NCBI GenBank assembly: GCA_963676105.1
Contig: OY781039.1
Span: 1,800,001-1,832,000, forward strand
Source of the DNA: Erysipelotrichaceae bacterium
GTDB lineage: Bacteria; Bacillota_I; Bacilli_A; Erysipelotrichales; Erysipelotrichaceae
Direction of reading: 5' to 3'
DNA: 32,000 bases
Positions 1 to 32,000 of this stretch are shown here, piece by piece; the stretch's first letter is position 1, and each line of letters starts with the position of its first letter. Position numbers and translations under genes: made by a program. Under the pieces are notes generated by a model. That model had not been told where the DNA came from and ran no database searches. It worked only from the letters and a program-made list of their open reading frames with translations.

Positions 1-7
1 ATGATCT

Positions 8-754
8 ATGACTAAACAGGTAATTTATCAATTTTATGCAGAATTAAGTGATTATAAGTATGGATGTAATCGACGTTTTCAAATCAAGGCCGATAGGACA
101 ATGTCAAATCTTGCTTACACTTTGATGACTATGTTTGAAATGAAAGCGAGTCATCTCTTTCGTTTTATGTATAATGCAGAGTTAAATTTCATCACAAAAG
201 TTGGTGAACATATAACAAATGAAATTAATCAAAAAGCGTTAATGCAATTCAACACGAATCCAAGTTTTAAAATGTGTATAGTTGAACTTCCTAATGAATA
301 TATGCAAGGATTTGAACGATTCAAAACATTTGACGCAAGTGAAACGTTGATAAAGGATTTAGTTAGTGAACCCAATGAGTTTATCGATTTTGAATATGAT
401 TTTGGGGATAGTTGGATGATTCATTTAGTGCTTGAAGAAATTATTGTGAGTGATACAACAAGATATCCTACAAAAATGTTTCCGAAAGTGATTGACGGAA
501 AGGGTTATGGAATTATCGAAGACTGTGGAAGTATTCCTGGCTTAGAAAGTATTTATCGTGCATTTGAAAAGAAGTCGGGTAAAAAGTATGACGAGTTCGT
601 TGATTGGTTAGGGACTGATCAATTAGATATGAAATCCTTTGATTTAGAAGAAATGAATGTACGTTTAAAGAAAATCCCTAGACTTTATCAAAAAGTATAT
701 GAAGAAGACTATCGAATAAGTGAATCTGAATATCAATATTTAGAAAGGCTTTAA
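8..754 (+). CDS. pRiA4b ORF-3-like family protein, function unknown
   Basis: 248-aa ORF. Family-typical blocks recognised by eye: 'RRFQIKADRTMSNLAYTLMTMFEMKASHLFRF', 'FEYDFGDSWMIHLVLEEI' and 'IDGKGYGIIEDCGSIPGLESIY'. The gene starts 8 nt from the window edge, so upstream context is invisible. Confidence 0.7.
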   Translation: MTKQVIYQFYAELSDYKYGCNRRFQIKADRTMSNLAYTLMTMFEMKASHLFRFMYNAELNFITKVGEHITNEINQKALMQFNTNPSFKMCIVELPNEYMQGFERFKTFDASETLIKDLVSEPNEFIDFEYDFGDSWMIHLVLEEIIVSDTTRYPTKMFPKVIDGKGYGIIEDCGSIPGLESIYRAFEKKSGKKYDEFVDWLGTDQLDMKSFDLEEMNVRLKKIPRLYQKVYEEDYRISESEYQYLERL

Positions 755-773
755 TATATAACTTAAAGATTCT

Positions 774-801
774 TTGACATAGCATTTTGGTATGCTATAA
801 T
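774..801 (+). promoter_or_regulatory. sigma-A-type promoter of the trp leader
   Basis: TTGACA (774-779), 16-nt spacer, then TGcTATAAT (793-801, extended -10). It lies directly upstream of the T-box leader. Confidence 0.7.
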
Positions 802-804
802 GTG

Positions 805-1100
805 AAAAATAAATAAACCGTTGAGACGGAGATAACGGTAGATATGACTTTACAGAGAGCCCAAGGTGCTGCGATTTGGGTAAGACACAGTTTATCAAAT
901 GGACCGTTGAGGGTGTAGTGAAAAGCAAGTGCTTATTATTCTACAACGTGAAGAGCTACGTTAGTTGCTCAGGGATATGTTAGTATCCTATAAAAGTGCA
1001 TCGTTTTTTTGATAAGAACGGTGAAACAAGGTGGCACCGCGATACGTGTAATACATCGTCCTTGGCAAAACAAAAAGTTTTGCTTAGGGCGTTTTTTATT
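805..1100 (+). promoter_or_regulatory. T-box riboswitch leader, tryptophan-specific, with intrinsic terminator
   Basis: AGAGA box at 854-858. Distal stem CCCAA/TTGGG encloses the loop GGTGCTGCGA. Specifier loop has TGG (900-902) followed by A, closed by the ACGGT/ACCGT helix. T-box sequence AACAAGGTGGCACCGCG at ~1025-1041. Terminator is a 15-bp stem (1057-1071 paired with 1077-1091, one mismatch) followed by TTTTTTATTT. Confidence 0.85.
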
Positions 1101-1133
1101 TCTAGGCAAACTGACATAAAAGAGGTAAACCTT

Positions 1134-2600
1134 ATGAAAATTGTTCCTAGTCTAGAAGAAGTTAAAGCGATATCTAATGAAAAAAAATACGATATTGTAC
1201 CGCTTAGTTGTGAGATCTTATCTGACTTCACAACACCTTTAGAAGTCTTAAAAATCTTAAAGAATAAATCTAAACATGCTTTTCTACTTGAGTCTGTTCA
1301 AGGACAAGAAAAATGGGGACGTTATACTTTCTTGGGTTATGATCCTAAGTTTGATTTGAACTGCGTTGATGGAGTCATGAGTATTAAAGATGCATCATCG
1401 AAAACTGATAATCCATCTAAAGTATTAAGAGATATCTTAGCTCAATATAAAAGTCCTCAATTTGATTATCTTCCTTCGTTTACAGGTGGTTTAGTAGGTT
1501 ACTTCTCTTATGATTATATTAACTATGCAGAACCTAGCACTAAAGTTAAAGTCGATGATTCAGAAGGTTTTAAAGATGTTGATTTAATGCTCTTTGATAA
1601 AGTCATTGCTTTTGATAACTTTAGACAAAAAATTATATTAATTGTTAATATCCCACTAAAAAATATTGAAGCTGAATATGCGAAAGCCATTGAGAGTTTA
1701 AAAGCTTTAGTTAAACTCTTAAAAACAGGAAAAAAGATTCAAGAAGAAGCTGGCAAGTTAATGGGAGAAGTTACCCCTTTATTTGATAAAGAACATTTCT
1801 GTACTATGGTTGAAAAAGCAAAGCATTATATCCATGAAGGTGATATCTTCCAAATTGTTTTATCGAATCGTTTAAGTGCTCCGTATACTGGTAGTTTACT
1901 AAATGCCTATCGAGTACTTAGAACCATTAATCCTTCTCCTTATATGTTCTATTTCTCTGGAACAGATGTGGAAGTGGCTGGAGCATCTCCAGAAACATTA
2001 GTAAAACTTGATCATAAAGATCTTTATACCTTTCCATTAGCGGGAACACGCAAAAGAGGAAAAACGGAAGAAGAAGATATTGCGTTAGAAAAAGAACTCT
2101 TAGCGGATCCAAAAGAGATTGCTGAACATAATATGTTAGTGGACTTAGGGCGAAATGATTTAGGTAAGATATCTGAGTTTGGATCAGTCCATGTCGATAC
2201 ACTACATTCAATTGAGCGTTTCTCTCACGTTATGCATATAGGATCAACGGTTAAAGGTAAGATTCGTGATGAACACGATGCCTTAGATGCGATTGAAGCC
2301 GTACTACCAGCAGGTACCTTATCAGGAGCACCAAAAATTCGTGCTTGTCAGTTAATAGGTGAATTAGAGAATAATAAACGTGGTATCTATGGTGGTGCCA
2401 TTGGCTACATTGATTTCGCAGGGAATATGGATACCTGCATTGCGATAAGAATTGCATACAAGAAAAACAATACAGTATTTGTACGGTCAGGGGCGGGGAT
2501 TGTTGCCGATAGCGTTCCAGAGAGTGAATACCAAGAATGTATTAATAAAGCACAGGCTGTGATTAATGCTTTAAAACAAGCGGAAGGAGAAGAGCTATGA
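1134..2600 (+). CDS. trpE: anthranilate synthase component I
   Basis: Start moved from ORF-track 996 to ATG 1134, which has SD AAAGAGG at 1119-1125 and lies downstream of the T-box terminator. Motifs: LSNRLS, NPSPYMFY, LAGTRKRG, GRNDLG, GAPKIRA, IYGGAIGY. ATGA overlap with trpG. Confidence 0.93.
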   Translation: MKIVPSLEEVKAISNEKKYDIVPLSCEILSDFTTPLEVLKILKNKSKHAFLLESVQGQEKWGRYTFLGYDPKFDLNCVDGVMSIKDASSKTDNPSKVLRDILAQYKSPQFDYLPSFTGGLVGYFSYDYINYAEPSTKVKVDDSEGFKDVDLMLFDKVIAFDNFRQKIILIVNIPLKNIEAEYAKAIESLKALVKLLKTGKKIQEEAGKLMGEVTPLFDKEHFCTMVEKAKHYIHEGDIFQIVLSNRLSAPYTGSLLNAYRVLRTINPSPYMFYFSGTDVEVAGASPETLVKLDHKDLYTFPLAGTRKRGKTEEEDIALEKELLADPKEIAEHNMLVDLGRNDLGKISEFGSVHVDTLHSIERFSHVMHIGSTVKGKIRDEHDALDAIEAVLPAGTLSGAPKIRACQLIGELENNKRGIYGGAIGYIDFAGNMDTCIAIRIAYKKNNTVFVRSGAGIVADSVPESEYQECINKAQAVINALKQAEGEEL

Positions 2601-3175
2601 TTTTACTCATTGATAATTACGATAGTTTCTCCTATAACCTTTATCAACTCATTGGTGAGATTAATTCTGATATTAAAGTCATTCGAAATGATGAGTTAAC
2701 GGTAGAAGAAATCAAAGCCTTAAACCCGGATCATATTATTTTATCCCCAGGTCCAGGACGACCAGAAGATGCAGGTATTATTGAAGAAGTCGCTAAAACA
2801 CTTAGTCGAAGCATACCTACCTTAGGTGTATGCTTGGGTCATCAAGCGATTTGTGATGTTTATGGAGCCAATATTACGTATGCCAAAGAACTCATGCATG
2901 GTAAACAATCAGAAGTAAGTTTAGATTTAAGTTCAAAGTTATTTAAAGAATGTGATGAAAAAACATTAGTTGCCAGATATCATTCACTGGTTGCCGATGA
3001 GAATACAATTCCTAAAGACTTTATAGTCACATCACTGACTGATGATGGCGTGATTATGGCGATTGAACATAAAGATTATCCAATCTATGGCGTTCAATTT
3101 CATCCAGAATCCATCATGACCCCATTAGGTAAGTTGATGTTGAAGAATTTCTTAGAAATTAAAGGAGAGAAATAA
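2597..3175 (+). CDS. trpG: anthranilate synthase component II (glutamine amidotransferase)
   Basis: Class-I GATase motifs GVCLGHQ and GVQFHPES; position in the trp operon. Confidence 0.92.
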
Positions 3176-3177
3176 AG

Positions 3178-4194
3178 ATGATTAAAGAAGCCATTATAAA
3201 AATAGTTAATAAAGAAGATTTAACATTTGATGAAGCTTACACAGTTATGAATGAAATCATGAGTGGGGAAACATCTGCTATTCAAAATGCAGCTTTCCTT
3301 TCTGCTTTATCAACCAAAAGCGCAAAAGCTGAAACTACTGATGAAATTGCAGGCTGCGCAACAGCGATGAGAGAAAATGCGACCCAAGTGAAAACACCGT
3401 TTGATGTTTTTGAGATTGTAGGAACTGGTGGAGATCACTCTAATAGTTTTAATATTTCTACTACGTCAGCTTTAGTTGCAGCAGCGGGTGGATTAAAAGT
3501 TGCGAAACATGGCAATCGTGCAGCTTCATCAAAAAGCGGAACGGCTGATTGTTTAGAAGCACTTGGTGTAAACATTAACCAAGATCCTGAGAAATGTATA
3601 GAGCTATTAGATAAAGTAGGTATGTGTTTCTTCTTTGCGCAAAAATATCACACATCAATGAAACATGTTGGACCAATCCGTAAGGAACTTGGAATTAGAA
3701 CCGTCTTTAATATTTTAGGACCTCTTACAAATCCTGGATCACCTAAATATCAATTACTAGGTGTTTATGATGAATACTTAGTTGAACCATTGGCAGAAGT
3801 TTTAATGGAACTTGGGGTTAAACGAGGCATGGTAGTTCATGGATTAGATAAGTTAGATGAAATCTCTTTATCTGCGCCAACAAAAATCTGTGAGTTTAAA
3901 GATGGACTTCATAAAACATCTATCATTCAACCCGAAGATTTTGGTTTTGAAAGATGCACTAAAGATGACTTAGTAGGTGGGGAACCACAAGAAAATGCAC
4001 AAATCACATTAGATATTTTAAAAGGTCAAAAAGGTCATAAACGCAATGCGGTACTCCTTAATGCAGGGGCTAGTTTATATATTGGAGGGAAAGCTGAATC
4101 CTTTAAAGAAGGAATTGATTTAGCTGCGTCCATTATTGATTCAGGACAAGCTTTAAAAACACTAGAAGCTTTTGTGGAAATCAGTAATTCATGA
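3178..4194 (+). CDS. trpD: anthranilate phosphoribosyltransferase
   Basis: Motifs IVGTGGD and [15 protein letters not shown]. The start lies 2 nt after the trpG stop. Confidence 0.92.
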
Positions 4195-4973
4195 GCATCT
4201 TAGATGAATTAGCTGATTACGCTAAGGATAGAGTAATTGAAGCAAAGCGTACAATTACGTTAGAAGATATTAAAAGACAAGCTTTAAAAATGCCGAAGAA
4301 AGATTTTGAGTTTGAAAAAGCTTTAAAGAAAAATGATTTATCCTTTATCTGTGAAGTTAAAAAAGCGTCGCCTTCAAAAGGTATCATTGCAGAAGAGTTT
4401 GATGTTCTTCAAATCGCAAAAGACTATGAAAAAGCAGGTGCTGATTGTATCTCATGTTTAACTGAACCAAAGTGGTTTTTAGGCAAGGATGAATATCTAA
4501 AGGAAATATCAAATACAGTTAAGATTCCTGTTCTTCGTAAAGACTTTACCGTAGATGAATATATGATTTATGAAGCACGAGTCTTAGGTGCTTCAGCTAT
4601 ACTACTCATTTGTTCGATCTTGAGTGAAGAACAAATCAAAAACTATATTACGATTGCGGATGGTTTAGGTTTATCCACTTTAGTCGAAGCGCATGATGAT
4701 GATGAAGTTAGTTTAGCGATTAAATGTGGTGCACGAATTATAGGCGTTAATAATCGTAATTTAAAAGACTTTAGTGTTGATACCAATAACAGTAAAAACT
4801 TAAGATCATTAATCCCAAGTAATATTCTCTTTGTCTCTGAGAGTGGTGTAAAATCACATGAAGATATTAATGAAATTAGAGACTTTGGTGCAGATGCCGT
4901 ACTCATTGGTGAAACGCTGATGAAAGCTAGTAATAAAACTCTTAAACTAAAAGAGTTAAAAGGTGAGCTATGA
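4191..4973 (+). CDS. trpC: indole-3-glycerol phosphate synthase
   Basis: Motifs [28 protein letters not shown] overlap with trpD. Confidence 0.92.
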
Positions 4974-5578
4974 CAGTTATTAAACTTTGTGGTTTGAAAC
5001 GAATCGAAGATATTAGAGTTGTTAATGTCTTAAAACCTGACTACATTGGTTTTATCTTTGTCGAAAAAAGTAAACGCTATATTAATCCGATTCAAGCTTA
5101 TGAGCTTAAAAAATCATTAGATAAAAATCTAAAAGTGGTTGGTGTTTTTGTTGATGAGGAAATTGAAATCATTAATGACATGTTTAATATGGGTATCATT
5201 GATCTAGCACAACTACATGGTCATGAAGATGAAGGCTACATTAAAACATTAAAAGATTTGTCACATAAACCAATCATTAAAGCCTTTAGAATTGATTCAA
5301 AAGAAGATGTACTAAAAGCCGAAAAAAGCAGCGCTGATTTTATTCTATTAGATTCAGGAACAGGTGGGACAGGTTCAAGTTTTGATTGGTCACTTATTAA
5401 AGATTTGAAACGTGATTATTTCTTGGCCGGTGGTTTAAATAATGAGAATATATCTGATGCATTAAAAACTTTAAAACCGTATGCAGTAGATGTCAGTAGT
5501 GGCATTGAAACAGATGGTTTTAAAGATAGAGATAAAATGAATGAATTTGTTGAAAAAGTAAGGAGTGTAAATATATGA
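4970..5578 (+). CDS. trpF: phosphoribosylanthranilate isomerase
   Basis: IKLCGL N-terminus, GFIF and LAGGL motifs. ATGA overlaps on both sides. Confidence 0.9.
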
Positions 5579-6765
5579 GAAATCCACATAGTCGATTTGG
5601 TGTACATGGTGGACAATATATCCCTGAGACACTAATGAATGCGGTTATCGAACTTGAGAAGGCTTATAATCACTTCAAAGATGATCCTGATTTTAAAGCA
5701 GAACTTAAAGAACTTTTTGATGAGTATGCAGGTCGTCCTTCAAGACTTTATTATGCGAAAAAAATGACTGAGTATTTAGGTGGCGCAAAAATCTATCTTA
5801 AACGTGAAGATTTAAATCATACTGGGGCTCATAAGATTAATAATGTTTTAGGACAAGCTCTACTCGCAAAGAAAATGGGTAAAACGCGTTTGATTGCGGA
5901 AACAGGTGCAGGCCAACATGGTGTTGCGACCGCAACTGCGGCAGCTTTAATGGGCATGGAATGTGTTGTCTTTATGGGTGAAGAAGATACGATAAGACAA
6001 GCACTTAATGTTTATCGTATGCGTCTGTTAGGCGCGACGGTTATTCCTGTCACAACAGGAACTGCGACATTAAAGGATGCGGTATCTGAAGCGATGCGTG
6101 AGTGGACATCAAGAATTGATGATACCCATTATTGTTTAGGTTCAGTTATGGGACCCCATCCATTTCCAACGATTGTACGGGACTTTCAAGCTGTTATTTC
6201 TCAGGAAATTAAAGAACAGATCTTAGTTAAAGAAGGACGTTTACCTGATACAGTAATTGCCTGTGTTGGTGGTGGATCTAATGCGATTGGAGCTTTCTAT
6301 AATTTTATTGAAGATGAATCTGTTGAACTCATTGGGACAGAGGCTGCTGGACGAGGGATTGATACCTTAGAAACAGCCGCTACGATTAATGTGGGAAGCT
6401 TAGGCATATTCCATGGAATGAAGTCTTATTTCTGCCAAGATAAATATGGGCAAATCGCACCTGTTTATTCCATTTCAGCAGGTCTTGATTATCCAGGTAT
6501 TGGACCTGAACATGCTCATTTACATGATATTGGTCGCGCAAAATATGTACCAATAACGGATGAAGAATCAGTTGTGGCTTTTGAATACCTTTCAAAAACA
6601 GAAGGGATTATTCCAGCCATTGAATCCGCACATGCGGTAGCGTATGCGATGAAACTTGCGCCAACTATGGCTAAAGATAAAATTATCGTAATTAATTTAA
6701 GTGGTCGTGGAGATAAAGATTGCGCTGCGATTGCACGATATAGAGGGGAAGATCTTCATGAGTAA
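5575..6765 (+). CDS. trpB: tryptophan synthase beta chain
   Basis: PLP-lysine motif HTGAHKINN, plus ETGAGQHG and GGGSNA. Confidence 0.95.
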
Positions 6766-7528
6766 TATAAAAAATGCTTTTAAAAATGGTAAAGCCTTTA
6801 TTAGTTTCATTACTGTGGGGGATCCAGATTTAAAAACCTCTAAAGAAGCTATCTTAGAGATGGTTAAAAACGGGACAGATTTAATTGAACTTGGTATTCC
6901 TTTTTCTGACCCGATGGCAGAAGGACCAACCATTCAAAGTGCGAATGTGAGAGCTTTAAAGAACGGGATTACCACTGATGATATTTTTGAATTTGTTAAA
7001 GATATTCGAAAAGAAGTATTTATACCAATGGTCTTTATGACTTATTCTAATGTTGTGTTCTCTTATGGTTCTGAAAAGTTTATTAAGATCTGTTCAGAAA
7101 TAGGGATTGATGGTTTAATACTTCCTGATTGTCCATATGAGGAAAAAGAAGAGTTTAGTGAAATCTGCGAAAAATATGATGTGGACTTAGTTTCATTAAT
7201 TGCGCCAACATCAGAGAATAGAATTGCGATGATTGCCAAAGAAGCCAAAGGTTTTGTGTATTTAGTATCTAGTTTAGGTGTTACTGGAACTCGCTCTGAA
7301 ATCAAAACCGACTTAGAATCGATTGTGAAAGTCGTACGTGAAAATACGGATGTACCTTGCGCCATTGGTTTTGGAATATCAACACCTGAGCAAGCTCAAA
7401 AAATGGCAGCCATTTCAGATGGTGCCATTGTCGGGTCTGCGATTATTAAACTATTAGAAAAACATGGAACAGAAGCACCAAAGTTTATTGGAGAATATGT
7501 TAAATCCATGAAGGATGCATTAAGATAA
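6758..7528 (+). CDS. trpA: tryptophan synthase alpha chain
   Basis: Start moved from 6701 to ATG 6758, which has SD AGAGGGG and an 8-nt overlap with trpB. Motifs [15 protein letters not shown] and GFGIS. Confidence 0.9.
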
Positions 7529-7533
7529 AAAAA

Positions 7534-7552
7534 GAGTGGGTTAATCCCACTC
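7534..7552. terminator. bidirectional hairpin between the convergent trpA and DUF438/PAS genes
   Basis: GAGTGGG (7534-7540), 5-nt loop, CCCACTC (7546-7552). An A7 run lies on the plus side, which reads as T7 after the hairpin on the minus strand. The stop codon and last codons of the minus-strand gene lie inside the hairpin. Confidence 0.6.
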
Positions 7553-8689
7553 AAGTAATCTTCTTTCACCTTGAAGCGCTCTAATGTCTTCAACTAACTG
7601 GGTCACTTCTAAACATCCTTTATATTCATTACATGAATTACGTAAGGCAATATATTTGATGTAGATGAAGTGGCCTTTCATTTGGATCCAAAATTGAGCT
7701 TGGTCTTCTTTGCCTGATCTAAGTGCTTCTATAATACGATCAACCACATCAACACTGGATGCAGGATGACAATTACGTACATCTCGACCAATAACGGCAG
7801 GTGATCTTGGGAAAACACGATCAACCGCTTTATTGAAGTAGCGTACTTTGTTGTTTTCATCAATTAAAGTGATATCTAAAGGTAGGGCATTTAAAACAAG
7901 TTCTAATTGTTCAAAGTTTAATTCACCTGTATCTGTTTTAATGAAACCACCGAAGTCTAAATCAACTTTCTTGTCTATTTTGGGTTGTCTTGGTTTTTCA
8001 ATAAAGATAAATGGATATTCAAACATTTGTTGAGTGAGATCATCCAAGGTTTCTTTTGTTAAATATTGAAGAGAAGCTTGTAGTAAAAAGCGATTCTCTT
8101 TTTGAATTAAACCAAAAGCTTTAAAGAAATAACTACCCAAGGCAAATGAGAATAATTGAAAATCAAAGGGTTTGGTATCTAGTGCATTTACAGTTGCCTT
8201 TAAAGCATTACGACAAGCATCCTGCATTGACCATAAAATTCTTAATCCTTCAAAGTTTGAGTTAACTTTCTCTAAAGAAGGAAAGAGAAGGTTTTGTGTT
8301 TTAGTGTAATGAACTGAAAAGATTTCAAGTTCTCTCAGTTCTTTTTTGACATAGTCATGATCACAATCAAGTGTTGAATGAATCTTAAAGTAATCTTGTA
8401 AGTTATGTAACTTAAGTTCTAATGCCTTATTTTCAGCATCTAAATAATGAAGGATTCCTTCTTGTGGTAAATCAAGTTCTTTCGCTTTTAAGTGATGATC
8501 AACGGCATGAATAAAGGGATCAACAAAAGTTAATATTGATTCAATACTTTCACCCTCTTTTAATAAAGAATTAAAGATTTCAAAGATTTCAACAACTTGA
8601 ATATTTTTTAGTTGTTCTTCAACATCTTTATAATCATTTAAAGTGGATTTCTTATCTTTAATAAGAAGAATATAATCCTTTACACTCAT
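7541..8689 (-). CDS. DUF438 / hemerythrin-like / PAS-domain protein
   Basis: 382-aa ORF. The C-terminal PAS-like block 'LPLDITLIDENNKVRYFNKA...RSPAVIGRDVRNCHP...FWIQMKGHFIYIKYIALR' is typical of DUF438-PAS proteins. ATGA overlap with pepT, and a GGAGG SD lies inside the pepT 3' end. Confidence 0.7.
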   Translation of the reverse strand: MSVKDYILLIKDKKSTLNDYKDVEEQLKNIQVVEIFEIFNSLLKEGESIESILTFVDPFIHAVDHHLKAKELDLPQEGILHYLDAENKALELKLHNLQDYFKIHSTLDCDHDYVKKELRELEIFSVHYTKTQNLLFPSLEKVNSNFEGLRILWSMQDACRNALKATVNALDTKPFDFQLFSFALGSYFFKAFGLIQKENRFLLQASLQYLTKETLDDLTQQMFEYPFIFIEKPRQPKIDKKVDLDFGGFIKTDTGELNFEQLELVLNALPLDITLIDENNKVRYFNKAVDRVFPRSPAVIGRDVRNCHPASSVDVVDRIIEALRSGKEDQAQFWIQMKGHFIYIKYIALRNSCNEYKGCLEVTQLVEDIRALQGERRLLEWD

Positions 8690-9909
8690 GATGCCTCCGC
8701 ATTGATTTTCACAATCTCTAGAATGACTTCAACTGCTTTTTTCATCACATCTAAACTTGCATATTCATATGGTCCATGATAATTATCCCCACCAGTAAAG
8801 ATATTAGGAGTTGGAATTCCCATGAAGGATATTTTAGATCCATCGGTTCCACCGCGGATGGGTTGAACAGTTGATTTGATTCCAAGATTTTCCATAGCTT
8901 TTAAAGCTAAGTCAACTGACTTCATATCTTTTTCAATGACTTCAGCCATATTGTAGTATTGGTCATGCATCTCAATTTTGAAGCGTTCAGCTTTATATTT
9001 TTGATTCATAAAAGCTACATTATTTAATAGAGTTTGTTTACGATCTAAGAATTTTTCTTTATCGTGATCACGAATAATATAGGTCATTGACCCTGTATCG
9101 ATTTTGGTTTGAAGATCCATTAAGAAATAATAACCTTCATAGTTGTCAGTGTGTTCAGGCACTTGTTCTTGTGGAAGTAAAGCATCAAATTCCATTGCGA
9201 GTTTTGCGGTATTGATCATGGTATCTTTGGCACTACCTGGATGAACAGATACACCTGTTAATTTTATATGTGCAACCGCTGCATTAAAACTTTCATATTC
9301 GAGTTCACCAAGCACAGATCCATCCATGGTGTAGGCAAACTTGGCTCTAAAGTTTTCAGCATCAAATAGATCAGCCCCTCGTCCGATTTCTTCATCAGGT
9401 CCAAAAGCAATACGTATTTCACCATGTTTAAGATCAGGGTTATTAATTAAAGTAATCATGGCTTCCATAATTTCAACTAAACCTGCTTTATCATCAGCAC
9501 CTAAAAGTGTAGTCCCATCAGTCACAATTAAAGTATGACCTTTTAGCGCCAATAGTCTTGGGAAAGATTCAACTGACATATTTAAGTCTGAATTGAGTGG
9601 AATATCTTTACCATCATAGTTTTCGATGATTCTTGGATTGATGTTTTCAGCATTGAAATCAGCGGTATCATAATGGGCAATAAAACCAATTGTATCAACT
9701 TCTTTATCTACATTACTTGGGATCGTTGCGCTCACATAAGCATTTTTCTGATGATATTCCACTTCACTAAAGCCTAAGTCTTTTAATTCTTGAGCCAACA
9801 TTTTGGCAAATTCGACTTGATTAATTGAAGAAGGAATCGTTTCTGATTCTTCGTTTGATCGTGTGTTAATTTTTGCGTAGCGTATAAAACGCTCTAATAG
9901 TGTTTCCAT
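8686..9909 (-). CDS. pepT: peptidase T (tripeptide aminopeptidase, M20B)
   Basis: Motifs HYDTADF, GADDKAG, GPDEEIGRGA, GGTDGS. 407 aa, typical PepT length. Confidence 0.92.
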   Translation of the reverse strand: METLLERFIRYAKINTRSNEESETIPSSINQVEFAKMLAQELKDLGFSEVEYHQKNAYVSATIPSNVDKEVDTIGFIAHYDTADFNAENINPRIIENYDGKDIPLNSDLNMSVESFPRLLALKGHTLIVTDGTTLLGADDKAGLVEIMEAMITLINNPDLKHGEIRIAFGPDEEIGRGADLFDAENFRAKFAYTMDGSVLGELEYESFNAAVAHIKLTGVSVHPGSAKDTMINTAKLAMEFDALLPQEQVPEHTDNYEGYYFLMDLQTKIDTGSMTYIIRDHDKEKFLDRKQTLLNNVAFMNQKYKAERFKIEMHDQYYNMAEVIEKDMKSVDLALKAMENLGIKSTVQPIRGGTDGSKISFMGIPTPNIFTGGDNYHGPYEYASLDVMKKAVEVILEIVKINAEAS

Positions 9910-9994
9910 ATTTTATTTAACCTCTAATGTCTATTCTATCGCAATTTGAACTAAAGGTCATGTGACGTAATTTCGCTAAAAACAAACAAATAGT

Positions 9995-11233
9995 TTAATT
10001 ACTATACTTCCAATTCATTAGTTCGATTTTTTCTTTATAGTAGATTATTGCAAGCTTGTACTTACTTCGATTTTCGTAGTAAGTAATTAGTCGATCTAGA
10101 ACAAATTCATAGTTTTCAAAATTTCTACTGTCTTTAGTCATTGAATGAAGTTGAAGGAGTTTCGATTCAATATCAACTTCATCGTGAAAATACTCATTAT
10201 GCACAATTTCCATTTCAAGTTTGTACATTGGATCATTAAAAGTTGATATTGAATTTTGATAGATTTGATTGGCTTCTTTGGTTTGATTTAAATGATATAA
10301 ACTAGAACACTTAATAAAAATTCCATTTTCAGATAGTGTTTGTTGAAGCTCTATTTGTTTTAAATAATCTAATGAGTCTTTATACTCTTTATTTAAAAAT
10401 GAAAACCATGCAAGATTGTAGAGAATAACATATTTGGTGTCTGCATCGTTTGTTGTATTAAGGATTTGTTTATACATTTTTTGTGATGTTCTAAAATGAC
10501 CTAATATTGCGTTAATTGATGCGATATGTACTTGCGTATTTGTGAGTCGTTTTAGATTACGCGTCTTTAGAAAATAATTCTCTGCGATTTCACTCAAGGA
10601 TAAGGCTTTATTTAGTTTCCCATAATACGTATAAATAAGTGATGCATGATAATGAATTAAACCCGCATTACTTTCTATAATGTCGTACTGAAGAGCTATG
10701 TCTATGGTATTGGCTGCTTCTTGAATCTGATTGTTTTTAAGATGTTCAATTGCTTTGTAGTCGTAGTAGAGTTGTTTGAGTTTGTTTTCAAAACAATAGA
10801 TATTATTTAAGACATAATCATAGGCTGTTGAATCATTATAAAGACCTAGTACATAAAGAACATAAAAGACAGTATTGAATTTGTTTAACATATTGGAGTA
10901 ATGGATATATTGAGTAGGAATTCGTATTTTATTAATTAATCTTTCAATTTCTTGATTATTATCATAAACGATGGCTTCCAATAAATTGTTTATATCGTCA
11001 TCCAATTTGTTTTCAATATAGAAAACAGATTCTAAATTAATATCTAATGCTGATGCGATCATTTTTAGATTTTCTTGATTTAAATCTCTCAAACCGATCT
11101 CATATTTAGATAAACTTTGATAACTATAATTCGTTAATTCTGACAAGTCTCTAAGGGTAAGATTTTTATGTTTTCGAGAATCAGAAAGAAGTTTTAAGAT
11201 ATCAATATTTTGAAATAATATTTTGTCGCCCAT
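9995..11233 (-). CDS. XRE-family HTH + TPR-like repeat transcriptional regulator (RRNPP-like architecture)
   Basis: The N-terminal segment 'LTLRDLSELTNYSYQSLSKYEIGLRDLNQENLKMIASALDINLESVFY' is an XRE HTH. The remaining ~330 aa is helical-repeat sequence rich in Y, N and L. 412 aa. Confidence 0.75.
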   Translation of the reverse strand: MGDKILFQNIDILKLLSDSRKHKNLTLRDLSELTNYSYQSLSKYEIGLRDLNQENLKMIASALDINLESVFYIENKLDDDINNLLEAIVYDNNQEIERLINKIRIPTQYIHYSNMLNKFNTVFYVLYVLGLYNDSTAYDYVLNNIYCFENKLKQLYYDYKAIEHLKNNQIQEAANTIDIALQYDIIESNAGLIHYHASLIYTYYGKLNKALSLSEIAENYFLKTRNLKRLTNTQVHIASINAILGHFRTSQKMYKQILNTTNDADTKYVILYNLAWFSFLNKEYKDSLDYLKQIELQQTLSENGIFIKCSSLYHLNQTKEANQIYQNSISTFNDPMYKLEMEIVHNEYFHDEVDIESKLLQLHSMTKDSRNFENYEFVLDRLITYYENRSKYKLAIIYYKEKIELMNWKYSN

Positions 11234-11338
11234 AATTTATTTAATTATACAACTCAATTTCAAAATTTACCGATATTTGTAGACAAGATTTGTTAGAAAA
11301 TTATTTATAATTGAATTATGGGAAAGGTGGGTGGATAA

Positions 11339-11398
11339 ATGATCGTATTCTATTGTTGTGTTATTGATTTATTTGATACGGTATTGCCTAAGTTTTAA
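11339..11398 (+). CDS. 19-codon hydrophobic mini-ORF (MIVFYCCVIDLFDTVLPKF); candidate signalling pro-peptide
   Basis: It is below the ORF-track length cutoff and was found by reading the sequence. SD-like GGAAAGGTGGG at 11321-11331, with ATG 8 nt after it. It is divergent from the HTH-TPR regulator. There is no conservation or expression evidence. Confidence 0.3.
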   Translation: MIVFYCCVIDLFDTVLPKF

Positions 11399-11401
11399 GA
11401 T
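11373..11401 (+). promoter_or_regulatory. putative promoter of the 11451-12727 operon
   Basis: TTGATA (11373-11378), 17 nt, TAAGAT (11396-11401). It lies inside the mini-ORF, ~50 nt upstream of ATG 11451. Confidence 0.4.
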
Positions 11402-11450
11402 TAACTAGTAGTAATTTAAATGCCATAAATATGACAAAGAAAGAGAGTTT

Positions 11451-12107
11451 ATGAAAATTCAAAAAATTTTATTTACTTTATTATTTTTTATTAGTTTAGC
11501 AAGTCCAGTAAGTGCGACTACCGAAGATAAAATTATTGGAGAAAAGTTAGTTACAAATATTGAAATTGATGGGATAAATTATATATATACGCAATATTCA
11601 ACTGAATTAAGTAATTTTACTTTAGTAGATAATGGCGAACAAGTTGATGTATATGAGTATAATTTTCAGACAAATAAACTAACAATGAATAATGCAGCGA
11701 TAGGAAACACAAGTTTTATTTCACCATACAGTAGAGCAGCATCTTGTTCAATACCACTTCTATCTGGATTAAAAGATGAACAAGGAAATTTAGCCGTATA
11801 TGAGGGTTGTGCAACATATACAATTAATGCTGGGGGACCAACAACTAGTGTTATCGCAAATTTAGTTGTTTTGACAATGATAGATGCAGGAATTATTAAG
11901 AATAAAATATTAATAAAACTAGGAACAGCTGCATTACCGACATATTTAAACTACAAAATATCAACAGCGCGTCAACAATATAGATCTAAATACACAATAC
12001 TAAATCCATACACAGGTTTATATAAATACAAACATCTATATAATTCATATTATTTCTGGGCTGATCAACCATGGTTTGGACCTAATAAATCAGTTTGGTG
12101 GTTTTGA
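11451..12107 (+). CDS. secreted protein of unknown function (Sec signal peptide)
   Basis: Signal peptide MKIQKILFTLLFFISLASPVSA|TTEDK. No enzymatic motif recognised. Amphipathic segment TTSVIANLVVLTMIDAGII. C-terminal tail rich in W, Y and F. Confidence 0.7.
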   Translation: MKIQKILFTLLFFISLASPVSATTEDKIIGEKLVTNIEIDGINYIYTQYSTELSNFTLVDNGEQVDVYEYNFQTNKLTMNNAAIGNTSFISPYSRAASCSIPLLSGLKDEQGNLAVYEGCATYTINAGGPTTSVIANLVVLTMIDAGIIKNKILIKLGTAALPTYLNYKISTARQQYRSKYTILNPYTGLYKYKHLYNSYYFWADQPWFGPNKSVWWF

Positions 12108-12358
12108 TGGGTAAGAACTATTGTCCAAATTGCAACACAAAAGTTCCACTTCTTAAACTATTTAAGAATCAGTTTTTTAAAGATTATCAATGTGAAAATT
12201 GCAATACATCATTAAGTCCAAAATTACATGTGCCATTTATTGTAATCATGACCATTTTTATTTCTAGCATTGATGATATCTATTTAAAATCTATATTAGT
12301 GATAATTTATTTTTTTAGTATAGAACCAATTACTGCATACTTAAGTGGATTTAAATGA
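12107..12358 (+). CDS. small CxxC-N19-CxxC zinc-ribbon membrane protein (cxxc_20_cxxc-like)
   Basis: ATG 12107 overlaps the upstream TGA (TGATG) and has a GGTGG SD. CPNC-19 aa-CENC is followed by two hydrophobic helices. The start is moved from the TTG at 12095. Confidence 0.6.
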   Translation: MGKNYCPNCNTKVPLLKLFKNQFFKDYQCENCNTSLSPKLHVPFIVIMTIFISSIDDIYLKSILVIIYFFSIEPITAYLSGFK

Positions 12359-12394
12359 AATTGAACAAAAACTTATTGGTCCAAGTAAATCAGC

Positions 12395-12727
12395 GTGGAC
12401 GTTCTAAAAAGTATCTATGAAAAAATACAATGCCCAAATTGTAAACATGATTTATCCTTAAAACAGAAATCATTGTTGATTTATCAAAAAATGGGTAAAA
12501 ACCATTGTGTTAAGTGTGATCATTGTCATAGTGCTCTGAGTTTTAAGGGCAACAATCAAATTTTACCTCTTATGTTCTTGTTTACGAGTTATGTTTTATA
12601 TTATCTCAAAGATAAAATTCTATTGTTTGTCATAATTGTTATATTCTTGTTTATATTAAAGGATACAGTTGCATTGTATCGTAACGGATTATATGTTTGT
12701 GTTACAGAGGAAAAAACAACTAAATAA
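12395..12727 (+). CDS. small CxxC-N21-CxxC zinc-ribbon membrane protein; tandem paralogue-like partner of the previous gene
   Basis: CPNC-21 aa-CVKC(DHC) is followed by two hydrophobic helices. The only in-frame start is GTG 12395, which has no clear SD, so the start is uncertain. Confidence 0.5.
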   Translation: MDVLKSIYEKIQCPNCKHDLSLKQKSLLIYQKMGKNHCVKCDHCHSALSFKGNNQILPLMFLFTSYVLYYLKDKILLFVIIVIFLFILKDTVALYRNGLYVCVTEEKTTK

Positions 12728-12781
12728 AGCCTACACAAAATTCAATATAAAAGTGGTGCTCATTTGAAATGAACCCTGAAT

Positions 12782-12818
12782 AGTAGATATTATATAAAAA
12801 GGTATCTACTTTTTATTT
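12782..12818 (+). terminator. intrinsic terminator of the 11451-12727 operon
   Basis: AGTAGATA (12782-12789) pairs with TATCTACT (12803-12810), followed by TTTTATTT. The 13-nt loop is long for a terminator. Confidence 0.5.
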
Positions 12819-12912
12819 GTGATTATTCATGATAAAAATCTCACTAGATATAACTTTTAAGGAAACTTAATTGTCCATAAAGTTGTAGAATAAAGTTAAT
12901 GAGGAAGTCAGT

Positions 12913-13890
12913 ATGAGTTCACAAAAATCAGTCAAAATTTTAGAGGTCATGAAGCTCTTGTTAGAAAAGAGTGATGATGAACACCCTTTAAGTGTGCAAG
13001 ATATTATTTCTGAACTGTCTAAACTAGGGATTGAGAGTGAACGTAAAAGCATCTATCAATATATGGATCAGTTAGAAGACTATGGTTTAGATATTATTAA
13101 AACCAAGAAGATTGCGAACTATTACCATGTGGGTGAGCGTGATTTTCAATTGGCAGAATTAAAACTCTTGGTTGATGCAGTTCAATTCTCGAAGTTTATT
13201 ACAAGGGAAAAGAGTATTGAACTGATTGAAAAGATTAAAGGTTTAACGTCTGTTTATCAAGCAGATAAACTTATACGTAACGATTATATTTCTGATCGTC
13301 TAAAGACAAGCAATACATCCATATACTTTAATGTTGATGCGATACATGAAGCGATAGTAAATAAACGATGGTTACAATTCAAATACTTTGAATATGGATT
13401 AGATAAAGAAAGACACTATCGCCGTAATGGTGAGTTCTATACTATGATTCCAGAATTTTTGTGTTGGGATGATGAAAAATATTATTGTGTGATGTATCAT
13501 GAAGCACATGATGATCACGTCATTTTCAGAGTTGATAAAATGCGTGAAGTTTCAGTTATGCATAAATCACATCATCATCAAAGATCACAAGCAGATTTTG
13601 AGAAATACTGCACTCGTATCTTTAGTATGTTTCAAGGTGAAGAAAAACGTGTTCAGCTTGAATTTGATAAATCATTAACATCGGTTGTTTTTGACCGATT
13701 TGGTTTAGATGTAGAAATAAAGGAAGAAAAAGAAAATAGTTTTGTGATTGAAGAATCCGTTATGGTTTCGCAAACTTTCTTTTCATGGTTATTTCAATTT
13801 GGAAGTTCAGCTAAAATATTAGGACCACAAGAAGTCAAAGATGCAGCACTAGATTTGCTTAGAAAGAATTGGGAGAATTATGAATCCTAA
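12913..13890 (+). CDS. WYL-domain transcriptional regulator (N-terminal HTH, WYL, C-terminal extension)
   Basis: GAGGAA SD 6 nt upstream. N-terminal HTH 'ILEVMKLLLEKSDDEHPLSVQDIISELSKLGIESERKSIYQYMDQLEDYGLDI'. WYL-like core 'WLQFKYFEYG...FYTMIPEFLCWDDEKYYCVMY'. Confidence 0.8.
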   Translation: MSSQKSVKILEVMKLLLEKSDDEHPLSVQDIISELSKLGIESERKSIYQYMDQLEDYGLDIIKTKKIANYYHVGERDFQLAELKLLVDAVQFSKFITREKSIELIEKIKGLTSVYQADKLIRNDYISDRLKTSNTSIYFNVDAIHEAIVNKRWLQFKYFEYGLDKERHYRRNGEFYTMIPEFLCWDDEKYYCVMYHEAHDDHVIFRVDKMREVSVMHKSHHHQRSQADFEKYCTRIFSMFQGEEKRVQLEFDKSLTSVVFDRFGLDVEIKEEKENSFVIEESVMVSQTFFSWLFQFGSSAKILGPQEVKDAALDLLRKNWENYES

Positions 13891-14761
13891 ACAAAATCGA
13901 CAACTAGCGATTCAATACCATATCCTTCGTCGTTTGATTCAAGATGATTCAAAACTTCATGCGAAGATTAATAAGGAAAATATTGCTGAACTATTAGATG
14001 CGAAGAAATTCTATGATAAATATTTTGAACCACAACATAATGCGGCTCAATTACCAATGCTTTTTAAACTCGTTCAAAGAGAAACTGAAGCAGCTTTTAA
14101 ACGAATATCGAATAAAGTTCATATCATCCATAAATATGATGAACGTTATCCTAAATGTATTCTTCAAGATTTTAGAGAAGATGCCCCTATGTTTCTTTAT
14201 TTGAGTGGTGGGGTAGATGTTTTAGATCGAAAATATAAAAAAATCTCATTGTTTACCAATTCTAAGAGTAGTGATGAGTATATAGAAGAAACGTTAAAAT
14301 TACTGAAACAATTAAAAGATTCATCCTATGTTGTACTAATCCAATTTAATACACTTATGGATAATCTTATTTTCCTAGAATGTCAAAAACAAGGTATTCC
14401 ATGCATTGTTGTATTTAGAGGTCCTGTTACTAAAGATCTTGAGAATGCAGTAAAGAAATATAACCCCCGATTTAAACGTGGATCAAAGGGTATGAATATA
14501 ATGAGTATCACTGGTCCTTTTAATGAGGTTTTAAATGAGAAAACACAATCTCATTTAATGAATTCAATGGGGCGCGTTAGTGTTTTATTTTCAGATGCGT
14601 TAAATGATGTGAATCATGAAGCTATTAAGAATAACTTGTACTGGCGTAAGCCTTCGCTTATGCCACTATTAAATGGGTCACAGTACCCCTCATCAGAATT
14701 GTTGTTTACACTTGAAAAAAAGGAAGATTTTAAGATAACCATTGACCAATTAAGTGCGTAA
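13880..14761 (+). CDS. divergent DprA/Smf-like (SLOG-fold) protein with degenerate core motifs
   Basis: 11-nt overlap with the WYL gene. A by-eye alignment to DprA holds: 'YDERYPKCILQDFREDAPMFLYLSGGVDVLD' matches the DprA 'D..YP..L..I.D.P..L...G'. The canonical 'VGSR' and 'SG.A.GID..AH' positions read 'LFTNSK' and 'IQFNTLMDNLIFLE'. Confidence 0.55.
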   Translation: MNPKQNRQLAIQYHILRRLIQDDSKLHAKINKENIAELLDAKKFYDKYFEPQHNAAQLPMLFKLVQRETEAAFKRISNKVHIIHKYDERYPKCILQDFREDAPMFLYLSGGVDVLDRKYKKISLFTNSKSSDEYIEETLKLLKQLKDSSYVVLIQFNTLMDNLIFLECQKQGIPCIVVFRGPVTKDLENAVKKYNPRFKRGSKGMNIMSITGPFNEVLNEKTQSHLMNSMGRVSVLFSDALNDVNHEAIKNNLYWRKPSLMPLLNGSQYPSSELLFTLEKKEDFKITIDQLSA

Positions 14762-14815
14762 TTTAATTTGTGAAAAAAGACTAAATTATCATTTGTTAAA
14801 TTATTGTCAAAAGCC

Positions 14816-14844
14816 TTGAAAGTCTGTGGGGACAGGTCTATACT
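14816..14844 (+). promoter_or_regulatory. putative promoter of the CoADR-fusion gene
   Basis: TTGAAA (14816-14821), 17 nt, TATACT (14839-14844). The spacer contains the G-tract pseudo-palindrome CTGTGGGGACAG. Confidence 0.5.
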
Positions 14845-14880
14845 TTAATGGTGTGTTAATAAAAACAAGAAAGGATGCAT

Positions 14881-17382
14881 ATGAAAAAAATACTTATTGT
14901 TGGTGGTGTTGCCGGTGGTGCTACAGTTGCTGCTCGTTTACGCCGTCTCAGTGAAGAAGATCAAATCATTATGTTCGAACGCGATGAATTCATTTCATTC
15001 GCAAACTGTGGTCTTCCTTACTACATCGGTAATGTGATTACCGAACGTGATAATCTACTCGTTCAAACAGTAGAAGGAATGTCACAGCGTTTTAATTTGG
15101 ATATTAGAAACTTCTCAGAGGTTGTTGATATCGACAGAGAAAAGAAAGTTGTCACTGTTAAGAAAACTCAAACAGGTGTGACTTATGAGGAGTCTTATGA
15201 CAAACTCATTCTTTCACCAGGTGCAAAACCTATTCAACCTCCAATTGAAGGTTTGAAGGAAGCTACAAACTTATTTGTTCTACGTAATATTCCAGATACA
15301 GATCGTATCTATAACTATATTGCAGAAAACAAACCAAAAACAGCAGCTGTTATCGGTGGTGGATTCATCGGTGTTGAAATGGCTGAGAACCTTAAAGATC
15401 GTGGTTTAGCAGTAACGTTAGTTGAAAAACTACCACAAGTTATGGCTCCAATCGATTTCGAAATGGCTCAACTTGTTCACGAAGAACTTAATGCTAATGG
15501 TGTAAAATTAGAACTCGGTGATGGTTTAGCTAAATTCACTCAAGAAGGTCGTAAGATTCACTTAGAATCCGGTAAAGTTGTTGATGCGGATATCGTTATC
15601 TTCTCAATCGGTGTTGCCCCAGAAAACGCTTTAGCTAAAGCTGGAAAATTGGGTATTGGTCCTCGTGGTCATATCATGATAAATGAAAGAATGGAAACAT
15701 TCGAAGAAGATGGCAAAACAATCGCAAAAGATGTTTATGCATTAGGTGATGCGGTACAAGTTAAAGACTTTGTTACAGGTCATGACACAGCCATCGCGCT
15801 TGCTTGGCCAGCAAACCGTCAAGCACGTCTACTTGGTGATATCATCAATGGTGATAAAGAAGCTAAATACAATGGTTCAATGGGAACATCTGTTCTTAAA
15901 GTATTTAACTTAACTGTTAGTGCTACAGGTAATAACGAACGTTCTTTAAAAATGAAGAATATTCCTTATGTCGCAATTCATGCTCACCGTGGTAACCATG
16001 CTGGTTACTATCCTGGTGCATCAAACATTGCGCTAAAGTTAATGTATAATCCTGAAACATTAGAAATTTTAGGTGCACAAGCTGTTGGTCAAGAAGGTAC
16101 TGAAAAACGTATTGACGTTATCGCAACTGCGATTAAAGGTAAACTTAAAGTTACTGAATTATCTGACTTAGAACTCGCTTATGCACCTCCATATTCATCT
16201 GCAAAAGATCCAGTTAACGTACTAGGTTATATTGCTGAAAACTTAGTAGATGGATACTATACAATGGTTCATTCTTCAGATATTGAAGAAATGACTAAAG
16301 AAGGTATGACATTCTTAGATGTACGTACACCTCTAGAATTTAGTACAGGACACGTTGCCGGTGCGATCAATATGGAAGTTGATCACTTACGTGATACTGT
16401 TTCTAAATTAAATGTTGCGAAAGATGCGCCTATCACAGTTATCTGTGGTGTTGGTTTAAGAGCTCACGTCGCTACAATGATTTTACGTAACTTAGGTTAT
16501 ACAAATCTTCATAACATGTCAGGTGGTATGAAGACATACAATTCACGTCACTATATTATGAACAGTGCATGTCCTAGCGAAATGCATCACATCGACCATA
16601 TCGAAGTGACTGATACTGGGGATGTAGTCGAAAAAAAGCCTAGCGGGTTAGATGGCAACCCATCAAAAGTCATCGATGCTTCAGGTCTTCAATGTCCTGG
16701 ACCACTTCTCGCAACTTATAAAGCTGTGGGTGAATTAAAAGATGGTGAAAAAGTCCAAATTATTTCCACTGATCCTGGTTATGCGAAAGATGTTGAAAGT
16801 TGGTGTAGTACCAATGGTCATACACTTGTTAGCCTAAACAGAGAAGGCGGAAAAGTTGTTGCGGATATTGTTAAAGGTCAAAGAGCTAAGGTTGATGGAT
16901 CTACTGTTAACCAAGAAAATGCGACCATCGTTCTCTTCTCTGGAGAATTAGATAAAGCATTAGCTTCAATGATCATTGCCCAAGGTGCTGCTGCACAAGG
17001 CAAAAATGTCACAATCTTCTTCACATTCTGGGGCTTGAATGCATTACGTAAGAGTAATCATGTTCCAGTTAAGAAAACACTTATTGAAAAAATGTTTGGT
17101 ATGATGATGCCTCGTGGCGCTAAAAAATTACCACTATCTAACATGAATATGCTAGGTATGGGTAAAGCCATGATTGAAGGTGTTATGGATAACAAACAAG
17201 TTGATTCATTACCAGTTATGATGAAGTCTGCTCAAGAACTCGGTGTTAAATTCATCGCATGTAATATGTCTATGGATTTAATGGGTATTCAAGAAGCTGA
17301 ACTCATCGATGGTGTTGAACTCGGTGGTGTTGCGACTTATATTTCTGCTAACGAAAACGTTGGTACAACATTATTCATCTAA
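14881..17382 (+). CDS. CoA-disulfide/persulfide reductase fused to rhodanese, TusA-like and DsrE-like domains
   Basis: Start taken at ATG 14881, 5 nt after the AAAGGA SD; the ATG at 14875 overlaps the SD. Motifs: GGVAGGATVAARL (FAD), SFANCGLPYY (redox Cys), GGGFIGVE (NAD), rhodanese CGVGLRAH, TusA LQCPGPLL. The C-terminal DsrE-like block includes ACNMS. Confidence 0.85.
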   Translation: MKKILIVGGVAGGATVAARLRRLSEEDQIIMFERDEFISFANCGLPYYIGNVITERDNLLVQTVEGMSQRFNLDIRNFSEVVDIDREKKVVTVKKTQTGVTYEESYDKLILSPGAKPIQPPIEGLKEATNLFVLRNIPDTDRIYNYIAENKPKTAAVIGGGFIGVEMAENLKDRGLAVTLVEKLPQVMAPIDFEMAQLVHEELNANGVKLELGDGLAKFTQEGRKIHLESGKVVDADIVIFSIGVAPENALAKAGKLGIGPRGHIMINERMETFEEDGKTIAKDVYALGDAVQVKDFVTGHDTAIALAWPANRQARLLGDIINGDKEAKYNGSMGTSVLKVFNLTVSATGNNERSLKMKNIPYVAIHAHRGNHAGYYPGASNIALKLMYNPETLEILGAQAVGQEGTEKRIDVIATAIKGKLKVTELSDLELAYAPPYSSAKDPVNVLGYIAENLVDGYYTMVHSSDIEEMTKEGMTFLDVRTPLEFSTGHVAGAINMEVDHLRDTVSKLNVAKDAPITVICGVGLRAHVATMILRNLGYTNLHNMSGGMKTYNSRHYIMNSACPSEMHHIDHIEVTDTGDVVEKKPSGLDGNPSKVIDASGLQCPGPLLATYKAVGELKDGEKVQIISTDPGYAKDVESWCSTNGHTLVSLNREGGKVVADIVKGQRAKVDGSTVNQENATIVLFSGELDKALASMIIAQGAAAQGKNVTIFFTFWGLNALRKSNHVPVKKTLIEKMFGMMMPRGAKKLPLSNMNMLGMGKAMIEGVMDNKQVDSLPVMMKSAQELGVKFIACNMSMDLMGIQEAELIDGVELGGVATYISANENVGTTLFI

Positions 17383-17410
17383 AAGCGTGAGAAATCACGC
17401 TTTTTTTATA
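17383..17410 (+). terminator. intrinsic terminator after the CoADR fusion
   Basis: AAGCGTGA, GAAA loop, TCACGCTT, followed by a T run. It starts immediately after the stop codon. Confidence 0.8.
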
Positions 17411-17477
17411 TAATGAATATGACATATTTTTGCCATAATCTTTAGTTATACTCTCAAACATAAAGGAAGTGACGACG

Positions 17478-18152
17478 ATGATAGGACTACTCTGTGATGA
17501 TGAATCAATTGTAAAAGAAACATTAGCCATGTATCTTTCTCAAGAAGACTTTGAAAGTGACTTAGCCAGTGATGGCGAAGAAGCCTTAAAGAAATTTAGA
17601 GAAAAGGATTATGACTTCATTGTTTTGGATTTAATGATGCCTAAAATTAATGGACTAGATGTCTGTAAAGAAATTCGTAAAACTTCATCTGTTCCTATTT
17701 TAATGTTGACAGCTCGTGGTGAAGAAATTGATCGTATCCTAGGGTTTGAGTTAGGTGCAGACGATTATATTGTTAAACCATTTTCTTCTCGTGAAGTGGT
17801 GGCTCGTATTAAAGCGATTTTACGTCGTACACAAAATCAAAGTTTAGAAGACAAAGTCATTAAACAAGATAAGTTAAATATTAATCTCGCAACGTATACG
17901 GTTACTTATGATGGTAAAAATTGTGAGATGACACCAAAAGAAGTTGAGATACTGCATCTTCTCGCATCTCATCCGCAACAAGTTTTTTCTCGTGAACAAC
18001 TTTTAAATAATGTTTGGGGATATACCTATTATGGGGATACTCGATCTGTTGATACTCACATTAAACGTATACGTTCTAAAATGCCAGATCATCTTAAAGA
18101 TATTATTCGTACTGTTTATGGTGTTGGTTATAAATTTGAGGCAGTTAAATGA
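17478..18152 (+). CDS. OmpR/PhoB-family response regulator
   Basis: ATG 17478 lies 8 nt after AAAGGAAG; the ORF-track GTG at 17469 overlaps the SD. Receiver Asp is in FIVLDLMMP, with KPF. Winged-helix motifs TRSVDTHIKRIRSKM and VYGVGYKF. Confidence 0.88.
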   Translation: MIGLLCDDESIVKETLAMYLSQEDFESDLASDGEEALKKFREKDYDFIVLDLMMPKINGLDVCKEIRKTSSVPILMLTARGEEIDRILGFELGADDYIVKPFSSREVVARIKAILRRTQNQSLEDKVIKQDKLNINLATYTVTYDGKNCEMTPKEVEILHLLASHPQQVFSREQLLNNVWGYTYYGDTRSVDTHIKRIRSKMPDHLKDIIRTVYGVGYKFEAVK

Positions 18153-19954
18153 AAGTAAAGAAAACTTTATTCTCTAGAATTCTTAAAATATTTATTTTAA
18201 TGTCAGTGGGTTCACTGATTTTAACGATGGCGATAAATACTTATGTATCTCGTATCTATTTTAAGAATCTAAAAGTGAGCGAAGTACAACCAACATTGTC
18301 AGCCGTTGAAAGTTTAGTGTTGGATGTGGAAAATGGAGTGCTAGATGCAGCAACATTAGAACGATTTGTCTTTGCGCAAACATTAGATAAGAATACGCAA
18401 ATTATTATTTCGGACGAATATGGAAATTTAATCTTTTCTTCTCGTGGTATCAAGGATGATCGTAATGAACCAAATGATCAACCTAACATGCCTACAAATC
18501 CAGATGATTTTTTTGTTTTTTCTAATACTGAAATCCTCAATGAAATTTTATTAGCTAATGATATTTATGTGGAAATTATCAAATTAGATGGAACTGATTT
18601 TGAATCTATGATTATCGGGCAAACTATAGTAGATAGTGATGGTGTAGTTGTAGGTACTGTAGCCGCAATTGTTCCTGTATATGAATTAGATGAAGCTGTT
18701 TATACATTAATGATTTCACTAGCGATTTCAATGTCTGCTGTTATGTTAGTTAGTGTCTTTGTGCTCTATCTCTTCTCTAAGAAACTCACAAAACCCATTA
18801 TTAACATGATGGAAGTCGCTAATCAAATGAGCCAAGGTTCGTTTGAAAATAAGGCTGATCAAACTGATCCAAGTGAAATTGGTGCTTTGGGTTTATCCTT
18901 AAATACCATGTCTGATTCACTAAAGTCTACGTTAGATGAAATCCAATCTGAACGCTCTAAACTAGAACTGATGTTGAAGAGTATGAAAGAAGGGGTTATC
19001 TCATTTGATATTGATGGGAAAATACTAGTTACAAACCCAGCAGTTTATCAATTACTTGAAGTGGATACTGTTGAAGAACTACAAACACTTATTAATCAAA
19101 ACTTTATTCAAGATGCGATTAATTCAGCTAAAGCTGGTGAATTTAAAGCTAGCGAATTTAAGATAAAAGAAAATACCATTGGTTTATCTGTTTCACCTAT
19201 TTATACTAGTGAAAAGGATGTGAGTGGTGTAGTTGCCGTCTTTACAGATCAATCTGAAGCAAAAAGAATTGAAAAGATGCAAAGAGACTATGTAGCCAAT
19301 GTTTCACATGAACTGAGAACGCCTATTACGGCAATGAGAGCGTTTATTGAACCACTCAATGATAACCTCATTAAAGATGAAGCTAAGAAACATGAATACT
19401 ACAACAACATGCTTAAAGAGATTGAAAGACTTAATCGTTTAATTAATGACCTACTTGAGCTCTCTCGTCTTCAAAATACAAATGTTGCATTCAAAGAAAA
19501 TAAGTTCAATTTAAAACAATTGCTTACAGATATAAGTGATCGTTATCAATTCCTAGCGAAAGAAAGAAAGATTGAATTAAACACAAGTATTGAATTAATA
19601 AATGAAGACATCATAAGTAATGAAGATCGTGTTGAACAAGTGCTAACCATTCTTTTAGATAATGCCTTTAAGTATACTGAAAAAGGTCATATAGATTTAT
19701 CTGTTTATCTAGAGAAAAAACATGTCTGCATTAAAGTCAGTGATAGTGGTGTAGGGATAGCTCAAAAAGACTTACCATTTATCTTTGAAAGATTCTATAC
19801 CGTAGATAAAGCACGTACCTATAAATCATTTGGTTTAGGTTTATCAATCGCGAAAGAAATCATTGAACACTTAGATGCAAGTATCAGTGTTGAATCTCGA
19901 TTAAACGAAGGAACAAGTTTCACCTTAAAATTCAATAAAGCATCAGAAAAGTAA
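18149..19954 (+). CDS. sensor histidine kinase (two TM helices flanking a ~150-aa extracytoplasmic domain, HAMP, PAS, HisKA, HATPase)
   Basis: ATGA overlap with the response regulator. H-box [13 protein letters not shown]-box LDNAFKYT, G-boxes DSGVGI and GLGLSIAKE. Confidence 0.88.
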
Positions 19955-19970
19955 ATCTGATGCTTTTTCT
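19939..19970 (+). terminator. intrinsic terminator overlapping the kinase stop codon
   Basis: AGCATCAGA (19939-19947) pairs with TCTGATGCT (19956-19964), followed by TTTTTCTTT. The TAA stop lies in the loop. Confidence 0.7.
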
Positions 19971-19983
19971 TTATACTAAAAGT

Positions 19984-20391
19984 ATGAAAAAACTCGATGA
20001 ACTCACAGCATTACAATTTGAAGTAACACAACACAGCGCAACTGAAAGACCTTTTCAAAATGAATTCTATGATCACTTTGAAGAAGGTATTTATGTCAAT
20101 ATTATTTCAGGTGAAGTATTGTTTTCATCACTTGATAAATTTGATTCACATTGTGGATGGCCAAGTTTCACTAAACCCATCAATCCACTCATCGAAATCA
20201 AAGATTTAAGTCATGGGATGATTCGTACTGAAGTAAGAACTAATAACTCACACTTAGGTCATGTCTTTAGTGATGGACCACAAGACAAAGGTGGCTTAAG
20301 ATACTGTATAAACTCAGCATCGCTTGAATTCATTCCTAAAAATAAAATGAAAGAAATGGGATATGACGCATACCTATCATTATTTAAATGA
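19984..20391 (+). CDS. msrB: peptide-methionine (R)-S-oxide reductase
   Basis: Start moved to ATG 19984 (MKKLDELT...), because the 19960 start lies inside the terminator stem. Motifs HCGWPSF and [11 protein letters not shown]. Confidence 0.9.
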
Positions 20392-20419
20392 TAAAATAGA
20401 CCAAACAAGGAACTATGAA

Positions 20420-20977
20420 ATGCCATTTAAACTACGTGATTTTACTAAACGAACAAGAGCTTTAGTCCTAAGAAGAGGATTAAATTTAGCCGAAGAAAAC
20501 AAACTCCAAGTCATTGAACACAATGATGAGCATGCTCATTATCGTGTTGATAATAATCATGGAGCTTATTATCGTGTCGAGATTCGTTTCAATGACAAAG
20601 ATGAAGTAGCTTTTACCCATTGTGAATGTCCTTATCGTGGTGTTGGTATATGTAAACACACTGCAGCTGCACTATTAGATATGTTAAGAGTGGAAGGTTT
20701 TGATTTTAATAATCTAGAAGCAGAAGACTTTATCATGGATGATGCGGATGTCTTAGAAGAAGATGGTTACGAAGAAACTTTAAGAGAACTCATTCGTGAG
20801 ATCTCTCAAAATAAAAAGTTTGATATGATGCGTTTTTTAGAGAAACAAAATAAAGAAGATCTAATGACCTTTATTATTAAATATTTAGAAGAAAGTGAAG
20901 ATATTCGTTTAGTGGTTATGGCTTATCTTTGGTATAAAAATGCTGAAGTGAATCAACACTACGATAAATTATCCTAA
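20420..20977 (+). CDS. SWIM zinc-finger protein with an acidic helical C-terminal half
   Basis: Start moved to ATG 20420 (AAGGAA SD 7 nt upstream). SWIM signature CECPYRGVGICKH. TAATG stop/start junction with maf. Confidence 0.7.
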   Translation: MPFKLRDFTKRTRALVLRRGLNLAEENKLQVIEHNDEHAHYRVDNNHGAYYRVEIRFNDKDEVAFTHCECPYRGVGICKHTAAALLDMLRVEGFDFNNLEAEDFIMDDADVLEEDGYEETLRELIREISQNKKFDMMRFLEKQNKEDLMTFIIKYLEESEDIRLVVMAYLWYKNAEVNQHYDKLS

Positions 20978-21543
20978 TGAAAAACATTGTACTTGCCTCA
21001 CAAAGCCCACGTAGACGTGAGCTTTTAACTCGTTTGGGTTATCCATTCACAACTGATTCAGCTGATATTGATGAAACACTTGATTCTAGCCGTAGTGTTC
21101 AAGAAGCTGTTGAAGCACTTGCTTTAAAAAAAGCACAAGCGGTTGAAGAGAAACATCATGATTCAATTATTATTACCGCGGATACAGTGGTTGTTTTAAA
21201 TGAGAAAATCTATGGCAAAGCTGAAAATTTTGATGAAGCTTTTAGCATGCTGAAAGAACTATCAGGTCATACTCATCAAGTGATGACTTCGATGTGTTTG
21301 ATGTATAAAAATACATATGAAACGTTTACCTCAATCACTGATGTAGAGTTCTATGATTTAGTAGATCAAGAAATCAAATCCTACATTGAAACAGGTGAAG
21401 CTTTTGATAAAGCAGGGGCATACGGTATCCAAGATTTAGGTTCTCTTTTTATTAAAGGAATCAAAGGTGATTACTATACGGTAATGGGTTTACCTGTCTC
21501 TCTATTAAAGAGAAAATTAGACAAGTTCATAGAGACTATTTGA
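20977..21543 (+). CDS. maf: Maf-family nucleoside triphosphate pyrophosphatase
   Basis: Motifs LASQSPRRRELL, ADTVV, KAGAYGIQ. Confidence 0.9.
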   Translation: MKNIVLASQSPRRRELLTRLGYPFTTDSADIDETLDSSRSVQEAVEALALKKAQAVEEKHHDSIIITADTVVVLNEKIYGKAENFDEAFSMLKELSGHTHQVMTSMCLMYKNTYETFTSITDVEFYDLVDQEIKSYIETGEAFDKAGAYGIQDLGSLFIKGIKGDYYTVMGLPVSLLKRKLDKFIETI

Positions 21544-21586
21544 TACTTGCATAATCACTGTTTTTTAAGTATTATATGAAAGCAGT

Positions 21587-21660
21587 GCCGACATAGTTCA
21601 ACGGTAAAATAGAGCAATGGTAATGCTCAGTTCCGAGTTCGATTCTCGGTGTCGGCACCA
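21587..21660 (+). tRNA. tRNA-Thr (anticodon GGU), CCA-encoded
   Basis: Manual cloverleaf. Acceptor GCCGACA/TGTCGGC. D arm is GTTC..AAAT (weak). Anticodon stem GAGCA/TGCTC with loop ATGGTAA. T arm CCGAG-TTCGATT-CTCGG. Discriminator A, then CCA. 74 nt. Confidence 0.8.
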
Positions 21661-21670
21661 TTTACAAGTC

Positions 21671-21693
21671 AAGACCCAGTTTGGGTCTTTTTC
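21671..21693 (+). terminator. intrinsic terminator after tRNA-Thr
   Basis: AGACCC, AGTT loop, GGGTCT, followed by TTTTTC. Confidence 0.75.
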
Positions 21694-21742
21694 TATGTAA
21701 AACCGCGTAAAAACACATAAAAACATATATTACTTTATTAGA

Positions 21743-21772
21743 CTGGGTCACGTCCGGGTCATACCGGGTCAC
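21743..21772 (+). repeat. three direct copies of (C)(C/T)GGGTCA at 11- and 10-bp spacing
   Basis: CTGGGTCAC (21743-21751), CCGGGTCAT (21754-21762), CCGGGTCAC (21764-21772). This is a GC-rich patch in AT-rich non-coding DNA. It is preceded by phased TAAAA(A/C)C tracts at 21698, 21708 and 21718. Confidence 0.6.
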
Positions 21773-21884
21773 GAGTAAAAAAATTTATGTAATTTTGTAG
21801 AATTTTACGATTATAACTACCAAATGTAAGGGAGCACTTATTCCTAAATAATTTCTAAAATTTAGTTAGAAAAGAGGAAAGTAT

Positions 21885-21962
21885 ATGTCAGCAACTAAAG
21901 ATGAGTATGGATTCTGGAGGTATCAAAAAGTTATTTTGTCAAATGGCGAAGATTTAAAATAA
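21885..21962 (+). CDS. 25-codon ORF (MSATKDEYGFWRYQKVILSNGEDLK) with a strong SD; possibly a remnant of an integrase N-terminus (speculative)
   Basis: AGAGGA SD (21873-21878) lies 6 nt before the ATG. The G-x-W-R-Y...NG pattern resembles the N-terminal arm-binding region of Firmicute tyrosine integrases. It lies next to a tRNA gene. No homology search was possible. Confidence 0.25.
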   Translation: MSATKDEYGFWRYQKVILSNGEDLK

Positions 21963-21977
21963 AAAGCGGGCAATTTT

Positions 21978-22553
21978 TTATTGCTTGTTTTTGCTTTTGT
22001 TGAATAGATTATTAATGCTATCTAGTAATATTTTTTCAATTAAGTCGCTATTTGATAGATGATTATATCTAAACAGAGTTCCGATACCTGAAAAAATAAA
22101 AGCTAACTTAAATTCATTTTCAGTCGTCTTTTCTAATGATGTTTCAGTAAAAATTTTACTTATTAGAGCTTGAACATATAGTATTTGAGCAGTTTGATTG
22201 TATTTGCGATTTTCCATAGAAAAAAAGGGATCATTTTGAAAGCGAACAGTTGTTATAGAACTTGAAACTAATAGTTGTGAAAATTTTTTAGAATCCCTTA
22301 AAAAAATGTGCATAAAATCCATTTGTTCTACCATTTTATTTAAATGTTGTTGCAAGGCAAATTGATATAGATCAAAAATGTCATCAAAATGCAGATAGAA
22401 AGTGCCTTTGTTAATTTTGGCTATTCTCGCTAATTCTGAAACACTAATTCGATCGATAGGTTTTTGCTTTATTAGTTCATTTAATGCATTCAAAATAGAA
22501 TCTTTAGACTTGATAATTCTTAAATCTGTATTGGTTTCATAATTATATTTCAT
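21978..22553 (-). CDS. TetR/AcrR-family transcriptional regulator
   Basis: HTH 'ISVSELARIAKINKGTFYLHF'. 191 aa. Divergent from the hydrolase operon. Confidence 0.85.
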   Translation of the reverse strand: MKYNYETNTDLRIIKSKDSILNALNELIKQKPIDRISVSELARIAKINKGTFYLHFDDIFDLYQFALQQHLNKMVEQMDFMHIFLRDSKKFSQLLVSSSITTVRFQNDPFFSMENRKYNQTAQILYVQALISKIFTETSLEKTTENEFKLAFIFSGIGTLFRYNHLSNSDLIEKILLDSINNLFNKSKNKQ

Positions 22554-22569
22554 AGTGGGCTCCAGTTAA

Positions 22570-22594
22570 TAGACAATCAGTAATATTTTGTCTA
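22570..22594. promoter_or_regulatory. inverted repeat TAGACAA-N11-TTGTCTA; candidate TetR operator
   Basis: Perfect 7-bp arms 17 nt from the TetR start codon. A third TAGACAA half-site lies at 22630-22636. Confidence 0.35.
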
Positions 22595-22742
22595 ATATAA
22601 TTTAATTTTAATTAACAATCATTGAATAATAGACAACTGTTGAATAAAATAGTGTCATGAAAGAGTCGATTTGTCAAAGAGCAAAACAAATTTTTATTAG
22701 TTTATTTAAGTTAATAATAAAAAGATCTGTATTAGTTTGGGT

Positions 22743-22766
22743 ACTAGAATTTAATGCAATTCTAGT
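22743..22766. promoter_or_regulatory. perfect inverted repeat ACTAGAATT-N6-AATTCTAGT
   Basis: 9-bp arms, immediately upstream of the GTTCA tandem repeats and the putative hydrolase promoter. Confidence 0.4.
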
Positions 22767-22769
22767 TAA

Positions 22770-22807
22770 TTAGAGTTCATATTTTGTTCACATAAAAAAG
22801 ATACTAT
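22770..22807 (+). promoter_or_regulatory. tandem 11-bp GTTCA units plus a -10 (TACTAT); putative response-regulator-dependent promoter of the hydrolase operon
   Basis: TTAGAGTTCAT (22770-22780) and ATTTTGTTCAC (22781-22791), then a 10-bp gap and TACTAT (22802-22807). The geometry and 9-mer TTTGTTCAC are the same as at 24876-24913. Confidence 0.45.
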
Positions 22808-22835
22808 TTTCGTAAGCAATAAGGAGGAAAATATT

Positions 22836-24056
22836 GTGGCACAAAAAAATCCAATGCAATTAATGAAACAAAAGGTAGATATGAGCAAATATGTCATGTC
22901 TGGAAAACCTTGGTCAGAAGTGAAATTCTTCGATCAAATTATGATGGATGCGTTAATGAAGCATATTTTTGGGCTGATACAGTATGGCATGGTTGATTTC
23001 GGTGAGGTTATGGATACGATTGGTCATATGAAAAGTGCAGATGAAGATGGATGGATTGATGCATGGTCAGAGCGGGGATCTAAACTCGAAATTAAGGCTA
23101 AAGAAGCAGAAGCACAAGGTAAGCTTATTAGTGCAAGTCAGAGATATTTAAGAGCTTCAAGTTATTATAGGATTGGGCTTATGTACTTTAGCAAACCGGA
23201 AGATTCAAGGATGAAACAAGATAGCATAAGCAGTCAAACTTGTTATGAAAAATATCTTCAGCTTTCTGGTTATCCTGGGGAACATATAGAAATACCTTAT
23301 GAGGGTACCAGTTTGCCAGGGCATTTGTATAGGTCGCCTAAAGCAAAGGAAAAAGCGCCATTGCTGATTATAACACCGGGTAGGGATACTTGGGCTGAAG
23401 ATACGGTCTGGGTATATGATATGGCCTTAAAAAGAGGCATTCATTGTCTGGTACTTGATGGACCGGGTCAGGGATTTGCTTTGAGACTTCAAGGGTTACC
23501 TTTCAGACCTGATTGGGAGAATGTCATTACACCGGTAGTAGATTATGCCATCTCAATACCAGATGTTGATGTAGACCGAATAGGTCTAATGGGTATTAGT
23601 TTTGGTGGCTTCCTAGCACCAAGAGCCGTTGCTTTCGAAAAAAGAATTAAGCTTTGTATCACCAATCCGGGAAATATGAATTGGGGAGCAGGCATCGGTG
23701 AAGCATTAGGGAAGATGAAAAATGTACCTAAGATGATGGTTCCTAAATCTGTTCAGACTATGATTGCAGATTACGCATGGAAACAAGGTGTAGAAAACAG
23801 TATTGACTCTGTAGTAGATGAACTAAAAAAATATAATAATACAGATATCATTGATAAAATCACTTGTAAGATGCTGGTCATGGATGGCACAGCAGAAATC
23901 ACCTATGGTGAATCCGAGAAGATGTTTAAAGCCCTTAAATGTGAAAAAGAGTATATGTTGTTCGATGAAGATTCAACAGCCCAAAATCACTGCCAAATGG
24001 GTGGTTATGCGGTAGCTTCAGAAATATTGCTTGATTGGATCGAAGATAATATATAA
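22836..24056 (+). CDS. alpha/beta hydrolase (FrsA/DUF1100-like, N-terminal helical domain)
   Basis: GTG start 8 nt after a GGAGG SD. Nucleophile elbow GISFGGF. Late His in QNHCQMGG. Confidence 0.75.
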   Translation: MAQKNPMQLMKQKVDMSKYVMSGKPWSEVKFFDQIMMDALMKHIFGLIQYGMVDFGEVMDTIGHMKSADEDGWIDAWSERGSKLEIKAKEAEAQGKLISASQRYLRASSYYRIGLMYFSKPEDSRMKQDSISSQTCYEKYLQLSGYPGEHIEIPYEGTSLPGHLYRSPKAKEKAPLLIITPGRDTWAEDTVWVYDMALKRGIHCLVLDGPGQGFALRLQGLPFRPDWENVITPVVDYAISIPDVDVDRIGLMGISFGGFLAPRAVAFEKRIKLCITNPGNMNWGAGIGEALGKMKNVPKMMVPKSVQTMIADYAWKQGVENSIDSVVDELKKYNNTDIIDKITCKMLVMDGTAEITYGESEKMFKALKCEKEYMLFDEDSTAQNHCQMGGYAVASEILLDWIEDNI

Positions 24057-24081
24057 GTTTTTGAAAGGATATTTATATTGT

Positions 24082-24852
24082 ATGAGTAATATATTGTTTT
24101 GTTTTTCTGGAACAGGAAATAGCTTATCTATTGCAAAAGAAGTTGCAAATAAAGTATCAAATACAAAACTCATTTTAATTGCAGATGTAAGAAATGAATC
24201 TATTGATTTGAAATCATATGAGCGTGTTGGATTTGTATTTCCTGCCTATTTTGGCAAGCTGCCTCCGATTGTTGAAGATTTTATTCAGAAATTATATTTT
24301 TATGAACATAACTACATTTTTTCGATAGTAACTGCTGGTGCACGACAAGGGAATGCAGCGAATGATTTAGCATATTATATAAATAAAAATAATGGTACAT
24401 TGAAATTAAACTATAATTTGAGCATGCCTGGAAATTACATAGTAATGTATGGAGCATGGCCCAAATTCATTCAAGATATTCAACTTAAAAATATACAGAA
24501 GAAAAAAGATGTCATTGTCGGGTCAATCAAAATTAAAAAAGAGAATGTTAAATTATCTAATGGTAAAAAACCCAAATCTCTTATAGAGATAATGCCTGAT
24601 CTTTCAGAATTTGCAAAAGATTATTTAGTGAATGAAAATTGCACAGCGTGTCAAACTTGCGTTAAAGTTTGTCCGATGGCAAATATAAGTATGCTAAATG
24701 GTAAGCCAGTATTTGGTGATGAATGTACAAAATGTATGGCTTGCATTCAATGGTGTACTGAGCATGCTATTGAATACAAAGATAAAACTCAAAAGAGAAC
24801 TCGATATCATCATCCAGATATAAAAGCAATTGATCTATATAAGTCACAATAA
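24082..24852 (+). CDS. EFR1-type ferredoxin (flavodoxin-like N-terminal domain + 2x[4Fe-4S] C-terminal domain)
   Basis: Start moved to ATG 24082 (MSNILFCFSGTGNS...). Cluster motifs CTACQTCVKVCP and CTKCMACIQWC. Confidence 0.75.
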   Translation: MSNILFCFSGTGNSLSIAKEVANKVSNTKLILIADVRNESIDLKSYERVGFVFPAYFGKLPPIVEDFIQKLYFYEHNYIFSIVTAGARQGNAANDLAYYINKNNGTLKLNYNLSMPGNYIVMYGAWPKFIQDIQLKNIQKKKDVIVGSIKIKKENVKLSNGKKPKSLIEIMPDLSEFAKDYLVNENCTACQTCVKVCPMANISMLNGKPVFGDECTKCMACIQWCTEHAIEYKDKTQKRTRYHHPDIKAIDLYKSQ

Positions 24853-24875
24853 ATGATCTTTAACGGGATCATTTT

Positions 24876-24913
24876 AATTTGTTCACAATTTGTTCATATA
24901 GTAGAACTATAAT
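24876..24913 (+). promoter_or_regulatory. Pho-box-like tandem 11-bp direct repeats plus TATAAT; putative autoregulated promoter of the second two-component system
   Basis: AATTTGTTCAC (24876-24886) and AATTTGTTCAT (24887-24897), 10/11 identical. A 10-bp gap follows, then TATAAT (24908-24913). Confidence 0.5.
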
Positions 24914-24941
24914 TATTATGAAAGATGTGGTAGTAAACATT

Positions 24942-25625
24942 ATGATAAAAATTCTTATTGTCGAAGATCAAATAAATATTCGAAAGTTATATCAAAACTT
25001 TTTAAGTAAAAATGGATATGAGGTTTTTGAAGCGAGTGATGGGTTAATTGCAACTGACATGATGTTGAATGTAAAGTTTGACATGATATTAATGGATGTC
25101 ATGATGCCAAACATGGATGGTTATGAATTAAGTGAATGGGTTCGTGAAAATTTCCCTGAAATGCCACAATTAATGATTACAGCGCGTGGTCAACTTGATG
25201 ATAAACTAACTGGCTTTAGAAAAGGTGTCGATGACTACATTGTAAAACCTATTGATCTTTCAGAACTTTTAGTTCGAGTTCAAGCATTACTGCGAAGAGC
25301 TAATATTCATCAAATCAAAAAGATAGAATTTAGAGATACCATTATTGATGAAAATAGCCACAATATAGTTATTAATAGTGAAAGAATCGAACTACCTAAA
25401 AAAGAATTCGAGTTAATTTATAAATTAGCAAACTATCCTTCCAAGGTATTTACTAGAACTGAACTATTTGATGAATTATGGGGATATGATTCAATGGCAG
25501 ATGAAAGAACTATTGATGTACATATCAAACGCCTAAGAGAAAAAATAGTTAATAGTCAAGATATAAGTATTGTGACTGTACGTGGTATGGGTTATAAACT
25601 GGAAAAGCTTTATGAAACGATTTAA
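24942..25625 (+). CDS. OmpR/PhoB-family response regulator
   Basis: Start taken at ATG 24942 (MIKILIVEDQ...), downstream of the putative -10 at 24908. Motifs MILMDVMMPNMDGY, KPI, ERTIDVHIKRLREK, VRGMGYKL. Confidence 0.85.
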   Translation: MIKILIVEDQINIRKLYQNFLSKNGYEVFEASDGLIATDMMLNVKFDMILMDVMMPNMDGYELSEWVRENFPEMPQLMITARGQLDDKLTGFRKGVDDYIVKPIDLSELLVRVQALLRRANIHQIKKIEFRDTIIDENSHNIVINSERIELPKKEFELIYKLANYPSKVFTRTELFDELWGYDSMADERTIDVHIKRLREKIVNSQDISIVTVRGMGYKLEKLYETI

Positions 25626-26667
25626 ATTTAAATCAATTTACACACAAATCGTAGTCACTTATGCTGGAATTTGGTGGTTTGTGACAATAATTACTTTAAA
25701 TCTTATTGGTCGATCAATTGGTAATAGTAGTTTAATTGTTCATAATGAAGTGCTTAATGAGGAAATATCACAATTTCGAATCATCGCAATTATCATCATA
25801 TTAATCAGTACAACGATCGGTACTTTAGCAATCTTGTATTTTTCAAGAAATATTGTTAAGCCAATTGTTGCTTTGTCCAAAGCAAGTCAAGAAGTTGAAA
25901 AAGGTAATTTTTCGATAAATGTAGACTATGATGGTAAAGATGAGTTAGCTGTTTTAAGTGAGAATTTCAATCGAATGGTGAAATCGGTTAAAGAGACAGA
26001 TGAATTACGTAAAGAATTTGTGACAAATGTTTCTCATGAGTTTAAAACACCTGTTACATCTATAAAAGGTTTTGCACAACTTATTAAGGAAGATCATAAG
26101 GATAAACAAACTCAAGAATATTGCCAGATTATTATTGATGAAAGTATGAAACTCAGTCATTTAGCAAGCGATTTATTACTCTTGTCACAATTGGATACAG
26201 AATTGAGTATGAATACTGAAGTTAATATTCGTTTAGACGAATGTATTAGAAGAGTTATCATTTCTAGAACACCTTTGTTGGATGAGAAAAATATTGAAAT
26301 TAAATTAAATATTGAAGAAGTGATTTATCCTATAAAAGAAATTTATGCTGAACAAATATTTGACAACTTAATAAGCAATGCGATTAAGTATTCAAATGAA
26401 AATTCAATGATCACTATAAGTTTGTTTAGTACTGATGATACGATTAAATTTATGGTAACTGATCAGGGAATTGGTATTGATAAAGAAAAGATAAACAGGA
26501 TATTTGATCGCTTTTATAAGGCCAATGATCATCGATCCATTGAAGGTCATGGTATTGGTTTAGCTATTGTAAAAACGATTGTTGATAAATACTATGGAAG
26601 TATCGACGTTAGTAGTAAATTAGGCGTGGGAAGCACTTTCACCATAAGTTTGCCTAAAAATATATAG
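25612..26667 (+). CDS. sensor histidine kinase with a very short extracellular loop (intramembrane-sensing type), HAMP, HisKA, HATPase
   Basis: Start taken at ATG 25612 (GGAAAAG SD, 14-nt overlap with the response regulator). Two TM helices are separated by ~25 aa. H-box VSHEFKTPVTSI, N-box ISNAIKYS, G-boxes DQGIGI and GIGLAIVK. Confidence 0.85.
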   Translation: MKRFKFKSIYTQIVVTYAGIWWFVTIITLNLIGRSIGNSSLIVHNEVLNEEISQFRIIAIIIILISTTIGTLAILYFSRNIVKPIVALSKASQEVEKGNFSINVDYDGKDELAVLSENFNRMVKSVKETDELRKEFVTNVSHEFKTPVTSIKGFAQLIKEDHKDKQTQEYCQIIIDESMKLSHLASDLLLLSQLDTELSMNTEVNIRLDECIRRVIISRTPLLDEKNIEIKLNIEEVIYPIKEIYAEQIFDNLISNAIKYSNENSMITISLFSTDDTIKFMVTDQGIGIDKEKINRIFDRFYKANDHRSIEGHGIGLAIVKTIVDKYYGSIDVSSKLGVGSTFTISLPKNI

Positions 26668-26671
26668 TCAA

Positions 26672-26706
26672 AAAAAGAGAAATTTATAATTAGAATTTCT
26701 CTTTTT
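26672..26706. terminator. bidirectional terminator between the convergent kinase and Sir2-like genes
   Basis: Perfect 13-bp stem: AAAAAGAGAAATT (26672-26684) pairs with AATTTCTCTTTTT (26694-26706). The loop is 9 nt. The A and T runs are part of the arms, so it could work in both directions. Confidence 0.75.
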
Positions 26707-27411
26707 CTATACAATATGAAGTTTATTAAATACAAGATCAGACTCTTCTTTAATATTTAAGACTGATAATAAATCGAACTGAGTAGACTTAGGATTTATC
26801 TGAATTAGTTTTGCGTTTTTATTCATAAATTCGAAATAACTACCATATGAACCCTTTGCGCCAATCACAATAACTAAATTAGCCTTTCTCATTAAGTCTA
26901 TGGCTAATTGATAATTCTTAGCGTGTAAGCCAATGCTTGAATAGACAGGGAAGGAAACAACTATACCATTACAAACATCACATCTTGGTGCTTTACCATG
27001 ATTCCAAATTTGAACATCATTAAATTCTTTCTTGCATTTAACACATTGGTTAATCGCATAGCTACCTTGAATCTCAGCTACATTTTGTGATCCAGCAAGT
27101 GAATGTAAACAATCAATGTTTGTTGTGATTATCCCTTTTATAAAAGATTTTTGTTCTAATTCAGCGAGCTTATAGTGAGTTAGAGTTGGTCCTGTTTTAA
27201 ACATTGCTCTTAGAAAAGTATTTTCTAATATCTTATAACTTCTTTCTGGTTGTAGTTTTACTAAACATTCTAATGCTGTTTGGGCTACTTCAATAAAATT
27301 CATGTGCTCCATGTCTTTTATTCCTGAAGAATTTGAAATGCCTGCACCTGTCACAACCACAGTGAATTTGCTGTTTCTAATAAATTCTTCTAATTTAGTT
27401 ATGTCGTTCAA
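26707..27411 (-). CDS. Sir2-family (sirtuin-like) protein with non-canonical active-site residues
   Basis: TTG start 3 nt after the upstream stop. Motifs GAGISNSSGI, TTNIDCLH and a CVKC...CDVC zinc ribbon. The canonical 'H-G' catalytic His position reads VAEIQGS, and 'DFR' reads DME. Confidence 0.7.
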   Translation of the reverse strand: MNDITKLEEFIRNSKFTVVVTGAGISNSSGIKDMEHMNFIEVAQTALECLVKLQPERSYKILENTFLRAMFKTGPTLTHYKLAELEQKSFIKGIITTNIDCLHSLAGSQNVAEIQGSYAINQCVKCKKEFNDVQIWNHGKAPRCDVCNGIVVSFPVYSSIGLHAKNYQLAIDLMRKANLVIVIGAKGSYGSYFEFMNKNAKLIQINPKSTQFDLLSVLNIKEESDLVFNKLHIV

Positions 27412-27414
27412 TGT

Positions 27415-28062
27415 TTACTCTTCATCAGGAACGGATGCCATTACAAGTTCCTTTTTGAATGTATTTTGATCATTTAATACTTGTATCATAACTTGTGCAA
27501 CATCAGCACGATTTGTTTTTGGTGAACCTGGCATTTTATAGCCCGTAGAAGCATCTTTGACAAGTGGATTTTCCATTTTAACTTCATTGAATAATGGACC
27601 AGGATGAACCGTTGTCCAATCTAGATTTGAGTTTGAAAACTGAACTTCACCAGCATAATGATCTTTAAAGTTTCCTTTGAGGAATGTACTTGCGCCAAAA
27701 CGATAAGGATAACTAGTATTTTTCAACGTATTTCCCACACCTAAGGCTGATAAACTTACAATTCGTTTGACGCTTGCTTTATTCATTGCCTTTATAACAT
27801 TTGGAACAACCCATTCAAACAATTTATCATTTCTCTTTGACATAGGATTTCCTAAAGACATGATTACAGCATCAATATTTTTAAGTGCTATAGAAAGACT
27901 TTCTATGTCATTTAACTCTCCTTTAATAATATCTAAGTTATTATGTGGCTCAATCTTTTCAGGTTGACGAGCATAAACCTTAACTTCATGTCCTGCTTCG
28001 AGACATTGTTTTAAAACTTCTTGACCTGTTCTACCAGTCGCTCCTATTAATAATAGTTTCAT
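27415..28062 (-). CDS. NAD(P)-binding NmrA/BVR-B-like atypical SDR
   Basis: AAAGGAG SD. Rossmann motif LLIGATGRTGQ. 215 aa. No obvious YxxxK catalytic pair was seen. Confidence 0.75.
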   Translation of the reverse strand: MKLLLIGATGRTGQEVLKQCLEAGHEVKVYARQPEKIEPHNNLDIIKGELNDIESLSIALKNIDAVIMSLGNPMSKRNDKLFEWVVPNVIKAMNKASVKRIVSLSALGVGNTLKNTSYPYRFGASTFLKGNFKDHYAGEVQFSNSNLDWTTVHPGPLFNEVKMENPLVKDASTGYKMPGSPKTNRADVAQVMIQVLNDQNTFKKELVMASVPDEE

Positions 28063-28087
28063 AGATAGTCTCCTTTATATGTTTATG

Positions 28088-28104
28088 TAATAGATCAACT
28101 ATTA
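28088..28104. promoter_or_regulatory. inverted repeat TAATAG-N5-CTATTA in the divergent SDR/TetR intergenic region; candidate operator
   Basis: 6-bp perfect arms. A TATAAT hexamer lies at 28123-28128. Confidence 0.3.
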
Positions 28105-28168
28105 TTTGTAGATTAAATTTAATATAATATTAAGTAAACTACAAAAAGAAACATACTGTTGCATTTTT

Positions 28169-28759
28169 ATGAGTAAATATACAAATAAGACAAATTTAAC
28201 AAAAAAACATATTGAACAAGCACTTTTAAACTTGTTAACTAAAGAAACAATGAATCGTATAAGCATGAGTCTAATTGCACAAGAAGCAAATGTGAATCGG
28301 GTGACTTTATATCGTCATTTTGATGATAAATGGGACATTCTAGAAAAAATAGAAAATGATTTTCTAGAACAACTTATAGAGCCCCATTATCAAATGAGAG
28401 TGCGATTACAAAATCCAACTTCTTCATTTTCTAATGTTCAATTATATGAATTAACTCAATTTTTAGAAGTGTTTCATCAAAATATAGAATTGCTTAGAAT
28501 TTTAATGAATAATGAAATGGATCGAAACTTTACAAATAAGATGCTTAGATTTCTTATAAAACTAGAACAACTATCCCATCCTTATTTAGATCTTAACATT
28601 TCGAACATCGACAAAGAGTTATTCTCATACTATACGATTTCGTCACTTATAGGTGTTATTCAATACTGGACAAAACATTCTCACTATTCTTCAGAAACCA
28701 TGGCTCGTTTTTTCTTTAAAATGCGAATTAATTCAGTAAAGGGGTTATCTGACAACTAA
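28169..28759 (+). CDS. TetR/AcrR-family transcriptional regulator
   Basis: HTH 'ISMSLIAQEANVNRVTLYRHF'. 196 aa. It lies upstream of the efflux genes. Confidence 0.85.
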   Translation: MSKYTNKTNLTKKHIEQALLNLLTKETMNRISMSLIAQEANVNRVTLYRHFDDKWDILEKIENDFLEQLIEPHYQMRVRLQNPTSSFSNVQLYELTQFLEVFHQNIELLRILMNNEMDRNFTNKMLRFLIKLEQLSHPYLDLNISNIDKELFSYYTISSLIGVIQYWTKHSHYSSETMARFFFKMRINSVKGLSDN

Positions 28760-28837
28760 ACTAACAAAAAGTTTGTTTTATTAATATTGTGTTCATATTC
28801 GTTTTATATACTCCAAATGTAAAAGGAGTATAACAAA

Positions 28838-30013
28838 ATGAAATCTAAAGTTATTAAAATTATTACAAGTATTAGTCTTATCGCAATTCTAGGGTATGGA
28901 GTGTATTATTTTTTCTTCACATCCTCAGATGAAGAAACAAGCATTAATACATCCAGCACTGAATTAAGACTTGAAACTATTCAAAAGAATGTAAGTGCAA
29001 CAGGAAACTTAGCTAGTGAGTCAAGTATAAACATAATGAATACCCTTAGCGAAGAATTTATTGAAGTGAATGTGCAAGTGGGAGATGTTGTTGAAAAAGG
29101 TGATGTGCTTGCAGTTGTAAGTACTGAAATGTTTAGTAAAGATGTTAATGCAGCTTATACCTCTTATATCAATTCAAAGACCTTATATGAGAAAAATTTA
29201 AATGATGCCTTTGAAACATTAGATGATGCTAAAAGAGATTATGTTGATGGTGGTACATACACAGGTACTTTAGAAGATGCAACTGATTATTACCGATTTG
29301 CTTATGATGATGCAGTGAATTGGAGTTTGATTGTACAAAATGCGCAGAAAGCCTATGACCAATTATATTATAATAATCCAACGATTAGTCTTAAATTGAA
29401 TTATGACAAATTACAAAATCAAAAAAATGATTCAAAGATTGTCGCAAGCTCGAGTGGAGTTATCACTTATGTAGGTGCATCAGTCGGTAATAGTACAACA
29501 GGTTTAGTTTTCACTATCGTGGATGAAGGGCGTCAAATTGTTGAAGCTAGTGTTGCGCCTTATGATGTGATTTATCTCGAGAAGAATCAAGAAGTTAGTA
29601 TCTATGTTCGTGATGTGAATATCAATCTGACTGGTACTATAACAAGTATTTCCCCAATCACAAATCAACAAGGGAATTATGATTTAACCATTGAAGTCAA
29701 TGAAACAAGTGAAAATACAAGACTTGGTATGGAAGTTAATTTAGAAGTATTGATCTTTGAAAAAGAAAATGTCTTTGTGACTCCACTAAGTTCCATTGTA
29801 GAAGAAAATGAAAAATACTATATCGTGGAATTTGATGAAACAAGTCAAGTTGCGACCTCAATAGAAGTGACTTTAGGCGTTGAGAATGATTACTATGCTG
29901 AAATTATTTCAAGTGAATTATATGAAGGGATGAATGTACTTACAGATCCTTTAAACACAATCGAAAACACAGAAATTAGTATTGGTGGTAATGGTCCGTT
30001 AGGCGGTAATTAA
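28838..30013 (+). CDS. HlyD/MacA-type membrane-fusion (periplasmic adaptor-like) protein
   Basis: AAAGGAG SD. N-terminal TM anchor. Lipoyl-like 'VQVGDVVEKGDVLAVV', a coiled-coil middle region and a beta-barrel C-terminus. Its position before the MacB-type ABC pair resembles yknXYZ. Confidence 0.75.
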   Translation: MKSKVIKIITSISLIAILGYGVYYFFFTSSDEETSINTSSTELRLETIQKNVSATGNLASESSINIMNTLSEEFIEVNVQVGDVVEKGDVLAVVSTEMFSKDVNAAYTSYINSKTLYEKNLNDAFETLDDAKRDYVDGGTYTGTLEDATDYYRFAYDDAVNWSLIVQNAQKAYDQLYYNNPTISLKLNYDKLQNQKNDSKIVASSSGVITYVGASVGNSTTGLVFTIVDEGRQIVEASVAPYDVIYLEKNQEVSIYVRDVNINLTGTITSISPITNQQGNYDLTIEVNETSENTRLGMEVNLEVLIFEKENVFVTPLSSIVEENEKYYIVEFDETSQVATSIEVTLGVENDYYAEIISSELYEGMNVLTDPLNTIENTEISIGGNGPLGGN

Positions 30014-30016
30014 GTC

Positions 30017-30724
30017 ATGACGAACAAACATTTAATCGAACTGAATTCAATTCATAAAAGCTATTATGTTGGCAAACCAAATGAATTAGAAATTCTTCAC
30101 GGTGTTGATTTAACTGTAAAAGAAGGGTCATTTGTCTCAATAGTTGGTCTTTCAGGATCTGGGAAATCAACATTAATGAATATTATTGGCGTTTTAGATA
30201 GACCAACAAAAGGAACTTATACACTTGATGACATCGATGTTCAGAGTATAAAAGATGAAGATCTATCAGCCATTAGGAATAAGAAAATTGGTTTTGTTTT
30301 CCAAAACTTTAATCTTATTCCAAGATTATCTGCCTTAAGAAATGTTGAACTACCAATGGCGTATGCGGGCATTCCTAAAAAAGATCGAAAAGAAAAAGCT
30401 TTAGAGCTTCTAGATATGGTAGGAATGAAAGAACGTTTTGATCATTTACCTAATGAACTTTCAGGTGGTGAAAAACAAAGAATCGCTATCGCACGTGCCA
30501 TGGCAACAAATCCATCTATCATTTTAGCTGATGAACCAACAGGATCACTTGATTCTCTTACAGGCCGCAAAATCATGGATATCTTTCATAAACTCCATAA
30601 AGAAGGAAATAAAACCATTGTCCTTATCACTCACAGTGTCGAACTAGCAGAAGAAGCTGAAAAAGTAATTACAATTAGTGATGGGAAAATAATGAGTGTA
30701 AGAAGAGGAGGATCTCAAAATTGA
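30017..30724 (+). CDS. ABC transporter ATP-binding protein (MacB/LolD type)
   Basis: Walker A GLSGSGKST, signature LSGGEKQR, Walker B ILADEPTGSLD. Confidence 0.92.
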   Translation: MTNKHLIELNSIHKSYYVGKPNELEILHGVDLTVKEGSFVSIVGLSGSGKSTLMNIIGVLDRPTKGTYTLDDIDVQSIKDEDLSAIRNKKIGFVFQNFNLIPRLSALRNVELPMAYAGIPKKDRKEKALELLDMVGMKERFDHLPNELSGGEKQRIAIARAMATNPSIILADEPTGSLDSLTGRKIMDIFHKLHKEGNKTIVLITHSVELAEEAEKVITISDGKIMSVRRGGSQN

Positions 30725-31989
30725 ACTGGTTTGAAAACATAGAATTAGCGTTTACGGGACTCTTCTTAAATAAAATGAGATCACTTCTAACGATGTTAGG
30801 AATCATTATCGGTATTGGTTCAGTAATCGCTATCTTTACTATAGGAAACTCATTTGAAGGTTATCTGTTATCAGAATTACAAGGGTTTGGTGCTTCTAAT
30901 ATTACCGTTGCGATCCGTGAAAAAGACTCTGATAATGCGATTAGAAATAATAGTTCAATGGATGCAGTAACAAGTGTAATGGTTGATGAAAATAGTTTAA
31001 TTACACAAGATATGATTGATCAATTAGAGCGAGAATATGAAAATGAAATAGCTGCTATTAGTTTGAGTCAAACAGTTGGTGTAGGCTATTCCAGCAACAA
31101 TCAAGAAAGTGTAAATGTCACAGTGATTGGCGGGAATAATGCATATTTATCCGTGAATGATGTTACTTTAATAGAAGGTAGATATTTCACTGATTATGAA
31201 TTAAATAATGCCAACAAAGTAGCGATTATTTCTGAAGATTATGTTGAAAATTTAAAGGTAAGTGGTTCTATCATTGGTGAAAACATTGAAGTTATCACAG
31301 GCGAAAGACTTAATACTTACACTGTAGTAGGCATTTATGAAAGTGAAGATACGTCAAGTTCCCTTTTAAGTCAAAGTGATGTTGCGTCTAATTTGTATAT
31401 TCCACTTAGTTTAGGACAAAAACAAAGTTCTTCGTATAATTTTCAGAATTTTATGGTATCAGTAAATTCTGATGTAAATGCAATAGAATTTGCGCAAGTC
31501 GTTAGTACGTTCATGAACAACTTTTACATAAAAAATCTAGACTATGAAATACAAGCCATTAGTTTGGATAGTGTCGTTGAAACAATGTCTGGTTTAATAG
31601 ATACATTGAAAATAGCGATAAGTGCAATTGCAGCATTAGCACTGCTAGTTGGTGGAATTGGTGTTATGAACATTATGTATGTTTCAATTACTGAACGTAC
31701 TAAAGAAATCGGTACTCGAAAAGCATTGGGTGCGACCAATGTTTCAATTCAAATGCAATTTATCACTGAGAGTGTTATCTTAACGCTTGTAGGTGGAGTG
31801 CTTGGGATTGTATTTGGACTTGTTTTAGGTCTAATAGGGTCTACTTTGCTTGGATTTCCAGGAGCCGCAAGTATCACAGACATTTTGTTAGCTGTGGGAA
31901 CATCAATGGTAATTGGCATATTCTTTGGTTATTATCCTTCAAATAAAGCAGCAAAGATGGATCCAATTGAAGCATTAAGATATGAATAA
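30721..31989 (+). CDS. ABC transporter permease, FtsX/MacB type (4 TM helices + large extracytoplasmic domain)
   Basis: TTG start in a TTGA overlap with the ATPase stop. N-terminal 'MRSLLTMLGIIIGIGSVIA'. FtsX C-terminal block 'ERTKEIGTRKALGA' and 'PSNKAAKMDPIEALRYE'. Confidence 0.9.
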   Translation: MNWFENIELAFTGLFLNKMRSLLTMLGIIIGIGSVIAIFTIGNSFEGYLLSELQGFGASNITVAIREKDSDNAIRNNSSMDAVTSVMVDENSLITQDMIDQLEREYENEIAAISLSQTVGVGYSSNNQESVNVTVIGGNNAYLSVNDVTLIEGRYFTDYELNNANKVAIISEDYVENLKVSGSIIGENIEVITGERLNTYTVVGIYESEDTSSSLLSQSDVASNLYIPLSLGQKQSSSYNFQNFMVSVNSDVNAIEFAQVVSTFMNNFYIKNLDYEIQAISLDSVVETMSGLIDTLKIAISAIAALALLVGGIGVMNIMYVSITERTKEIGTRKALGATNVSIQMQFITESVILTLVGGVLGIVFGLVLGLIGSTLLGFPGAASITDILLAVGTSMVIGIFFGYYPSNKAAKMDPIEALRYE

Positions 31990-32000
31990 TAATATATGAA

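Follow-up and report, generated by a model that had tools for sequence, protein, structure and literature searches.

Introduction

In the NprR-NprX system of the Bacillus cereus group, the Sec-dependent pro-peptide gene nprX lies downstream of nprR and is co-directional with it. In the streptococcal SHP systems, the peptide gene is divergent from the regulator gene, the active part of the peptide is C-terminal, the targets lie downstream and the regulator box overlaps the -35 region. Peptide quorum sensing also drives the expression of secreted antibacterials together with small membrane immunity proteins, as in the streptococcal blp/bacteriocin-immunity and CbpD/ComM fratricin-immunity regions, which combine a conserved leader with mature parts that vary, and in which recombination shuffles the cassettes and some immunity genes are orphans. 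RRNPP(A) systems are recognised by a cytoplasmic receptor of 250-500 amino acids (aa) that binds the peptide through a TPR or TPR-like domain and has, in every member bar Rap, an N-terminal HTH, and by an adjacent pro-peptide gene of 10-100 aa with an export signal, which is either a Sec leader or that of an SHP/PrgQ-type PptAB substrate; SHP peptides, having no Sec leader, are the export exception (PMC10075063). NprR is built from an HTH, a three-helix bundle and nine TPRs (PMC9765709). [quoted passage not shown]

Here, we analyse a 32-kb stretch of DNA (the window) from an uncultured Erysipelotrichaceae bacterium, in which the block at 9995-12818 very probably encodes an RRNPP-type cell-to-cell peptide signalling switch. 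While the general kind of system is already known, the RRNPP subfamily found here is new, rare and unnamed. An earlier note on this DNA had proposed a peptide-gated switch, a reading now supported by an NprR-type match of the receptor and by a conserved divergent ORF; the receptor gene, mini-ORF, operon and terminator that it listed were all found in place, and the block is indeed more AT-rich than its surroundings (GC 0.27-0.29 over 10001-13000 vs 0.33-0.39 on either flank). Taken as a whole, we consider it likely that the locus represents a peptide-gated RRNPP switch with a replaceable effector/immunity cargo cassette. Many of the compared loci stem from closely related uncultured genomes and are thus not fully independent.

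The receptor

The regulator gene (9995-11233, minus strand) encodes a 412-aa NprR-like RRNPP receptor. The XRE HTH and helical repeats that had been read from its sequence were recovered: Pfam HTH_3 matches residues 20-68 (E 3.9e-10), providing the N-terminal DNA-binding domain, and in the AlphaFold model (pLDDT 91.4, 24 helices) the portion beyond the HTH is all-helical. In the protein, the XRE-type HTH occupies about aa 10-72 and is connected by a helical linker to the TPR-like repeats, and in length and domain type it falls within the range given for RRNPP(A) receptors. The earlier note would have given up its reading if the C-terminal region had no TPR/RRNPP structural match; such a match exists. 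A profile of the receptor family hits NprR (5dbk/4gpk) with E 1.2e-14 over residues 73-412, i.e. the entire non-HTH part, and the best Foldseek matches are NprR (E 1.5e-7), with and without NprX, followed by Rap, both with probability 1.00. The alignment with NprR runs end to end at an identity of just 16-17%, with TM-scores of 0.53-0.74 depending on normalisation. NprR is thus the closest solved relative both by profile and by fold, and it shares the size class and the succession of an HTH and a long helical repeat domain.

At the level of single residues, three residues by which NprR contacts its peptide, Y193, N275 and N306, correspond in the profile alignment to the invariant Y195, N273 and N303 of the receptor family, so that the Tyr and Asn contacts to the peptide backbone are kept; NprR S274-N275 is aligned with the invariant pair Y272-N273. 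Unlike these contacts, the KRD/Arg126 element of NprR has no counterpart, R126-D127 being an insertion relative to the receptor family in the same alignment. The nprX-type gene order of the NprR subfamily is absent as well, the peptide gene being divergent from the receptor gene in all clades. The host likewise differs, belonging to the Erysipelotrichaceae and not to the Bacillales.

The earlier comparison with divergent Rgg/SHP pairs stands for the layout only. NCBIfam yields no Rgg-family (Rgg/TIGR01716-type) match for the receptor, and no Rgg, ComR or PrgX structure is among its 50 best Foldseek matches. Typical Rgg proteins are also about 125 aa shorter than the 412-aa receptor. The receptor is thus NprR/Rap-like in sequence and fold, and Rgg/SHP-like in gene layout only.

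The pro-peptide gene

In the 217-bp intergenic region (11234-11450), the 19-codon hydrophobic ORF behind a Shine-Dalgarno sequence was confirmed from the sequence. This mini-ORF (MIVFYCCVIDLFDTVLPKF, 11340-11399, plus strand) extends from the ATG at 11340 to the TAA ending at 11399. It starts 106 nt from the regulator start and 5 nt after the Shine-Dalgarno region GGAAAGGTGGGTGG (11321-11334, plus strand), which close relatives keep as AAAGGTGGGTGG, while distant relatives have GGGAGG or AAGGAG there. The encoded peptide is hydrophobic (GRAVY +1.58), with neither a Sec-like n-region or leader nor a basic N-terminus. Despite the AT-rich DNA, the mini-ORF is more than a chance reading frame, because it is conserved elsewhere. 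A divergent small ORF is found upstream of nearly every receptor relative (about 21 loci), having been lost in two clades (L003-L005 and L032), and the presence of such an ORF in orthologous loci had been named beforehand as a check on the proposal. Hereby, the C-termini all fit [D/E]-x-x-x-P-[K/R]-[F/I/V], with the variants DxVLPKF, ESVLPKI, DYKIPR[I/V], DFELPRI and D[W/F]V[H/Y]PKI, and each peptide type is associated with one receptor clade. Six close relatives were analysed in full length, and each of them has 19 codons, as does L023 (57% identity). Among close relatives there are no indels, pairwise differences fall mostly on third codon positions (54/34/92 for positions one to three), and codon 11 is represented by four synonymous Leu codons. 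The same C-terminal motif terminates ORFs of 16, 21 and 35 aa beside receptors of 32-48% identity. The 35-aa version, located next to receptors of 32-34% identity, begins with MKK followed by a hydrophobic leader, as judged by eye, and resembles classical Sec-dependent pro-peptides. With its shared motif and coding constraint, the 19-codon ORF corresponds to the adjacent small gene of RRNPP(A) systems.

Only the C-terminal third of the 19-aa peptide is conserved and therefore processing is implied. The mature signal is probably the C-terminal heptamer DTVLPKF or a slightly longer peptide, with an inferred cleavage site. Derivation of the signal from the C-terminal part of a small peptide with a conserved Asp is a feature shared with NprX; an active C-terminal part starting near an acidic residue is also found in Rgg-SHP and ComR-ComS, where, as here, regulator and peptide gene diverge, the targets lie downstream, and the peptide is hydrophobic, leaderless and only about 20 aa long. 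The basic N-terminus of SHP peptides is missing here, and in contrast to NprX the 19-aa peptide of the window clade has no Sec leader. Resemblance to RopB-LCP lies in the divergent arrangement of an RRNPP receptor gene and a gene for a hydrophobic peptide without leader, and in an adjacent co-directional target that is often a secreted factor; LCPs, however, comprise 8-10 aa, are used unprocessed and are paired with receptors of the RopB/Rgg clan (PMC10518010), as opposed to the 19-aa peptide with implied processing and the NprR-like receptor described here.

The mini-ORF could in principle be no signal at all, but a translated leader or conserved regulatory DNA, with the receptor binding another ligand or acting independently of any ligand. 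Its C-terminal codons overlap a weak promoter-like match (TTGATA-N17-TAAGAT), so the conservation at this place could in part reflect regulatory DNA; moreover, flanking non-coding DNA is also about 80% conserved in close relatives and the peptide has no export signal. As alternative ligand, a fragment of the cargo signal peptide might be considered, comparable to the enterococcal sex pheromones, given that this signal peptide is conserved across unrelated cargo proteins. Such an explanation would, however, have to account for the same C-terminal motif being written with different codons in clades whose intergenic DNA is unalignable, and for the fact that the peptide which it terminates there has 35 aa and a classical leader, for which an attenuator or promoter would have no use. 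The prevalence of third-position changes with zero indels points to coding constraint as well, and a distant clade keeps the small ORF in the absence of any signal-peptide cargo. We therefore regard a non-signal role of the mini-ORF as very improbable.

If the ORF does encode a signal, this peptide might act solely inside the producing cell, resulting in an autoregulatory bistable switch that involves no export. While the 19-aa form, with neither a Sec leader nor a basic N-terminus, would fit such a role, and no transporter is encoded nearby (exporter, protease and Opp genes were found nowhere within the 32-kb window), relatives with the same mature motif appear to carry a Sec-type leader, and therefore the ancestral signal was likely extracellular. 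Furthermore, export followed by re-import is known for other RRNPP peptides without a leader, namely SHP, ComS and LCP (PMC10075063; PMC10518010). A purely intracellular peptide thus appears improbable, and we favour a peptide that is exchanged between cells.

Promoter architecture

Upstream of the mini-ORF, a promoter of the form TAGACAAGA-N17-TATAAT (11280-11311, plus strand) is conserved across relatives. It comprises a candidate regulator-binding box TTTGTAGACAAGA (11276-11288) with the core TAGACAAGA at 11280-11288, and the -10 hexamer TATAAT (11306-11311) of the common peptide and cargo promoter, which keeps the same distance from the box in all loci. The box overlaps the -35 region of this promoter, as the regulator box does in Rgg-SHP and ComR-ComS, where the targets likewise lie directly downstream on the same transcript. 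In every receptor clade T[A/C]GACAA[G/A]A is located exactly 17 nt before the -10 hexamer, with degenerate versions in L020, L013 and L032, and box and spacing are kept even between receptors of 32% identity. The box is invariant in the four-locus alignment A1 and occurs a single time in the 32-kb window. On the minus strand, an extended -10 element (TGTATAAT, 11244-11251), which is also invariant in A1, probably belongs to the regulator's own promoter, a function assigned from sequence.

A different promoter, within the mini-ORF (11373-11401), had been proposed in the earlier note. This candidate was rejected: it matches only 9 of 12 consensus positions, such matches are no commoner there than in shuffles, and the promoter that is conserved precedes the mini-ORF. 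The -35 of the proposed element is abolished in L002 by a synonymous substitution, the amino acid being kept. Just upstream of the ribosome-binding site of the cargo gene, an imperfect palindrome TGCCATAAATATGACA (11421-11436, plus strand) is found, which has the form TGTCAT-N4-ATGACA in relatives and is present in the window, L001, L017, L018 and L019. From the peptide ORF to the cargo gene, the palindrome included, RNA folding yields neither a stable hairpin nor a terminator.

Proposed mechanism

In the mechanism that we propose, the NprR-like cytoplasmic receptor would be transcribed divergently from the TAGACAAGA-17 nt-TATAAT promoter, which would give rise to a single transcript encoding the 19-codon pro-peptide, a 218-aa secreted protein and two zinc-ribbon membrane proteins. 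The leaderless hydrophobic peptide would be exported, our best guess being a PptAB/Eep-like route as for SHP peptides, trimmed to about the C-terminal heptamer (DTVLPKF) and re-imported, whereupon it may dock on the concave face of the receptor TPR domain. The liganded receptor would then occupy the conserved box over the mis-spaced -35 and presumably activate, rather than repress, the promoter, so that the peptide would stimulate its own production and the cargo would be expressed in a density-dependent manner. The conserved stretch, which reaches from the regulator 5' end over the promoter and peptide gene to the signal peptide, could serve as a site of recombination by which a mature secreted protein is swapped along with its cognate membrane partner.

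Cargo genes and their variation between loci

The three-gene plus-strand operon described in the earlier note, with a signal-peptide protein, two CxxC proteins and a TGATG junction, was verified in the sequence. The first gene (11451-12107) encodes a 218-aa secreted protein, whose hydrophobic leader at the N-terminus ends VSA|TT, the signal peptide being encoded at 11451-11522 and the mature part from around 11523. It is followed by the gene of an 83-aa small membrane protein (12107-12358), whose ATG at 12107 overlaps the upstream stop in TGATG (12105-12109) and which combines an N-terminal zinc-ribbon-like CxxC-N20-CxxC motif with two subsequent hydrophobic segments, and by that of a second CxxC membrane protein (12395-12727) of 110 aa, when counted from a GTG at 12395 that is uncertain as start. 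The 218-aa protein has no match in Pfam, NCBIfam, PADLOC or PDB and just 13 relatives among 1.84 billion representative proteins; its structural model is poor (pLDDT 48.8) and unusable.

Comparison of the loci reveals where the conserved region ends. Loci are homologous from the regulator 5' end through promoter and peptide ORF as far as the signal peptide of the cargo, and no further: identity to the window amounts to 60-90% up to about 11530 and drops to background thereafter in five loci with other cargo, whereas values of 57-88% persist beyond this point in the one whose cargo is the same. Past the breakpoint at least nine unrelated secreted proteins are encoded, each with its own small membrane partner, and cargo families differ even where the regulators are about 75% identical. 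The secreted proteins comprise 170-360 aa, mostly without a known fold, and have leaders that look Sec-type; every cargo gene is followed by a gene for a small hydrophobic or membrane-anchored protein. Two of the secreted proteins have papain-like domains of the cell-wall hydrolase or peptidase type: one matches Amidase_6 (E 3.7e-13) and, weakly, CHAP, and another matches Peptidase_C39_2 (E 1.1e-4). L018 holds a 61%-identical copy of the amidase's partner, the amidase itself being absent, and in L001 a displaced cassette lies behind a regulator truncated to about 56 codons. In a distant clade, the CxxC protein is present while the 218-aa protein and any signal-peptide cargo are absent.

Wholesale swapping, own partners, and orphan and extra partner copies are the usual pattern of effector/immunity genes, and the strain-variable pairs of a secreted protein and a small membrane partner, along with orphan partners, reproduce this pattern here. 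The output as one of many interchangeable secreted/membrane pairs thus points to effector/immunity cassettes, which bears on the bacteriocin-like reading that had been set aside earlier. The former statement that the output genes carry no motif assignable to a characterised regulon still holds for the 218-aa protein, which has no recognisable domain. By analogy and judging from the neighbouring cargo families, the cargo pairs are most likely quorum-controlled secreted antagonistic effectors with immunity proteins. Like the blp and CbpD-ComM regions, the locus would combine peptide-driven control with variable secreted/membrane pairs, here candidate antibacterials, and would share with them the constant leader before changing mature parts, the recombinational shuffling and the orphan partner genes; it differs in leaders that look Sec-type and are not double-glycine leaders, in effectors of 170-360 aa mostly lacking a known fold, and in that the controlling RRNPP receptor is cytoplasmic and its gene is part of the cassette platform.

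Alternatively, the switch may be real and its cargo no weapon, serving instead the producer in wall remodelling or autolysis, surface or adhesion roles, or nutrient release, with the small membrane proteins as anchors, chaperones or receptors rather than immunity proteins. A toxin domain is absent from the 218-aa protein and most other cargo proteins, enzymes of the Amidase_6/CHAP and C39-like types also turn over the own cell wall, and the CxxC protein, being the sole conserved output in the distant clade, could have a function of its own. NprR itself controls degradative exoenzymes (PMC3763537). Housekeeping functions would, however, not be expected to be swapped wholesale between strains with 75%-identical regulators, each cargo keeps its specific partner, and orphan and extra partners occur, the window itself having two CxxC genes per one secreted protein. 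We thus consider a producer-serving cargo unlikely and retain effectors with immunity proteins as the preferred assignment.

With regard to the history of the locus, we tentatively raise a further possibility, to which we do not commit ourselves. Inside one receptor family, the pro-peptide may have shifted from a 35-aa Sec-looking to a 16-21-aa leaderless form with the mature code [D/E]xxxP[K/R][F/I/V] kept. Regulator, promoter, peptide gene and signal peptide would meanwhile form a fixed expression and secretion platform, and recombination at the signal-peptide sequence would exchange unrelated effector/immunity cassettes behind it; displaced cassettes and orphan immunity genes would be the remnants of such events. 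If true, this would be a natural case of an RRNPP signal changing its export route, in an NprR/Rap-like and not an Rgg/PrgX-like receptor.

CxxC proteins and terminator

Both CxxC proteins have C-terminal hydrophobic segments and match TIGR04104 (cxxc_20_cxxc putative zinc-finger proteins), the 83-aa protein with E 7e-4 and 19.9 bits, the 110-aa protein with E 1.7e-5 and 25.1 bits. Since the curated NCBIfam cut-off is 45 bits, membership was rejected for both, which on the basis of the shared CxxC-N20-CxxC and hydrophobic tail pattern may at best be distant TIGR04104 relatives. The 83-aa protein belongs to a subtype ending GFK and aligns with the L013 partners and the 84-aa proteins of L025 and L026, to which that of L029 is near-identical. 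The 110-aa protein represents a subtype ending RNGLY and aligns with the proteins that accompany members of the 218-aa family in L001, L016 and L017; relatives of this second CxxC protein begin MKKIQCP, whereas the ATG found at 12417 in front of A6 is not in frame.

The operon ends, as noted before, in an intrinsic terminator (12782-12818, plus strand), which is composed of a 10-bp hairpin at about 12782-12810 and the following UUUUUAUUU; its folding energy is -10.5 kcal/mol (z = -2.4), and 2 of 200 shuffles fold as well.

Receptor

The regulator gene (9995-11233, minus strand) encodes a 412-aa protein whose residues 20-68 match Pfam HTH_3 (E 3.9e-10). Its AlphaFold model, based on 18 family sequences, comprises 24 helices (pLDDT 91.4, pTM 0.85). 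When this model was compared with the PDB by Foldseek, NprR ranked first, both with and without NprX (E 1.5e-7, TM 0.56-0.72), followed by phage and Bacillus Rap proteins; PlcR, Rgg, ComR, PrgX and AimR structures are absent from the top 50. The profile of the receptor family likewise matches the NprR chains 5dbk and 4gpk from residue 73 to the C-terminus (E 1.2e-14). NprR contacts its peptide through Tyr193/Asn194, Glu241, Ser274/Asn275 and Asn306/Asp309; Asn275 is described as conserved throughout the RNPP proteins, and an essential role is assigned to Arg126 of a KRD motif (PMC3763537). Profile alignment pairs Y193, N275 and N306 of NprR with Y195, N273 and N303, which are invariant in the receptor family; the KRD residues form an NprR-specific insertion relative to the family. 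Fold, profile matches and contact-residue alignment thus place the 412-aa protein among the RRNPP receptors, in the NprR/Rap branch; it is not an NprR orthologue. The profile match to NprR and the Foldseek matches to NprR and Rap proteins hereby support the RRNPP assignment proposed for this protein in the earlier note.

The family is small. Only 19 clusters match among 5.8 billion proteins, irrespective of whether a single sequence or a profile is used for searching; the second, profile-based search of this database added one full-length member (P0037) and a match restricted to the HTH region (P0038). Matches in species-representative genomes come from three Erysipelotrichaceae and one Bacillota, all metagenome-assembled genomes, and the Erysipelotrichaceae that carry the family are exclusively uncultured ones known from such assemblies. 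No source names a member of the family, and no paper in the literature searched links RRNPP systems to the Erysipelotrichaceae. According to a survey of RRNPPA systems, NprR occurs mainly in Bacillales, and NprR and Rap are sister groups (PMC9765709). The present locus resembles Rgg/SHP in layout and NprR in the type of its receptor. It represents a rare new RRNPP subfamily within a well-known kind of system. Since many candidate RRNPP systems are already on record from large computational screens, the surprise for a specialist is modest; if confirmed, the system would bring to the Erysipelotrichaceae a new code for peptide communication together with a receptor subfamily.

Probable pro-peptide

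Regulator and cargo genes are separated by 217 bp containing a plus-strand mini-ORF (ATG 11340 to TAA 11399), which starts 5 nt behind GGAAAGGTGGGTGG and encodes MIVFYCCVIDLFDTVLPKF. For every relative with enough flank, the sequence ahead of the regulator gene was retrieved. Among loci whose receptors are 57-76% identical to that of the window, the small ORF has 19 codons in L001 (two copies), L002, L018, L019 and L023, with the peptides MIELYYLIIDLFDMVLPKF, MIELYYIIIDLFDMVLPKF, MDNLYQFIIDMFDLVLPKF, MIELYHLIIELFDMVLPKF, MTELYYLINNLFDMVLPKF and MNELYYFIINLLDMVLPKF, and is partial in L017 and L021. At 39-48% receptor identity (L010, L024, L030) it has 21 codons, reading MGDLNLL[L/I]WL[I/M]SLFDYKIPR[I/V], and in L020 (42%) it ends ...IILESVLPKI. 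More distant receptors are accompanied by 35-aa peptides, namely MRKIILLVLLGLVFHSSFNISINPIIPNDFELPRI in L013 (about 33%) and MKKLMVVTLLCLLSFGFVS..SPVVSP[L/M]D[W/F]V[H/Y]PKI in L006, L011, L012, L025, L026, L027 and L029 (32-34%). Every recovered small ORF terminates in [D/E]-x-x-x-P-[K/R]-[F/I/V] directly before the stop codon, and in clades with non-aligning intergenic DNA different codons are used for this motif. Each peptide type is found with one receptor clade, and two lineages (L003-L005 and L032) have lost the ORF. The six window-clade copies show no indels, their pairwise differences are distributed over the three codon positions as 54/34/92, and codon 11 is represented by four different Leu codons.

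The conservation of a small ORF and of its C-terminal motif across related loci argues strongly that the mini-ORF encodes the signal. The earlier note had tied its peptide-signalling interpretation to the presence of a small ORF in orthologous loci; a divergent ORF with a common C-terminal motif is indeed found across receptor clades, and together with the NprR-like receptor it supports that interpretation. By analogy with the C-terminal peptides NprX7, PapR7 and SHP, we infer that the mature signal would be the C-terminal heptamer or thereabouts.

RRNPP systems are defined by a TPR receptor of 250-500 aa encoded beside a pro-peptide of 10-100 aa; export by Sec is the rule, and the stated exception is PptAB for SHP and PrgQ, tied to Rgg and PrgX receptors (PMC10075063). 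Leaderless LCPs of 8-10 aa pair with receptors of the RopB/Rgg clan (PMC10518010). Judged from the predicted peptides, the present receptor family appears to hold both Sec-type-looking and leaderless pro-peptides with one mature code. This apparent, computationally derived switch in export type within one receptor family is one of two points of real interest in the system, the other being the organisation of its secreted proteins. If confirmed, leaderless short peptides would not be limited to Rgg, ComR or PrgX-type receptors, and the 35-aa, 21-aa and 19-aa forms would provide a natural series for asking how such peptides exit the cell.

Promoter and intergenic elements

Loci of every clade share the element T[A/C]GACAA[G/A]A, separated by exactly 17 nt from a downstream TATAAT-like hexamer that precedes the small ORF; in L020, L013 and L032 the element is somewhat degenerate. 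In the window this box reads TAGACAAGA, has its core at 11280-11288 upstream of the TATAAT -10 at 11306-11311, and occurs only once. Its TAGACA part is a good -35 hexamer, but sits at a non-functional spacing of 20 nt, from which we infer a promoter of the kind that depends on activator binding in the -35 region. The promoter at 11373-11401 that had been suggested for a reporter fusion lies inside the mini-ORF and scores 9/12. A generic promoter scan, which carries little information in such AT-rich DNA, returned 19 promoter-like sites vs 23 expected, i.e. no enrichment. In L002 the -35 of the suggested promoter is lost through a synonymous TTT->TTC change. It may be a secondary promoter; the appropriate reporter anchor is instead the conserved box with its -10 at 11280-11311. 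Because the stretch from the peptide ORF to the cargo gene holds neither a terminator nor a stable structure, both are most likely transcribed as one unit.

Two further elements were observed. Just upstream of the cargo ribosome-binding site lies an imperfect palindrome, TGCCATAAATATGACA (11421-11436), with the counterpart TGTCAT-N4-ATGACA in L001, L017 and L019; it is kept in close relatives whatever the cargo. No stable RNA fold was found at this position, and the palindrome may function as a further operator or as an element of the mRNA. In the clade with receptors of 32-34% identity, the 35-aa pro-peptide gene and an 84-aa CxxC gene are set apart by a conserved spacer some 190 nt long (L006 4340-4730, minus strand; also L011, L012, L025, L026 and L029). 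It contains a hairpin with a CCCCCC loop, the stem of which varies between loci yet stays paired, and L006 has lost the CxxC gene and retained the spacer. Rfam has no match in this spacer, nor in the block; the spacer may represent an RNA element with a regulatory role, or else a small RNA.

Secreted proteins and their partners

Behind the mini-ORF, the plus-strand operon encodes a secreted protein of 218 aa (11451-12107) with a leader ending VSA before TT, an 83-aa CxxC protein whose start (ATG 12107) overlaps the preceding stop (TGATG), and a second CxxC protein (12395-12727; 110 aa when read from GTG 12395). In both small proteins, a CxxC-N20-CxxC motif precedes hydrophobic segments. A low-GC terminator-like hairpin with a U-run follows at 12782-12818 (plus strand; -10.5 kcal/mol, z = -2.4), which the generic promoter/terminator scan missed. 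The 412-aa ORF, mini-ORF, three-gene operon and terminator described in the earlier note were hence all found in the window. The second CxxC protein begins MDVLKSIYEKIQ as read in the window. Between 12395 and 12425 its gene has no in-frame ATG; the ATG at 12417, with A6 behind it, lies in a frame shifted by one base, and the relatives begin MKKIQCP, which would need A7 in the window. Two explanations fit: a gene start at GTG 12395, or a homopolymer-length error in the assembly.

The 218-aa protein matches nothing in Pfam, NCBIfam or PADLOC, and a sequence-profile search of the PDB gave nothing credible. An exhaustive HMMER search retrieved only 13 relatives, which have no Pfam domains besides a chance repeat match in P0033, and the AlphaFold model (pLDDT 48.8) is not usable. 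TIGR04104, a family to which the two CxxC proteins are at best distantly related, is mentioned nowhere in the literature searched.

In alignments of the window with close relatives, identity is 60-90% from the 5' end of the regulator gene, across the intergenic DNA and the mini-ORF, to roughly codon 25 of the cargo gene; these first cargo codons specify its signal peptide (conserved DNA, TTTTTYATTAGTTTRGCWAGTCC). At about 11530 identity drops to background in five loci with different cargo; past this point it holds at 57-88% in the L001 copy with the same 218-aa family. Cargo of this family (218-227 aa) with CxxC partners occurs in the window, L001, L013, L016 and L017. Other cargo/partner combinations are 360 aa with 88 aa (L001; Amidase_6, E 3.7e-13, CHAP, E 1.6e-3), 255 with 58 aa (L002), 187 with 73 and 87 aa (L018), 167 with 86 aa (L019), 173 with 146 aa (L023), 246 with 205 aa (L020; Peptidase_C39_2-like, E 1.1e-4, just under the cut-off), 305 with 66 aa (L013) and 229 with 111 aa (L017). 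Sequence searches of the PDB with the Amidase_6 and C39-like proteins gave no matches. Behind every secreted protein, a small partner of its own is encoded, which is hydrophobic or membrane-anchored. In the window, a single secreted protein is accompanied by two CxxC proteins, one per subtype; L018 holds a copy of the amidase partner (61% identical) without the amidase, and in the 32-34% clade the 84-aa CxxC membrane protein stands alone behind the peptide gene.

Two tandem modules were seen at L001 2717-7239 (OY760660.1, an Erysipelotrichaceae metagenome-assembled genome). The first consists of a full regulator, a peptide gene, the Amidase_6 gene and the 88-aa gene, the second of a regulator fragment (about 56 codons) with an intact peptide gene of its own and, behind it, a 218-aa homologue plus a CxxC gene. 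The latter looks like a displaced cassette, a relic of recombination in the 5' region of the regulator. At L013 (CAYZTV010000009.1, 1-10684), a 227-aa protein homologous to the secreted protein of the window is encoded, together with its CxxC partner, next to an IS1595 transposase; this pair has no adjacent regulator. At a distance of 2 kb there is a second module, which is complete (408-aa receptor, 35-aa pro-peptide ending DFELPRI, 305-aa and 66-aa genes). The vicinity also includes a histidine kinase of the GHKL type (HATPase_c_5), behind which three polytopic membrane proteins are encoded.

These comparisons suggest a platform-and-cassette organisation of the secreted proteins. Effector/immunity loci typically show conserved leaders ahead of variable mature parts, cognate as well as orphan partners, and displaced cassettes. 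As these features occur together here, effector and immunity protein would, by analogy, be the most likely function of the cargo/partner pairs, for which we see about an even chance; the secreted proteins and their partners probably serve competition between related strains. The conserved platform offers a simple route to functionally uncharacterised secreted proteins with their partners, anything behind the conserved signal-peptide sequence being a candidate.

Chromosomal neighbourhood

The GC content of the block is 0.27-0.29 vs 0.33-0.39 on both flanks, which confirms its previously noted AT-richness. The flanks consist of ordinary chromosomal genes (T-box/trp operon, PAS protein, M20 peptidase, CoA-disulfide-reductase fusion, two-component systems). 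A mobile or viral origin of the block was considered and rejected, as neither an integrase nor a transposase was seen inside it and no receptor relatives were found in viral contigs. A reading as defence system was likewise rejected, since PADLOC matches the regulator solely via its generic HTH.

Immediately after the block lies a WYL-domain regulator (12913-13890; Pfam WYL 9e-8, WCX 8e-6; PADLOC WYL 2.5e-21), the gene end of which overlaps the start of a gene for a 293-aa DprA-like protein (13880-14761; Pfam DNA_processg_A 3.8e-4; PADLOC ShosA 1.2e-5, PsyrA 6e-5). GC is lowered there too (0.30-0.32), and the two may form a small defence or toxin-antitoxin-like pair. Ordinary chromosomal features include a T-box leader (812-1066, 96.7 bits) ahead of the trp operon and a tRNA gene (21587-21657). 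The 835-aa fusion at 14875-17382, combining pyridine-nucleotide disulfide oxidoreductase, rhodanese, TusA and DsrE-like domains, is a sulfur-handling enzyme of the CoA-disulfide-reductase type with no relation to the signalling block.

Follow-up and report, generated by a model that had tools for sequence, protein, structure and literature searches.

A stretch of Erysipelotrichaceae DNA of 32,000 nucleotides (hereafter the window) carries a two-gene operon in which a WYL-domain transcription regulator is translationally coupled to a protein that, on sequence and predicted fold, is a DprA descendant stripped of the ssDNA-binding signature motifs. Our preferred, though tentative, reading is that of an autonomous, autoregulated and probably ssDNA-responsive WYL operon, vertically inherited, with a re-purposed DprA scaffold as its output. 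DprA is nearly universal, and its paralogues outside transformation have only recently been given functions i.e., the antitoxins ShosA and PsyrA. WYL regulators, in turn, are emerging as general ssDNA sensors in DNA-damage and defence responses. A link between WYL and DprA as at this locus was not found in the searchable literature.

Anatomy of the WYL/DprA-like operon

The first-pass annotation had described two overlapping genes that look like one unit. Both open reading frames are present on the + strand (Table 1), and direct reading of the sequence confirmed an overlap of 11 nt (13880-13890, ATGAATCCTAA). A GGGAG Shine-Dalgarno lies within the 3' end of the WYL gene (13871-13875), with the ATG of the DprA-like gene at 13880 and the TAA stop of the WYL gene at 13888-13890. 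The relatives of this locus fall into three clades, of which the window belongs to clade A. The overlap amounts to 8-14 nt in the relatives of clades A and B, whereas the two genes of clade C do not overlap and are separated by short gaps of 12-51 nt.

Table 1. Features of the operon, numbered by position in the window.
Feature	Position	Strand	Remarks
Terminator-like hairpin and U-run	12777-12818	+	RNA fold -10.5 kcal/mol, z = -2.44
Putative promoter and operator of the WYL operon	12871-12891	+	two TGTmCA boxes, TTGTCCA-taaag-TTGTAGA
wHTH-WYL-WCX transcription regulator gene	12913-13890	+	325 aa
Translational-coupling junction	13871-13890	+	RBS, start and stop read directly from the sequence
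DprA-derived protein gene	13880-14761	+	293 aa

The 5' boundary of the unit is formed by a hairpin of 10 pairs, A+T-rich and followed by UUUUUAUUU (read directly), which closes the preceding, inserted genes. A consensus terminator scan missed it because its G-C pairs are too few; the terminator proposed earlier at 12782-12818 nevertheless corresponds to this hairpin and its U-run. On the other side, the promoter claimed for the next gene was found at 14816-14844 (TTGAAA-17-TATACT) and is kept in relatives. Conserved as a pair, coupled, and bounded by the hairpin and by the next gene's promoter, the two genes do form a unit. Neither a toxin nor an effector gene is present at the locus, as had been noted, and Rfam gave no match inside or adjoining the unit.

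In front of the WYL gene, the second of the two TGTmCA boxes runs into a -10-like TAGAAT (12886-12891). The homologous 10-mer GTTGTACAAT occurs exactly once per locus in all 10 of 10 related loci, 20-45 nt 5' of the WYL start, and the two-box form is also retained in loci L003, L001, L002 and L022. From this conservation and position we infer an operator role for the boxes, although the element may be nothing more than the promoter itself. Further pairs of TGTmCA boxes in the window were not above chance expectation. An operator that overlaps the -10 element is more typical of a repressor.

The first gene encodes a wHTH-WYL-WCX regulator

In the 325-aa protein, the WYL (32.4 bits, cut-off 21.8) and WCX (26.6 bits, cut-off 23.9) domains both exceeded their Pfam cut-offs and accompany an N-terminal winged HTH, for which Pfam HTH_11 scored weakly (17.6 bits). 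PADLOC returned a WYL match with E = 2.5e-21. Searched against the PDB, the family profile found DriD at 6.5e-8, and the AlphaFold model (pLDDT 81.5) matched full-length DriD (9e-13), PafBC (4e-12) and BrxR/CapW (about 1e-6). NCBIfam matched no family to this protein or to the DprA-like one. The WYL-regulator assignment was thus borne out by Pfam and by fold, and the type is one whose solved members bind ssDNA, which is the ligand of DriD, PafBC and CapW (PMC9186387, PMC11804915, PMC11662680).

We compared the protein with the ssDNA contacts of DriD (Y168, R176, R178, Y192, R204 and R207) and with the RWHVR motif of CapW. Of the DriD contacts, only Y192 and R207 have clearly retained counterparts in the profile alignment (here Y191 and R206); no arginine is aligned with R176, R178 or R204, the column of the last being occupied by valine. 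The invariant Y158 and R170 of the WYL protein lie near DriD Y168 and R176/R178, with a loop of different length, and R170/R171 may substitute for the missing DriD-type arginines. The CapW motif is absent from the protein, the equivalent strand reading KYYCVM. As the DriD arginines are mostly unmatched, sensing of ssDNA by this regulator is, by analogy, plausible only.

DriD and PafBC, both transcription activators switched on by ssDNA, are the best profile and fold matches of the protein and share with it the order wHTH-linker-WYL-WCX. Identity to them is, however, only 14-18%, several of the DriD contact arginines are unmatched, and the putative operator in the window overlaps the -10. BrxR and CapW are WYL repressors, of which CapW senses ssDNA (PMC11662680); with them the window locus shares an operon layout in which the regulator gene comes first and the cargo after. 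Outside the clade, the closest homologues of the WYL protein (44-50% identity) head restriction and pPIWI islands and stand beside defence genes in all three contexts examined i.e., type I R-M with GmrSD, Mrr with DUF499, and type I R-M with pPIWI-RE. In contrast, the fold match to BrxR/CapW is the weaker one, no sequence-profile match to them was obtained and RWHVR is missing. Moreover, BrxR and CapW gate BREX, CBASS and other defence operons, whereas in the window one DprA-like gene makes up the whole cargo, and the site is a stable part of the core genome.

The second gene encodes a DprA descendant without the signature motifs

Pfam DNA_processg_A (PF02481) matched the 293-aa protein with 20.1 bits (E = 3.8e-4), below the gathering cut-off of 29.6 and across profile positions 5-108 of 212 only. 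Its ancestry is traced through the syntenic clade C orthologues, to which the window protein shows a full-length match (E = 1e-38); these score 49.7-75.9 bits on PF02481, above the cut-off, and have matches to ShosA and to the DprA proteins of H. pylori and S. pneumoniae. The 50-76 bits of clade C are still far short of what a typical DprA reaches on this profile. A direct search of the PDB with the sequence alone brought no useful match, the sole one being a proteasome ATPase at E = 0.16, and the clade A profile alone gave no match; DprA and ShosA were reached only after divergent orthologues had been added, with ShosA at 6.5e-6.

By predicted structure, the protein has a SAM-like helical N-domain (approximately residues 1-78) followed by a DprA-type Rossmann domain. 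The AlphaFold model is of moderate confidence (pLDDT 76); strands and helices alternate from residue 104 on, in keeping with the beta-alpha pattern previously read from the sequence. Foldseek placed ShosA (8zva, 1.7e-6) first and S. pneumoniae DprA (3uqz, 2.8e-5) next, N-domain included, with alignments of 296-320 columns and a TM of about 0.5. Both the DprA lineage postulated earlier and a DprA fold thus find support, in the chain through clade C and in the best-ranking structures respectively.

ShosA and DprA structures also outranked Moco-carrier and LOG proteins. The PGGxGTxxE motif is absent from the 293-aa protein, and a faint trace of Pfam LDcluster4 appeared in clade C only. The protein is thus not closer to the non-DprA SLOG sensors (ThsA type, LOG, Moco carrier) than to DprA. 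Nothing bears out the first-pass suggestion that it may act as a sensor; the fold favours DprA/ShosA over SLOG ligand sensors, though it is precisely the ligand pocket that has been rebuilt.

The loss of canonical core motifs, by contrast, was upheld. The peptides YDERYPKCILQDFREDAPMFLYLSGG, LFTNSK and IQFNTLMDNLIFLE are all present in the 293-aa translation, and the peptides quoted at the VGSR and SG.A.GID..AH positions are non-canonical; in the alignment their columns are occupied by VGSRSAN and SGFDxxLDTxxQ in the syntenic orthologues from deeper-branching Erysipelotrichaceae, and by GTR and SG..G.D in H. pylori DprA and ShosA. Of the two published DprA signatures, G-[S/T/A]-R sits in a loop that follows the third strand (G50-R52 in H. 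pylori DprA), and [F/L/Y]-x-x-R-[N/D] belongs to helix alpha-6 (F140-N144) (PMC3950713). At the former, the window protein reads F-T-N-S-K, where clade C has V-G-S-R-S and H. pylori DprA I-G-T-R-R. At the latter, it reads N-E-K-T-Q, and this motif is missing even in clade C (D-I-E-R-T in L016, without an arginine there in L012). A basic loop, FKRGxKG, is clade-specific (residues 198-204 of the window protein; below pLDDT 50 in the model). As clade A proteins are basic (pI 9.1-9.6), some nucleic-acid binding may persist.

Relative to canonical DprA/Smf (PF02481; 3uqz and H. pylori 4ljk/4ljr), common descent through clade C is accompanied by the two-domain layout of S. pneumoniae DprA and by a retained Rossmann entry (YP..L..[DE].P..L...G) and KP...P near the C-terminus. 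What differs is the absence of G-[STA]-R, [FLY]xxR[ND], SGxxxGxD and SG[ST]..TA, the sub-cut-off Pfam score, the coupling to a transcription factor and the restriction to one clade. An ordinary housekeeping dprA is unlikely, as had been suspected, because the Pfam score falls below the cut-off and both signature motifs are missing; the 32-kb window, from a chromosome of 1.96 Mb, contains no second DprA.

ShosA, the DprA-like antitoxin of the anti-phage system ShosTA (PDB 8zva, 9vzo), is the best match by structure (320 columns) and by profile. It too combines a SAM-like N-domain with a Rossmann domain, and a further parallel is that of a DprA paralogue taken up for a task other than transformation. 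In ShosA, however, GTR and RRN are intact; the protein binds both ssDNA and RecA, and its gene adjoins that of the PRTase toxin ShosT (PMC11961720, PMC12961424). The window protein differs in lacking both motifs and a toxin, in having a WYL regulator as its partner and in sharing only about 16% identity with ShosA. No PRTase domain that could mark a shosT gene, and no helicase gene that could represent the RecQ-like toxin gene psyrT, was found in the window, the neighbours being the WYL gene and the CoA-disulfide-reductase fusion gene.

The pair occupies one chromosomal site in one clade

Each of the 30 loci with a DprA-like gene (the window and 29 others) has the WYL gene directly 5' of it, and recurrence of the same pair in 29 other loci argues against chance. 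Conservation of the two as neighbours was thereby established; spread across many lineages was not, the pair being confined to a single small clade of uncultured Erysipelotrichaceae, with no cultured host. Searches of very large protein collections gave just 14 matches among 5.8 billion proteins, and the family is isolated, with 8 clusters among 1.84 billion representatives. One of these clusters, P0020, is a chimeric junk sequence. A profile search from clades B and C recovered only two outsiders, both of them standalone canonical DprAs without a WYL neighbour.

All pair loci lie at one chromosomal site, with trp, peptidase, reductase and two-component genes as neighbours and no mobile-element genes. 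The site is stable and vertically inherited. The locus is neither a defence island nor a prophage, the settings that the first-pass annotation had proposed to check for: core metabolic and regulatory genes flank the locus in all relatives, and no recognised defence system is present, defence genes occurring only beside the 44-50% WYL homologues of other taxa. Phage and plasmid collections contained no close relatives, and a mobile origin of the present locus was rejected because these collections gave only distant DprA matches (at most 31% identity). No function has been assigned to the PHROG families that matched.

Within clades, dN/dS of the DprA-like gene is 0.014-0.067, equal to or lower than that of the WYL and CoA-disulfide-reductase genes, which rules out a pseudogene in decay. 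Between clades, residues 1-120 of the protein are 36-57% identical, whereas residues 121-182 are only 14-24% identical, yet 53-68% identical within clades. The pocket motif is GSR in clade C, TTxNR in clade B, and F[TS]N together with the FKRGxKG loop in clade A. The clades form a natural series, from GSR-bearing through intermediate to fully remodelled, in which the nucleotide-binding Rossmann pocket is rebuilt in a gene that purifying selection continues to maintain.

In one sub-lineage the DprA-like gene has been cleanly deleted, and the WYL gene is intact, abundant and still preceded by its promoter boxes. The regulator therefore does not depend on the DprA-like protein and has a role beyond this operon. 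This also weakens the sensor/regulator pairing that had been proposed for the two proteins.

A model of the operon and its alternatives

We infer from these comparisons the following ligand, operator and biochemical roles. The first gene specifies a homodimer-type wHTH-WYL-WCX regulator, for which the TGTmCA boxes overlapping its own -10 are the most likely binding sites. On the model of DriD, PafBC and CapW, which are all the solved WYL members of known ligand, its WYL domain would most likely bind short ssDNA, arising from DNA damage or from invading DNA, and change activity in response. The second gene, translationally coupled to the first, would be the regulated output; it keeps the SAM-like N-domain and Rossmann scaffold of DprA, with the ssDNA pocket rebuilt stepwise through clades C, B and A. 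Since this rebuilding proceeded in steps and under purifying selection, the protein probably does not bind ssDNA through the canonical pocket. It may instead act by protein-protein contact, for which the conserved surface of its N-domain and junction is available and RecA or the WYL regulator would be candidates, or alternatively through a new nucleic-acid contact.

Were the WYL regulator itself the partner, the two would be a regulatory pair in which the DprA-like protein binds the regulator as co-sensor, anti-activator or shut-off factor, much as S. pneumoniae DprA binds the response regulator ComE and closes competence. Overlap coupling does suggest stoichiometric co-production, the WYL gene is the direct 5' neighbour in 30/30 DprA-like loci, and from clade to clade the SAM-like N-domain and junction are preserved, which the ligand pocket is not. 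The literature on pneumococcal competence shut-off offers a precedent for a DprA that acts on a transcription factor (for example PMC7665891). We nonetheless consider such a pair unlikely, given that the sister lineage without the DprA-like gene keeps an intact, abundant WYL gene with its boxes and that close WYL relatives elsewhere work without any such partner. More doubtful still is a domesticated or minimal anti-phage module, in which a defence-type WYL gatekeeper would control a ShosA/PsyrA-like DprA acting on phage ssDNA or recombination, or an orphaned antitoxin. PADLOC matched the 293-aa protein only to ShosA (weakly, 22.8 bits, 1.2e-5) and PsyrA (20.3 bits, 6e-5), ShosA leads by both structure and profile, the outside WYL relatives adjoin defence genes in 3/3 contexts, and presence of the DprA-like gene varies between sister lineages. 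However, the adjacent genes include no toxin of the PRTase, RecQ-like or any other kind, all loci share one core-genome site free of mobile-element genes, selection is strongly purifying with no diversifying signal, and phage and plasmid collections are without close relatives.

A reading in which this is nothing more than a highly diverged dprA of the lineage itself, brought under WYL control and retaining its part in transformation or recombinational repair, seems very unlikely. Clade C passes the Pfam DprA cut-off, NCBI names one of its members DNA-processing protein DprA, and SAM-like plus Rossmann is the architecture of two-domain Firmicute DprA. Yet the window protein, at 20 bits, is far under that cut-off and even clade C reaches just 50-76 bits; both published ssDNA-binding motifs are missing in the window, and motif 2 in clade C; the gene is deleted in one lineage; and the family is an island of 8 clusters among 1.84 billion representatives. 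We give an equally low standing to the possibility that the true target of the WYL regulator is the adjacent CoA-disulfide reductase-rhodanese-TusA-DsrE fusion gene, in a response to sulfur or persulfide stress, with the DprA-like gene as a passenger. The WYL and reductase genes are neighbours in every locus, including the lineage without the DprA-like gene, and the gene of an ArsR-type regulator found before the reductase in clade C is missing from clades A and B. As the whole neighbourhood is syntenic, however, this adjacency carries little weight. The reductase has its own conserved promoter, whose spacer carries an element, GTGGGGACAG, unlike the TGTmCA boxes, no TGTmCA pair lies 5' of the reductase gene in the window, and in clade C a terminator and a dedicated ArsR-type regulator gene stand between the pair and the reductase. 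Several unrelated genes (2.4-3.4 kb) intervene in L016, L033, L035 and L036, and probably also in L034, where the contig ends first. With an own promoter, no box pair and intervening genes, a functional link to the reductase gene is unlikely.

Returning to the preferred reading of an autonomous WYL operon with a re-purposed DprA scaffold as output, a bolder version of it, which we regard as improbable, would have the scaffold turned under selection from an ssDNA-binding recombination mediator into the dedicated partner of an ssDNA-sensing WYL factor, making up an undescribed two-protein switch for DNA damage or foreign DNA. The reach of the pair is limited to about 30 known loci, all in uncultured Erysipelotrichaceae. 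If true, the switch would possibly report RecA or recombination status to transcription, and three living clades would preserve intermediate steps of the scaffold's conversion. If the pair turned out to be a switch responsive to damage or phage, it would represent a new output class for WYL regulation in Firmicutes.

A WYL regulator gene and a DprA-like gene form a conserved operon

The two genes constitute a genuine operon, conserved, limited to one lineage and built from two known families. On reading the sequence, both ORFs called in the first-pass annotation were present and overlapped by 11 nt (ATGAATCCTAA), with a GGGAG ribosome-binding site for the DprA-like ORF located within the 3' end of the WYL gene. 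The upstream terminator-like hairpin and separate downstream promoter were likewise recovered, as was every peptide string quoted for the second protein.

Features of the operon, its surroundings and related loci
Feature	Sequence	Position	Strand	Details
PRiA4_ORF3 ORF	window	8-754		full-length PRiA4_ORF3 (plasmid pRiA4b ORF-3-like) domain; window edge, beside trp operon
T-box leader	window	812-1066		96.7 bits, just over gathering score 93
trpEGDCFBA operon	window	996-7528		complete; behind T-box leader
Low-G+C block	window	9995-12727		~2.7 kb; G+C 0.25-0.29
A+T-rich 10-pair hairpin, then U-run	window	12777-12818		upstream of unit; -10.5 kcal/mol, z = -2.4 (RNA fold)
Two-box putative control element	window	12871-12891		upstream of WYL gene; TTGTCCAtaaagTTGTAGAAT
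WYL regulator ORF	window	12913-13890	+	325 aa
DprA-like ORF	window	13880-14761	+	293 aa
Reductase promoter region	window	14762-14874		GTGGGGACAG between -35 and -10, conserved in window, L003 and L002
Promoter of next gene	window	14816-14844		downstream of unit; TTGAAA-17-TATACT
SIR2-family protein gene	window	26707-27411	-	adjoins gene for NAD(P)-binding NmrA-like protein
Clade B WYL promoter	L007	8994-9018		conserved -10 TACAAT
WYL gene, 153 nt, then reductase gene	L022	6001-7134		syntenic site, sister lineage
WYL gene, 153 nt, then reductase gene	L023	4629-5762		syntenic site, sister lineage

At all carrying loci, i.e., the window and 29 others (a few contigs being truncated and some probably duplicates of one another), the DprA-like gene is immediately preceded by the WYL gene, confirming that the pair is conserved as neighbours. 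The junction is an overlap of 8-14 nt in clades A (which includes the window) and B of the DprA-like protein, and a gap of 12-51 nt in clade C. A genome scan placed the DprA-like gene in 14 genomes at species level, each a MAG from the Erysipelotrichaceae or the Erysipelotrichales, and it is additionally present on two Logan contigs and 13 metagenome contigs; the pair is not widespread. The pair occupies a single constant site, with an M20 peptidase gene (where present) on one side and a CoA-disulfide reductase-rhodanese-TusA-DsrE fusion gene (the reductase gene) on the other, amid trp, two-component, MsrB and Maf genes. The pair does not lie in a defence island, and no phage or mobile-element genes were found around the pair in the loci examined. 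Its G+C content is slightly below that of the flanks, and phage and plasmid collections held no close homologues. The pair is thus inherited vertically and restricted to one lineage. The literature searched, whose coverage is incomplete, held nothing relevant on a WYL-DprA pairing.

Upstream of the pair, the low-G+C block carries genes for an XRE-HTH regulator (412 aa, - strand), for a 218-aa protein whose N-terminus resembles a signal peptide, and for two small membrane proteins of zinc-ribbon type. The closest relative, locus L003, is without this block, its M20 peptidase gene abutting the WYL gene. The block seems to be an insertion particular to this strain, perhaps a cassette of the peptide-signalling or bacteriocin-like kind.

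The second protein is a DprA derivative without the ssDNA signatures

From its own sequence alone, the 293-aa protein is barely recognizable, with 20.1 bits for Pfam DNA_processg_A (cut-off 29.6), PADLOC matches to ShosA (1.2e-5) and PsyrA (6e-5), no NCBIfam family and nothing from a direct PDB search. Identity to the window protein is 47-85% in clade A, ~40% in clade B and 27-29% in clade C. Clade C proteins, which align with it at full length (E = 1e-38), carry VGSRSAN and SGFDxxLDT, score 50-76 bits with the Pfam DprA model and directly match H. pylori DprA, ShosA and S. pneumoniae DprA; a three-clade profile matched ShosA (6.5e-6) and S. pneumoniae DprA (0.015). An AlphaFold model of the window protein (pLDDT 76, i.e., moderate confidence, with the new loop poorly predicted) begins with five helices and continues into a domain in which strands and helices alternate. 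Over about 300 columns, this model matched ShosA 8zva (1.7e-6) and S. pneumoniae DprA 3uqz best, with Moco-carrier and LOG proteins ranking behind. The clade C sequence matches and the fold matches thus support the proposed assignment to DprA rather than to other SLOG clades, and identify a DprA-derived protein that has the Firmicute SAM-plus-Rossmann layout in common with S. pneumoniae DprA. A 2756-aa database protein from a deep search (P0020), which aligned with residues 70-114 five times, was rejected as an almost certainly artificial or chimeric entry, its Pfam content being unrelated fragments (CoV_NSP8, FLILHELTA, FYTT).

According to Wang et al., the ssDNA-binding DprA domain is marked by two signatures, G-[STA]-R and [FLY]xxR[ND], mutation of which reduced affinity >100-fold (PMC3950713). 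The first-pass annotation had noted that the canonical DprA motifs were lost, and both signatures are absent from the window protein. Clade C retains motif 1 (GSR) and has no motif 2 (D-I-E-R-T in L016); clade B reads TT[IL]NR at motif 1, again with motif 2 absent; clade A reads F[TS]N.. and N-E-K-T-Q, and in it an invariant basic loop (FKRGxKG) has arisen and the pI is higher (9.1-9.6). The loss is genuine and proceeds in steps across the clades.

Between clades, identity is 36-57% over residues 1-120 (N-domain and Rossmann entry) and 14-24% over residues 121-182 (pocket motifs), the latter keeping 53-68% identity inside individual clades. The DprA-like gene has a within-clade dN/dS of 0.014-0.067, the same as or below values for the WYL (0.025-0.12) and reductase genes, which rules out a decaying gene. 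The DprA-like protein has nonetheless diverged far faster between clades than the WYL protein (28% vs 46% and 42% vs 57% identity). Low within-clade dN/dS combined with fast between-clade divergence suggests that remodelling came in episodes and constraint set in afterwards, a course that would fit a changed function.

The WYL regulator and a putative control element

The 325-aa protein is a WYL regulator, as first proposed, of wHTH-WYL-WCX architecture, with WYL and WCX each above the Pfam cut-off and a PADLOC WYL match of 2.5e-21. A single-sequence PDB search gave no match; the profile of the 26-member family matched DriD (6.5e-8) and PafBC (0.047), and the AlphaFold model (pLDDT 81.5) matched full-length DriD (9e-13) and PafBC (4e-12), followed by BrxR and CapW (about 1e-6). 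The WYL ligand is ssDNA in DriD, PafBC and CapW (PMC9186387, PMC11804915, PMC11662680). Among DriD contact residues, equivalents of Y192 and R207 alone are clearly retained; invariant Y158 and R170 lie near DriD Y168 and R176/R178, with a different loop length, and for these reasons we regard ssDNA sensing as no more than a reasonable inference.

The 10-mer GTTGTACAAT occurs exactly once per locus in 10 related loci, always 20-45 nt ahead of the WYL start codon. In clade A, two TGTmCA boxes stand 5 nt apart and the second extends into the -10 element; further pairs in the window did not exceed chance expectation. This putative element fits autoregulation at the WYL promoter. In clade B (L005-L011), the conserved -10 lies ~6-12 nt from a WYL start codon that has no Shine-Dalgarno sequence (the window WYL gene has a normal GAGGA site), which suggests leaderless or near-leaderless mRNAs.

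The nearest WYL homologues from beyond the clade (44-50% identity, about as near the window protein as clade C WYLs) adjoin defence genes in 3/3 contexts examined: type I R-M with GmrSD, Mrr with DUF499, and type I R-M with pPIWI-RE. This subfamily therefore generally gates variable downstream cargo, here the DprA-like gene.

Discussion

Our preferred reading, held tentatively at a little under an even chance, is an autoregulated, probably ssDNA-responsive WYL operon. The regulator would control its own operon, and the output co-translated with it would be a DprA scaffold turned to another purpose and no longer possessing the canonical ssDNA pocket. The sensor/regulator pair first proposed finds only partial support: the family assignments and motif loss were correct, and nothing indicates that the DprA-like protein acts as a sensor.

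A direct regulatory complex of the two proteins, unlikely in our estimate, has to be set beside loci L022 and L023, whose WYL protein (on ≥23 contigs in exact form) and reductase are 72% and 90% identical to those of locus L002. They retain the WYL gene and its promoter element (TGTCCA-N6-TGTACAAT), and the DprA-like gene is cleanly deleted, tblastn finding no remnant of it; the regulator thus does not need the DprA-like protein. The same WYL-reductase adjacency bears on the reading in which the regulator controls the reductase gene and the DprA-like gene is a passenger, which we consider highly improbable. The reductase gene forms a unit of its own, with its own conserved promoter; in clade C it follows a terminator and a gene for an ArsR-type regulator, and in L016, L033, L035 and L036 it lies 2.4-3.4 kb from the pair. 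In clade C loci L012-L015 and L033, the small ArsR-type HTH gene is accompanied by a perfect palindrome, AGTATATTAGA-N5-TCTAATATACT, and between clades one regulator may have replaced another at the reductase gene, which probably acts in persulfide stress.

A domesticated minimal defence module or orphaned ShosA-like antitoxin, to be weighed with both the ShosA matches and the core-gene neighbourhood, seems quite unlikely. That the protein is the lineage's own, highly diverged dprA is very doubtful; its DprA ancestry and its missing signatures both bear on that view. A partner-switch reading, if true, would make the locus of greater interest.
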